DNA of 56,376 nt, from contig CAZWYS010000002.1 of the NCBI GenBank assembly GCA_964638295.1, forward strand, positions 1 to 56,376. Direction: 5' to 3'. This document shows positions 1 through 56,376 of the stretch, piece after piece; positions within the stretch are counted from its first letter, which is position 1; each line of letters starts with the position of its first letter. The notes under the pieces were generated by a model that was given only the letters and a program-made list of their open reading frames with translations, was not told the DNA's origin and did no database searches. The translations under genes were made by a program, and so were the position numbers. This DNA is from an uncultured Dehalococcoidaceae bacterium. GTDB taxonomy: Bacteria > Chloroflexota > Dehalococcoidia > Dehalococcoidales > RBG-16-60-22.

Positions 1-266
1 GCCAGGCTATAGAGCATTTCACCGAACCCAGAGGCGAATTTACTCTGGTTATTGAGGGCAATAAGAAGAACAAGCCGCAGTTGACCGAAGCTACTGAGAA
101 ACAGTTACATTATATGTATCTTTCCGGGGCAACCGCCAAAGAGGCGATAGCCAAAGTATCTGCGGAGACAGGTCTATCACGTAAAGAGCTGTACCGAGCC
201 TGGCTAAAGCTAGGCAAAGTCTGGGAGGTAAAAAGAGATTCTTGCCAAAGTTTGGAGAGGAGTTAA
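1..266 (+). CDS. rsmI: C-terminal fragment of 16S rRNA (cytidine1402-2'-O)-methyltransferase RsmI; the 5' end lies outside the window
   Basis: Frame 3 is open from the window edge. The tail ...PRGEFTLVIEG...AKEAIAKVSAETGLSRKELYRAWL resembles the RsmI C-terminus. Confidence 0.7.
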   Translation, partial: QAIEHFTEPRGEFTLVIEGNKKNKPQLTEATEKQLHYMYLSGATAKEAIAKVSAETGLSRKELYRAWLKLGKVWEVKRDSCQSLERS

Positions 267-269
267 TCA

Positions 270-488
270 ATGCGTCGTGGGTGTATATCATTAGGGGAAA
301 TCAAGTGCGATGAGTGTGACCGCCTTATACCCTATCCTGAACGCTACCTAGCCATTGACGAGAAGGATGGCGTTGAGGACGAAGAAGGTGAGACCAAACA
401 CTACTGCGTGGAATGCTGCCTGAAAAAAAACTATGCTCACTACAAAATGGAAAAGGGCGAGCAGGTACTGACCTTCTTCCAGGAATAA
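270..488 (+). CDS. Small hypothetical protein with two CxxC pairs (zinc-ribbon-like)
   Basis: 72-aa ORF starting 3 nt after the rsmI stop. It has CDEC...CVEC cysteine pairs and an acidic centre. No family recognised. Confidence 0.5.
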   Translation: MRRGCISLGEIKCDECDRLIPYPERYLAIDEKDGVEDEEGETKHYCVECCLKKNYAHYKMEKGEQVLTFFQE

Positions 489-517
489 GTGCTGATTCCA
501 GTTATTGAGGATAATTT

Positions 518-2194
518 ATGAGCGAAAGAATTTTTATCGGCGTTGCCTGGCCTTATGCCAACGGCTCACTGCACCTGGGGCAGATTGCCGGCGCCTATTT
601 GCCGCCGGACATTTTCGCCCGCTACCACCGCACCAAGGGCAACGAAGTGCTGATGGTGTCAGGCTCAGACCAGCATGGCACTCCCATAACTATCAAAGCA
701 GAGCAGGAGGGGAAAAAGCCGGGTGAAATAGCCGCCCGCTACCATCAACAGTTTCTTGAATCATGGCAGAAGCTCGGTATTTCCTTTGATTTATTTACCA
801 CGACTGGTACCGCCAACCACGCTCAGGTAACCCAGGATATCTTCCTCACGCTTCTTGATAAAGGCTATATTTACAAGAACACGGTATCTCAACCCTTTTG
901 TCCCCAGTGCCAGCGTTTTCTGGCCGACCGCTATATTGAGGGCACGTGCCCGCACTGTGACGCTTCCGGAGCCAGAGGCGACCAGTGTGAAGCCTGCGGC
1001 AAGCCGCTAAGTCCCGCCGAGCTGATTGACCCTCAATGCCGTATCTGCGGGGCGACACCTGTTTTCAAGGATACCGAGCACTTCTTTTTAAAGCTTCCTG
1101 CCTTTAACGACCAGCTCCTAGCCTGGATAAAAAAGCAGACCCACTGGCGACCGAACGTCCTTCACTTTTCCCGGCGCTATCTGGAGGAGGGGCTTAAAGA
1201 CAGGGCAATTACCCGCGATATTGATTGGGGAGTACCGGTACCAGTCGCCGGCTTTGAAGACAAGCGCATCTATGTCTGGTTCGAGGCAGTCATCGGCTAT
1301 CTATCTGCCGCCAAGGAATGGGCAGCCTCCAGCGGCGACGGAGAAAAATGGCGCGCTTTCTGGCAAGACCGTACCACAAAAAGCTATTACTTTATCGGCA
1401 AGGATAATATTCCTTTTCACACCCTTATCTGGCCAGCCATGCTGCTGGGCTATGGCGACAATTTAAACCTGCCCTATGACGTACCGGCCAATGAATTTTT
1501 GACCATTGAAGGCAGGAAGCTTTCCACCAGTCGCAACTGGGCAGTCTGGCTACTTGATTATCTCTCAAGCTATGACCCTGACCCACTGCGCTTTCTGCTC
1601 TCCATTAATATGCCCGAAACCGCCGATACTGACTTTTCCTGGCGTGAGTTTGTGCGCCGCAACAATGACGAGCTGGTTGCCACCTACGGCAATCTGGTTC
1701 ACCGGGTGCTTACCTTTGTCTACCGCAACTTTGATGGCTGTGTGCCAACGGCGGGGGAACTTGATAGCCAGGACAAGGCAATTATCAATGCGGCAAAGGA
1801 TGCTCTTGAAACGGTGGACGGTCTTCTTCACGGCTGCCATTTTAGAGAAGCAATGAGAGTTACCATGTCTTTAGCCCAGGAGGCAAATCGCTACCTTGAT
1901 GAGAAGTCGCCCTGGAAAGTAATTAAAGAAGACCGGCAGTCGGCTGCCAAATCTTTGTATGCCGCTCTCTGTGTAATTGCCGACCTGAAAACGATGCTCT
2001 ATCCCTTCTTACCCTTTAGCTCTCAGAAGCTCCATGAGTTTCTCGGGTTTACCGGCAATATTGAGGATTGCGGCTGGCAGTCAAACGCACCACCACCGGG
2101 ACAGAAGTTACTTCCTCCCCAACCCCTGTTTTCCAAACTGGATGACAGCTTGATAGAGGAAGAAACCCAAAAACTGGGGCAAGCCCATGACTAG
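518..2194 (+). CDS. metG: Methionine--tRNA ligase, short form without the C-terminal tRNA-binding domain
   Basis: 558 aa. HIGH-like SLHLGQ, KMSKS-like KLSTS, and four CxxC zinc knuckles (CPQC, CPHC, CEAC, CRIC). Confidence 0.95.
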   Translation: MSERIFIGVAWPYANGSLHLGQIAGAYLPPDIFARYHRTKGNEVLMVSGSDQHGTPITIKAEQEGKKPGEIAARYHQQFLESWQKLGISFDLFTTTGTANHAQVTQDIFLTLLDKGYIYKNTVSQPFCPQCQRFLADRYIEGTCPHCDASGARGDQCEACGKPLSPAELIDPQCRICGATPVFKDTEHFFLKLPAFNDQLLAWIKKQTHWRPNVLHFSRRYLEEGLKDRAITRDIDWGVPVPVAGFEDKRIYVWFEAVIGYLSAAKEWAASSGDGEKWRAFWQDRTTKSYYFIGKDNIPFHTLIWPAMLLGYGDNLNLPYDVPANEFLTIEGRKLSTSRNWAVWLLDYLSSYDPDPLRFLLSINMPETADTDFSWREFVRRNNDELVATYGNLVHRVLTFVYRNFDGCVPTAGELDSQDKAIINAAKDALETVDGLLHGCHFREAMRVTMSLAQEANRYLDEKSPWKVIKEDRQSAAKSLYAALCVIADLKTMLYPFLPFSSQKLHEFLGFTGNIEDCGWQSNAPPPGQKLLPPQPLFSKLDDSLIEEETQKLGQAHD

Positions 2195-2210
2195 TTGATA
2201 AGGAGTTATT

Positions 2211-3185
2211 TTGGAGCTCAGCGCAATTTACCAGCCCATCCAGGATGATTTAGTCAAAGTAAAGGACAGCTTAAGGTCAATAATTGAAGTTGACTTTCCC
2301 TGGCTGTCCGAGCAATTGGGTCTTGTGGTGCGGGGCGGCGGCAAAGGAATTAGGCCAGCGCTTACGCTACTTGCCGGCAATTTTTATCACTACAAGCTCA
2401 AATATCTCCTGCCGATGGCGGCTTCCGTTGAGCTGATGCACACGGCGACGCTGGTTCATGACGACGCTATTGATAAGTCCATAACCCGCCGTGGTGAGCC
2501 CACGATTTACAATCTATGGGGTGAGGAACCGGCCGTCCTCATGGGCGACTATTTATTTGCCAAGGCGGGAGAATTTGTCGCTGACACGCAAAATTGCAGG
2601 GTAATCAAGCTCTTTTCTCAAACCCTGGCCACTATTTCCAGCGGAGAACTCAGACAATTTCTCAGTGCTTTCAAAGTGGAACAGACGCAAGAGGATTATT
2701 TTCGTAGAATCTCCAGCAAAACCGCTTCCCTATTTTCCCTGTCCACAGAGTCGGGAGCTATTTTAAGCGGGGCTCCAGAAGAGTCGGTTAAGGCACTGAA
2801 GGAGTATGGTTATAACGTTGGTATCGCCTTCCAGATTGTGGATGATATTCTAGATTTTACCAGTACCGAGGAGGAGTTAGGTAAACCGGTAGGTTCAGAT
2901 TTGGCTCAGGGCACGCTTACCATGCCGGCAATGCTCCTCCTGAAGTACTACCCCGATAACAACCCGGTAAAAAATTTATTTGAAAACAAGAATAACAGGG
3001 ACGAGCAGAAAAACATAGAGCGGGCGATAGAACTAGTCCGTGATTCTTCAATTGTTGAGGAGTGCTATTCTGCGGCCGCAGGTTATTGCGCCAAGGCTCG
3101 CCAGAACCTCGTCGGTCTGCCTGAGAACACCACTCATCAGGCATTAACCAAATTAACCAGTTACATTGTAGAACGAAAAAATTAA
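2211..3185 (+). CDS. trans-Polyprenyl diphosphate synthase (hepta/octaprenyl type)
   Basis: TTG start, 324 aa. Both Asp-rich motifs are present (LVHDDAIDKS and QIVDDILDF). Confidence 0.9.
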   Translation: MELSAIYQPIQDDLVKVKDSLRSIIEVDFPWLSEQLGLVVRGGGKGIRPALTLLAGNFYHYKLKYLLPMAASVELMHTATLVHDDAIDKSITRRGEPTIYNLWGEEPAVLMGDYLFAKAGEFVADTQNCRVIKLFSQTLATISSGELRQFLSAFKVEQTQEDYFRRISSKTASLFSLSTESGAILSGAPEESVKALKEYGYNVGIAFQIVDDILDFTSTEEELGKPVGSDLAQGTLTMPAMLLLKYYPDNNPVKNLFENKNNRDEQKNIERAIELVRDSSIVEECYSAAAGYCAKARQNLVGLPENTTHQALTKLTSYIVERKN

Positions 3186-3193
3186 CCCATCAG

Positions 3194-3604
3194 TCATCTT
3201 GGTTCATCCACCCAAACGCTGCCGTCCTGATAGGTTTCCTTCTTCTTTGTCGGTAACTTTTGCTTGAACCGGTCAATAGCATACTGGCAGGCGTCAAGCC
3301 CCTCCCTGCGATGGGGTGAAGCGATAGCGACCACCAGATTAATATCCCCGACTTTCAGTTTGCCTACTCTATGGCATATGGCTACATTATCAACCGGCCA
3401 CTTTTGTTTGATTTCGTCAGCTATTTCCTGCAGCCTTTTCTCCGCCTGCCCCTCCACATCTTCATATTCCACTGATGTAACTGGCTTACTGTGTGAGTAG
3501 TCACGGATTAACCCGATATAGGTAACCACACAACCACTGCTATCGGCTTTAACCTTATTAACCACAAGTTCCGGGGAAATGGGTTTTTCGGTAATCTCAA
3601 TCAT
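3194..3604 (-). CDS. moaE: Molybdopterin synthase catalytic subunit MoaE
   Basis: 136 aa with a MoaE-like sequence (GCVVTYIGLIRD..., VAIASPHRREGLDACQYAIDRFK). No moaD is adjacent. Confidence 0.8.
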   Translation of the reverse strand: MIEITEKPISPELVVNKVKADSSGCVVTYIGLIRDYSHSKPVTSVEYEDVEGQAEKRLQEIADEIKQKWPVDNVAICHRVGKLKVGDINLVVAIASPHRREGLDACQYAIDRFKQKLPTKKKETYQDGSVWVDEPR

Positions 3605-3669
3605 GCCAGTTTCTTTTGGAAAACACGGTTAAATCCCCCGCCAAGAATTTTAAGAGAACCCCTGGCTTC

Positions 3670-5607
3670 TTAATCGGATGGGGCGGGGGTATGTTTCGGG
3701 ACAAGGCGGGGTACCGCCGGAGCCTCTTTCCGTTTGGGCTGAGGCTCGGCTTCAGCTACCGGTTCTATTGGTACCGGTGTGGGCTTGGTCGTGACTTTCT
3801 TAGTAGCCCTGGGAGCTGTTTCACTGAAAACTGCTTCCAGTTCTTCGCCCTCCAGCGTCTCTTGAGCCACCAGTTTCTCAGCCAGAAGCACCAGTTTTGA
3901 CTTATTTTCAGTTAAAATTTTCCTTGACGCTTCCTGAGCTTGCTGGATGAGATTATGAACTTCATCGTCAATCTGTTCGGCTATTTTGTCGCTGTAGTCC
4001 CTCTGTTCGGAAATTTCACGGCCGAGAAAGACCATCTCCTCTTTGTGACCGAAGGTCCGTGGCCCCAGCTTATCACTCATGCCGAAGTTGGTTACCATCG
4101 CCCGAGCCAGCTTGGTGGCTTGTTCAATATCATTTTGCGCCCCGGTGGTCATTTCACTGAAGATTAGCTCCTCCGCAGTATGTCCACCGAGGAGAGTAGC
4201 CAACATATCCTTGAATTGAGAGCGCGTCATAAGATACCGGTCTTCAATGGGCAACTGCCGGGTGTGACCAAGAGACATCCCTCGGGCCACTATTGATATT
4301 TTATGTACCGGGTCGGCATTGGGCAGCATCCTGGCAACCAAAGCGTGTCCGGCTTCATGGTAAGCAGTAATTTCTTTTTCCTTCGGGTTTATCTTGCGGC
4401 TTTTTCTCTCCGGTCCAGCAATTACCCGGTCGACAGACTCTTCAAACTCTTCCATACTGATAGCTTTTTTGTTCCGCCGGGCAGCAAGGATAGCGGCTTC
4501 ATTGATCAGGTTAGCCAGGTCAGCGCCACTCAGCCCAACCGTCCCCTTTGCCAGCACTTCCAGGTCAACATCCTTATCCAGTGGCTTCCCGTTGGCATGA
4601 ACCTCAAGAATAGCAAGACGTCCACTAATATCGGGCCGGTCAAGAATTACCCGCCGGTCAAAACGTCCGGGGCGAAGCAGAGCCGGGTCAAGTATATCCG
4701 GCCGATTGGTCGCTGCCATAACAATCACACTGGTACTGGTATCGAAACCATCCATCTCCACCAGAATCTGATTAAGCGTTTGCTCCCGCTCGTCATGGCT
4801 GCCCCCCAGCCCAGAGCCACGGTGACGCCCTACGGCATCAATCTCGTCAATAAAGATGATACACGGGGCATTGCGCTTAGCCTGGTCAAACAGGTCGCGC
4901 ACCCTGGAGGCACCGACGCCAACAAACATCTCGACGAATTCACTGCCGCTGATGGAGAAGAACGGTACATCGGCTTCACCAGCTACCGCCCGAGCCATCA
5001 ATGTCTTACCGGTACCGGGCGGACCAATCAGCAACACGCCTTTTGGAATACGCGCTCCCAGATTCTGGAACTTTTCACGTGCCTTGAGGAACTCCACTAC
5101 TTCCTGCAAGTCCTGCTTGGCTTCCTCTACCCCAGCGACATCGGCAAAAGTTACGGTAGCCCGGTTAGCCGCAAACAGTCGGGCCCGGCTACGGCCAAAA
5201 CTCATTGCCTGGCTATTGGCCCCGCGCGCCTGGCGGAAGAGAAAGAATAATAAGCCGCCAAAAATCAAAAGAGGCAGGAAATTAAGCATCAGCCCACCCC
5301 AGTTAATCCCGGATGACCCCTTTATGTTAACGACTACCCCTTCAAGGCTAAGTCCCTGAATATCATAGATACTGGCGTTGCTTTCTTTAAATGTTCTTAG
5401 CTTGGTATCATCAACCGTAGTAATAAGCAGCGTATCCTCTTCCACCTCAATCTCGGCTATCTCCTTATTCTGTGACATAGCGATAACTTCACTCAACGGG
5501 ACTTCTTCAGGTTTATTCGCCGAGGGCAGAAGGTAGGAAAAAAGAGCCACCGCCGCCAGTAGAATGGCGATATATATTAAACTGCTACGTTTCCAACTCG
5601 GTTTCAC
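3670..5607 (-). CDS. ftsH: ATP-dependent zinc metalloprotease FtsH
   Basis: GTG start, 645 aa. N-terminal TM helices, Walker [12 protein letters not shown] second region of homology, and HEAGH zinc site. Pro-rich C-terminal tail. Confidence 0.97.
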
Positions 5608-5644
5608 TCTTCACCTCTGATTTTCAGCTTAGCCTCCAAAATTT

Positions 5645-5653
5645 ATTATAGCA
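5645..5653 (-). promoter_or_regulatory. Candidate extended -10 promoter element for ftsH (TGCTATAAT)
   Basis: The minus strand reads CTGCTATAATAAAT about 40 nt upstream of the GTG start. RBS GAGGTGA follows. Confidence 0.35.
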
Positions 5654-5685
5654 GAACAACACCAAATAAGAAAATCAGCCCGCTC

Positions 5686-6513
5686 CTAGAGGCTATTATA
5701 AGTTGCCTGCAGAAGCATGGCATCCTTTTCCAGATTGGGACTCTCGCAGATAACCATGCCCCTGACATCATAATCCTTCAGGGCGGCGAGGAGTTCAGCA
5801 TAGTGGAAGTCTGATTCTTCCAAGTCCAGGTGCTTTAATTCTCCCTTTTTACCGTAATGAATCCCGGAAACATGGATATGCATATTACTCAGGGCGCTGC
5901 TGCCTAACCGCTCTCTGATCTGGAGCAAAATAGAGGCAAACTCCGAATAGGAATTGAACTCTCCGGTCCGGGCATGCCAGTGAGCAAAGTCAATACAGGG
6001 GGCTGCCCCTTCAAGCTCAGCGCTAAGACTTAACACCTCCTCCACAGTTCCGAACTGAGTGCCTTTACCGGTAACTTCCAGCCTGATACACACCGGGTTA
6101 TTTTCCCGCTTTAGCTGGTTCAAGACTTCTTCCAGATGTTTTTTAACCGCATGGTAGACGTTTTCCGGAGGGTCACCAAGATAAAAGGCGGGGTGGAAAA
6201 CCACGCTTTCAGCATGGCACAGCGCCGCAATGCGAGCGGTTTGCAGAATCCGGTCCTGGCTGGCCCTTATCTTTTCCAGCTCGTGGGCGTTAAGGTTGAT
6301 AAAATATGGAGCGTGAGCCGACAACCTGACGCCTTTTTGGGTAGCCACGTCAGCAACCAGGCGAGCCGCCCCCTCACCCATCTTCACTCCCCGGACAAAT
6401 TCAACCTCCATGCAGCCGAGCCCCAGTTCGGCAATGCGCTCAATACCGCCGATAGTGGATTGAGGCTTAGCGCTGTGGGGAGTACCTGCGGTTCCAAAAA
6501 GCAAGCCAGCCAT
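5686..6513 (-). CDS. Xylose-isomerase-like TIM-barrel protein, AP endonuclease family 2 (endonuclease IV-like)
   Basis: Motifs LSAHAPYFINL, VVFHP, IRLEVTG, IDFAHWHA and HIHVSG. Start placed at MAGLLFGTAG because the longer ORF (to 6564) runs into the tRNA gene. Confidence 0.7.
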   Translation of the reverse strand: MAGLLFGTAGTPHSAKPQSTIGGIERIAELGLGCMEVEFVRGVKMGEGAARLVADVATQKGVRLSAHAPYFINLNAHELEKIRASQDRILQTARIAALCHAESVVFHPAFYLGDPPENVYHAVKKHLEEVLNQLKRENNPVCIRLEVTGKGTQFGTVEEVLSLSAELEGAAPCIDFAHWHARTGEFNSYSEFASILLQIRERLGSSALSNMHIHVSGIHYGKKGELKHLDLEESDFHYAELLAALKDYDVRGMVICESPNLEKDAMLLQATYNSL

Positions 6514-6540
6514 TTTTCCGCACCGTCCCAAAACTACCCG

Positions 6541-6612
6541 AGCCAGCGAATGGATTCGAACCATCGACCGGCGGTTTACGAAACCGCTGCTCTACCCCTG
6601 AGCTACGCTGGC
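6541..6612 (-). tRNA. tRNA-Thr, anticodon CGU; CCA not encoded
   Basis: The minus strand GCCAGCGTAGCTCAGGGGTAGAGCAGCGGTTTCGTAAACCGCCGGTCGATGGTTCGAATCCATTCGCTGGCT folds as a 72-nt cloverleaf. It has a 7-bp acceptor stem, GCTC/GAGC D stem, GCGGT/ACCGC anticodon stem with loop TTCGTAA, and a T loop TTCGAAT. Confidence 0.9.
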
Positions 6613-6621
6613 TTCATCTTA

Positions 6622-6630
6622 AGTATAGCA
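6622..6630 (-). promoter_or_regulatory. Candidate extended -10 element (TGCTATACT) for tRNA-Thr
   Basis: Lies 9 nt upstream of the mature tRNA 5' end on the minus strand. Confidence 0.35.
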
Positions 6631-6782
6631 CAAACTAGATAGCCCATAAATTGACTGGCTTCCAAATGAAAACAAGTGCCACTTATACCCCACTGGGAAG
6701 CGGAAAGATAAGTATAATGCCTACATCAGATACGTTTACAGGATATAAGGTTATGCAGGTATTTGCCTGTTACCAAACAGGA

Positions 6783-7154
6783 CTACGGGCGGTAGGCAAT
6801 GGCTTCTATTTCAACCAGTACCTCAGGGCGTGCTAAAGCAGCGACGACCACCGTTGAACGTGCCGGGTAGTCTTCGGTAAAGGAGCTTTTGTAGACTTCG
6901 TTCATCTTGGCGAAATCATTAACATTTACCAAGAAAACGGTGACCTTTACTACATCACTCATAGATGCCCCGGCTTCTTTTAAAAGGCCTTTCATGTTCT
7001 CCATAGCCTGTCTGGTCTGGGCCTCTATGCCTTTTAGCTCATTGCCTTTGTCATCTACGGAACCAATTTGACCCGAGAGGAAAATATAGGCGCCAGCTTT
7101 CGTAGCTTTTGCGATAGGTACTCCTGGTATGGTACCGATAATCTGTTTGGGCAT
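6783..7154 (-). CDS. RidA/YjgF-family reactive-intermediate deaminase
   Basis: 123 aa. Typical family sequence (GAYIFLSGQIG..., YPARSTVVVAALARPEVLVEIEAIA). Confidence 0.9.
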   Translation of the reverse strand: MPKQIIGTIPGVPIAKATKAGAYIFLSGQIGSVDDKGNELKGIEAQTRQAMENMKGLLKEAGASMSDVVKVTVFLVNVNDFAKMNEVYKSSFTEDYPARSTVVVAALARPEVLVEIEAIAYRP

Positions 7155-7243
7155 AATAAACCTCCATTTTTAATCTTATATTCTAGCAGAATCCCCGGCG
7201 GTGTGTAAACCGCTGAACATCTGGCACACCATCCATTTCGGAT

Positions 7244-7273
7244 TTGACACAGGAAGAAAAGCAATGCTATGAT
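7244..7273 (+). promoter_or_regulatory. Candidate promoter TTGACA-N18-TATGAT with TG extension (TGCTATGAT)
   Basis: Seen in the divergent RidA/M42 gap. Its -10 covers the ATG at 7269, which supports 7317 as the real peptidase start. Confidence 0.45.
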
Positions 7274-7316
7274 TGCTGTTCAAACGAATTCAAGAGGTGT
7301 AAAAGGGGGTGTGAAA

Positions 7317-8351
7317 ATGATTGGCGATTTAGTTTTCGAGTTAATACAGATTCCGGGACCATCGGGATTTGAGGGACGGGTAGCCAATCGGCTCAAGGAA
7401 CTGCTGGAGGGCTACGCCGATGAAATCAATATTGATAAGATGGGCAATCTCATCGCCAGGAAGAAAGGTACTGAGGGAAAACACTCGCTGGCGCTGGTCG
7501 CCCATATGGACCAGGTCAGCATGGTGGTGCAGAAAGTTGACGAATACGTCTGGTTTGACAAACTGGGCTGGATTGACTTTCGCAATCTGCCCAGCACCCC
7601 GGTGCTCATCCTGGGTGCCGAGCGGGATATTCCCGGCGTGGTTTGCGCCAGCAGTGCTCATTTCGCGGGCGGTGGTGAAATAACGCTGTGGATAGACGTC
7701 GGTGACCAGCAGAAGTTCGTTTCGGTAGGCGACCCCATCGTTTTTGCCTCACCATCACGGTGGCTGGATGATAATAAAACGATACTGGCCAGCCATTCTA
7801 TTGATGACCGAGTCGGCTGTGCCATCATGGTTGAGGTAGCCCGAAGGCTGACCAAGGCACCAAGGCACGACATCTATTTTGTTGGCTCGGTCCAAGAAGA
7901 GATAGGTAGCTTCGGTATCAGGCACGTTCTCAGGCAGATTACGCCAGACTGGCTTATCGCCCTGGATACCGGTTTTGCTCAGGATGCGATTCCTGACATC
8001 AACAAGACCTTTCCCATGCGCACAGGCCTGGGGGTGCGCCGGCTCTCTTTCGCCCAGCCCGCCGATAGAATCTATCCGGCAGTGGTAAATTTTGCCAGCC
8101 CACGACTGAATAAGCTACTCATAGACACCGCCAAGAAACTGAACATCCCCTTTCACGTCGACGTAGCCACCAGGACATTTGCTGACCATAGCATCGCTTA
8201 CGATGAAAACCCGGAAATGGACTCCACCATTATGTCAGTAGCCAGGAGATACTGTCATTCACCCTCTGAAGTGGCAGATATGAGCAATGCCGAGCGCGCC
8301 GTGGATGTCCTCTGCCAGGCAATCGCCGATATGGGTCACTGGGACGAGTAG
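7317..8351 (+). CDS. M42-family metallo-aminopeptidase (FrvX / glutamyl aminopeptidase-like)
   Basis: Metal-site motifs VAHMDQV, SIDDRVGC, SVQEEIGSFG and IALDTG. RBS AAAGGGGG lies upstream of the ATG at 7317. Confidence 0.85.
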   Translation: MIGDLVFELIQIPGPSGFEGRVANRLKELLEGYADEINIDKMGNLIARKKGTEGKHSLALVAHMDQVSMVVQKVDEYVWFDKLGWIDFRNLPSTPVLILGAERDIPGVVCASSAHFAGGGEITLWIDVGDQQKFVSVGDPIVFASPSRWLDDNKTILASHSIDDRVGCAIMVEVARRLTKAPRHDIYFVGSVQEEIGSFGIRHVLRQITPDWLIALDTGFAQDAIPDINKTFPMRTGLGVRRLSFAQPADRIYPAVVNFASPRLNKLLIDTAKKLNIPFHVDVATRTFADHSIAYDENPEMDSTIMSVARRYCHSPSEVADMSNAERAVDVLCQAIADMGHWDE

Positions 8352-8404
8352 GCAGCGGTAAGAGTAACGCAAGAACCCTTGGTAAAATTCCGGCGCACTT
8401 TTGA

Positions 8405-8454
8405 GCCGGAAGGTCAGAGTCCTCTGCCTCACTTCCTGAGAACCTGGCTTTTTT
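8405..8454 (+). terminator. Possible intrinsic terminator after the M42 peptidase gene
   Basis: Imperfect stem GCC-gga-AGGTCAG ... CTGA-gaa-CCTGGC followed by TTTTTT. Confidence 0.35.
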
Positions 8455-8538
8455 ATGTTCAATGATACATCTGTAAAATCAGGCGTCTCAGTCCCAAAAT
8501 CCTATCACCAAGACAACGTGGCTATTCAGCGTGATAAA

Positions 8539-8566
8539 GTAGTAGAATAAAAGTAGTAGAATAAAA
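8539..8566. repeat. Perfect tandem duplication of the 14-mer GTAGTAGAATAAAA
   Basis: Two adjacent identical copies plus a partial third (GATAGTAGCAAG), about 95-120 nt upstream of the CDS starting at 8661. Confidence 0.6.
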
Positions 8567-8660
8567 GATAGTAGCAAGTTAGAAGTGATTAACGCAACTC
8601 TCCGAGGCACCAAACAAGATAACAGCCGGTATCATTTAGATAGAGAAAAGGAGGTGCTAG

Positions 8661-9230
8661 ATGGCGCGTATAGATTCGGTGGCAGCGGAAAGAGAAGCAG
8701 TACTTGAAGTAGCCAGATTGATGGCTATAAGCGCCCGAACCGCCCCCAAAACCAGGGGCCTGGACTCAATTAAAACGCTCATCCTGCACGAAAGGGAGGA
8801 ACTGGAGAAACTGGCCGCAGCCATGGAGGAAATCTCCCGTGAGGACCCGGAAAGGCTCGCCTTTTTTCAACGAAATGCCGAGCATGTCAGACAATCGGCG
8901 GCGGTACTGCTTATAGGCGTCACCGGCGAGCCCAAGCGGATGGCGGACCCGCTGAACTGCGGCGCCTGCGGTCTGAACTGCACCGCCATGGTGAAAGCAA
9001 AGAAGATAGACCAGGGCATGATGCGCGGCCCCATGTGCCACATGCAGAGCCTAGACCTAGGCATTGCCCTCGGCTCGGCAGTCAAAACCGCCAGCGAACT
9101 CAACATTGACAACCGTATTATGTATTCCATCGGCGCCACCGCCCGCAGAACCAAGCTCATGGACGCTGACCTTGTTATGGGCATACCACTATCGGTAACC
9201 GGCAAAAATATATATTTTACCGGCAGCTAG
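8661..9230 (+). CDS. DUF2148-like protein with a ferredoxin-type cysteine cluster (COG4739-like)
   Basis: 189 aa. RBS AAGGAGG. Cys cluster NCGACGLNC...CHMQ. Family assignment is from memory of the DUF2148 pattern. Confidence 0.5.
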   Translation: MARIDSVAAEREAVLEVARLMAISARTAPKTRGLDSIKTLILHEREELEKLAAAMEEISREDPERLAFFQRNAEHVRQSAAVLLIGVTGEPKRMADPLNCGACGLNCTAMVKAKKIDQGMMRGPMCHMQSLDLGIALGSAVKTASELNIDNRIMYSIGATARRTKLMDADLVMGIPLSVTGKNIYFTGS

Positions 9231-9295
9231 TTAAGACGGTTTTTGGTTCCTGCTTTCACTCTTGAAGGCAAGATAATAATATAGAGAGGTATGAT

Positions 9296-10276
9296 ATGCC
9301 AAAAGTCTTCATCAGCCGAAGGATAGGTCAGGAAGCTATTGACCTGATTACCCCGCATGCCGATGTGAGCGCATGGCAGCAAGAAGAAGCCCCGTCCCGT
9401 GAAGAGCTTTTTCGCCACATAGCCGATAAAGAAGGGCTTCTGCTCTGGCTGGACAAGGTGGACAGCGCCTTTCTGAATGCTGCCCCAAAGCTCAAGGTGA
9501 TCGGGCACCGTGCCATAGGCTTCGATAACATAGATGCCGAAGAGTGCGCCAGGAGAGGCGTAAAAGTAAGCAATGCCCCGCGCGGGGTTGATGAGAGCAC
9601 GGCTGATTTCGCTTTTGCCCTGATGCTGGCATACGCCAGAAAAGTGGTGGAAGCAATCAACACCACCGTCAAAAGAGAATGGAAACAATGGGGCCCCATG
9701 GGGGTGCCTTTACTAGGCGATGATGTCCACCATAAGACACTGGGCATTATCGGGCTGGGGAGAATAGGTGCCGGCGTGGCCAGGCGGGCAAAGGGGTTTT
9801 CAATGAAGGTTCTTTACCATGACATTGTACGCAGTCCGCACGAAGCAGAGCTCGGCACTGAATATATTCAGGACATCCCAACACTGCTTGGCAGGTCTGA
9901 CTTTGTCAGCATTCACGTGCCGCTGAACAAGGAGAATCGGCACCTGATAGGAGCGAAGGAACTCGCCAGCATGAAACCAACCGCAATACTGATTAATACC
10001 GCCAGAGGGAGCGTGGTTGACCAGAAGGCACTCTATGAAGCCCTAAAAAGTAAACAGATACACGGTGCCGCAATAGACGTCACCGAGGAGGAGCCAATCG
10101 CGCCTGATGACCCGCTGCTGACTCTGGACAATATCATTATCTCACCTCATATTGCCGGCGGCAGCCACGCGTCCAGATTACAAATGGACTTACTGGCGGC
10201 GGAGAACGTGGTCGCTGCCTTGAAAGACGAACCCATGCCCAGCTGTGTCAACTGCCACCTGCTGGGCAAAAAGTGA
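9296..10276 (+). CDS. D-isomer-specific 2-hydroxyacid dehydrogenase (glyoxylate/hydroxypyruvate reductase-like)
   Basis: 326 aa. NAD fold GIIGLGRIGAGVARR, and a catalytic R/E/H region (NTARGSVVD...SPHIAG). Confidence 0.9.
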   Translation: MPKVFISRRIGQEAIDLITPHADVSAWQQEEAPSREELFRHIADKEGLLLWLDKVDSAFLNAAPKLKVIGHRAIGFDNIDAEECARRGVKVSNAPRGVDESTADFAFALMLAYARKVVEAINTTVKREWKQWGPMGVPLLGDDVHHKTLGIIGLGRIGAGVARRAKGFSMKVLYHDIVRSPHEAELGTEYIQDIPTLLGRSDFVSIHVPLNKENRHLIGAKELASMKPTAILINTARGSVVDQKALYEALKSKQIHGAAIDVTEEEPIAPDDPLLTLDNIIISPHIAGGSHASRLQMDLLAAENVVAALKDEPMPSCVNCHLLGKK

Positions 10277-10354
10277 GGGAAGTTAACGCCCAGCCTTACG
10301 CCTGTTTATTAGGTTCACCCGTGAAAATATACTAACGGAGATAGTCTGGCAGAG

Positions 10355-11359
10355 TTGAGTAACATGAGCAAAGTGGGCATCATTGCCAACCCGGCCTCGG
10401 GAAAAGACATCAGACGACTGGTGGGATATGCCAGCATTATGGACAACACCGAGAAAATCAATCAACTGAGGAGGCTAATCCTGGGCGTGGATGCCACGGG
10501 GATAAATGAGATTTTAATCATGCCGGATTATTACGGCCTCGGGCAAAGGGCTCTCGGCGGGATAGGGAGAAACAGTATCAGGGCCAAGACATCAATAATA
10601 GACATGCCGGTAACCGGTATGAGCCAAGATTCCACTTTAGCTGCGGAACTGATGGCTGAACTGGAGGTCGGGTGCATCGTCACGCTGGGTGGTGATGGCA
10701 CCAACCGGGACGTAGCCAAAGGAAACCGGACTATCCCTCTGGTCCCGGTCTCCACCGGCACCAATAATGTCTTCCCGGTGATGATTGAGGCAACCTCAGC
10801 CGGACTTGCTGCCGGAATCATTGCCCAAAAATACGTTGATGGTAAGAAAGCCATCCAAACCCAAAAAAGACTGGTTATTATAAAAGATGGTAGCGAAATT
10901 GACATGGCCCTGATTGATGCGGTAGTTTTAAATCAGCTCTTCATTGGTTCCCGAGCCATCTGGAAATTACCCGAGGTAAAACAGATTATCTGCACCAGGG
11001 CCGAGCCAACCAATATGGGCATGACCAGCATCGGAGGAAATTTACATCCCCTGGGAGCAAATGATGAAGACGGGATGTACCTGAAGCTGGGTAACGGGAG
11101 TCTAAAAGTAAAAGCCGCAGTGCTACCTGGTATAATAAGTGAAGTCGGGATTGAGGAGTGGAAAATTTTAGCACCCGGTGAAGAGGTTGAAGTAACTTAC
11201 AAGCCTTCAGTTATCGCGCTGGATGGCGAGAGGGAGATTACAGTAAAGGCTTCCGATAAGATAAAGGTTAAGCTCCAAAGCGATGGACCACCGGTTGTTG
11301 ATATAGGGAGAACTATCAGGGAGGCGGCGGGGAAGGGCTTTTTCAAAAACGAGAGTTGA
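10355..11359 (+). CDS. ATP-NAD kinase-fold protein of the AcoX type
   Basis: 334 aa. GGDGT motif (VTLGGDGTNRD). N-terminus VGIIANPASGKD. Alternative ATG start at 10364. Confidence 0.6.
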   Translation: MSNMSKVGIIANPASGKDIRRLVGYASIMDNTEKINQLRRLILGVDATGINEILIMPDYYGLGQRALGGIGRNSIRAKTSIIDMPVTGMSQDSTLAAELMAELEVGCIVTLGGDGTNRDVAKGNRTIPLVPVSTGTNNVFPVMIEATSAGLAAGIIAQKYVDGKKAIQTQKRLVIIKDGSEIDMALIDAVVLNQLFIGSRAIWKLPEVKQIICTRAEPTNMGMTSIGGNLHPLGANDEDGMYLKLGNGSLKVKAAVLPGIISEVGIEEWKILAPGEEVEVTYKPSVIALDGEREITVKASDKIKVKLQSDGPPVVDIGRTIREAAGKGFFKNES

Positions 11360-11369
11360 GAGGAGAGAA

Positions 11370-12596
11370 ATGGCTACAGAAATAAAGATACCACGTGTCG
11401 GCATGGCGGTGGCGGATGCTACCATAATTGAATGGAAGTTTAAAGAAGGAGAGTGGGTAGAAGAACACCAGGTTGTGGTGGTTATTGAGACCGAAAAGAT
11501 AAGAACTGACGTGGAAGCCGCAGCGTCAGGCTTTGTCCATATCCTGCTCGGGGAAGGCAATACGGCACCGGTGGGCAACGTGATAGGCCTGCTCGCCGAA
11601 ACGAAAGAGGAACTGGCAGCCTTACCGAAAGAAGCACCCGGGGAAATACCAGCCAAAGCCGCTGAGGTAGCGGAGGCTCCACCGGTTGAAGCTGCTCCAC
11701 CAAGAGAGGCAGTCGCCGCGGAAAGAAGGGGGGAAAGGATACGAATTTCCCCGGTTGCCAGAAAGCTGGCTGAGGAACACGCCGTAGACATAACCAAGAT
11801 AGCGGGCACGGGACCCGACGGGAGAATTATCAGGGAAGATATTGAAGAAGCAATCGCTACCAAAGAGGCGGCACCCCCGGTAGAGGTCTCCGCAGAGAGA
11901 AAAGTGAAGACCACCATACCACTTACGGGGATGAGGGGAGCAATCGCTGAGCATATGCACCGAAGCCTCTCCATAGCCGCCCAGCTGACCAGCATGGGCG
12001 AGATAGATATGACCGAGATGGTGAAGCTGCGAAATAATTTCCTTAGTCAGGAAAAGGCTATCGGCACCAGAATTACCTACACCGATATATTCGTTTTCGC
12101 CATTGCTCAGATAATCAAAGACCACCCGATAATCAATTCGGGCATAATAGACAACGAGATTCAAGTCTGGGAAGACATAAACATTGGTGTCGCCGTGGCT
12201 CTGGATGAAGGGCTTATTGTCCCGGTGGTACGGAATGCCGACCAGAAATCTCTTACCGAGATAAGTCAGACGGCACGGACACTGGTGGAAAAAGCAAGAG
12301 CCGGGAAACTGACCGCCGAGGAAATAAGCGGGGGCACATTCACCCTGACCAACCTGGGCACCCTCGGTGGCGGCTGGACTTTTGAGACCGCCATTATAAA
12401 CCAGCCAGAGTCGGCAATTCTGAGAGTCAGCAGCATCACTGATAGAGTGGTAGCCAGGGATGGACAAATGGTAATCAGCCCGATAATGACCTATAGCTTC
12501 ACCTATGACCACCGGGTAATAGATGGCGCGGTGGCAGCCAAATTTATGTCAAGCCTGATTAGCACCCTGGAAAACCCGACCATTTTGTTAGCTTAA
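11370..12596 (+). CDS. Dihydrolipoamide acyltransferase (E2) of a 2-oxoacid/acetoin dehydrogenase complex
   Basis: 408 aa. Single lipoyl domain (IETEKIRTDVEA), Ala/Pro/Glu linker, E3-binding domain (RISPVARKLA), and catalytic motif YDHRVIDGA. Confidence 0.9.
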   Translation: MATEIKIPRVGMAVADATIIEWKFKEGEWVEEHQVVVVIETEKIRTDVEAAASGFVHILLGEGNTAPVGNVIGLLAETKEELAALPKEAPGEIPAKAAEVAEAPPVEAAPPREAVAAERRGERIRISPVARKLAEEHAVDITKIAGTGPDGRIIREDIEEAIATKEAAPPVEVSAERKVKTTIPLTGMRGAIAEHMHRSLSIAAQLTSMGEIDMTEMVKLRNNFLSQEKAIGTRITYTDIFVFAIAQIIKDHPIINSGIIDNEIQVWEDINIGVAVALDEGLIVPVVRNADQKSLTEISQTARTLVEKARAGKLTAEEISGGTFTLTNLGTLGGGWTFETAIINQPESAILRVSSITDRVVARDGQMVISPIMTYSFTYDHRVIDGAVAAKFMSSLISTLENPTILLA

Positions 12597-12612
12597 AAGA
12601 GGGAGGAAACGA

Positions 12613-14016
12613 GTGGAAGAAAGAGATATAGTCGTAATCGGTGGCGGGCCGGCGGGCTATGTCGCCGCAATAAGGGCGGCACAGCTGGGCGGCAAGGTCA
12701 CTGTAATTGAAAACGATAAGCTGGGAGGAACCTGCCTCAATCGGGGATGCATCCCCTCAAAATCCCTGTTACACAGCGTGGAACTCTACCAGACAATGAA
12801 AAATGCCGAGCAATTTGGTATAAAGGCGACGGAGGTCAGCTTTGACCTGGCTAAAATGCAGTCCCGTAAAAGCCGAACCGTGGCCACGCTTGTCGGCGGT
12901 GTCCAGAGCCTCCTGAACGGGAATAAAGTTGAAGTTATCAAAGGACGAGCTACATTAACGCCTTCAAGAGAAGTAGAAGTAGACACCGGGCAGGGAGAGA
13001 AACAGACCATTCGGTCAAAAAAGATTCTTCTGGCTACCGGTGCCAAGCCAATAAAACTACCCATCCCCGGCGCTGATAGCCCCAAGGGAATAATAGATGC
13101 CGAGAGTATCCTTGACCTGGACTACGTGCCCAGGAGTCTGCTGATGATAGGTGGTGGCGTTATCGGGGTGGAGATGGCGACTATACTGGCCAAGCTGGGC
13201 GGCAAGATAACGATAGTGGAGATGCTGCCCCATATCCTGCCCGCAGAAGACGCCGAGCTAACCACCGTCCTGGCGCATGCCCTCAAAGAAGACGGGGTTC
13301 AGCTATACGAGGGAGCCAAGGTCACCAGCATTGAGGATAGCGCGGGAGGAAAGACAGCCACTATCTCTACCGCTGAGGGTGAGCAGAAAGTGAAAACTGA
13401 AATCGTCGCTATTGGCGTGGGCTATATACCAAACGTAGATGGTCTGGGCCTTGACCAGGCTGGGGTGGCAGCGGGCAAGGGTGGAATCCAAGTGAATGAA
13501 CGTATGGAGACCAGTGCGCCCAATATTTACGCCGCCGGCGATGCTATTGGCGGCATAATGCTCGCCTATGTTGCCATGGAAGAAGGAACAGTTGCCGCGG
13601 AAAATGCTCTGGGCAAAAATTCAACCATTGATTATCAGGCAGTCCCCCGATGCACCTTTACGCTGCCGGAACTCGCCAGCGTGGGCCTTACCAAGGAAGA
13701 GGCAACTGCCCAGGGATATCAGGTACAGGTCGGCAAATTCCCCTTCTCCGCCAACAGCATGGCTACTATTCTGGGCGAGAGGCAGGGTCTGATAAAAATA
13801 ATCGCCGAGCAGAAGTACGGTCAGATACTGGGTGTCCACATCGCTGGACCGCGGGCTACCGACCTCATCGCCGAAGCTGCTTTAGCCATGAAGATGGATG
13901 CCACCCCGCAGGAAATTGTCGCCACCGTGCATGCCCACCCTACCCTCTCTGAAGCACTCCGGGAAGCAGCACTGGATGTTAGTGGGGAGACAATACATTT
14001 TCTAGCTAAAAAGTAG
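12613..14016 (+). CDS. lpdA: Dihydrolipoyl dehydrogenase (E3)
   Basis: GTG start, 467 aa. GGGPAGY FAD motif, redox disulfide CLNRGCIPSK, C-terminal HAHPTLSE. Confidence 0.95.
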   Translation: MEERDIVVIGGGPAGYVAAIRAAQLGGKVTVIENDKLGGTCLNRGCIPSKSLLHSVELYQTMKNAEQFGIKATEVSFDLAKMQSRKSRTVATLVGGVQSLLNGNKVEVIKGRATLTPSREVEVDTGQGEKQTIRSKKILLATGAKPIKLPIPGADSPKGIIDAESILDLDYVPRSLLMIGGGVIGVEMATILAKLGGKITIVEMLPHILPAEDAELTTVLAHALKEDGVQLYEGAKVTSIEDSAGGKTATISTAEGEQKVKTEIVAIGVGYIPNVDGLGLDQAGVAAGKGGIQVNERMETSAPNIYAAGDAIGGIMLAYVAMEEGTVAAENALGKNSTIDYQAVPRCTFTLPELASVGLTKEEATAQGYQVQVGKFPFSANSMATILGERQGLIKIIAEQKYGQILGVHIAGPRATDLIAEAALAMKMDATPQEIVATVHAHPTLSEALREAALDVSGETIHFLAKK

Positions 14017-14787
14017 GTGGCAGCTTTGGATAAAATAATGCGGTGTCTCGTTTACCAGCCCGGACTAATTGAATATGGCGAGGCTTATCAACTGCAGAGG
14101 GAACTTCTTGATGAGCGATTGGATGGCCGGATAGCCGACACACTTCTTCTCCTGGAGCATCCGCCCACTATTACCATCGGCAAATCGGGTAAATTAGAGA
14201 ACGTCCTTGCCTCTCCGACACATCTAGCCAGGGAAAAAGTCTCTCTGGTCTTTGTTGACCGGGGAGGCGATGTTACCTATCACGGTCCCGGCCAAATTGT
14301 TGGTTACCCTATTTTTGATTTGAGGGAGCGCGGGAAAGATGCCCATAAATACCTTCATAAGCTGGAGGAAGTGCTGATAAGGACTCTCAACGACTTTTCC
14401 ATAAAGTCGGGCAGAGATAGCAACCACGCCGGGGTCTGGGTGGAAGGTGAAGAGATTGCCGCCATTGGACTCCGGGTTAAAAAATGGATTACCATGCACG
14501 GTTTTGCGCTCAATGTGAACCCGAATCTGGCGCATTTCTCACTGATAAACCCGTGCGGTTTTACCGACCGAAAAGCGACATCCATGGCACACCTGCTCGG
14601 TCAAGAGATACCAATAGCAACAGTAACCGAGAGACTGCTAGCCCATTTTGCCGACGTTTTTAATGTCCGCTTAGAATTGGCAACAGATGAACTGACAAGG
14701 AGTATCGATGAAAGGAAGACTGCCGCCCTGGTTCAAGCAAAAGCTTGCCGACCCGAAAATTATGTCAACTATGCAAGGGCTTCTTGA
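14017..14787 (+). CDS. lipB: Octanoyltransferase LipB
   Basis: Motifs LEHPPTITIGK, RGGDVTYHGPGQ and KKWITMHGFALNV. GTG directly follows the E3 stop; an alternative ATG is at 14038. The 3' end overlaps lipA by 80 nt. Confidence 0.9.
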   Translation: MAALDKIMRCLVYQPGLIEYGEAYQLQRELLDERLDGRIADTLLLLEHPPTITIGKSGKLENVLASPTHLAREKVSLVFVDRGGDVTYHGPGQIVGYPIFDLRERGKDAHKYLHKLEEVLIRTLNDFSIKSGRDSNHAGVWVEGEEIAAIGLRVKKWITMHGFALNVNPNLAHFSLINPCGFTDRKATSMAHLLGQEIPIATVTERLLAHFADVFNVRLELATDELTRSIDERKTAALVQAKACRPENYVNYARAS

Positions 14788-15628
14788 TGGTCTAAACCTG
14801 CATACCATCTGCGAAAGTGCCCGCTGTCCGAATATCCACAAGTGCTTCTCCGAAGGCACCGCCACCTTTCTAATCCTCGGCGATGTATGCAGCCGACGTT
14901 GTACTTTCTGTGCGGTAAAGAAAGGGCACCCTACCCCGGTTGATGAGCAGGAGCCCCGGCATTTACTTGAGGCCGTAGAGAAACTTAACCTGAGCTATAT
15001 CGTCATAACTTCAGTCACCAGGGACGACCTTCCTGACGGGGGCGCCGCCCAATTTGTCAGAGTAATCAATACACTTCACCAGAAGAGGCAAAATACTATT
15101 GTTGAGGTTCTGGTACCAGATTTTCTTGGTTCAGCGGAAGCGCTTAAAATGGTAGTCGAAGCTCACCCCGAGGTTATCAACCATAATATAGAAACTGTTC
15201 CCCGCCTTTACCCGGAGGTCAGGCCGGGTGCGGATTACAAGCGTTCTCTTGAACTTCTCTCCAGGGTGAAAAAACTGGCCCCGGAAATAGCTACCAAGTC
15301 TGGCCTGATGCTGGGATTAGGCGAAACCAGAGAGGAAGTAATTGATGCGATGAATAATCTGAGAGAAGCCAGCTGCGACCTGCTGACCATCGGTCAGTAC
15401 CTGCAGCCTTCCCCCCAGCACCACCCAATAGCCAGATTTATTCCTCCCGAAGAGTTTACCGAATATGAGCATACAGGCAGGGACATGGGATTTGTGCAGG
15501 TTGCCTCGGCGCCTCTGGTAAGAAGTTCCTTTAAAGCCGCTGAACTCTACGCTGAAGCGAGAAGCCAAAGCGGCAACATTAGAATACCTGAGGAGAACGA
15601 AAAAGCTAAAAACCTATCTTTAAAATAG
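14708..15628 (+). CDS. lipA: Lipoyl synthase LipA (radical SAM)
   Basis: N-terminal RLPPWFK, auxiliary cluster CESARCPNIHKC, radical-SAM CSRRCTFC. RBS AAGGAG lies 6 nt upstream. Confidence 0.95.
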   Translation: MKGRLPPWFKQKLADPKIMSTMQGLLDGLNLHTICESARCPNIHKCFSEGTATFLILGDVCSRRCTFCAVKKGHPTPVDEQEPRHLLEAVEKLNLSYIVITSVTRDDLPDGGAAQFVRVINTLHQKRQNTIVEVLVPDFLGSAEALKMVVEAHPEVINHNIETVPRLYPEVRPGADYKRSLELLSRVKKLAPEIATKSGLMLGLGETREEVIDAMNNLREASCDLLTIGQYLQPSPQHHPIARFIPPEEFTEYEHTGRDMGFVQVASAPLVRSSFKAAELYAEARSQSGNIRIPEENEKAKNLSLK

Positions 15629-15650
15629 TTCATAATGAAGGGAGAACGTA

Positions 15651-16445
15651 ATGAGAAAAAACCAACTCAGAGAACTCTTGGACGCGGGGAAGCCAACCAT
15701 CGGCACTCACATGGTAACCATGTCACCTGAGATTGCCGAGGTAATCGGTCATTCCGGTGTTTTCGATTACATTGAGCTAAGCGGACAATATGCCTCCTGG
15801 AGCCTTCCCGCAATAGACAACTTCGCCCGAGCCGTGGAATTGTTCCCCCATATGTCCTCAATGATGAAGGTGGAGCCGGAGCCACGGACATTCATTACCA
15901 CCCGGTCACTGGGAGCCGGGATTCAGAACATACTTTTCGCCGACTGCTATTCAGCGGAAGAGGTCAGGGAGTGTATCCGTGCCGTGAGACCGGCAACGCC
16001 CCAGGACGGCGGATTTCAGGGCTGTGCCGTACGGCGAAGCGGCGGTTACTTCGTTGAAATTGGCAATGAGGCATGGGCCAAGGCTCAGAGGGAAGCAGTG
16101 ATTGCGGTCATGATTGAGAAGGTGAGCGCTATGGAGCAGCTAGAAGAGATACTATCAGTCAAGGGAGTAGATATGGTTCAATTTGGTCCCTGCGACTATG
16201 CCATCAGCTTTGGCAAGCCGGGACAGTGGGAAATTCCCGAAGTACAGGGAAAGGAGCGAGAAATGATAGAGCTCGCGCTAAAGAAGGGCGTCCATCCCCG
16301 AGTGGAAATAGATAGCTTTGAACAGGCGAAGGAATTTATTGACATGGGAGTTCGCCATTTCTGCATTGGTTTTGATTTAGACATCATTTATCAATGGTGC
16401 AAGCAGAATGGGAAGGGTATGCGAAAACTCCTGGCTGACATCTAG
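15651..16445 (+). CDS. Divergent HpcH/HpaI-family aldolase-like protein
   Basis: 264 aa. Family-like N-terminus (LLDAGKPTIGTHM...) and metal-ligand regions MIEK and FGPCDY. The DGEH motif is replaced by SGQY. Confidence 0.65.
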   Translation: MRKNQLRELLDAGKPTIGTHMVTMSPEIAEVIGHSGVFDYIELSGQYASWSLPAIDNFARAVELFPHMSSMMKVEPEPRTFITTRSLGAGIQNILFADCYSAEEVRECIRAVRPATPQDGGFQGCAVRRSGGYFVEIGNEAWAKAQREAVIAVMIEKVSAMEQLEEILSVKGVDMVQFGPCDYAISFGKPGQWEIPEVQGKEREMIELALKKGVHPRVEIDSFEQAKEFIDMGVRHFCIGFDLDIIYQWCKQNGKGMRKLLADI

Positions 16446-16469
16446 CGTAACCTGAGCAGCTTGCATATG

Positions 16470-16498
16470 TTGACAATTAATATCCGTTGTGATAAACT
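16470..16498 (+). promoter_or_regulatory. Promoter of the ribosomal supercluster: TTGACA-N17-TAAACT with TG extension (TGATAAACT)
   Basis: Consensus -35, 17-nt spacer, about 120 nt upstream of the rpsL GTG. Confidence 0.55.
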
Positions 16499-16530
16499 TG
16501 AGTTTTGGTATTTGGTAATCAGCCTTAATT

Positions 16531-16592
16531 GATAGATTGAAGTACATTAGTCAATCTATCGTAACCTTTTTTGGATGAGCCAAGGCTCATCC
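16531..16592 (+). promoter_or_regulatory. Two stem-loops in the rpsL 5' leader
   Basis: Perfect 10-bp hairpin GATAGATTGA-N10-TCAATCTATC (16531-16560), then GTAACCTTTTTT, then an 8-bp hairpin GGATGAGC-CAAG-GCTCATCC (16573-16592). Confidence 0.4.
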
Positions 16593-16620
16593 ATTAAAAT
16601 TGTAGGGCAGGAGGAGAAAA

Positions 16621-17052
16621 GTGCCGACAATCAACCAGCTTATTCGTAAAGGGCGTAAGAGGGTCACCAAGAAGACCAAATCGCCGGCATTGCGTTTTAC
16701 CTACAACGCTTTGAAGAATAGGATGATGGAGGGAAAGGGCTCGCCACAGAAGCGCGGGGTCTGTACTCAGGTCAGGACTACCACCCCCAAAAAGCCCAAT
16801 TCAGCCTTACGCAAAATAGCCAGAGTACGGCTGACTAACACGATGGAAGTAACCGCTTATATTCCCGGCGAGGGGCATGAGTTGCAGGAACACTCGGTAG
16901 TGCTGATTCGCGGCGGAAGAGTGAAAGATTTGCCGGGTGTTCGCTACCACATTGTCCGAGGAGCACTGGACACCAGCGGGGTAGTCAACCGCCACCAGGG
17001 CCGCAGCAAGTATGGAAGCAAACTAGCCAGAGAAAAGGCAGAGACTGCCTAA
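16621..17052 (+). CDS. rpsL: 30S ribosomal protein S12, with an insertion of about 14 aa
   Basis: GTG start with [22 protein letters not shown]...[10 protein letters not shown]...[15 protein letters not shown]. Confidence 0.97.
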
Positions 17053-17067
17053 ATACGGGAGCTAAAA

Positions 17068-17538
17068 ATGCCAAGACGAGCGCAATCGATAAAAAGAGAA
17101 GTAGCACCAGATGCCAAGTACCATAATGTAACGGTAGCTAAGTTGATTAATAAAATAATGACGAGTGGTAAAAAGAGAACCGCCGAGAGCATTATCTACG
17201 ATGCCATGCAACTACTGGAACAGCAGGCAGGAAAAGACCCGGTTACGGCTCTCGAACAGGCGGTTAAGAATGCCACTCCCCTGCTCGAAGTCAAACCCCG
17301 CCGTGTCGGCGGAGCTACCTATCAGGTGCCAGTGGAAGTTCGGCCAGAACGCGGTCTCTTTCTGGCTTTAACCTGGCTGTTAAAATCATCCCGAGCCAGG
17401 AGAGGTAAATCTATGACCGCAAGGCTGGCGGATGAACTCTTTGATGCTTTGCAGGGGCAAGGCACAACGATTAAAAAGCGTGAGGACACGCATAAGATGG
17501 CTGAGGCCAATAGAGCCTTTGCCCACTATAGATGGTAG
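17068..17538 (+). CDS. rpsG: 30S ribosomal protein S7
   Basis: 156 aa, MPRRAQ...; follows rpsL. Confidence 0.97.
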
Positions 17539-17603
17539 AGAGGTTAGCTATTACTAGTTCCAATGTTACACTAAAAAGACCAATATCAACCGAGGCGAGA
17601 ACC

Positions 17604-19691
17604 GTGGCCAGAAGTTTTCCCCTAGAAAAAATCCGAAATATAGGCATCATTGCCCATATTGACGCCGGTAAGACCACCGTCACGGAACGGATACTCTATT
17701 ATACCGGCCGTACCTACAAGATTGGCGAGGTAGATACCGGTACCGCCGTGATGGACTGGATGGAGCAGGAGCGGGAACGCGGCATTACCATCACCGCGGC
17801 AGCTACCACCTGCTACTGGCAGGACCACCGCATCAATATTATTGATACGCCGGGACACGTTGATTTTACCGCTGAGGTAGAGCGCAGTCTCAGAGTGCTG
17901 GACGGTGGAGTAGTGGTTTTTGACGGCGTGGCCGGAGTTGAGGCGCAATCAGAGACAGTCTGGCGCCAGGCTAACCGATATAGCGTGCCCAGAATCTGCT
18001 TTATCAATAAGATGGACCGAGTCGGTGCTAATTTTAACCGAACCCTGGCTATGATTGAACAGCGCTTAAAGGCCAAGCCTCTTCCGGTACAGCTCCCTTT
18101 AGGTGCTGAAAGCTCCTACGAGGGAATTATTGACCTCGTGGAGAACAAGGCGTGGTACTTTGACGGGAAACCGGATTCAGAGCCACAAGAGATAGTTATC
18201 CCGGACTCGGAACAGGCAAGATGCACTGAACTGCACCAGGCACTGATTGAAAAACTGGCGGAAAGCGATGACCAGATTATGGAAGCCTATCTTGAGGGTA
18301 GTAAAATTACTCCCTCTGAACTAAGAGAAGCCCTGAGGCGGGTAACTTTAGCTAATAAAGGGGTGCCCATCCTCTGCGGCAGTGCCCTGAGGAATAAAGC
18401 TATCCAGCCACTACTTGATGCGATAGTCAGCTATCTGCCCTCTCCGCTGGATATGCCTCCGGTACGGGCTATTGATACCAAGCGGGGAACCGAAATAACC
18501 CGCCCGGCCAGCGATGAAGCCCCCTTTTCGGCACTAGCCTTTAAGGTGGTTGCCGACCCATTTGTCGGCAGATTGGTCTATTTCAGAGTTTACTCCGGCA
18601 GAGTGGAAGTGAGCGGGCAGGTATATAACGCCACCCGGGACAAACGGGAGCGCATCGGGCGCCTGTTACTGATGCATGCCAACCGGCGTGAAGAAGTGGA
18701 TGAGGCTGATACGGGAAGCATTATCGCAACATTAGGCCTCAAGAATACCTTTACGGGCGATACCCTGTGTAGTATTTCGCAACCGCTGTTACTTGAATCC
18801 ATCCGCTTCCCTGAACCGGTGCTATCCATCTCCATTGAGCCCAAAACAAGAGCCGACCAGGACAAAATGGGAGGGGCCTTGCAGAAACTAGCCGAAGAAG
18901 ACCCTACTTTCAAAGTAGCTTACAATCAGGAGACCGGGCAAACGGTGATTTCCGGTATGGGTGAGCTCCACCTAGAAGTCATCGTCAACAGATTAATCAG
19001 TGAGTTTGGGGTATGGGCAAAGGTGGGCAAACCGCGCGTTGCCTATAAGGAGACGATTACCGCGCCAGTGCAAATTGAAAGAAAATTTGTTCGGCAAACA
19101 GGGGGGCATGGCCAATATGGTCACGTCCTTCTTGAGCTTGAGCCTGCGGAGCGCGGCGGCGGCTTTCAATTCGTAGACAGCATTAAAGGCAACACTATAC
19201 CCAAGCAATACATTCCCGCGGTTAAGCTGGGCATTAAAGAAGCAATGGAAACCGGGGTGCTAGCTGGCTATCCGGTAGTTGATATTAAAGCTACCCTTTA
19301 TGATGGTAGTTACCATGATGTTGACTCTTCAGAGCTGGCTTTCAAGATGGCCGGTTCAATGGCATTGAGGGATGGGGTCAAGAAAGCTAAACCTGTCTTT
19401 CTGGAGCCGATTATGAGGCTGGAAGTGGTTACCCCAGAACAATTCCTCGGTGATATTATTGGCGACCTTAATGCCAAGAGAGGACACATTGAGAAGGTCG
19501 AGTCTCAGGGTGAAATGTACGCTATCCACTGCTTCATACCCCTGGCTGAGACCTTCGGCTATCCCACCAGGCTCAGGTCACTTACTCAGGGCAGGGCGAC
19601 CCATTCCCTGGAATTCTTTCAATACAAAGGGCTGCCAGCGGAATTGGTCGACGAAATTACAGGACAGGCGGCAGGTAAAAAAAATGCCTAA
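17604..19691 (+). CDS. fusA: Elongation factor G
   Basis: GTG at 17604 gives the canonical N-terminus (M)[24 protein letters not shown], with GAGG 8 nt upstream. The ORF-track extension to 17532 is not EF-G-like. Confidence 0.95.
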
Positions 19692-19992
19692 GCAGAAGAT
19701 TCGTATCAAGCTGAAGGGCTTTGACCACAAGATAGTTGACCAATCGGCTCTACAAATAGTAGATGCCGTTGAGCGTACCGGAGCCGTCGTGGTTGGACCG
19801 GTACCGCTGCCTACCCATATTCAGAAGTTCAGCGTTATTCGCTCACCGTTTATAGACAAGGACTCACAGGAGCAATTTGAGATTAGAACTCACAAGCGTA
19901 TCATTGATATTGTTGAGACGACCTCCAAAACCATAGACGCCTTAACCAAGTTAAATTTACCCTCAGGGGTTGAAATAGATATCAAGTTATAA
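19684..19992 (+). CDS. rpsJ: 30S ribosomal protein S10
   Basis: [19 protein letters not shown]..., 102 aa. The ATG overlaps the fusA stop by 8 nt. Confidence 0.95.
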
Positions 19993-20021
19993 AGATAAAC
20001 CACTCTGAGAGAACTAGGGAT

Positions 20022-20645
20022 ATGACGCAAGAGATTATAGGCAAAAAACTGGGTATGTCCCAAATATTCGGGGACGACGGCAAAGTGGCGGCAGTAACTG
20101 CCATTGAGGCTGGGCCATGCGTCATTACCCAGTTAAAAACCGTGGATAAAGATGGCTACAATGCCATTCAGCTTGGCTTTGGTGAAGCCAAGCGACTCAA
20201 GTCTCCCCAGCGAGGGCATCTCAAGGGACTGGGGCAATTTAAGTATTTACGAGAGTTCAGGTTAAATAACGCTAAAGATATTGAGACCGGGCAAAAGATT
20301 GATGTTAGCCTGTTTAAGACCGGCGACCTGGTGGACATCACCGGGGTATCAAAAGGTAAGGGTTTTGCCGGTGTGGTAAAACGCTACCACTTTGCGGGTG
20401 GTCCCAAAACGCACGGGCAGTCTGACCGACACCGTGCCCGGGGTTCTGTGGGCGCCAGTGCCTCTCCCGGCAAAGTATTCAAGGGACTGCGCATGGCGGG
20501 GCATATGGGGAATAAACAGGTGACGGCGCGTAATCTAGAGATATGTGAAGCCGACCCTAACCGCAACCTATTGCTGATTAAGGGAGCGGTACCCGGAGGC
20601 AGGAACGGTTTACTACTGATAAAGAAATCGGGCAGGGGGAAGTAA
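20022..20645 (+). CDS. rplC: 50S ribosomal protein L3
   Basis: 207 aa, IGKKLGMSQIF...; S10-operon order. Confidence 0.97.
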   Translation: MTQEIIGKKLGMSQIFGDDGKVAAVTAIEAGPCVITQLKTVDKDGYNAIQLGFGEAKRLKSPQRGHLKGLGQFKYLREFRLNNAKDIETGQKIDVSLFKTGDLVDITGVSKGKGFAGVVKRYHFAGGPKTHGQSDRHRARGSVGASASPGKVFKGLRMAGHMGNKQVTARNLEICEADPNRNLLLIKGAVPGGRNGLLLIKKSGRGK

Positions 20646-20649
20646 GGAA

Positions 20650-21306
20650 GTGCAGGTTCCAGTCTACAACCTTACCGGGGAAGTGGTCGACCACATTGAA
20701 ATCAACGACTACGTTTTTGCGGTACCATTTAATGAGGGCTTAGTGCATCAGGCGATGGTAAGGCAACTGGCAAATGCCCGCCAGGGAACTGCGTCGACCA
20801 AGACCAGAAGCGAAGTTTCTGGTAGCAGCCGAAAGTTATTTCGTCAGAAAGGTACCGGCAACGCCCGGGCAGGCAGCCGGCGGTCGCCATTGCGCCGTGG
20901 TGGCGGCATTGCTTTCGGCCCAAAGCCAAGGGACTACCGTCAAGCCATGCCGAAAAAGATGCGCCGATTAGCCCTGAGGTGTGTCCTCTCGGCAAAGGCC
21001 AGAGAAGAAGAACTCAAAGTTCTAGAGGAACTGAAAATAGAGGAACCGAAAACGAAGCAGATGATACAAATTTTGACCGCCCTAGGAGTGGATTCCTCAA
21101 CTCTTGTCGTTACCCCCGAGTCGGAGGAAAACGTCATAAAATCAGCTCGCAACCTGAAGAGAATCAAGACAATACCGGTTAATATACTAAATGTCCTTGA
21201 TATCCTCAACCATAAGATGCTATTGATGACAGTAAATGCGGTGCGCAAAGCAGAACAGCTATGGGGTGAGAAATTGGCGGAAGAGGTGAAGCATGCATCT
21301 TTATGA
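20650..21306 (+). CDS. rplD: 50S ribosomal protein L4
   Basis: GTG start, 218 aa, ...KGTGNARAGSRRSPLRRGGG... Confidence 0.95.
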   Translation: MQVPVYNLTGEVVDHIEINDYVFAVPFNEGLVHQAMVRQLANARQGTASTKTRSEVSGSSRKLFRQKGTGNARAGSRRSPLRRGGGIAFGPKPRDYRQAMPKKMRRLALRCVLSAKAREEELKVLEELKIEEPKTKQMIQILTALGVDSSTLVVTPESEENVIKSARNLKRIKTIPVNILNVLDILNHKMLLMTVNAVRKAEQLWGEKLAEEVKHASL

Positions 21307-21577
21307 GGTATTGCGCCGGCCGCTAATAACCGAGAAGAATACCTTGCTGCAAGCGCAAAATAAATATGTATTTGAAGTAGCTAAAGAGTCCAACAAGCCA
21401 CAGATCAAGCAGGCTGTAGAAAAGGCATTTAAGGTCAAGGTGACTGCGGTTAACGTGACCTCAGTATCTGGTAAGACAAGAAGAGTGGGTAGAAGGGTGA
21501 TTTTAACTCAACCCTGGAAAAAGGCAGTGGTCACCCTCAGGCCAGGAAATAAGATAGAATTCTTTGAAGGGGTCTAG
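21293..21577 (+). CDS. rplW: 50S ribosomal protein L23
   Basis: 94 aa, LRRPLITEK...; overlaps the rplD end. Confidence 0.95.
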   Translation: MHLYEVLRRPLITEKNTLLQAQNKYVFEVAKESNKPQIKQAVEKAFKVKVTAVNVTSVSGKTRRVGRRVILTQPWKKAVVTLRPGNKIEFFEGV

Positions 21578-21599
21578 ACTTTATGAAGGGGGAAACTGA

Positions 21600-22430
21600 G
21601 TGGCATTAAAGGTATATCGACCAACCTCTCCCGGCAGACGGGGGATGAGTGGCTCTACATTTGAAGAAATAACCAGAGGTAAGCCGGAGAAATCACTGGT
21701 CCTGCCGTTGAAGAAGCGGGGCGGACGTAACAATCAAGGCAGAATTACCGTTCGCCATCGGGGTGGTGGTGTGAAGCGCAGGATACGCATTATTGACTTC
21801 AAACGTGATAAAGTGGGTATTCCAGCCAGAGTGGCGTCGATTGAATATGACCCCAACCGCTCGGCACGCATCGCCCTTCTTTATTACGTTGATGGCGAAA
21901 AACGCTATATACTTGCCCCGATGGGACTCAATATCGGGGATACTATACTAGCCGGCAGCGATGCTGAAGTAAAGCCAGGAAATGCTTTGCCTTTAAGGCT
22001 AATTCCGACTGGCACTCTAATCCATAACATTGAGTTGAACAAGGGGAAAGGCGGGCAACTGGTAAGGAGCGCCGGGACCGCCGCACAGCTAATGGTAAAG
22101 GAAGGTGAATATGCCCTAGTCCGCCTGGCATCCGGTGAGATGCGGCGTATTCGCAGCGATTGCCTGGCGACCATCGGTCAGGTGGGGAATGTTGACCATC
22201 AAAACATTGAGTTGGGCAAGGCGGGGCGTAAGCGTTTAATGGGTTGGCGACCAACTGTAAGGGGGTCAGCAATGTCACCACGCGACCACCCTCATGGTGG
22301 CGGTGAAGGCAGAAGCCCGATAGGCATGCCGGGACCGAAAACGCCCTGGGGCAAACCAGCGCTGGGGTATCGAACCCGCAAGCCAAAAGCTTCCGATAAG
22401 TTGATAGTCAAACGTAAAAAAGGTAAATAG
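21600..22430 (+). CDS. rplB: 50S ribosomal protein L2
   Basis: GTG start, 276 aa, ...YRPTSPGRR...[13 protein letters not shown]... Confidence 0.97.
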
Positions 22431-22439
22431 AGGTAAGAA

Positions 22440-22730
22440 ATGTCAAGGTCGGTTAAGAAGGGGCCATTTATTGACGCCAAACTGCTCAAAAAGGTAGAGG
22501 CGGTTATCAGGTCCGGTCAGAAGGCCGTTATCAAAACCTGGGCACGCTCATCCACCATCCTGCCCCAGATGGTAGGGCTTACTGTTGGCGTACACGATGG
22601 CCGGAGGCATGTGCCTATTTTTATCACCGAAAATATGGTGGGACATAAATTAGGTGAGTTTGCTCTAACTCGAACCTTTAGAGGACACGCCGGTAGGTCG
22701 GAAAGAACCTCTCAGGTAAAGCAACGATAG
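22440..22730 (+). CDS. rpsS: 30S ribosomal protein S19
   Basis: 96 aa, [12 protein letters not shown]... Confidence 0.97.
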
Positions 22731-22763
22731 GTTCAGGGTTACTTAGTTCAAGCAGGTTATAAA

Positions 22764-23102
22764 ATGGAAGTAAGAGCAGTAGTTAAAAACACTGGTATAC
22801 CAGCGAGCAAGGTACGCCCGCTAGTAGATATGGTGCGAGGTAAGAAGGTGGATGACGCATTGACCATGCTCAAATTTGCCCCGACACCAAATGCCCGGTT
22901 TGTCGCCAAAGTGGTGAAATCAGCGGCGGCAAATGCCGAGAATAATTTTCAAATGATACCATCGGACTTAAAAATTATTAGAATTTTCGCTGACGAGGCG
23001 CAAACACTGAAGAGGTTTCGTCCCGCGGCTCGAGGGCGAGTTAACCGTATTCGCCGACGTTCCAGTCATATTACAGTTATTGTTGCTGACCAGGAGGGAT
23101 AA
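22764..23102 (+). CDS. rplV: 50S ribosomal protein L22
   Basis: 112 aa; position and sequence typical of L22. Confidence 0.95.
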   Translation: MEVRAVVKNTGIPASKVRPLVDMVRGKKVDDALTMLKFAPTPNARFVAKVVKSAAANAENNFQMIPSDLKIIRIFADEAQTLKRFRPAARGRVNRIRRRSSHITVIVADQEG

Positions 23103-24221
23103 TTGGGTCGTAAGGTTCATCCGCTAGGTTTTAGACTTGGTGTCATACAGGACTGGCAAGCAAAATGGTATGCCGATACGCATTATGCCGAGTCATTGCA
23201 TGAAGATTTGAAGCTTCGGCAGGCTATCCAATCCAAGTATGCCGATGCGGCTATCTCTTTGGTGGAGATTGACCACCAGGCCAAGGAGATTTCAGTAAGC
23301 ATACACACTGCCCGTCCGGGTATTGTCATCGGCCGGGGAGGACAGCGCGTTGACGAACTGAGCTCTCACCTTGAGAAATTAATTGGCAAGAGAGTTAGAC
23401 TGAATATCCAGGAGATTCGGCAGCCCGAACTTGATGCTAATTTGGTCGCCAAGACAATAGCGGAACAGATTCAGCGCCGCATTGCTTACCGCAGGGCAAT
23501 GAAACAGGCGATTTTCCGCACTATGCAGGCCGGGGCTAAAGGAGTAAGAGTCAGTTGTGCCGGTAGATTGGGCGATTCTGAGATAGCCCGCCGTCAGACC
23601 ATGCATGAGGGGCAAGTACCCCTGCATACCTTGCGGGCTGATATTGATTATGGTTTTACCGAGGCACACACCACCCTGGGCCGAATTGGAGTAAAAGTCT
23701 GGATATATAAAGGTGAAATCCTTCCCGAACCGAAGAGACCAGAAATTGAGGAAATGCCTGCCGAGGTGGCCGTCGGTGAAACGGCTGAGGCAGAGCTCCC
23801 TATTGCCGCCGAACCAGCAGAAAAACCGACTGAGCCAGTAGCTATGGAAACTGTTGAGGTAGCGGCTGAAACGAAAACAGAAGAGAAACCAGCCAAACCA
23901 GCAACCAGAAGAAGGAAAGAAAAGAAATTAGCTGAACCAGTAGCTGAAGAGACTGCCGTAGCAGCGGCTGAAGTGGCAGCTGAAACGAAAACAGAAGAGA
24001 AACCAGCCAAACCGGCAACCAGAAGAAGGAAAAAGGTAGTCGCTCCAGCAGAACGAGAGGAGAAGCCAACGGCCCCGGAACCTGCTGAAGCAAAAGTGGA
24101 AGAGAAAGTGGCCGAAAAACCGGCTAAGCCAGCGAGGAAAAGGAGCAAAAAGGCAACAAAAGCTACCGAGGCTGAAACCGAGACACTAACCGGGAAAGAG
24201 AAAGAAGATGCTGCAACCTAA
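23103..24221 (+). CDS. rpsC: 30S ribosomal protein S3 with a C-terminal extension of about 165 aa
   Basis: TTG start directly after the rplV stop. (M)[12 protein letters not shown]..., KH domain GRGG. Core ends near aa 207 of 372. Confidence 0.95.
23865..24032 (+). repeat. Direct 54-nt repeat inside the rpsC tail; copies at 23865-23918 and 23979-24032
   Basis: GCTGAAACGAAAACAGAAGAGAAACCAGCCAAACC(A/G)GCAACCAGAAGAAGGAAA occurs twice with one mismatch at a period of 114 nt. It encodes [21 protein letters not shown] twice. Confidence 0.85.
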
Positions 24222-24675
24222 ACGGGTAAAATATCGCAAGACACATAAAGGACACCGCCGGGGTAATGCCCAGGCGGGTAATACCGCTCTTTTTGGTGAT
24301 TATGGTCTGCAAGCACTGCAATCGGTCTGGCTTACCAGTGAACAGATTGAAGCGGCAAGGCGTGCTATTACTCATCATATTCGCCGTGGTGGCAAGGTGT
24401 GGATACGTGTTTTCCCGGATAAACCGGTTACCAAAAAGCCGGCGGAAACCCGTATGGGCAGTGGCAAAGGTAGCCCGGACCACTGGGTAGCTGTGGTCAA
24501 GGCAGGGAGAATCTTATTTGAGATGGCGGGTGTTGATGAGAAAACAGCCAAAGAGGCAATACGCCTCGCTTCGCACAAGCTCCCCATACCTACCAGATTT
24601 TTTGTAAGGGAAACCAGCCGAGCCAGTAGCGGTGATTCCAGTAAAAGGGAGTTAGCCAAAGTTGAAGTTAGATGA
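24208..24675 (+). CDS. rplP: 50S ribosomal protein L16
   Basis: 155 aa, [11 protein letters not shown]...; overlaps the rpsC end by 14 nt. Confidence 0.97.
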
Positions 24676-24859
24676 ATTTCGTGCCCTAGAGCAGGGAGAA
24701 CTGGCCAAGCAACTGGAGGAAGCTCATCAGGAGCTACTTAACCTCCGCTTTCGCCTGTCTACCAGGCAGCTGGTAAACCATCGTGAACTGCTTACGGTAA
24801 AGAGAAAAATCGCTCGCCTCAAGACAATCATGAGGGAAAAAGAACTGGGCATAAGGTAG
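24662..24859 (+). CDS. rpmC: 50S ribosomal protein L29
   Basis: TTG start, 65 aa; position conserved. Confidence 0.9.
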
Positions 24860-24863
24860 CAGT

Positions 24864-25145
24864 ATGAAAGAAAGACGTAAAATCAGATTTGGTCGCGTGG
24901 TTAATAACCGAATGGATAAGACGGTGGTGGTAGCCGTAGAAACACCCAAGCGTTATCCCATATATAAAAAGACGGTTAACAGAGCGGTTAAGTATAAGGC
25001 TCATGATGAAAAAAATGAGTGTCAGATAGGAGACCTGGTAAAAATTACGGAAACTCGCCCGCTCTCCAGACACAAGCAGTGGCGGGTCGCTGAGATAATA
25101 ACCAAGGGAGAAATAGCCGAGATTCAACCTCAAGAAATAAGCTAA
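24864..25145 (+). CDS. rpsQ: 30S ribosomal protein S17
   Basis: 93 aa, ...[14 protein letters not shown]... Confidence 0.95.
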
Positions 25146-25164
25146 GATTTCAGGACATGTAGAT

Positions 25165-25533
25165 ATGATTCAAACTTACACCAGACTTAAAACAGCCGAT
25201 AATACTGGCGCTCGAGAAATTATGTGTATTAATGTATTGGGTGGCACGCGGAAAAGATACGCTCGAGTGGGCGACATCATTGTCGCTTCCGTTAAAAAAG
25301 CCATCCCGGGAGCTACCACGAAAAAGGGAGACGTGGTCAGGGCAGTCATTGTTCGCACGGCTCAGCCTTACCAGCGTCCCGATGGCTCCTACATCAGGTT
25401 TGATGAGAATGCGGCGGTGATTCTTACTGATAAGAATAATCCGAGGGGAACCCGAATCTTCGGCCCGGTAGCCAGGGAACTGAGAGACAAGGATTTTATC
25501 AAGATTATCTCCCTGGCACCGGAAGTGCTGTGA
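25165..25533 (+). CDS. rplN: 50S ribosomal protein L14
   Basis: 122 aa, [19 protein letters not shown]... Confidence 0.97.
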
Positions 25534-25545
25534 GGTTAGCTGGTT

Positions 25546-25857
25546 ATGAATATTAGAAAAAACGATACGGTGCTCGTTATTGCCGGTAAGGATAAAGGCA
25601 AAAAAGGCAAGGTACGCTTCGCCTACCCTAAGAAGGAAGTGATAATCGTTGAAGGGATTAATTTTATCAAAAAGCACTCTAGAGCCCAGGGGCAGGTCAA
25701 GCAAGCCGGCATAATAGATTTGGAAGCACCAATCCGTGTCTCAAACGTCATGCTGTTTTGCCAGAAATGTAACCGCCCTACCCGTATCGGCTTTACTTTC
25801 CTAGAGGATGGTAGAAAGGTCAGAATTTGCCGCTCCTGCAAAGAGGTAATTGACTAG
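25546..25857 (+). CDS. rplX: 50S ribosomal protein L24, with a C-terminal CxxC...CxxC
   Basis: 103 aa, KNDTVLVIAGKDKGKKGKV...; CQKC and CRSC. Confidence 0.95.
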   Translation: MNIRKNDTVLVIAGKDKGKKGKVRFAYPKKEVIIVEGINFIKKHSRAQGQVKQAGIIDLEAPIRVSNVMLFCQKCNRPTRIGFTFLEDGRKVRICRSCKEVID

Positions 25858-26409
25858 ATGTCACGCTTGAAGGAACGATATAAAAAAGAGGTTGTTCCTA
25901 CCCTGTTGGAACGTTATGGCTATAAAAACATAATGCAGGTACCGCGTTTGGAAAAGGTGGTACTTAACATCGGCTTGGGCGAGGCGATTCAGAATGCCAA
26001 AGCTCTTGAAGCCGCCGAAGGCGAACTAGCCGCAATTTCGGGGCAGCATCCGGTGATTACCCGCGCCAAGAAATCTATCGCTGCCTTCAGGTTGAGAGAG
26101 GGGATGCCTATCGGGCTAAAGGTTACCCTGCGGGGAGAACGTATGCATCAATTTCTGGACAAGCTGATGAATGCTGTCTTACCCCGGGTGCGTGAGTTTC
26201 AGGGGGTTCCCCCGAACTCCTTTGATGGCCAGGGCAACTACACCCTGGGACTCAGAGAGCAAATCTTTTTCCCGGAAATAGATTATGACAGGATAGACAA
26301 GATACGAGGACTAGAGATATCAATTGCCACTACCGCCAAGACAGGTGAGGAAGGCAGGCATTTGCTGGAACTACTCGGCATGCCTTTCGCCAAGGATGAA
26401 ACGGAGTAA
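25858..26409 (+). CDS. rplE: 50S ribosomal protein L5
   Basis: 183 aa, [14 protein letters not shown]... Confidence 0.97.
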
Positions 26410-26411
26410 GT

Positions 26412-26597
26412 ATGGCTAAAAAATCAATGATTGTAAAATCGGAACGTCCCGCCAAATACAGGGTGCAACAGTATCATCGGTGTTTCGTTTGTGGGCGCCC
26501 TCGTGCCTATATTCGTAAATTTGGCTTGTGCCGCATCTGTTTTCGCAAGCTGGCTTTGGCCGGTCAACTTCCGGGGGTAAGAAAATCAAGCTGGTAA
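26412..26597 (+). CDS. rpsN: 30S ribosomal protein S14 type Z (zinc form)
   Basis: 61 aa with CFVC...CRIC. Confidence 0.95.
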
Positions 26598-26612
26598 AGG
26601 ATAAAAATAGAT

Positions 26613-27011
26613 ATGAGTGTATCTGACCCAATAGCTGATATGCTAACTCGAATACGCAATGCCACTATGGCTAAACATGATTATGTCCTGGTACCAGCCT
26701 CAAGGATAAAGCTCTCAATTGCCCGAATCCTCAAGGAGGAGAGCTTCGTTAATGATTATGAGGTGCTTAGAGGTAAGCCACACCGGGTAATTAAAATCTA
26801 CCTTAAATATAATGACCATAAACAGTCAGTTATTTTCGGGCTGGAAAAAGTAAGTAAGCCCGGCTTAAGGGTATACGTTCAGCAGAAAGAAATCCCGCGT
26901 GTTTATGGCGGTTTAGGTATTGCTATTATTTCTACCTCCAAAGGGGTAAAAACGGGACATCAGGCCTGGCGCCAGGGAATCGGCGGTGAACTTTTATGCT
27001 TTATATGGTAA
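26613..27011 (+). CDS. rpsH: 30S ribosomal protein S8
   Basis: 132 aa, [14 protein letters not shown]... Confidence 0.97.
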
Positions 27012-27033
27012 GTCAGGCGCGGAGTTATAGATT

Positions 27034-27582
27034 ATGTCCAGAATAGGAAGAATGCCAATAACCGTGCCGTCAGGAGTGACGGTAAGTGTTAAAAAGGACA
27101 AGGTTACGGCAACCGGGCCCAAAGGGGAGCTCAGCCGCGCTTTTCACCCGGACATGTCCATCAATCAGCACGATAACACCTTAATCGTGTCACGCCCCAG
27201 CGATAATAAGGAACATCGCTCCATGCACGGGCTGACACGAAGCCTCCTGGCTAATATGGTGACCGGGGTAAGCAGCGGCTTTGATAAGTATCTGGAAATA
27301 GTTGGGGTGGGTTACCGAGCCGAAAAAACCGGGGATAACCTGACTCTCCGCATTGGCTATTCACACCCGGTTGAGGTATCCCCGCTGCCCGGTACCTCTT
27401 TCGCCGTAGAGGGAACCCGGATTAAGGTTTCCGGAATTGATAAGGAAGTAGTCGGCGAGATGGCAGCGAGAATCCGGCAGATTCGTCCCCCCGATGCCTA
27501 TAAAGGTAAAGGCATTAGATACGCCGGAGAGAAAGTCCACCTCAAGCCAGGTAAAGCCGGTAAAGTGGTAGGTAAGAAGTAA
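27034..27582 (+). CDS. rplF: 50S ribosomal protein L6
   Basis: 182 aa, [15 protein letters not shown]... Confidence 0.97.
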
Positions 27583-27584
27583 CC

Positions 27585-27950
27585 ATGGGAAAGAGTAAGC
27601 CAAGATTAGCCCGTTACAGGAGACATGCTCGCGTCAGGCTAAAGGTGAAGGGCACAGCCTTGAGGCCTCGTCTGTGTGTCTTCCGCAGTCTGAACCATGT
27701 CTACGCTCAAGTTATTGATGACTCACAGGGGCACACCATGGTCTCAGCTTCAACTCTTGACCCCGAAATAAGAACTGAAACCAATGGCAAAGCCAAGGCA
27801 AGTAAAAGTGAGCTTGTTGGCACTATGATAGCGAAACGAGCCCTGGGTAAAGGAGTAAACCAGGTGACCTTCGACCGCGGTGGCTATAAATATCACGGCC
27901 GGATTAAAGCCCTCGCTGAGGCGGCTCGACAAGGTGGATTAAAATTCTGA
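27585..27950 (+). CDS. rplR: 50S ribosomal protein L18
   Basis: 121 aa, ...[20 protein letters not shown]... Confidence 0.95.
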
Positions 27951-27970
27951 AAGAGACGGCTTGAAATCTT

Positions 27971-28495
27971 ATGAATAAGGCAATAAGCAAGATAGATACA
28001 ACCGACCTGGTCCTGACCGATAAACTAATCAATATCAATCGCGTGGCCAAGGTAATGAAAGGCGGGAAACGACTAAGGTTCAGCGCCCTGGTGACAACCG
28101 GGGATGGTAACGGACACGTCGGCCTCGGCATCGGCAAAGCTAATGAAGTGCCCGCGGCGATAAATAAAGGCGGGGCGGCGGCCAGAAAGAATCTAATCAA
28201 AGTACCGATTACCGGGACTACTATCCCGCATGAAATGACCGTTAGCTTCGGGGCCGCCAGGGTGATGCTTAAACCAGCGGCGCCAGGTACCGGTGTTATT
28301 GCTGGTGGCAGCATTCGTGCTGTTCTTGAAGCCTGCGGCGTCAAGGATATTCTGACTAAATCTCTGGGGAGTTCCAACCAAATTAATGTCGCCAAGGCAA
28401 CCATGCTTGCCCTCAGCCAGCTCAGAGACCCAAAAGAAGAGGTAGCCAAACGAAAGGCAACCATCAGCGAAGAGGAGGCGGTAACCAGTGGCTAA
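27971..28495 (+). CDS. rpsE: 30S ribosomal protein S5
   Basis: 174 aa, ...[30 protein letters not shown]... Confidence 0.97.
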
Positions 28496-28679
28496 ACTGC
28501 TTGTCACCTGGGTTAAAAGTGGCATTGGCTATAATGAAAGGCAAAAGAAAACCTTAACCGCCCTTGGTTTTCACCGACTAAATCAGAGTGTCACCCACAA
28601 TGATTCGCTGGCAATCAGGGGAATGATTAATAAAGTTAGACATCTAGTCAAGGTGGAGGAAGCAAGTGAGGCAGGATAA
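28488..28679 (+). CDS. rpmD: 50S ribosomal protein L30
   Basis: 63 aa; position and sequence typical. Confidence 0.9.
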
Positions 28680-29130
28680 CCTATCGCCAACACCAGGCTC
28701 GAAACGGGCCAGGAAACGCGTGGGACGAGGAAATGGCAGTGGCCACGGTACCTATTCCGGACGGGGTTTGAAGGGACAGAAGTCACGTTCCGGTTACAAA
28801 GTACGTCCCGGCTTTCAAGGCGGTCAGCTACCTCTAATCAAAAGTCTGCCCAAAAAGCGTGGCTTTGTCAACATCTTCCGGATAGAGTACAGCGTCGTTA
28901 ATGTAGATAAACTTAATGTCTTTGAATCTGGAAGCGAGGTAACACCAGAAAAACTACTAGCTGCCGGATTGGTAAAATCTTTACGGCAGCCAATCAAGAT
29001 TCTGGCTAATGGTGACATCAATAACCCCTTCGTGGTCAAGGCAAACAAGTTTTCCGCCGCCGCTAAAGCCAAGATAGAGGCAGCCGGGGGTAAAGCTGAA
29101 GAGGTGGAGTATGCGGCCAAGGCAAAGTAA
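28666..29130 (+). CDS. rplO: 50S ribosomal protein L15
   Basis: GTG start, 154 aa, ...[20 protein letters not shown]... Confidence 0.95.
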
Positions 29131-30421
29131 GCCAAGATTACTCCAGGCAATGATTGATGCCTTCAGCCTACCTGATTTAAGGCGCCGAATTCTCATCACG
29201 GTAGGCATTCTGGTAATCTTTCGCTTCGTCGCTCACGTACCTCTTCCCGGGGTGGACCAGGGTGCTCTGGAAGCACTGTTTGAGCGTAATGCCCTGCTAG
29301 GTATGCTTGACATGTTCAGCGGTGGTGCCATGAGGCGGCTTAGTGTCGCCGCCATGGGGGTATACCCCTACATTACAGCCTCAATCATTATGATGTTGCT
29401 GGTGCCAGTCATTCCACGGCTGCAAGCTATTTCCCGAGAGGGAGAGGGAGGCAGGAACAAGATTAACCTGATTACCCACTGGTTAACGGTGCCCCTGGCG
29501 GCTGTCCAGGGATACGGACAGCTAATCTATCTCCAGCGTGAAGGCGTGATCAGCAGTACCGCAGCTTTACCAATGATAACCATGGTGCTGTCAATGGTAG
29601 CCGGCACCATGTTCTTAGTCTGGCTAGGTGAACTTATCACCGAATATGGTATTGGCAATGGCATTTCCATCATAATCTTTGGTGGCATTGTGGCTGGCCT
29701 GCCAGCAATGATTGGACAAGGTTTTCTGGCCAGAGAAAATTTCCTCGGCCTATCCGCTTACGTGCTAATAGTAGTTCTCACCATTGCGGTAATCGTTATC
29801 TTTACCGAGGCACACCGCCGCATTCCGGTACAATATGCCAAGAGCGTCTTTCGCAGTGGTCGTATGTATCGCCATTCCGGAACAACCCATATTCCACTGC
29901 GGGTAAACGCTGCCGGAATGATACCGCTTATTTTTGCCATGTCACTGGTGCTTTTCCCGGGTATCGTCGCCAGCTATTTTGCCAATCCTACCGAACCTAA
30001 CATCGCTGATTGGATTATGCGCCTGTTTAATCCCAATGCTCCACTGCCAATGGGCTTGTTCTACTGGGCTCTCTATTTTGCCATGGCGGTTGCCTTTACT
30101 TTCTTTTATACCATGGTGATTTATCAGCAGCAGGATTTGCCCGGTGTTTTACAGCGCCAGGGAGGATTCGTCCCTGGCATCCGACCGGGGAAAAACACCT
30201 CGAGCTACCTGAATGGAGTCATTAACCACATTACCTGGGGTGGAGCCCTCTTTCTCGGCTGCGTGGCGGTAATGCCTTTCGTGGCGCGGCAGATTACCAA
30301 CGTCCAGGTGATACAGCTATCCAGTCTGGGTTTAATCATTATGGTGGGTGTTGTTCTGGATACCATGAAGCAGCTTGAGGCGCAACTGGTGATGCGGCGC
30401 TATGAAGGCTTTATAAGATAG
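29111..30421 (+). CDS. secY: Preprotein translocase subunit SecY
   Basis: 436 aa, polytopic, ...[19 protein letters not shown]... An alternative start at 29150 (MIDAF) is possible. Confidence 0.95.
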
Positions 30422-30464
30422 ATAGCGGAGTATAGTGAGGAATTACAAAATACAGGAGTAAAAG

Positions 30465-31118
30465 TTGTACATTATTTTTCTGGGAGCTCCCGGGGCAGGT
30501 AAGGGCACGCAAGCGGTTACTGTCGCCCGGAAGCTAAATTTGATGCATATTTCCTCCGGCGACCTGTTCCGAGAGGCACTGAACAAAGAAACTGAACTGG
30601 GCAAAAAGGCGAAATCTTATATGGAAAAAGGACTGCTAGTCCCTGACGATGTAACAACGCAAATGGTTTTGGAGCGGATATCAGCTCCAGACTGTGCAAA
30701 TGGAGTTATTCTTGATGGTTTTCCCCGCAATCTGGAGCAGGTCAAGGCATTAGATAAAGCTTTAGACCGGCAGAATAAAGCCATAGATAAGACAGTATAT
30801 ATTAAAGTTTCGCAGGCAGAGCTGGTAAAAAGGCTCAGTGGGCGCTGGATATGTCGCAATTGCCAGGCAGTATATAATATAATAAATTCGGCACCTAAAG
30901 TTTGGGGTAAGTGCGATAAGTGCGGCGGGGAATTATATCAACGCGCTGATGATACCGCCGAGACGGTGAAAAAGCGATTAAAGGTCTATTTTGACGAGAC
31001 GGCGCCACTTATTGACTATTACCGCCAAAGGGGTAAACTACTAGAGATTGATGGTGAGGGGAGTGTTGATGAGGTGAGCGAGAGAATTATGGCTGCCCTT
31101 GATGGAGGGAGTCCGTAA
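30465..31118 (+). CDS. adk: Adenylate kinase with a Cys4 zinc lid
   Basis: TTG start. P-loop GAPGAGKGTQ. Lid CRNC...CDKC. Confidence 0.95.
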   Translation: MYIIFLGAPGAGKGTQAVTVARKLNLMHISSGDLFREALNKETELGKKAKSYMEKGLLVPDDVTTQMVLERISAPDCANGVILDGFPRNLEQVKALDKALDRQNKAIDKTVYIKVSQAELVKRLSGRWICRNCQAVYNIINSAPKVWGKCDKCGGELYQRADDTAETVKKRLKVYFDETAPLIDYYRQRGKLLEIDGEGSVDEVSERIMAALDGGSP

Positions 31119-31122
31119 TTAG

Positions 31123-31899
31123 ATGAGTATCATCATTAAGACTCCCGAAGAGATTGCCGCTATGCGGCAGGCAGGGAGAATTGTAGCCATCATATTAGAA
31201 ACACTGAGTCAACAAATAAAAGCAGGGATGGAAACCAGAGAGTTGGACACTATTGCGGCTAGAGAGCTGAAAAGGCTGGGAGCCAAGCCTTCGTTTAAGG
31301 GATACCATGGATTTCCCGCCAATCTCTGCGTCTCAGTAAATGATGAGATAGTGCACGGGATTCCGGGAAAGCGGGTGCTGCGTGAGGGCGATATTGTCTC
31401 CCTAGACTTTGGCGCGGTTTTTCAGGGTTTTCAGGGTGATGCCGCGATAACAGTTGGTGTCGGCAAGATAAGTAAAAAAGCTAAAGATCTCATTGATACT
31501 ACTAAAGGTGCTCTAGGAGCCGGGATTAAAGCAGCCTATAGTGGAGCCAGGCTGGGGGATATTTGTGCCGCCATTCAAAATTATGCTGAGTCAAAAGGTT
31601 ATAAGGTCGTGCGTGAGTATACCGGACACGGTATCGGACGAGAAATGCATGAGGAGCCACAAATACCCAATTTCACCGAGCCACCTTATGGGCTTATGCC
31701 AAGCACGGGGCCGGTACTGAAAGAAGGCATGGTCCTCGCCCTTGAACCTATGGTGAATGCTGGTGACTGGCGCACCCGAGTTAGTGATGACCACTGGACA
31801 GTGCTTACTGCCGATGGCAGACTTTCAGCACACTTTGAGCATACCATTGCCATTAGTAACGGTGAACCGGAGGTGCTGACCAAAGGAGGTTATGCCTAA
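31123..31899 (+). CDS. map: Type I methionine aminopeptidase
   Basis: 258 aa. Metal ligands lie in [27 protein letters not shown] and FEHT. Confidence 0.95.
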
Positions 31900-32110
31900 G
31901 AAAGAGACGATTGAAGTCGAGGGAACAGTAGTTGAAGCTCTACCCAACGCTATGTTTCGCGTCGAGTTAGCTAATGAGCATCAGGTACTGGCTCACATTT
32001 CAGGCAAGATAAGAATGCATTATATCAGAGTCCTGCCTGGTGACACGGTTTTGATAGAGCTTTCTCCCTACGACCTGAATCGTGGCAGGATTGTCTATCG
32101 GTTTAAGTAA
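31892..32110 (+). CDS. infA: Translation initiation factor IF-1
   Basis: 72 aa, ...[20 protein letters not shown]... Confidence 0.97.
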
Positions 32111-32128
32111 GGCGAAGGAATTAATACG

Positions 32129-32242
32129 ATGAAAGTTAAAGCCTCAGTAAAAGTTAGATGTGAAAAATGCAAGGTGGTAAAAAGGCGAGGTGTGGTCAGG
32201 ATTATCTGTTCCAACCCGAAGCATAAGCAGCGGCAGGGCTAA
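32129..32242 (+). CDS. rpmJ: 50S ribosomal protein L36 (zinc form); below the ORF-track size cutoff
   Basis: Hand translation gives [37 protein letters not shown] (37 aa), located between infA and rpsM. Confidence 0.9.
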
Positions 32243-32260
32243 GAAACAAGGAGGAAATAG

Positions 32261-32650
32261 ATGGCACGTATTGCCGGAGTAGATATACCCAGAGATAAGC
32301 AAGCTTGGGTCTCATTACAGTATATTTACGGTATTGGCTCCACCCTGAGCCGGAAGATACTGGCCCAGACCGATATCCAACCTGAGACCAAGGTAAGTAA
32401 CCTTACCGAAGAGGAGGTTAATCGTCTCCGAGAGCTCATTGACCGACAGTACAAGGTTGAAGGTGAGCTCAGGAAAGAGATTAACTTTAACATCAAACGG
32501 CTTATTGAAATCGGGAGTTATCGGGGCAGCCGCCATCGCCACAACTTGCCGGCTAGAGGGCAACGAACGCGAACCAATGCCCGTGCCCGGCGCGGTGAAC
32601 GCAAGACCGTAGCCGGAAGAGGGCAGAGACGCGGCATGGCTAAGAAATAA
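32261..32650 (+). CDS. rpsM: 30S ribosomal protein S13
   Basis: 129 aa, [13 protein letters not shown]... Confidence 0.97.
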
Positions 32651-32670
32651 TTAATATTAAGGAGAGCCGG

Positions 32671-33063
32671 ATGGCACAGAAGAAACGACCTAAAGCCAGA
32701 CACCGGGAACGCAAGTCTATTCCCAGCGGGAGGGCTTATATTCAATCCACTTTTAATAATACTATAGTTACGCTCACTGACCCCGAGGGAAACGTTATTG
32801 CATGGGGAAGCTCGGGGACCGCTGGCTTTAAGGGCTCGCGCAAAGGTACTCCATATGCCGCTCAGATGGCGGCTCGTGAAGCCGTACGGAAAGCCATGAT
32901 GCACGGCCTGCGCCAGGTAGAGGTATACGTTAAGGGGCCAGGCAGTGGACGTGAGGCAGCCATCCGCTCGCTCCAGAGTTCAGGTCTCTATATCACCGGC
33001 ATCAGGGATGTAACCCCCATCCCACATAATGGGTGCCGCCCACCGAAGAGGAGACGAGTGTAG
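32671..33063 (+). CDS. rpsK: 30S ribosomal protein S11
   Basis: 130 aa, ...[18 protein letters not shown]... Confidence 0.97.
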
Positions 33064-33075
33064 AAGAGAGGAGAA

Positions 33076-33705
33076 ATGGCAAGATACACAGAAGCAGTTT
33101 GCAAGTTATGTCGCCGTAGCGGCGAGAAGCTCTTTCTCAAGGGTGACCGGTGTTTTACACCCAAGTGCAGCATAGAGAGACGTCCGAAGCCGCCGGGACA
33201 GCAATTGCGGCGGCGGCGGCAGAAGCTTTCTGACCGCGGACTGCAACTCCGGGAGAAGCAAAAAGCGCGCCACAGCTACGGAATCCTGGAGAGACAGTTT
33301 AGAAAGCTGTTTTCCCAGGCGGAGAGGCAAGCCGGTATTACCGGAGAAAATCTGCTTGTCCTGCTGGAGAGACGACTGGATAACGTAGTCTATCGCCTGG
33401 GCTTTGCCGATTCTCGTGCCCAAGCACGCCAGCTTGTCCGGCATGGGCATATCCTGCTCAACGAGCATAAGACAAATATACCGTCCTGTCTGGTAAAAGA
33501 AGGCGATACCATTAGCTGGAGGAAGGAAAGCACCAAAACGGAATACTGCAAGCAACTCTCCCAGAGCATTGAAGCCAAAACGGTTTTGAACTGGCTGAGT
33601 TTAGATAAGAAAAGCCTGGTTGGTCAAATTTTGTCTTTACCCACTCCCGATGACATTGAGGCAACATTTGACGCCAAGACCATAGTTGAGTACTATTCGC
33701 GATAA
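33076..33705 (+). CDS. rpsD: 30S ribosomal protein S4 with an N-terminal zinc finger
   Basis: 209 aa, [14 protein letters not shown]...C...C. Confidence 0.97.
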
Positions 33706-33727
33706 TTAATCAAGGAGGTATTTCCTT

Positions 33728-34783
33728 TTGTCTCGTTTGGTAATTCCTACAATTGAGTGTGTTGACAGCGGAGATAACTTTGGACGATTTCGAGCCGAGC
33801 CGCTAGAAAAGGGCTTCAGTGTTACGCTGGGTAATGCTTTGCGACGGGTGCTGCTTAGTTACCTTCCCGGAGCGGCTGTAACTCAAGTCAGGATTGAGGG
33901 AATTCGACATGAATTCACCAACATTCCCCACGCTAAGGAAGATGTCACCGAGTTTTTGCTCAATATCAAAGCATTAAGGCTAAAGCCTCTTTCCGATCAT
34001 CCCGGCAGGTTAATATTGGATGTACAGGGAGAGGGACAGGTTTGCGCGGCTGATATTAAACCATCAGCCGACTTTGAAATTACCAGTCCCGAGCTCTGCC
34101 TATTTACTTTAGATTCACCGGAAGCCAAACTTTACGTAGAGTTTGATGTGGAATTAGGGGAAGGATACCGCCCAGCCAAGTCCGATGATAATATGCCGGT
34201 GGGAACAATTCCGGTGGATGCCATCTTTACCCCGATACGCAAAGTTAACTTTAACATTGAACCGATTCATATCGGCCAAGAGACCAGTCGGGAGCGGTTA
34301 TTACTTGATGTGTGGACCGACGGCACCACCTCGCCGGTAGACGCCGTTAGCCAGGCGGCCAGTATTCTGGTGGCGCAACTAACCCCGTTTGTTGAGTACG
34401 TTAAAGTTTCCCAGATGAAAGCTGAAGAACAGCTCATTCGCTTATCTATACCCGACGAGAAATATAATATGCCTGTGGAGCAACTGGACCTATCGGTTCG
34501 GACGATGAACTGCTTGAGGCGCGGCGGTATCGCTACGGTGGGTGAACTCATCAATAAAAAACCGAAAGAGTTACTCCAGCTACGCAACTTTGGGCAGAAA
34601 TCTTTCCGAGAAATAGAGGAGCGCCTTAAGAAAATGGGGTTATCCCTTACTCCTCAGGTGGAATTGAAAAAAGAAACAGAAGAGCCTGCCCCAGAAGAAG
34701 AGCCCACTGAACCAACTTTGACCGAAACGGAAAGCCCGGATGAAAGCACCGGTCAACCTGAAGAGGAAGAGCCAGCAACATGA
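33728..34783 (+). CDS. rpoA: DNA-directed RNA polymerase alpha subunit with a C-terminal acidic tail
   Basis: TTG start, 351 aa. ...GNALRRVLL... in the NTD and ...[13 protein letters not shown]... in the CTD. About 40 aa of E/P/T-rich tail. Confidence 0.95.
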
Positions 34784-35133
34784 GACATAAAGTAGTCGGT
34801 AGAAAGTTAGGCAGGCCTACCGGACACCGCCGAGCGTTATATCGCAACCTGGTGACCGACCTGCTGAAATATGAGAAAATCGTTACCACCGAGGCTAAAG
34901 CCAAGGAAGTGCGCGGTCTAGCCGAGAAAATGATTACTCTGGGCAAGGGGGGTGGACTGAGCGCCTTCCGCCAGGCACTAACGTTTGTTATTGACAAGGC
35001 AGTAGTCGAAAAGATGTTTTCCGAGCTAGCCTCACGATATGCTGAGCGTCCCGGCGGTTATACTCGCATCGCTAAGTTGGGACCGAGACTGGGTGATGGC
35101 GCACCCATGGTCCAGCTCTCGTTAGTCGAGTAA
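34780..35133 (+). CDS. rplQ: 50S ribosomal protein L17
   Basis: 117 aa, [19 protein letters not shown]... Confidence 0.97.
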
Positions 35134-35169
35134 GCATCCGCCAGTGATTATGAATATGGGGTCGTCAGC

Positions 35170-35946
35170 TTGGCAACGAAAACCAAGATGGTATTAATTA
35201 TGGAATATGATGGCACACATTATTATGGCTTCCAGCTACAGGCAAAGCTGCCTACCATTCAAGGCGAGATTGAGGCAGCATCGCGGAAGCTCACCGGGGA
35301 GAAGACTCGGGTGATGGCAGCCAGTCGAACAGATACCGGAGTTCACGCCAGGGGACAGGTAGTCAGTTTCCGGACCGGGTCATCCCTGCCGTCACCGACA
35401 TTTATCAAGGGGTTAAACTACTATTTGCCTGAAGACATTGCCGTTAAAAACGCTTTCAGAGTGAGTGATTCATTCAATGTTAGACGTGACGCCATCAGTC
35501 GTGAGTATAACTACTATATATTAAATCGCCCGACCCGCTCCCCAATCCGGCGTGGTTTTGCTTATCTTGTTACCGGCCATCTGGATACTAAAGCGATGAA
35601 TGAGGCGTGCCAGATAATTACTGGTGAGCATGACTTCGCTTCCTTTGCTACTTCTCTTTCTGAGAGTAAAATAAAGAGCACCGTACGCCATGTTTACCGG
35701 GCGAAAGTAGGAAAAGACGAAGACCTGATTATTTTTAACATAGTGGCTAACTCATTCCTGCCCCATCAGGTGCGTAATACGGTCGGCACCTTAATCAGGG
35801 TAGGCCGGGGTAAGATGACAGCCGATGAATTCCGTAATATATTAGGCGCCAGGAGACCTGGCCTGGGGGGACCAACGGCACCCGCTCATGGTCTATGCCT
35901 GATGGGAGTCAATTATCCATATTCATGGGAGGAAATAAGCAATTGA
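35170..35946 (+). CDS. truA: tRNA pseudouridine(38-40) synthase TruA
   Basis: TTG start, 258 aa. ...[11 protein letters not shown]... with the catalytic Asp in SRTDTGVHA. Confidence 0.9.
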
Positions 35947-36398
35947 AAACCTACACCGCCAAACAAGCCGACATCAAGCGGCAGTGGCATGTTATTGACG
36001 CCTCGGGGAAAACCCTGGGCAGGCTTTCCATTCAGATAGCCGGTTTACTTATGGGTAAGCATAAGCCAATATTCAGCCGGAATTTGGATACCGGCGATAA
36101 CGTCGTCGTTATCAATGCCGCCAAGGTTCGGGTTACTGGCAACAAATTAAAGAAGAAGCTTTACTACCGGCACTCAGGATACCCTGGAGGACTGAAGAGT
36201 ATCAGCCTGGAAGAAATGATGCAGACCAGGCCAACACGCGTAATCGAGCATGCGGTCAAAGGCATGTTGCCCCACACGCGTTTAGGTGCTAGTATGATAA
36301 AGAAACTCCGAGTTTATGCCGGCGATACCCATCCTCACCTCGCGCAGGTGAAAACCACTGTAAATACGGAAGCAAAAGAGACAACTAAGAAGGAATAA
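35943..36398 (+). CDS. rplM: 50S ribosomal protein L13
   Basis: TTG at 35943 is preceded by GGGAGG 7 nt upstream and gives (M)[19 protein letters not shown]. The longer ORF-track start lies inside truA. Confidence 0.93.
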
Positions 36399-36413
36399 AA
36401 GAGGACAGAGTTT

Positions 36414-36812
36414 ATGGCAACAAAGCAATCCTATTTCCACGGAACAGGGCGAAGAAAGACGGCGGTAGCTCAGGTAAAACTGCTTCCCGGAAATGGCGCC
36501 ATTATTATCAACGGCACACCGTATGAGGAATTATTCAGCGGCTCCACGTACCAACGGACAATACTGCAACCTCTTCTGGTTACGGAGAGTCTCGGTAAGT
36601 ATAATGCGATGGTCAAAGTAAACGGGGGCGGCCTTTCGGGGCAGAGTGGGGCTATCTCTCACGGTATTGCCCGGGCGCTGGTAAAAGCAAACGAAAACCT
36701 CAAGCCCGTCCTGCGTCAGAATGGATTACTTACCCGGGACCCACGGGTTAAAGAGCGCAAGAAGCCCGGACTCAAGCGAGCACGCAAGGCACCGCAATAC
36801 ACCAAGCGTTAA
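36414..36812 (+). CDS. rpsI: 30S ribosomal protein S9
   Basis: 132 aa, ...GTGRRKTAVA...KAPQYTKR. Confidence 0.97.
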   Translation: MATKQSYFHGTGRRKTAVAQVKLLPGNGAIIINGTPYEELFSGSTYQRTILQPLLVTESLGKYNAMVKVNGGGLSGQSGAISHGIARALVKANENLKPVLRQNGLLTRDPRVKERKKPGLKRARKAPQYTKR

Positions 36813-36825
36813 AGATTTGGGAGAA

Positions 36826-38262
36826 CTACCCCTTTGACACCCCGGCCAATTTTTTGCCAAAGGCGAGTATTCTTTTCACACGTGCCGGGGAATCGGTCTC
36901 CGTATAGAGACGAAGCACTGGCTCAGTTCCGGAAAATCTGATTAGCAACCAGGTATTGTCAGCCAGAATGTACCGGAAACCATCAAGCGTGTCTGTTTTA
37001 ACTACTTTAACACCCTCTATGGACGGCGGCGGATTATCCTTGAGGCGGTCAATGATAGCCTGGCGTTGCTTTTCGGGGAAGGTAACATCTACCCGGTCAT
37101 AGTAGTGAGGACCTACTTTACGGTAGAGATAATCCAGAAGCTCCGACGGGGTTTTACCCGTCTTAATCATCAGGTCGAGGAAATAGAGACTGGCCAGAAT
37201 ACCATCCCGTTCCGGTACATGTCCCCGGAAACCATAGCCACCGCTCTCCTCCCCACCAATAAGCGCCTTTTCCGCCAGCATTATCGGGGCAACGTACTTA
37301 AAACCGACCGCCGTCTCAAATACCGGCACGTCAAATATTTCCCCCAAGCGATAAAGCATACTGGTAGAAGTTATCGTCTTAATCATCGGACCGCGCTCAC
37401 CACGTACCTCCAAAAGATAAAGACAGAGCAGCGCAAACACCTGGAGCTGCGTCAGAAACGTTCCTTTCTCATCAATGATACCTACACGGTCGGCATCGCC
37501 ATCGGTCGCCAGTCCCACATTCGCCTTTTGCTCCTTCACCATAGTTGAGAGTTGAGCCAGATTAACCGTAATTGGCTCCGGGCGTACCATACCGGGAAAG
37601 AGCGGGTTTCGCTCCCCGTTTATCTCAATTACTTCGGTAGTTCCCCCGCCCAAAATCGTCTTAAGATAGCCGGCACCGGCACCATACATGGGGTCAACTA
37701 TCACTTTAAGACCCGATTGGCGCAATTCAGCAAGGTTAACCAGCTTAGCTATCTGGTCGAAATAGAGGGGGGTTAAATCAAGATACTCCGCCAGTCCTTG
37801 CTCCAAAGCAGTGGTTAGCGGCACTTGTTTTACTTTACCGATAGCCAAGGTCTGGGCAATAATTTTTTCTATTTGAGCGGTAACCTCATCCGGAGCGCTG
37901 GAGCCATGTTCATCCTTATACTTAAAACCGCTCCAGATTCCCGGATTATGACTGGCAGTTATGATAATGGCGCCACCTGCCCTTTTCGCCAGGACGCCGA
38001 AGCTGATAACCGGCGTTGGTGTTGCCCTGGGGCAAAGGTAAACTTTTATCCCGTTGCCCGTAACCACCTCAGCCGCCGCCGCCGCAAAGTCTTCCGAGGC
38101 AAAACGAGTATCATAGCCAATAACCAGTCCCCTGCTGACCAAGCCAGCCTGTTTCAGGTAGCCAGCCACTCCCTGAGCACAAGTCCGTACATTATCAAAG
38201 GTGAAATCCTGAGCAATAATCGCTCGCCAGCCGTCAGTGCCAAATTTAATTGGATTATTCAT
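36826..38262 (-). CDS. Phosphoglucomutase/phosphomannomutase-family enzyme
   Basis: Starts MNNPIKFGTDGWRAI. Phosphoserine loop ITASHNPG and Mg loop ATDGDADR. Its ATG shares one nucleotide with the upstream gene's TGA. Confidence 0.85.
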   Translation of the reverse strand: MNNPIKFGTDGWRAIIAQDFTFDNVRTCAQGVAGYLKQAGLVSRGLVIGYDTRFASEDFAAAAAEVVTGNGIKVYLCPRATPTPVISFGVLAKRAGGAIIITASHNPGIWSGFKYKDEHGSSAPDEVTAQIEKIIAQTLAIGKVKQVPLTTALEQGLAEYLDLTPLYFDQIAKLVNLAELRQSGLKVIVDPMYGAGAGYLKTILGGGTTEVIEINGERNPLFPGMVRPEPITVNLAQLSTMVKEQKANVGLATDGDADRVGIIDEKGTFLTQLQVFALLCLYLLEVRGERGPMIKTITSTSMLYRLGEIFDVPVFETAVGFKYVAPIMLAEKALIGGEESGGYGFRGHVPERDGILASLYFLDLMIKTGKTPSELLDYLYRKVGPHYYDRVDVTFPEKQRQAIIDRLKDNPPPSIEGVKVVKTDTLDGFRYILADNTWLLIRFSGTEPVLRLYTETDSPARVKRILAFGKKLAGVSKG

Positions 38263-38936
38263 CAGCTCACACCTTCCTTCGGTAACAAATCGCAAAAGTA
38301 AAAAGAATCCCGCGACACTGATTCTCCCAGGGTATAAGCTATTCTCTTCTTAAATATCGGCCCGGCAAAGACAAACGAATGAAACTCCCCGTTCTCGCCG
38401 TCCGGGTCAACGGCAGGCGGCAGCTCAGCCAGAAACCGCTCATCAATCACCCTGCCGAGAAACCTCTCATTCAAGACCCGGGTATCAACACAGGTAACGA
38501 CCGCCTGGAAGCCCAGTATTATAAATGACCTGGCAAGCTCAGCAGTATCCCTCCCCCATATCGGGAAGACTCCCTCCATGTCCAATTTTGATAAATTATT
38601 CTGGCGGTATTCCCTTATCCAGTCCAGAAAGACATCACCAAAAACTACCCGGGTGATGCCGCTTTGTTTAAACTCGGCGAGGACTTCACTCATTTTAGAC
38701 TCATATTCTTCGTCGGAACAGGACTTGGGAACCAGCACTTTGGCAATGGGCAGGCCCAAGGAGTATGCCTGCTGCTCAACCAGTGTCCGGCGCACACCGT
38801 GCATACTAACCCGGTCATAGTCCTCGTTTATGGTGGTGAGTAAAGAGACTATTTCGTACCTTTGATTCTTTTGAATTTCATAAAGGGCAAGGGCACTATC
38901 TTTACCACCACTCCAGCAGAAGAGCACTTTTTCCAT
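38262..38936 (-). CDS. Dph6-related PP-loop ATP pyrophosphatase (MJ0570/COG2102-like)
   Basis: 224 aa with PP-loop CWSGGKDS near the N-terminus; family-like throughout. Confidence 0.7.
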   Translation of the reverse strand: MEKVLFCWSGGKDSALALYEIQKNQRYEIVSLLTTINEDYDRVSMHGVRRTLVEQQAYSLGLPIAKVLVPKSCSDEEYESKMSEVLAEFKQSGITRVVFGDVFLDWIREYRQNNLSKLDMEGVFPIWGRDTAELARSFIILGFQAVVTCVDTRVLNERFLGRVIDERFLAELPPAVDPDGENGEFHSFVFAGPIFKKRIAYTLGESVSRDSFYFCDLLPKEGVS

Positions 38937-38978
38937 TTTGAGATTATCCGCTACCTCACCCCCCTAATCCCCCCACCT

Positions 38979-39143
38979 TCAACCGTGGCGTACGAAAGGT
39001 AAAACTCCGGCTGTCTCCCGCATGATACTACCAGAGGACACAGGGATAGTATAATACATCCTGACCTTTTCATCATCTGTCTCAATCTTTTCGACAAAGG
39101 ACTTCAAAAAGACTCTTTGCTCCGTGATTGAAGACTTTGCCAG
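38979..39143 (-). pseudogene. Remnant of the C-terminal end of a serine-recombinase-type integrase gene
   Basis: The minus frame is open for 54 codons with no start codon: LAKSSITEQRVFLKSFVEKIETDDEKVRMYYTIPVSSGSIMRETAGVLPFVRHG*. The pattern F-L-K-S-F-V-E-K-I-E ... Y-T-I-P ... VLP-V ... G resembles C-termini of large serine recombinases (from memory). Confidence 0.45.
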
Positions 39144-39198
39144 TCAATTTCTCAGGCCATTGGTGCAGTGCCGAAAGAAACCGGCTAACAAACATTAT

Positions 39199-40581
39199 TT
39201 AATGAGCCGCCGGTGAATACTCTTTTTCTATCTTTCTACGTAGTTGGAACAAGAATCCACTTTCATCCATGGTAACGTCGTCGTAAGTAATAAAGGAATC
39301 CTTAGCCACGTTTCGGGTCAATTTGGCCTTTTCGCTCAATTCTACTGGCAGATATTTTTTCGCAAAGCTCTGCTCTGCCGGCACTAACCGGCCGAAGATA
39401 GCATATCCACCTGGACCGTCAATAACATCGCCGGCCTTCAAGTCTTTTTTAGCCGTGGCGACAACATCACCCGCCACCGAAACTGGCGTACCCGTTGGCG
39501 CATTAAATAAGCCGACCTGAGCAACGCTAAAACCCAATTCCAGTCCAAGGATATGGATTGGACGGAATAGCATCGAGTATTTGCCCGAAGAGTCCGTTAG
39601 TATTCGGTTTTGATTGTTAAAGTAAGTCATGAAGTGACTTACATATTCAGAACGGCCTTTAAATACGGTATAAACGCCCCACAAAGGACCCCAGTGGGGG
39701 CTCTGTATCAACACCTTCCCATCCCGCGTCCTGACGGATGGCACCTCCACAGTGCCGCTGTGCTCTAAAATGCCGCCCTCTGAAATAGGCTTGAGCATAT
39801 TGGGTGAATCGTCATATGATACCACCGGGTACGTTAAGCCGCGCTTCTGTGGAATGAGATTACAGGCGTTGGCTACCGAGCACATTTCAATGGCTGTTTT
39901 GGTACCGTCGACAAAAGAAGTATACATCTTCGTGTTGAAATGCCCGCTCTTTACTTGCTCTTCAGAATATCCGTAGTGTTCCCAGACGTTGTCCGGAGTA
40001 GTATATTCCTGTCCAACCTTGTGTAGTTTGTAGTCCCCGGCGCAGACGACTTCAAAACCAAAGGTTCGCACCCAGTCAATCTGTTCACAGAGACAAGCCG
40101 GCTGGTCACCATAACCCAGCGAATACACAAGGCCCTTCTTGTCGGCCAATTGTTTGAGCGCACTTCCCACCAGATGGTCAGCTTCAACGGTCACCGTGAT
40201 GACATGCTTTCCTGATTCCAGTGCCTTCCAGGAATGATAGGCTCCGGCTTCAGCAACTCCGGTAACTTCGATAACGATGTCAAGCTCGGCACCAATCAAT
40301 TGCTCCGCATCTTCGGTCAAAACTACTTTCCCACTTCTGGCGCCATCATTTATTTCGTTAACGGTGTTAGCCAAGGAAATGCTCCCTTCCGACCAGCCAG
40401 CTTTGGTGCATACCTCCCGAGCCTTCCCGATGTCCAATTCAGCAACGCTCACCAGCTTTATGCCAGGAATGAACGGCGACTGGGCAATAAACTGGGCAGA
40501 GTACCTGCCAGCACCTATGATGCCAACTCTAATCGGCTTACCAATTGCCTCCCTTTGTTTGAGAAGATTGTACATATTCAT
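39199..40581 (-). CDS. NAD(P)-dependent oxidoreductase with a C-terminal SAF domain (COG4091 'predicted homoserine dehydrogenase' type)
   Basis: 460 aa. Rossmann VGIIGAGRYS, and a SAF-like beta-clip region KKDLKAGDVIDGPGGY. Last gene of the TRAP operon. Confidence 0.65.
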   Translation of the reverse strand: MNMYNLLKQREAIGKPIRVGIIGAGRYSAQFIAQSPFIPGIKLVSVAELDIGKAREVCTKAGWSEGSISLANTVNEINDGARSGKVVLTEDAEQLIGAELDIVIEVTGVAEAGAYHSWKALESGKHVITVTVEADHLVGSALKQLADKKGLVYSLGYGDQPACLCEQIDWVRTFGFEVVCAGDYKLHKVGQEYTTPDNVWEHYGYSEEQVKSGHFNTKMYTSFVDGTKTAIEMCSVANACNLIPQKRGLTYPVVSYDDSPNMLKPISEGGILEHSGTVEVPSVRTRDGKVLIQSPHWGPLWGVYTVFKGRSEYVSHFMTYFNNQNRILTDSSGKYSMLFRPIHILGLELGFSVAQVGLFNAPTGTPVSVAGDVVATAKKDLKAGDVIDGPGGYAIFGRLVPAEQSFAKKYLPVELSEKAKLTRNVAKDSFITYDDVTMDESGFLFQLRRKIEKEYSPAAH

Positions 40582-40695
40582 TTAAAAACCTCCCTAACTT
40601 GATAATTACAGCAAAGGCAAACTGGTACCTTGCTGACACCAGCATTGCCTGTGCGCCGGGTCGCACTTTTCCCTGGCGCCAGATTTCTACTCCAG

Positions 40696-41661
40696 TTAGC
40701 CTTTCCCTGGCTTATCTTGTAGTCCCTCCACGAAATATTTATCGGGCAGTTTCTCACCTCCCCACCTGGCTGCCCTCTCATCTTTGGGTAGAAATTTCTC
40801 TTCGTATTCTTCGACTTCAGGTAGCCTTATAACCTCCTGCACTATTTCCCAGGGGAACGCTCTGCCTTCTCCGACAAGATCGGGGAGCCTTCCTGCTTCT
40901 TTGATCTCCATCGCAGCATCGTATACTGCCTTTGGAGCGACGGTGAACGCCAACTCCGGCAGTATGTGCATAGCATATCCCATCTCAGCCATTTCTTTAA
41001 ATGTCAGGCCGTATCTATGACTGAAGGCTCCTTGTAGAAATAGCGGCGGCTCCAACTGCTTTGCATCTTCTATTATGTCTTTTACATCACGAGGTGCTTC
41101 TGGGAATAACACATCTGCCCCGGCCTTTTTATAGGCTCTTAATCTATCGTACATGCCTTCGTTTCCTTCAATGGCTCTGGCATCACAACGCGCAATGATA
41201 ATCAAATTAGGGTCTTCTCTGGCTTCAACACAAGCCCTTATCTTGCCAACCATTTCTTCTTTGGAAACAAGAAGTTTTCCCTTCATGAAACCACACTTTT
41301 TTGACCCTGCCTGGTCCTCTATATGGAATGCCGCCATACCCGCCTGCTCAAACTCCCTCATGGCACGTATCACGTTAACCGCGTTACCATAACCGGTATC
41401 CATATCGGTGATGAGCGGAATGTTAATGGCATTACAAATATTTTTAATGGTCAAAAACATCTCCGTCATCGTGGTCAGACCGACATCAGTCCAGGCCAGC
41501 ATACCGGCTCCGACACCATGACCTGTCATATAAACGGCTTCGTAGCCGGCTTTCTCAAAGACCCTGGCGGTCAACGCATCGTATGCTCCCGGTGCCAGTA
41601 TGAATTCCCCTTTATCCAGCTTCTTCCTCAACTTGGCTCTTAATATCTTGAATTTTTCCAT
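40696..41661 (-). CDS. Isocitrate lyase/PEP mutase-superfamily protein, paralog 1 (KKCGF variant)
   Basis: 321 aa. GAYDALTARV, DMDTGYGN, EDQ...KKCGFMKGK. Confidence 0.85.
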   Translation of the reverse strand: MEKFKILRAKLRKKLDKGEFILAPGAYDALTARVFEKAGYEAVYMTGHGVGAGMLAWTDVGLTTMTEMFLTIKNICNAINIPLITDMDTGYGNAVNVIRAMREFEQAGMAAFHIEDQAGSKKCGFMKGKLLVSKEEMVGKIRACVEAREDPNLIIIARCDARAIEGNEGMYDRLRAYKKAGADVLFPEAPRDVKDIIEDAKQLEPPLFLQGAFSHRYGLTFKEMAEMGYAMHILPELAFTVAPKAVYDAAMEIKEAGRLPDLVGEGRAFPWEIVQEVIRLPEVEEYEEKFLPKDERAARWGGEKLPDKYFVEGLQDKPGKG

Positions 41662-41778
41662 ACTACTTTCCTCCTATCTATTGTAAATAATTAAATAATC
41701 CAGACTGTCTGGAAACTCATTCTGCCAGATGACTTAAGCCATAAAGCAAATCTCACCTTGGGACTAACCCCAGAGTGA

Positions 41779-42747
41779 TTACGGCATCCCCTCAATATAG
41801 TAGGTGTCCGCCTCGGGCAGCTTCTCGCTCTTCCACCGTTTCATCTTTACTTCTTTTGGCAGGTAGATATCTTCGATACGTTGTGCCTCAGGTAGTCGTA
41901 TGAGGTCTTGTATTTCTTTCCAGGCAAATTGCTTGCCCTGCTTGACGTAGTCCGGGTATATCCCGGTCTCTTTCAGCTCGACCGCTACATCGTATAGGGC
42001 TTTTGGCGCGATGGTGAACCCTATCTCAGGCACTATCACAACAGAATAGCCCATATCAGCGACATCCTTGAAGGTGAGACCGTACCTAGGCCCAAGCCAG
42101 TTGCCAATCAGGTAGAGCGGGGCCTTCTCTTTAAGACGTTTGGCGTCTTGCCTTATGTCCTCCCCATCGCGGGGGGCTTCCGGGTAAAGCAAATCGGCAC
42201 CAGCTTCGGCGTACGCCGCGAGCCTTTCGTACATGCTTTCCGGGCCTTCAACTGCCCTTGCATCACAACGCACTACTATCAGCAAGTTAGGGTCCTCTCT
42301 TGCATCTGTCGCCGCTTTAATCTTGCCTATCATCTCCTCTTTAGAGATAAGGGCCTTGCCCTTCATGAAGCCGCATTTCTTTGGCATAGCCTGGTCCTCC
42401 ATCTGGACCATTGCCACCCCGGCCTGCTCAAATTCCCTGATGGCACGCACGACATTAACGGCGTTGCCATAACCCGTGTCCATATCTGAGATGAGAGGAA
42501 TGTTAATGGCGTTGCAGATATTCCTGGCTGCCCAAACCATTTCCGTCATTGTGGTCAGGCCGACATCGGTCCATGCCAGCATAGAAGCGCCGATGCCGTG
42601 TCCCGTCATGTATACGGCCTCATAGCCAGCCTTCTCGAATACTCTCGCCGAAAGCGCATCATACGCGCCCAGGGCGGTAACGAGTTCACCTTTATCCACC
42701 TTTTCCCGTAACTTTCGCCTTAAGATCTTGAACTTTTCCGTTTTCAA
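41779..42747 (-). CDS. Isocitrate lyase/PEP mutase-superfamily protein, paralog 2 (KKCGF variant)
   Basis: 322 aa. About two-thirds identical to paralog 1 by eye, with the same motifs. Confidence 0.85.
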   Translation of the reverse strand: MKTEKFKILRRKLREKVDKGELVTALGAYDALSARVFEKAGYEAVYMTGHGIGASMLAWTDVGLTTMTEMVWAARNICNAINIPLISDMDTGYGNAVNVVRAIREFEQAGVAMVQMEDQAMPKKCGFMKGKALISKEEMIGKIKAATDAREDPNLLIVVRCDARAVEGPESMYERLAAYAEAGADLLYPEAPRDGEDIRQDAKRLKEKAPLYLIGNWLGPRYGLTFKDVADMGYSVVIVPEIGFTIAPKALYDVAVELKETGIYPDYVKQGKQFAWKEIQDLIRLPEAQRIEDIYLPKEVKMKRWKSEKLPEADTYYIEGMP

Positions 42748-42803
42748 ACCCTCCTTTGCTCGAGTACTTAACTTGGACCTACAGGCAGACGGTTTTCGTT
42801 AGG

Positions 42804-43742
42804 TCACTGCTTGTTTCCTCTCGAGTATTTACGGCTCAGCGTTTCCTCCGGTAGATACATTTTTTCCATATCCCAGACTTTGTCTAGACCCATTACATTC
42901 CCGAACTCGTAAAAGTCCATGAGATTCTCACGATACGATGCCACATTACCTGTTTCTCTTAGTTGATTGAGGGCGTCCTTCATAGCCTTGGCTGCGGCGA
43001 GCCACGTTGTGGCTGGGAAAGTTATAATCTTAAACCCGATCTCCTCCGCCTCCTTGACCGTAATCAGAGGTGTCAGTCCACCTACCTCCACCATGTTTAA
43101 CATCAGCGGCGCAGTGCTTTCAGCGACCGCTTTCTTCATATCATCCAGGCTTTTCAGGGCTTCGACGAACCCCAGGTCAATGCCTGCCTCATGACACAGA
43201 TTCACCCTTTCAATGGCGTCTTCTATGCCATTCACCGCAATAGCATCTGTTCTCAGCATCAGGGTAAAGGTCGGGTCCTGTTCGTTTCTTGCCCTCACGG
43301 CAGCACGTGCTCTACCAAGCAACTCCTCCTTGGATATAACCTCTTTGCCAGCCATGTGGCCACACCTCTTGGGCCACGCCTGGTCCTCGAAGAAGAGACC
43401 GCTTGCTCCAGCCCATATAAATTCCTTTACCGTCCGGTATACGTTAATCGCATTGCCATAGCCTGTATCCGCATCGGCAAACAACGGTATATTGACCGCC
43501 TTGGCCATCCGGTAGACTTTCCACTGCATTTCGCCAAAACACATAAGCCCCACATCCGACTGTCCGATAGTGCTGGCGGAACTGCCATAGCCGGAGTGAC
43601 CAATAGTGTCAAAGCCTGCCTGCTCTATGAGCCTTGCGCTTACGGTGTCGTAAGCCCCGGGCTGCACGATAATCCCCGGTCTTGCCAGTAACTCTCTGAA
43701 TCTTTTTCGCTTATCTGCGTCAATTCTCTGCGTGTCAAGCAT
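42804..43742 (-). CDS. Isocitrate lyase/PEP mutase-superfamily lyase, paralog 3 (canonical KRCGHM signature; methylisocitrate/dimethylmalate-lyase-like)
   Basis: 312 aa. GAYDTVSARL, DADTGYGN, EDQAWPKRCGHMAGK. Confidence 0.85.
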   Translation of the reverse strand: MLDTQRIDADKRKRFRELLARPGIIVQPGAYDTVSARLIEQAGFDTIGHSGYGSSASTIGQSDVGLMCFGEMQWKVYRMAKAVNIPLFADADTGYGNAINVYRTVKEFIWAGASGLFFEDQAWPKRCGHMAGKEVISKEELLGRARAAVRARNEQDPTFTLMLRTDAIAVNGIEDAIERVNLCHEAGIDLGFVEALKSLDDMKKAVAESTAPLMLNMVEVGGLTPLITVKEAEEIGFKIITFPATTWLAAAKAMKDALNQLRETGNVASYRENLMDFYEFGNVMGLDKVWDMEKMYLPEETLSRKYSRGNKQ

Positions 43743-43826
43743 CTCTCGCTCTCCTCTCTAGTAACTCTCTGGATCTCCTCAATTCATCTGTATCACCTGA
43801 CTGGGCGTCCGGTACCCCCCTTCACA

Positions 43827-45167
43827 TCAGCCGCCGAAAGTGACCCTAGGCAGCCACAGGACTATGTCCGGGAAGATTGAGCAGAGCACAATGACGAAGA
43901 ATACTACGCAAATAAACGGGTAGACTCCCCTTATGATATCTCCGGTCTGGACACCGAGCTTCGGATCGGCTGCTCCACGCAAATAGAATATGGCTGTGGC
44001 GAACGGGGGGCTCAGGAACCCCATTTGGAGATTGACCACCACCATCATTACCGCCCAAAGCAGGTCAAAGCCCAGAATCTCAATGGCGGGGAGCAGGATG
44101 GGAACGATGATGAAGATAATCCCCATCCAGTCCATGAACATTCCAAGGATAAATACCAAGAACATGATCGCTGCGAAGCTTCCCCATCTTCCACCCGGAG
44201 CCGCCACTATGATTTCGGCAACGGCATCTCCCCCACCCAGGAGAAGAAAGATAGACGTATAAGCTACTGACAGAACCGCTATGAGCAGGACCATCCCGGT
44301 CAATCGCATCGTTTCATTTACGGCTTTCTTGAGGGAAGCAACCGAGAATCTCCGGTAGGCAATTACCATCAAAGTGGTGACAAACCCACCGAAGGCGGCG
44401 GCTTCTGTCGGAGATGCGAGACCCAGTATAATGCTGCCGAGCACTGCGAGAATGACTATGCCGGGTGGCACGAACGAAGTCAGCAGGAGGGACAGTCTTG
44501 CGGTAAAGGGCGTGGCACGTATCTCTTCCGCGGCGGCCGGAGGGCCTGCGGTGGGTTGTAGAACACAACGAATGGTAACATAGAGAACATACATGCCAGC
44601 CAGGAGAAATCCAGGTAGAAACGCCGCTCCGAACAGCCTTCCCACCGATATACCTGTGAGCGGCCCGAGAACCACCAGCATAATACTGGGGGGAATAAGG
44701 ATACCCAGAGTGCCGCCGGCACAAACTGAGCCTGCGGCTAAACTTTTTGAATAACCTCGCTTTACCATGGAGGGAAGGGCGATAAGTGTCAACATGCTCA
44801 CGGAGGCACCGATGACCCCTACACAGGTAGCTAGTACCGCGCCAAGGGCGATGGTGCTGGCGGCCAGTCCTCCGCGTAACCGACCCAAGAAGAGGAACAA
44901 TGCCCGGTACATCTTCTCAGCCAGTCCGGAACTTTCCAGAATAGACCCCATGTAGATGAACATGGGCAAAGCGAGCAAGGTGTAGCTGTGTATCTTACCG
45001 AACAACTGCATATAAATTACGTCGATGGAGCTCATTCCCCGAGTGAGCAGGCCAATAAAGAGCCCCACTGAGCCGACTGCCAGAGCCAAAGGAAACCCAC
45101 TCATCACCGCGACCACCAACGCCACCAGCATAACTATGGCAACAGTTTGTGGACCCAGTTCAATCAC
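43827..45167 (-). CDS. TRAP transporter large permease (DctM family)
   Basis: 446 aa, polytopic. ATGA overlap with the upstream small-subunit gene. Confidence 0.9.
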   Translation of the reverse strand: MIELGPQTVAIVMLVALVVAVMSGFPLALAVGSVGLFIGLLTRGMSSIDVIYMQLFGKIHSYTLLALPMFIYMGSILESSGLAEKMYRALFLFLGRLRGGLAASTIALGAVLATCVGVIGASVSMLTLIALPSMVKRGYSKSLAAGSVCAGGTLGILIPPSIMLVVLGPLTGISVGRLFGAAFLPGFLLAGMYVLYVTIRCVLQPTAGPPAAAEEIRATPFTARLSLLLTSFVPPGIVILAVLGSIILGLASPTEAAAFGGFVTTLMVIAYRRFSVASLKKAVNETMRLTGMVLLIAVLSVAYTSIFLLLGGGDAVAEIIVAAPGGRWGSFAAIMFLVFILGMFMDWMGIIFIIVPILLPAIEILGFDLLWAVMMVVVNLQMGFLSPPFATAIFYLRGAADPKLGVQTGDIIRGVYPFICVVFFVIVLCSIFPDIVLWLPRVTFGG

Positions 45168-45682
45168 GGTTGTTCTCCTACAGCGAGAAAGTAGATGTCA
45201 CGCACAAAGCCAGCGGCTCCCTGGAAGAAAAACAGAAGGAAGCCCACCATCATAAACGCCCTGCTCGGCCATATGGGGGGATACCAGATACTCACTATCC
45301 ATGTCTCATGGCTCACCCATGAGTCTATCAGCCACTGAGCACATACGTATGTGAGCAGCCCAAGCAAGGGGAACATGAACAACACAGTACAGACCGCACG
45401 TACGACGACTTGCTTTCTGAGTGAAAGCCGCCTATACAGGATGTCCATGCTAACGTGGGAGTGGTGCAGGTGTATATAGCCCCATGACAGGGGAATCAGT
45501 ATGCCCCCCATTATCATGACACTCTGATGTGCCCAGACGGTGGGACTATTGAAGAAATACCGTGCTACCACCTCATAGCTAGTAGCGAGTAGCATCCCTA
45601 TTACTACCCATCGTACGGTCAACCCCACCTTTTCGCTGACCTGGTCAGTGTTTCTCAGTAACCATTTCATGTCAGAAATCAA
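45164..45682 (-). CDS. TRAP transporter small permease (DctQ family)
   Basis: 172 aa, four predicted TM helices, positioned between the SBP and DctM genes. Confidence 0.8.
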   Translation of the reverse strand: MISDMKWLLRNTDQVSEKVGLTVRWVVIGMLLATSYEVVARYFFNSPTVWAHQSVMIMGGILIPLSWGYIHLHHSHVSMDILYRRLSLRKQVVVRAVCTVLFMFPLLGLLTYVCAQWLIDSWVSHETWIVSIWYPPIWPSRAFMMVGFLLFFFQGAAGFVRDIYFLAVGEQP

Positions 45683-45691
45683 TATCCTAAC

Positions 45692-45732
45692 CAGTCTTCT
45701 CTCCGCTCAACAAAGGAGCGGAGAGAAGACTG
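45692..45732 (-). promoter_or_regulatory. Perfect 17-bp intercistronic stem-loop between the TRAP SBP and permease genes
   Basis: CAGTCTTCTCTCCGCTC-AACAAAG-GAGCGGAGAGAAGACTG. It sits about 35 nt after the SBP stop and 10 nt before the dctQ-like ATG. No U-tract follows. Confidence 0.6.
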
Positions 45733-45766
45733 CCAATATGTTTGTGCTAATTGAGAAGGTGCGTCA

Positions 45767-46951
45767 TTACCTGACGCCCAGAGCGTCACACAGGTCCTTA
45801 AATCTGAACATGGACTCCAGCACCATGTCATACTCCGGGTCCGCAGCCCGTTTGGCTGCGTAGTATTCTCGAGCCGCCTCTATGTATGCTTGTTCCACCG
45901 CTACAGGCAAAGGCTCCACGATACACCCATAGTCAATGTATTTCTGCGCATACTCTCCCTCCAGTGCCACGGCTGGGGCCAAAACCCTCGCTGTCTCAAC
46001 GTTGAAGGCATCCATCACGATTTGCTGAAGGTCTGGTGTGAGTGCCTCCCATTTTGGCTTATATACGTTGATAGTGCCTTCGGTCATGGGCGCACGCGAG
46101 TAAGAGGTATAGTGATACTTCGCGATTTCGTGGAATCCTCGGGCATAGTCAACATAGAAAGTGTTTGATTCACAGGCGTCAATGACACCGCGCTGGGCTG
46201 ATTCATAGATCTCACTGCTCGGCATATATACGGTAGGCATCCCCATGTTATCTAAAATCTCCGCGCCGTCCCCGGTGGCTCGCATCTTAATATTTTTGAG
46301 GTCGTCGACGACCTTGATCGGCTTTGATGTATGAATCCACACCTCTCCGAGCTGCACCTGGGTCCACACGTACTGTAAGTCCCCCATATATTTGTCAAAC
46401 AAGCTCTGGATTATGTCTCTGCCTTCATACTCCACCCACAGCGAGAATTGCACCGCAGTCAGGCCTCCTGATACCTGTGACAACGGGGAGAACACTTCAG
46501 ACAAGCCCTTCAGATACGCAAATGAATTCTCTCCAGCATCAATTGCGCCCTTGTTGGCTGACATAAGCTCTTCACCCGCAGTCACAATTGCTCCTGCGGG
46601 ATGTAGTTTGATTACCAGACGCCCCCCGGCTGCGACATTACATCTTTCGACGGCTTCCTCAAACGCCCCATATTGGGGGTCGCCGGATTTATAGTGAGTC
46701 TGCATGACCCAGGTGATTGTCTTGGGGGCCTGAGCCGGAGCCGGTGCCGGGGCTGGGGCTGGAGCCGGCGCTGGGGCTGGAGCTGGGGCTGGAGCCGGGG
46801 CTGGGGCTGGAGCCGGCGCTGGGGCTGGTGCTGGGGCTGGAGCCGGCGCCGGAGCTGGGGCTGGGGCCGGTGCAGGGGCTGGTGCAGCACAAGCAATCAA
46901 GCCCGCGATTAACAACAATACTAACGGGATTAATAATATTTTCTTTTTCAT
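45767..46951 (-). CDS. TRAP transporter solute-binding lipoprotein (DctP family) with an (Ala-Pro)25 tether
   Basis: 394 aa. Signal peptide with lipobox LIAC, then A(AP)25AQAP, then a DctP-like domain of about 315 aa. RBS GGAGG. Confidence 0.85.
   Translation of the reverse strand: MKKKILLIPLVLLLIAGLIACAAPAPAPAPAPAPAPAPAPAPAPAPAPAPAPAPAPAPAPAPAPAPAPAPAPAQAPKTITWVMQTHYKSGDPQYGAFEEAVERCNVAAGGRLVIKLHPAGAIVTAGEELMSANKGAIDAGENSFAYLKGLSEVFSPLSQVSGGLTAVQFSLWVEYEGRDIIQSLFDKYMGDLQYVWTQVQLGEVWIHTSKPIKVVDDLKNIKMRATGDGAEILDNMGMPTVYMPSSEIYESAQRGVIDACESNTFYVDYARGFHEIAKYHYTSYSRAPMTEGTINVYKPKWEALTPDLQQIVMDAFNVETARVLAPAVALEGEYAQKYIDYGCIVEPLPVAVEQAYIEAAREYYAAKRAADPEYDMVLESMFRFKDLCDALGVR
46736..46885 (-). repeat. 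150-nt uninterrupted GCN-CCN coding microsatellite, (Ala-Pro)25
   Basis: I counted 25 consecutive Ala-Pro codon pairs. The plus-strand 16-mer CTGGGGCTGGAGCCGG recurs at 46753, 46783, 46801 and 46831. Confidence 0.9.
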
Positions 46952-47026
46952 CTGAAAACTCCTCCATTTAGACTTTGGTCGGCAAAAATTAAACTACTAC
47001 TGAAAGCTATCACCCCCTTTCTCTCT

Positions 47027-47052
47027 TATTTAGTTATTCTATTTAGTTATTC
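47027..47052. repeat. Perfect tandem 13-mer TATTTAGTTATTC x2 upstream of the TRAP operon
   Basis: Adjacent identical copies at 47027-47039 and 47040-47052, 76-101 nt upstream of the SBP ATG. Confidence 0.6.
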
Positions 47053-47231
47053 AAGCTAAATTTGCTTTTAACTAGATTTAGTCGCAGGATACCACTAATA
47101 CGATTATACCCAGGATTACAACGGAAGGAATCCCGGCTCCAGTTCACCCTGCTCTCCCCGACAGAACCCGCCTATAGACTTCATCCGCACCCGTCTGAAA
47201 AAGTTGAGGTTACCACAGAAATATACCCGAT

Positions 47232-47260
47232 AAGATAACACAAAATAGTATTTTTGTCAA
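47232..47260 (-). promoter_or_regulatory. Candidate TRAP-operon promoter TTGACA-N17-TATCTT with TG extension (TGTTATCTT)
   Basis: Read on the minus strand just downstream of the metK stop. It would give a leader of about 270 nt. An alternative TATAAT lies at 47103-47108. Confidence 0.4.
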
Positions 47261-47287
47261 CAAGTCTCCTAAGCTTCTATAACCAGG

Positions 47288-48499
47288 CTATTTTCCCAGT
47301 GCTTCTTTTCTCAGGATTTCAGCTTTATCAGTCTTTTCCCAGGAAAGGTCAAGGTCATCCCGACCAAAGTGCCCGTAGCAGGCAGTAGGTCTATAGATGG
47401 GGCGGCGCAGGTCAAGGGTCTGAATGATGGCCCCCGGTCTGAGGTCGAAGTGTTTATTAACCAGGTCGTTAATAAGCTGGTTATCAACCTTAGCCGTGCC
47501 AAAGGTCTCAATTGAGATAGAGAGCGGGTGAGCGACACCGATAACATACGAAACCTGGATTTCCAGTCGCTCTGCCAGTCCCGCAGCGACAATGTTTTTA
47601 GCGATATAGCGAGCCGCATAAGCCGCCGAGCGGTCAACCTTGGTCGGGTCCTTGCCGGAGAAAGCACCACCACCATGTCTGGCAATACCACCATAAGTAT
47701 CCACCAGTATTTTGCGTCCGGTAAAACCGGTGTCCGATACCGGTCCACCAATGACAAACCGACCAGTAGCATTAATATAGTATCTGGTATCATTGTCCAT
47801 AAGTGCCGCCGGGATAATCGGTTTAATCACCTGCTCAATAATATCTTGCTCGATTTTACGGTGGCTAACATCAGGGTTGTGCTGAGCACCGATTACCACG
47901 CTGGTTACCCGCCGGGGAGTACCATTTTGGTATTCCACGGTCACCTGTGATTTGCCGTCAGGGCGAAGGTAAGGTAATGCTTTATCCTTCCTGACCCGAG
48001 CCAGGCGACGACAGAGCTTATGGGCTAGAGAAATGGGCAACGGCATAAGTTCCGGTGTCTCATTACAGGCAAAGCCAACCATCATCCCCTGGTCCCCTGC
48101 CCCAATTTCATCAAGGTTATTAATCGCAGCGCTTGTCTTGGCTTCCAGCGACTTATCTACCCCCCGGGCAATGTCGCTGGACTGCTCCTTAACGGAAACC
48201 ATCACCCCACAGGACTGAAAATCAAAACCATACTCGGGGCGGATATAACCGATATCTCGAACCACGCCACGGACAACGTGAGGAATTTCCACATAGCAAT
48301 CGGTGGTAATTTCCCCCATAACAATTATCAGACCATTGGTTACGGCTGTCTCGCAGGCCACCCTGCCATAAGGGTCCTTCTCTAAAATGGTATCAAGGAT
48401 AGCGTCCGATATCTGGTCGCACAGTTTGTCCGGGTGTCCCTCTGTAACCGACTCTGAAGTCAACAGGTAGCTAGGCGAGCTGGCAAAACTATTGGGCAT
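47288..48499 (-). CDS. metK: S-adenosylmethionine synthase
   Basis: 403 aa. ...[18 protein letters not shown]..., [15 protein letters not shown]. Confidence 0.97.
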
Positions 48500-48533
48500 C
48501 TTCTCCTCCGTTTCTATGAAAACTGCTCAGGCT

Positions 48534-49805
<1,272 letters not shown>

Positions 49806-49834
49806 TTAGACCAACAAACGATACTTTGAAATAA

Positions 49835-49863
49835 ATAATACACTGAATACGAGATTAGTTCAA
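49835..49863 (-). promoter_or_regulatory. Candidate ahcY-metK promoter TTGAAC-N17-TATTAT
   Basis: Minus-strand reading. It leaves a leader of only about 30 nt before the GTG. Confidence 0.4.
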
Positions 49864-49873
49864 ATCATCAAAT

Positions 49874-49896
49874 GGACAATTTTCGGTCAATTGTCC
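49874..49896. promoter_or_regulatory. Perfect palindrome GGACAATT-N7-AATTGTCC in the divergent ahcY / archease control region
   Basis: 8-bp arms with a 7-nt spacer, 10 nt upstream of the predicted ahcY -35. Confidence 0.35.
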
Positions 49897-49991
49897 TCAT
49901 GGCTTCCTTCTCTTTGAACTTTGAAGCGTGATTTTATAATCTTTCCAAAAACTTCTATAATTAAAATAAAGGGAGCACCAGCTGGCACACA

Positions 49992-50402
49992 ATGAAAAGG
50001 TTTCAGTTTATCGAGCACACGGCTGATATCGGGCTGGTCGCCTACGGTCGGAATCTGGCGGAGGCTTTCGCCAATGCCGCTTACGGTCTGTTCTCCATAA
50101 TTGCCGAACTAAAGACGGTAAGAGAAAGCGAATCCCGCCAGCTAGAGCTCAACGAAGATGACCCGGAGGCTTTGCTTTTCGAGTGGCTTAACCGCCTCAT
50201 CTACTTTTTTGATGTGGAGATGCTTCTATTCAAGAGATTCGACGTAAGCGACTTTGACGGGCACGGACTCAAGGCAACCTGCTACGGCGAAAAATACGAG
50301 CCGTCCCGCCACCAGTTGAAGAGAGGGGTCAAGTCAGCCACCTACCATATGCTCAAAGTAGACAGTGAGAAAAATCAGGTTCAGGTTATCTTTGATATCT
50401 AG
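49992..50402 (+). CDS. Archease (RtcB activator)
   Basis: 136 aa, MKRFQFIEHTADIGL...; immediately upstream of rtcB. Confidence 0.85.
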   Translation: MKRFQFIEHTADIGLVAYGRNLAEAFANAAYGLFSIIAELKTVRESESRQLELNEDDPEALLFEWLNRLIYFFDVEMLLFKRFDVSDFDGHGLKATCYGEKYEPSRHQLKRGVKSATYHMLKVDSEKNQVQVIFDI

Positions 50403-50413
50403 GAGGTGACAAT

Positions 50414-51871
50414 ATGGTACAGTGGAACGGACCTCTGGAGAAAATTGATGATTACCGCTGGCGAATACCAAAAGACTACAAGACAGGCATGCGTGTGCCG
50501 GGGATAATTTACGCCGACGAGGATATGGTAAAGCAAATCCGTGAGGAGCAGGCTCTGGAACAGGTAGCCAATGTCGCTTTTCTGCCCGGCATAGTGGACT
50601 ACTCCCTCGCCATGCCGGATATACACTGGGGTTATGGGTTTCCCATCGGCGGCGTGGCGGCAATGAAAGTAGACGATGGCGTGGTTTCACCGGGTGGAGT
50701 CGGCTTTGACATCAACTGCGGCGTCCGCCTGCTGCGCACCAACTTCACTGAGGAGGAAGTCCGCCCTAAGATAAAGGAACTCATCAATGCCCTCTTCAGC
50801 AACGTGCCCTCAGGCGTGGGTTCAAGGGGCAGGATAAGGCTAAAGACGAAAGAGCTCGACCAGGTACTGGTCAAAGGCTCACGCTGGGCGGTAGAGAACG
50901 GATACGGGCGACCTGAGGACTTGGAAGCCACCGAAGAGAACGGTGAGATGTCCAAGGCTGACCCCGCCAAAGTCAGCGGCCGGGCGAAGGAAAGGGGCAT
51001 ACCCCAGCTGGGTACGCTTGGCTCCGGGAATCACTTTCTTGAGGTAGCCATAGTAGATAAGATTTATGAGCCGGACATAGCCAAGGGCATGGGTATAGAT
51101 GAAGTTGGGCAGATAGTGCTTTACATCCACTGCGGCTCCCGCGGGCTGGGGCATCAGGTAGCTGACGATTACATTAAAGAGATGGTCAGGGCAATGACCA
51201 AGTACGGCATTGAGCTGCCTGACCGACAGCTTGCCTGCAGCCCGGTCAAGTCCCCGGAAGGTCAAGCCTATCTTTCCGCAATGAGTTGTGCCGCCAACTA
51301 CGCCTGGACTAATCGCCAGTGCATCACTCACTGGGTGAGAGAAGCCTTCTGCCGGGTAATGGGCAGGAGCGAAACAGAAGCTGGACTCGAGCTTATCTAT
51401 GATGTTGCCCATAATATCGCCAAGATAGAAGAGCACGAAACAAACGGTAAGAGACAGGTGCTCTGCGTGCATCGCAAGGGCGCTACCAGAGCCTTCCCGG
51501 CTGGTCACCCCGATGTCCCCAAGAAGTACTCTCAGACAGGGCAGCCGGTCCTTATTCCCGGTGACATGGGGCGGACTTCCTACGTTCTGGTGGGCACCGA
51601 GCAAGCGATGAAGGAGACCTTTGGCTCTACCTGTCACGGTGCGGGTAGAGTTATGAGCCGAGCCGCCGCCAAAAGGCACCTCAGGGGAAGAGATGTGCTT
51701 GAGTCACTGCAGGCCCGAGGTATAACCGTCCGCACTGACAGTCTTCCCGGACTTGCGGAGGAAGCTTCAGCAGCCTACAAAGACGTAACCTCGGTAGTCG
51801 AGGTTACGCACCGCGCTGGCATCTCAAAGACGGTGGCGAGGACCAGACCGATTGGCGTGATTAAAGGGTGA
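50414..51871 (+). CDS. rtcB: RNA 3'-phosphate ligase RtcB
   Basis: 485 aa. ...PDIHWGYGFPIGGV..., GSGNHF, HCGSRGLGHQ, CHGAGR. Confidence 0.95.
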   Translation: MVQWNGPLEKIDDYRWRIPKDYKTGMRVPGIIYADEDMVKQIREEQALEQVANVAFLPGIVDYSLAMPDIHWGYGFPIGGVAAMKVDDGVVSPGGVGFDINCGVRLLRTNFTEEEVRPKIKELINALFSNVPSGVGSRGRIRLKTKELDQVLVKGSRWAVENGYGRPEDLEATEENGEMSKADPAKVSGRAKERGIPQLGTLGSGNHFLEVAIVDKIYEPDIAKGMGIDEVGQIVLYIHCGSRGLGHQVADDYIKEMVRAMTKYGIELPDRQLACSPVKSPEGQAYLSAMSCAANYAWTNRQCITHWVREAFCRVMGRSETEAGLELIYDVAHNIAKIEEHETNGKRQVLCVHRKGATRAFPAGHPDVPKKYSQTGQPVLIPGDMGRTSYVLVGTEQAMKETFGSTCHGAGRVMSRAAAKRHLRGRDVLESLQARGITVRTDSLPGLAEEASAAYKDVTSVVEVTHRAGISKTVARTRPIGVIKG

Positions 51872-51887
51872 GAGCCCGCTAAAGAAC

Positions 51888-51927
51888 AGTTGAAGAGAGA
51901 GAGTTGAAGAGAGATGAAATCTCTCTT
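51888..51927. terminator. Tandem 13-mer AGTTGAAGAGAGA x2 whose second copy forms an 8-bp hairpin AAGAGAGA-TGAAA-TCTCTCTT; possible bidirectional terminator between convergent rtcB and trpS
   Basis: Copies at 51888-51900 and 51902-51914, stem 51907-51927. No clean U-tract on either strand. Confidence 0.3.
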
Positions 51928-51939
51928 AGATAAATAATT

Positions 51940-52935
51940 TTACCCAAGCCCCACCCTGTCTTTGACACGGGCTAAAGTCTCTTCAGCAATAGGCCTGATT
52001 CTATCAGCCCCTTCCGCCAGTAAAGAATCAAGGTGAGACGGGTCAGCAGTCAATTCTTTATAACGGGACTGCAGGGGGCTTAAACCTTCGACAACCACCT
52101 CCGCCAGTTCTTTCTTGAAATCGGCATAGCCTTTGCCTTCAAAGCGCACCTCAATCTCTTTTCTGCCCAGCCTGGTGAAAAGTTCATAGATGACCAGCAA
52201 GTTGCAAATGCCGGGACGGTTCTCATCAAAACGGATTTCCCGCTGCGAGTCGGTAGTTGCCCTCATTATCTTGGCGCGAATGTCGTCCGGTGAATCGAGC
52301 AGGCAGATGGTGCCCGCCGGCTGTTCCTCACTTTTGCTCATTTTTTCCGTCGGGTTGTCCAAGCTCATGATGCGTGAACCCGTCTCCGGTATCACTGCTG
52401 CCGGTACCTTGAAAGTCTCACCATAGATGGAGTTGAAGCGCTGGGCAACGTCCCGCGCCAGTTCCACGTGCTGCTTCTGGTCCTCACCAACCGGTACCAC
52501 ATCGGTATTATAGAGCAGGATATCGGCTGCCATCAGTGCCGGATAGTCAAAAAGACCGGTGCTGACTTCCGCCTTCTGTTTCTGTGATTTTTCCTTGAAC
52601 TGCGTCATTCGTCTCATCCACCCCATGGGGATAAAACAATTGAGAATCCAGGTCAGTTCAGCATGGGCGCTGATGTGGGACTGGACAAAAACAGTGGATA
52701 TTTTGGTGTCAATGCCAGCGGCAATGAGGAGACCAGCCACCTCACGTATCTTTGCCTTCAGGGTTTTAGAGTCTTGCGAAACCGTGATGGCATGCAGGTC
52801 AACAACACAAAAGATGCTTTCATAATCAGCCTGGGTGTTTACCCAGTGCTGAATGGCACCCAGATAATTGCCAATATGAATATTACCTGTCGGCTGGATG
52901 CCGGAGAAGACCCGCTTTTTCATAACTTGATACAT
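51940..52935 (-). CDS. trpS: Tryptophan--tRNA ligase
   Basis: 331 aa. HIGH-like TGNIHIGN and KMSKS both present. Confidence 0.95.
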   Translation of the reverse strand: MYQVMKKRVFSGIQPTGNIHIGNYLGAIQHWVNTQADYESIFCVVDLHAITVSQDSKTLKAKIREVAGLLIAAGIDTKISTVFVQSHISAHAELTWILNCFIPMGWMRRMTQFKEKSQKQKAEVSTGLFDYPALMAADILLYNTDVVPVGEDQKQHVELARDVAQRFNSIYGETFKVPAAVIPETGSRIMSLDNPTEKMSKSEEQPAGTICLLDSPDDIRAKIMRATTDSQREIRFDENRPGICNLLVIYELFTRLGRKEIEVRFEGKGYADFKKELAEVVVEGLSPLQSRYKELTADPSHLDSLLAEGADRIRPIAEETLARVKDRVGLG

Positions 52936-52970
52936 ACTCCTCGAGTGAAATTTGATTACTTCATCATCGG

Positions 52971-52979
52971 ATTATATCA
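52971..52979 (-). promoter_or_regulatory. Candidate extended -10 element (TGATATAAT) for trpS
   Basis: Lies on the minus strand, with its downstream end about 35 nt upstream of the trpS ATG. Confidence 0.35.
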
Positions 52980-53069
52980 CAACTCAGACTATCTGGGATA
53001 GCTTCACCGGCGTAGCCCTGACGAGCAATCTCGACGAAATCCAGTGCCGGTACCGAGAAAAGATAATAC

Positions 53070-54122
53070 TCAGTCCAGCGAAAGCGGGTACTGGCCAAAC
53101 TCTCTTATTGCTTTGACCATGGCCACATAGTTCTCCGGTTTGACTCCGGAATGAATTGAATTACTGGACATGCAGATAAGACCTCCTCCCTTCCCCGCCT
53201 TCCTGATGACTTCCTTCGTTTCCTGCCGCACCTCCTCCACCGTCCCGGAAACCAGGCTGAAAGCACAGCTCACGTTGCCGCACAGGCAAACTTTATCACC
53301 AAACTTAGCTTTAGCCTCACCAATATCCATGCCCGCCATCGGGTCTATGGGATTAAGACCATCAATACCGGTGTCAAGGATAATATCGTAGACAGGCCAG
53401 ATATTACCATCGGTGTGCTTAATACACGGTACACCCCGACTGTGAGCATATTCAACGAGTTTCTGGAGGGAAGGAGCAAGAAATCTCTTGGTAAATTCAC
53501 GAGAGACCATCGGCTTCTCCGTCATTGCCCAATCCCCATTAATCCACAGTATATCGGCGCCCAAATCAATACAGTTCCGGGCATAGCGCAGTTGGTAGTT
53601 AAGCAGAACCTCGTTAGTCCGGTCGATAAAATCGGGATTTTTTATCATGTTGCGAAAATAGCCTATATCACCTAAAAAATTCTCCCTGCCCAGAGCAAAA
53701 ATGTCGGTCACGCCAACAACGATTGCCCTTTCCCCTTTAAACATCTTCACCATTTGCTTCAGGTGCTCATATCTCCACTCCTCATCCGGGTCAGGAAGTA
53801 CATAGGTATCAAGGTCTTTTTCAGTCTTGACTGCCGGTTTGACCGGCACAGGGTTATCTTCGGTAGTATAACGGACCAGTCCTCCCCACTGGTCCCGCTT
53901 GATTCTCTTTTCCGCATCTACCGTCTCATAGCTCCAGGACTGGGTTCTATCAATGAACCTGACGCCATCCAAATCCATGTATTCAACGAAATCTTCTTCA
54001 GAAGCATCAGGCAATATGGCATCTCTTACCTTCTTCGTAACCCTCTCAAAGTGAGGAACCACGTCTGGCTCCTGAAGCTTCAGCGCCGTGAATACCCGCT
54101 CCAGACCACTAAGTCTCCTCAT
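53070..54122 (-). CDS. Uroporphyrinogen-decarboxylase-family (MtaA/CmuA-type) corrinoid methyltransferase
   Basis: About 350 aa, URO-D-fold-like sequence. Start placed at MRRLSGLERV, with GGGAG 8 nt upstream; an alternative ATG is at 54128. Directly follows the corrinoid protein gene. Confidence 0.7.
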   Translation of the reverse strand: MRRLSGLERVFTALKLQEPDVVPHFERVTKKVRDAILPDASEEDFVEYMDLDGVRFIDRTQSWSYETVDAEKRIKRDQWGGLVRYTTEDNPVPVKPAVKTEKDLDTYVLPDPDEEWRYEHLKQMVKMFKGERAIVVGVTDIFALGRENFLGDIGYFRNMIKNPDFIDRTNEVLLNYQLRYARNCIDLGADILWINGDWAMTEKPMVSREFTKRFLAPSLQKLVEYAHSRGVPCIKHTDGNIWPVYDIILDTGIDGLNPIDPMAGMDIGEAKAKFGDKVCLCGNVSCAFSLVSGTVEEVRQETKEVIRKAGKGGGLICMSSNSIHSGVKPENYVAMVKAIREFGQYPLSLD

Positions 54123-54135
54123 TGCCATCTCTCCC

Positions 54136-54774
54136 TTAAGATTTCCCGACGAGAGCCGCCGCCACTTTCGCTGCGGCGGGCCCGTCCTTCGCATGAGCAT
54201 CAGCACCAATCTTTTCCGCCCATTCTGGTGTCGTGGGTGCCCCGCCGACCATTATCTTGACCCTATCCCTCAACCCGGCTGTCTTTAAAGCTTCTATGGT
54301 TGCGGCCGCGTTAGACATCGTCATCGTCAACAGTGATGACATGCCGAGAATCTGGTAGTCACCTTTATCCACCGCCGAGCAAAATTCCTCTGGCGATACA
54401 TCAACCCCCAAATCGGTTACCTCCCAGCCATTTCCCCGCAACATCATAACCACAATGTTTTTGCCCAGGTTATGCACATCGCCCTGCACCGTTCCGATCA
54501 GGAATTTACCCATATGCGGTGCGCTCTCTTTACTCATTATCGGCGTTAAAAGTTCCAGTGCCTGCGAAACAGCATCACCCGAGACGATTAACTCAGGGAG
54601 AAAATAATCACCGTTTTCAAACAGGTCGCCAACCTTTTGCAGCCCGGGAATAAGACCCCTATCCAGTACTTCATTGGCCGGAATACTGGCATCCAGAGCT
54701 TTCTTGGTCAGCTCAAAAGCAACCTCACCATCTCCTTCGATTATCGCTTGGCTCAGTTCTTCGAGATTGACCAT
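54136..54774 (-). CDS. Corrinoid (B12-binding) protein of the MtaC/MtbC type
   Basis: About 212 aa starting at MVNLEEL with RBS GAGGAGGTGA. N-terminal helical cap, then a Rossmann domain with DxHxxG (GDVHNLGK), SxL (MSSLLT) and GG (VGGAP). Confidence 0.85.
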   Translation of the reverse strand: MVNLEELSQAIIEGDGEVAFELTKKALDASIPANEVLDRGLIPGLQKVGDLFENGDYFLPELIVSGDAVSQALELLTPIMSKESAPHMGKFLIGTVQGDVHNLGKNIVVMMLRGNGWEVTDLGVDVSPEEFCSAVDKGDYQILGMSSLLTMTMSNAAATIEALKTAGLRDRVKIMVGGAPTTPEWAEKIGADAHAKDGPAAAKVAAALVGKS

Positions 54775-54811
54775 TTCACCTCCTCTAAAATGAGCTGATT
54801 TACCGAACAGC

Positions 54812-55921
54812 CTAAAGACCAGCCGGCAATTTGACGCCAAACCGTTCCGCGATAGGGCGCAGATTGCGAATGGTACCCCCGGGGAGAGGAATGCCGTTTC
54901 GCGAACGGTCATCAAAGGCTCTTTCTTCAGGCTCGCCGGGAACGAGTATCTCACTGAAACCTTCCGCCTTGGGCAGGGCTTTCAGACCATCAATAAGATT
55001 ATCAACATGCTCTTTATAGCTTTCCACATCGGTAAACGTGCCGATGTCAATAGCGGCGACAACACTGTTCTGGACGGGGCGGGGAACGTAGTCGGGATGG
55101 CCTCCCGCCGTAGCCTCAGCTTTCTTGTCCTGCGGTGAAGGCTCCACTTTCTTGCCCAATAATATAGGCTCCAATAGCGGGTTGCCCGCCACCACACTGC
55201 CAAGGCACTCAAACATAAGCGCCAGCCCGGAGCCCTTGGGACCACCGAAGGGTAGAAATATAGCCGCCTGGCTGGGGTCAGTGGTGGGGTTGCCGTCTAT
55301 GGTCAGTCCCCAGCCCTCCGGTATGGAAACGCCCCTGTCGACAGCCAGCCAGATTTTGCCCCGCGCCACCACGCTGGTCGCCATGTCCAAAAATAGCACC
55401 CGGTGACGTTTCGCCGGCACGGCAATAGTTATCGGATTGTTGGCTACGCCTGCGGCCTTGGCACCGTAGGGCACCATGTTAGGCGGACTGCAAACAAAAA
55501 CGATTCCCGCCATATCATTCTTCGCCGCCATTTGCGAATAGTAACCCATTGCTCCCTGGTGCGTGTGGTTGCAGATAAACGCCCAGCCAATACCCAGATT
55601 TTTTGCCTTCTCCATTACCCGTTTCATGGCAAAGACAGTAACCACCGGGCCAAAAGCCTGGTCTGACTCAACTACCAAAGTAGCCGGTGTCTCTTTGACC
55701 ACCCTGATATTGGGCTTGGGGTTCATTATGCCCTTGTCCACATTGCCCACATACCACGGAATCCGCAGCACGCCGTGTGAGTCCACCCCCCGCAAGTTGG
55801 CCCATATCAGCATATCCGCCTCGGTTTCGGCATCCTCGGGGGACATACCAACCCGGATAAATACTTCTTTGGTAAACTTTTTTAATTCCTCCCCGGCGAC
55901 TATAACTTCACCCTGTGCCAT
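54812..55921 (-). CDS. Ldh_2-family (malate/L-lactate dehydrogenase type 2, COG2055) NAD(P)H oxidoreductase
   Basis: 369 aa. ...ANLRGVDSHGVLRIP...; RBS AAGGAGGAG. Confidence 0.85.
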   Translation of the reverse strand: MAQGEVIVAGEELKKFTKEVFIRVGMSPEDAETEADMLIWANLRGVDSHGVLRIPWYVGNVDKGIMNPKPNIRVVKETPATLVVESDQAFGPVVTVFAMKRVMEKAKNLGIGWAFICNHTHQGAMGYYSQMAAKNDMAGIVFVCSPPNMVPYGAKAAGVANNPITIAVPAKRHRVLFLDMATSVVARGKIWLAVDRGVSIPEGWGLTIDGNPTTDPSQAAIFLPFGGPKGSGLALMFECLGSVVAGNPLLEPILLGKKVEPSPQDKKAEATAGGHPDYVPRPVQNSVVAAIDIGTFTDVESYKEHVDNLIDGLKALPKAEGFSEILVPGEPEERAFDDRSRNGIPLPGGTIRNLRPIAERFGVKLPAGL

Positions 55922-55982
55922 AGCTCCTCCTTAGCAATAAATTTAACGTCGTTAAAACTATCTGTTGATGAATCCCGAGCTT

Positions 55983-56376
55983 CTACCGCTTGTGCTCCTG
56001 AATGATATTGCCACCATCAATCACAATCTCCGCCCCGGTTATGTAACTGGATTTATCGGAAGCCAAAAACACCGCAAGGTTACCCATCTCTTCTATTGTG
56101 CCAAGACGTCCCATCGGTAGCTCCTTGCCGAGGTGCCTGATATAATCATCTTCTGAAGCCCAGCCTCTGGGTTTAGCCATGCTTCTCAACATCGGCGTGT
56201 TAAAAGAGCCGGGACAAATAGCATTCACATTTATACCGTGCTCGGCTACCTCAAGCGCCAGTGATTTGGTAAACCCGGACACGGCTCCATTGGAAGCGGC
56301 ATAAATCGTCATCCCCTTGCCGGAAACCATCGGCCCGGTAACCGATGATATATTAATAATCTTGCCGTACCCGTGC
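55983..56376 (-). CDS. Short-chain dehydrogenase/reductase, C-terminal part (5' end outside window)
   Basis: The frame is open to the window edge. ...NISSVTG...YAASNGAV.GFTKSLALE...NAICPG... carries the catalytic YxxxN/K region. Confidence 0.85.
   Translation of the reverse strand, partial: HGYGKIINISSVTGPMVSGKGMTIYAASNGAVSGFTKSLALEVAEHGINVNAICPGSFNTPMLRSMAKPRGWASEDDYIRHLGKELPMGRLGTIEEMGNLAVFLASDKSSYITGAEIVIDGGNIIQEHKR

Follow-up and report, generated by a model that had tools for sequence, protein, structure and literature searches.

The window is the whole stretch of 56,376 nucleotides at the start of contig CAZWYS010000002.1, from an uncultured Dehalococcoidaceae bacterium. Seven co-directional genes lie on its minus strand at positions 39199-46951, and their open reading frames are all found where the initial annotation had placed them. 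These genes and the surrounding features are as follows.

38296..47287, no strand: inserted segment, 8,992 nt between glmM and metK by comparison with Dehalococcoidia synteny
38982..39143, minus strand: recombinase remnant, the 54-codon C-terminal tail of a large serine recombinase
39199..40581, minus strand: DRL-like gene, NAD(P) oxidoreductase, 460 aa; DXR-II-like, homoserine-dehydrogenase-like
40696..41661, minus strand: P3, second P2-type lyase, 321 aa; KKCGF loop (Cys123)
41779..42747, minus strand: P2, ICL/PEPM-superfamily lyase, 322 aa; KKCGF loop (Cys125)
42804..43742, minus strand: P1, ICL/PEPM-superfamily lyase, 312 aa; KRCGH loop (Cys127)
43827..45167, minus strand: dctM, TRAP large permease, 446 aa; TIGR00786, 284 bits against a cut-off of 268
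45164..45682, minus strand: dctQ, TRAP small membrane subunit, 172 aa; PF04290, E 9e-16
45767..46951, minus strand: dctP, TRAP solute-binding protein, 394 aa; PF03480, E 2.6e-33
47027..47052, no strand: perfect tandem repeat, 2 x 13 nt, TATTTAGTTATTC, in the dctP leader
47232..47260, minus strand: sigma-70-like promoter match, TTGACA-17-TATCTT with extended TG, 10/12 matches

The ORF coordinates and family matches bear out the gene content first described for the block. Besides the Pfam and NCBIfam assignments of DctP and DctQ, DctM was assigned at E 1e-67 and each lyase to PEP_mutase/ICL at about 2e-40. From the DRL-like gene to dctP, in order of coordinate, the intergenic gaps are 114, 117, 56, 84, -4, and 84 nt, matching the range of -4 to 117 nt given initially; the start of dctM and the stop of dctQ overlap by 4 nt. 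A GGAG-type Shine-Dalgarno sequence precedes most of the seven genes. No regulator or CoA enzyme was found in the window block, in agreement with the initial annotation. Judged from sequence, the block is a TRAP importer coupled to three related C-C lyases and a dehydrogenase, all parts coming from known families. Neither a characterised ortholog nor a characterised orthologous cluster was found among the NCBIfam equivalog cut-offs, the PDB, and the literature.

A candidate promoter lies shortly after the stop codon of metK, and implies a leader of about 280 nt. The sigma-70-like site counts in the region were not above those of shuffled sequences, and the promoter is a consensus match only. 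The tandem repeat in the leader is a candidate operator site. The dctP leader gave no Rfam match, and its folding was no better than that of shuffles (z +1.19). Weak terminator-like hairpins are present in two of the enzyme-gene gaps (40621-40643 and 41699-41713); terminator counts were not above shuffles. The block may be co-transcribed, although the gaps of 56-117 nt between the enzyme genes, and these hairpins, were counted against this.

Synteny analysis supports the block as an accessory insertion in a conserved ahcY-metK-glmM order, as had been proposed. At least 14 related loci of Chloroflexota share this order, most of them in Dehalococcoidia; the metK-glmM spacing is below 70 nt in at least five of them, and 8,992 nt in the window. 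A dph6-like gene (38262-38936) is also part of this segment. The 54-aa remnant matched 112 proteins at their extreme C-termini (best E 6.5e-18), and among the longer ones two carry the large-serine-recombinase zinc ribbon (PF13408); a recombinase gene remnant at the 3' end of the block is thus confirmed. The remnant (38982-39143) has no catalytic domain, no att-like repeats were found flanking the insertion, and the GC content is not anomalous. The operon appears to have been acquired horizontally, and is probably truncated at its 3' end.

The DctP protein scored 57.5 bits against NCBIfam NF037995 (cut-off 50). It is a lipoprotein by sequence, with a LIAC lipobox at residues 18-21 and, after it, an (Ala-Pro)25 tether that spans residues 23-72. 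The DctP arginine clamp is kept, as Arg224 within the KMRATG carboxylate-clamp motif. The closest PDB entries are 4yzz/4yic, 2zzv (lactate), 2hzk/2hzl, and 7ug8 (ketoacid-binding), with E values of 1e-17 to 2e-27 and low identity. A di- or tricarboxylate had been suggested as the imported ligand; these closest solved relatives bind 2-oxo acids and lactate instead.

The catalytic Asp/Glu/Cys/Arg set is intact in all three lyases, and alignment showed equivalents of PrpB D58, D85/D87, E115, C123, R158, and E188 in each. The core residues of ICL are Asp108, Cys191, and Arg228, with Glu182 weighed as an alternative proton acceptor; the MICL equivalents are D58, E115, and C123 (PMC7609661). P3 is 66% identical to P2 (76% DNA identity over 300 nt), and both fall in an unnamed clade with the KKCGF loop. 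This P2 clade comprises about 60 clusters, and is found repeatedly next to carboxylate importers of the TRAP or TctC type. The closest solved relatives of P1 are the petal death protein PDP (1zlp, E 5e-56) and dimethylmalate lyase DMML (3fa3, E 8e-52). None of the three lyases reached an NCBIfam equivalog cut-off; the best model for all was prpB (229-239 bits against 354.4).

Comparison of related loci showed which parts of the block travel together. The full gene order of the window was found in L107 (96-100% identity), and the P1-P2-DRL order in L299 (94%, 87%, and 88%), where P3 is absent. In L027, DctM (77% identical) is followed by two P2-type genes without P1; L268/9 has DctP (58%), DctQ (59%), DctM (69%), and a single P2-type lyase (75%). 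The P2-type lyase directly follows dctM in both. By these sequence comparisons, the conserved core of the loci is the TRAP importer with a P2-type lyase, and the two appear to co-evolve in the same order (L268/9 and L027). Three lyases in tandem, as remarked on at first, are not a conserved arrangement among these loci. The P1-P2 adjacency is also found in L022/23 (62% and 76%); the P2 type occurs without the P1 type in L024/25/28, L026, L268/9, and L027, and P1-type relatives are common as single genes, mostly archaeal among the named matches. The DRL gene is not a universal partner of the TRAP and P2 module. Because it is absent from L027, L268/9, and L022, and homologs at 57-59% identity occur in unrelated contexts, its role in the lyase pathway is suggested by the window/L107 and L299 only. 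Since a family-III CoA-transferase gene directly follows the DRL gene in L299, where the window has the recombinase remnant, the absence of such a gene from the window is probably secondary. The genes that accompany the P2 type belong to carboxylate catabolism, and comprise LeuCD/aconitase-like hydratases, family-III CoA-transferases, an HMG-CoA-lyase-like gene, PrpD-like genes, a ThDP enzyme, and TctC.

The 460-aa protein matched DRL_cat (PF21135, 5.8e-46) and NAD_binding_3, and aligned over its full length with the Brucella DRL (3upl/3upy, E 1.9e-55). The SAF domain (PF08666) was recorded only for some homologs, and not for the window protein. The NAD(P) oxidoreductase part of the initial "Rossmann+SAF", COG4091-type description stands, and the generic SAF dehydrogenase gives way to a DRL/DXR-II-like protein of a rare subclade. 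Lys193, Thr229, and Arg320 of the Brucella enzyme are retained, but the phosphonate-anchoring Lys191 is replaced by Asp, His250 by Thr, and Tyr322 by Ile. The substrate loop AGDY-KLH was found only in the window protein and its 92% identical relative P0002, with a variant (AGDF-KLY) in L299. The protein can be assigned to a rare subclade of the DRL family, and not to DXR-II, because Lys191 is Asp and His250 is Thr. DLO1 and DLO2 are uncharacterised sister clades of DRL/DXR-II, and the tested DLO-clade members do not complement dxr (PMC3847144). The changed residues, the rare loop, and the catabolic setting suggest that the window protein would behave as a DLO-type enzyme.

Taken together, these analyses suggest, with an estimated probability of about 0.62, a horizontally acquired catabolic operon for a small carboxylic acid of the 2-hydroxy or 2-oxo type, probably one that is substituted or branched. 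The catabolic partners in P2 contexts, the DctP arginine clamp, and the closest DctP structures point to this substrate class. In the proposed pathway, whose step order we infer, the acid would be bound outside the monoderm cell by the lipid-anchored DctP-type protein and taken in through DctQM. P1 and the P2/P3 pair may cleave the C2-C3 bond of 2-hydroxy-acid intermediates by way of an alkoxide bound to Mg2+, the loop cysteine donating the proton, to give a 2-oxo acid (pyruvate or glyoxylate type) and a shorter carboxylate. An NAD(P)-dependent redox step by the DRL-family enzyme, perhaps an oxidoisomerisation of the DXR type, would either make the lyase substrate or handle a lyase product. 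The paralogs most likely differ in the substituents or stereoisomers that they accept, and do not assemble into a single complex. Because a family-III CoA-transferase follows the DRL gene in the sister lineage L299, the carboxylate product probably becomes a CoA ester for activation; the downstream part of the window operon was apparently lost at a serine-recombinase-mediated rearrangement. In outline, the scheme of the initial annotation stands, with uptake of a carboxylate, an NAD(P)-dependent redox step, and C2-C3 cleavage that depends on Cys. Its gene content and accessory status are retained; the tandem triplet is not conserved, the hetero-oligomer is disfavoured, and the SAF label and the di-/tricarboxylate ligand call for revision.

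An oxalate-forming route is unlikely. Here the DRL enzyme would oxidise an imported substituted malate to an oxaloacetate analogue, the paralogs would hydrolyse (OAH-like) or decarboxylate it to oxalate and a carboxylic acid, and Frc/Oxc-like enzymes would take the oxalate. This assigns the dehydrogenase a clear role upstream of C-C cleavage, and OAH (3lye, E 3e-51 to P1) and the PA4872 oxaloacetate decarboxylase are superfamily members. The best match of the CoA-transferase is formyl-CoA transferase in L268/9 (270 bits) and CoA:oxalate CoA-transferase in L299, and the ThDP enzyme after the P2-type lyase in L268/9 resembles oxalyl-CoA decarboxylase/2-hydroxyacyl-CoA lyase (200-212 bits). However, all these NCBIfam scores are far under equivalog cut-offs, and for the ThDP enzyme the acetolactate synthase models give the higher scores. 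OAH-active enzymes are reported in the OAH and DMML structural papers to carry Ser at one position; P1, P2, and P3 all have Pro there (FPAT, VPEI, and LPEL), and the PDP alignment shows HSL at this site. The three paralogs also keep the loop cysteine typical of lyases. Distinctly unlikely is an obligate hetero-oligomeric lyase of P1 with P2/P3, even though their adjacency is conserved in three lineages (window/L107, L299, and L022/23). Members of the superfamily form tetramers in which the C-terminal helices are swapped, so mixed P2/P3 tetramers are physically conceivable. Each lyase type also occurs alone elsewhere, which argues against an obligate partnership; P3 is dispensable in L299, and each paralog has a full catalytic set.

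It is very unlikely that the lyases are duplicated enzymes of central metabolism, either PrpB of the methylcitrate cycle or isocitrate lyase of the glyoxylate shunt. Their relatives are often publicly labelled "methylisocitrate lyase", in keeping with the best model, but the scores are well under its cut-off, and prpC, prpD, and acnD are absent from the block, which is accessory, inserted, and linked to a transporter. Residues that bind the succinate part also differ, at PrpB N210, T212, and R241 in P2/P3 and at T212 and R241 in P1. The full-length match and retained residues of the DRL-family protein would suit a host DXR-II for MEP-pathway isoprenoids that only adjoins the lyases; given its three replaced residues, the complementation results for the DLO clade, its adjacency to P1-P2 in L299 and L107, and its place inside the insertion, this is highly improbable. 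A phosphonate biosynthetic or catabolic cluster, with one paralog as PEP mutase, carboxy-PEP mutase, or phosphonopyruvate hydrolase, hardly deserves credence. The Pfam name PEP_mutase and the CPEP-mutase model TIGR02319 (199-230 bits) suggest it, but the scores fall short of all phosphonate equivalog cut-offs (420, 374, and 320), all three paralogs have the lyase-type K(K/R)CG loop cysteine, and the transporter is a carboxylate-type TRAP. Genes for phosphonopyruvate decarboxylase, aminotransferase, and C-P lyase are absent from the block.

The proposed catabolic operon can be compared with several known systems. Its DctP shares the fold and conserved arginine clamp of the TakP/lactate-type binding proteins, whereas it is lipid-anchored through a 50-residue Ala-Pro tether, and the identity is low. 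The DRL-family protein shares the fold family of the Brucella abortus DRL/DXR-II (PF21135 with a HSDH-like NAD domain), but stands in a catabolic, not an isoprenoid, context. PrpB (1mum, 1o5q, and 3eoo) shares the catalytic residues with P1, P2, and P3; however, methylcitrate-cycle partners are absent from the window block, and P2/P3 have KKCGF in place of KRCGH and a wholly different segment at N210/T212 and R241. P1 aligns over its full length with PDP and DMML, with the same KRCGH gating loop, Mg2+ ligands, and lyase-mechanism Arg and Glu, and lacks the PrpB R241 equivalent as they do. The similarity is only moderate, and P1 is bacterial, in an accessory operon with a TRAP importer and outside a nicotinate-fermentation context. 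The nicotinate fermentation of Eubacterium barkeri contains a module of dimethylmaleate hydratase and dimethylmalate lyase. The window has no hydratase, with the DRL-family oxidoreductase in its place, and no other nicotinate-pathway genes. By comparison, the relatives in L022/23 (P1/P2 pair) and L024/25 (P2) adjoin LeuCD/aconitase-type hydratases, and share the hydratase-then-lyase logic of this module.

The block of seven minus-strand genes encodes a TRAP importer (DctP, DctQ, and DctM), three lyase-like paralogs of the ICL/PEP-mutase superfamily (P1, P2, and P3), and one oxidoreductase. Genes were assigned by Pfam and NCBIfam profile searches, and the positions of the seven ORFs were exactly those of the initial annotation. 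The genes and the adjoining ORF fragment are as follows.

Genes of the block and the adjoining ORF fragment
38982-39143, minus strand: recombinase-tail ORF fragment of 54 codons, assigned from protein-library matches
39199-40581, minus strand: DRL-like gene, PF21135 'Oxidoreductase DRL, catalytic domain' and a homoserine-dehydrogenase-type NAD domain
40696-41661, minus strand: P3, PEP_mutase/ICL
41779-42747, minus strand: P2, PEP_mutase/ICL
42804-43742, minus strand: P1, PEP_mutase/ICL
43827-45167, minus strand: dctM, DctM, exceeding the TIGR00786 cut-off
45164-45682, minus strand: dctQ, DctQ
45767-46951, minus strand: dctP, DctP

The spacings between the seven block ORFs are 114, 117, 56, 84, -4, and 84 nt, and the majority of the genes have GGAG-type ribosome-binding sites. 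Upstream of dctP, the only candidate regulatory hints were a promoter-like site (47232-47260) and a perfect 2 x 13-nt tandem repeat, TATTTAGTTATTC, at 47027-47052, about 75-100 nt 5' of the dctP start. This repeat could be an operator, though a regulator gene is absent from the block. The dctP leader had no Rfam match at the gathering threshold or at E<=1, and its folding revealed no significant structure (z-score +1.19).

The three TRAP components (PF03480, PF04290, and PF06808) are all encoded together. DctM scored 284.4 bits for TIGR00786 (cut-off 268.45), and the binding protein DctP scored 57.5 bits for NF037995 (cut-off 50). The closest solved structures of the binding protein are 2-oxo-acid and lactate binders. 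The DctP arginine clamp is kept: Arg224 in the KMRATG motif, the conserved carboxylate-binding Arg, aligns with the Arg of NMRIGG in 4yzz. The N-terminus, MKKKILLIPLVLLLIAGLIAC, contains a lipobox and is followed by 25 Ala-Pro repeats and then the DctP fold, which bears out the earlier description of the importer as tethered. This (Ala-Pro)25 tether, running from the lipobox Cys to the DctP fold (46725-46892, dctP codons ~23-72), is nearly pure and unusually long. It is encoded by a GGGGCT-type tandem repeat array with 6/30/48-nt units, and its length could therefore vary by slippage.

P1, P2, and P3 all belong to the ICL/PEP-mutase superfamily (PF13714/PF00463), each scoring 138-139 bits (cut-off 31.5). 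P2 and P3 share 66% sequence identity, and each shares 35-37% with P1. The C-C lyase catalytic set is complete in all three paralogs, with equivalents of PrpB D58, D85/D87 and E115 (Mg2+), C123, R158, and E188; the shared motifs are [ST]DVGL, D[AM]DTGYG, EDQA, K[KR]CG[HF], R[TC]DA, and [VP]EA. The catalytic roles of the corresponding residues in ICL have been described in a QM/MM and mutagenesis study (PMC7609661). The gating loop reads KRCGH in P1, while P2 and P3 have KKCGF. Since the loop His lies outside the ICL catalytic residues, its replacement by Phe need not mean inactivity. The closest solved structures of P1 are the petal death protein and dimethylmalate lyase; those of P2 are an unassigned Bacillus 'CPEP mutase' and the MICLs. 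P2 and P3 are wholly divergent at the positions of PrpB N210, T212, and R241, a region which makes up the binding pocket for the leaving-group part of the substrate.

The P2 and P3 clade comprises about 60 clusters (90% identity) at >=59% identity, and none of them has a specific name. The nearest relative of P1 is its counterpart in L022 (62%), followed by a broad clade at roughly 50-59% with generic annotations, mostly archaeal among the members with a source name. An adjacent second ICL-type gene was present in only 7 of the 199 loci carrying an ICL-type gene. Degenerate patterns built on the P2-clade alignment picked up an excess of generic MICL-like genes, the true clade members being only L027, L028, and L107-L109. 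Multi-copy arrays of the superfamily do exist outside the window: two metagenome contigs (L138, 1914-11154; L141, 1665-10843) each contain four ICL/PEPM-family genes, some in adjacent pairs. Neither TRAP nor DRL genes were detected there. In another locus (L267, 8742-10558), two fragments of a P2-type lyase gene (81-85% identical) lie on either side of an opposite-strand, unrelated ORF of 255 aa. Given the split and the surroundings rich in IS66, IS256-type, and other transposases, it looks like a disrupted copy.

The 460-aa oxidoreductase is a DRL-family protein by its profile scores (PF21135 DRL_cat, 156.9 bits against 27; PF03447 for the N-terminal HSDH-type NAD-binding domain, 28.2 against 24), and it aligned over its full length with the Brucella DRL/DXR-II enzyme (3upl, E 1.9e-55). 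Lys191, Lys193, and Thr229 are the fosmidomycin/substrate anchors, and other residues, such as His250, set DXR-II apart from the DLO1 and DLO2 clades, which are uncharacterised (PMC3847144). In the window protein, Lys191 is replaced by Asp, His250 by Thr, and Brucella Tyr322 by Ile. Thr229 and Arg320 are kept; Lys193 is kept in the HMMER pairwise alignment, whereas the MAFFT alignment has Leu there. The loop at positions 189-200 fell into discrete motif classes among 120 DRL homologs. Beyond the window, the 'AGDY-KLH' class was found only in a 92% relative (P0002) and, as AGDF-KLY, in L299. We conclude that the window oxidoreductase belongs to a rare subclade of the DRL family; the reading as a DXP reductoisomerase was rejected on the diagnostic residues. 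DLO1 and DLO2, the non-DXR members of the family, are not known to have been assigned a function since 2013.

For the neighbourhoods of the DRL homologs, 14 genome loci among L001-L016 were analysable. High GC content led to spurious ORFs, and no recurrent gene partner emerged from the noisy clustering. A Chloroflexota MAG (L018, 2438-8917) contains two DRL-family genes, one 59% identical to the window gene, together with a RuBisCO-like protein, two Dak1/Dak2 pairs, a xylose-isomerase-like TIM barrel, and fucose, lyxose, and RpiB isomerases. This cluster resembles the published D-apionate catabolic clusters without being identical to them. The D-apionate oxidoisomerase ApnO may be a DRL-family enzyme. 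In the window block, neither a 3-oxo-isoapionate kinase nor a RuBisCO-like decarboxylase/transcarboxylase is present. L-threonate 3-dehydrogenase proved to be an SDR enzyme, and is irrelevant here.

Parts of the block recur in other loci. A 4.4-kb metagenome contig (L107) carries DctM-P1-P2-P3-DRL at 96-100% identity, and is from the same population as the window. A second locus with about 90% DNA identity (L299), from a sister lineage, carries P1 (94%), P2 (87%), and DRL (88%) without P3. A 302-nt non-coding gap (2003-2304) lies there between P2 and DRL, at the place of P3. After DRL, L299 has a family-III CoA-transferase (PF02515, E 7e-94), at the place taken in the window by the recombinase remnant. 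A 3' truncation of the window operon is probable. In L268/9, DctP (58%), DctQ (59%), DctM (69%), and a P2-type lyase (75%) have the same order as in the window, and the lyase is followed by a ThDP enzyme, a family-III CoA-transferase, a PrpD-like protein, and others. A Dehalococcoidales MAG (L027) has DctM (77%) and then two P2-type genes. L022/23 combines TRAP genes with a LeuCD-type hydratase, two isochorismatase-family hydrolases, a P1-type (62%), and a P2-type (76%) gene. In a Burkholderiales MAG (L024/25/28), a LeuCD-type hydratase, TctC binding proteins, and an SDR accompany a P2-type lyase, and a CoA ligase and a CoA-transferase are encoded close by; L026 has TRAP genes, a CoA-transferase III, an HMG-CoA-lyase-like gene, and a P2/P3-type lyase. 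From these gene orders, the TRAP importer and the P2-type lyase form a conserved, co-evolving core, P1 followed by P2 is a recurrent pair, and P1-P2-DRL is conserved in two lineages. P3 is lineage-specific: the window lineage gained it, or L299 lost it. It is not a recent duplication, because 66% identity to P2 is too divergent.

The remainder of the window is core genome, including MetRS, FtsH, the ribosomal/RpoA region, MetK, AhcY, RtcB, and TrpRS. MetK shares 75% identity with a Dehalococcoidales MAG and 62-72% with other Dehalococcoidia. The order ahcY-metK-glmM was found in at least 14 of the MetK-bearing relatives. The metK-glmM distance is just 25-70 nt in four loci (L187, L190, L197, and L251), and 8,992 nt in the window (38296-47287), where the segment contains the seven block genes, a dph6-like gene, and the 54-codon ORF fragment. 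The block is thus an insertion. Its base composition is unremarkable, and no direct (att-like) repeats were found around it. The dph6-like gene (38262-38936, minus strand) encodes a Dph6/PAB0415-type ATP pyrophosphatase (diphthine-ammonia-ligase-like, PF01902), and has a 34-nt overlap with the annotated glmM start. The syntenic relatives showed no homolog of it between metK and glmM.

A recombinase gene remnant had been proposed to abut the block, and it is real. In an exhaustive phmmer search of a 1.84-billion-protein library, the 54-aa fragment matched the extreme C-termini of 112 proteins (best E 6.5e-18), and two of the longer ones have a large-serine-recombinase zinc ribbon directly upstream of the match. 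The fragment has none of the resolvase catalytic, recombinase, and zinc-ribbon domains of a large serine recombinase; only a homolog of the 54-aa C-terminal tail is left, which makes it a remnant rather than a gene. The tail peptide had no match in phage and plasmid collections. Most of the >100 predicted proteins ending in this tail, which come from metagenomes, are short (50-280 aa). Such 3' remnants of serine recombinases seem to be left behind frequently, and possibly mark integration hot spots. Elsewhere in the window, tRNA-Thr(CGT) (6540-6612, minus strand) overlaps the 5' end of a 292-aa AP_endonuc_2 ORF (5686-6564, minus strand), so the true start of this ORF lies further downstream. 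Near the window end (53070-55921, minus strand) lie a URO-D-family gene, possibly an MtaA/CmuA-type methyltransferase, and an Ldh_2-family malate/L-lactate dehydrogenase-like gene, which together may represent a further small accessory unit of metabolism.

Several known functions of the superfamily were weighed for the lyases, and none of the three paralogs reached an NCBIfam equivalog cut-off. An ordinary PrpB/ICL fails on these cut-offs and on the methylcitrate-cycle gene context: the scores for PrpB (TIGR02317) were 229, 232, and 239 bits against 354.4, and the block is without prpC or prpD. Phosphonate metabolism fails on the scores for PEP mutase (78-100 against 319.55), CPEP mutase (199-230 against 420.05), and phosphonopyruvate hydrolase (97-119 against 374.4). 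An oxalate-forming, OAH-like route is suggested by the Frc-like and Oxc-like partners in L268/9 and L299, although the scores of these partners are all far under the cut-offs. Moreover, the OAH marker, an active-site Ser where DMML has Pro240, is Pro in all three paralogs (FPAT, VPEI, and LPEL).

The partner families (hydratases, CoA-transferases, HMGL-like, PrpD-like, TctC, and TRAP) act on short branched or substituted di-/tricarboxylates or hydroxy acids. Together with the clamp and the nearest relatives of the binding protein, they lead to import, DRL oxidoreduction, and lyase cleavage of a 2-hydroxy or 2-oxo carboxylate as the best-supported reading, for which we infer the substrate, the step order, and co-transcription. 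The TRAP importer would take up the 2-hydroxy or 2-oxo carboxylate; the DRL enzyme would catalyze an NAD(P)-dependent oxidoreduction, possibly with rearrangement; and the lyases would perform a Cys-dependent C2-C3 cleavage. A product would next undergo CoA activation in related lineages. The hetero-oligomer of paralogs considered in the initial annotation was judged less likely, as an obligate complex, than paralogs specialised for different substituents or stereoisomers, because each lyase type is found alone elsewhere.

It is possible, at a probability of roughly 0.3, that the KKCGF lyase clade and the Asp191 DRL subclade catalyze undescribed reactions and, with the dedicated TRAP importer, constitute a new catabolic pathway of uncultured Dehalococcoidia for an environmental carboxylic acid. 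For example, a branched hydroxy acid would undergo a DXR-like, NAD(P)-dependent oxidoisomerisation, and the resulting 2-hydroxy acid would be the substrate of a C-C lyase with a new specificity. The Dehalococcoidia are abundant and largely uncultured, and the organic acids they consume are poorly known. The lyase clade of about 60 clusters, co-evolving with a TRAP importer, and the rare DRL subclade are concrete targets for enzyme discovery. The binding protein offers a direct handle, from ligand screening to the substrate and then to the pathway.

No characterised ortholog of the block was found across NCBIfam, the PDB, and the searchable literature. All of the components come from known families, and a TRAP importer combined with catabolic enzymes is a known architecture. 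The new elements are the lyase clade with a KKCGF loop, the DRL subclade with Asp191, and the linkage between them. The block is a modular recombination of known carboxylate-catabolic families, and not a new kind of system.
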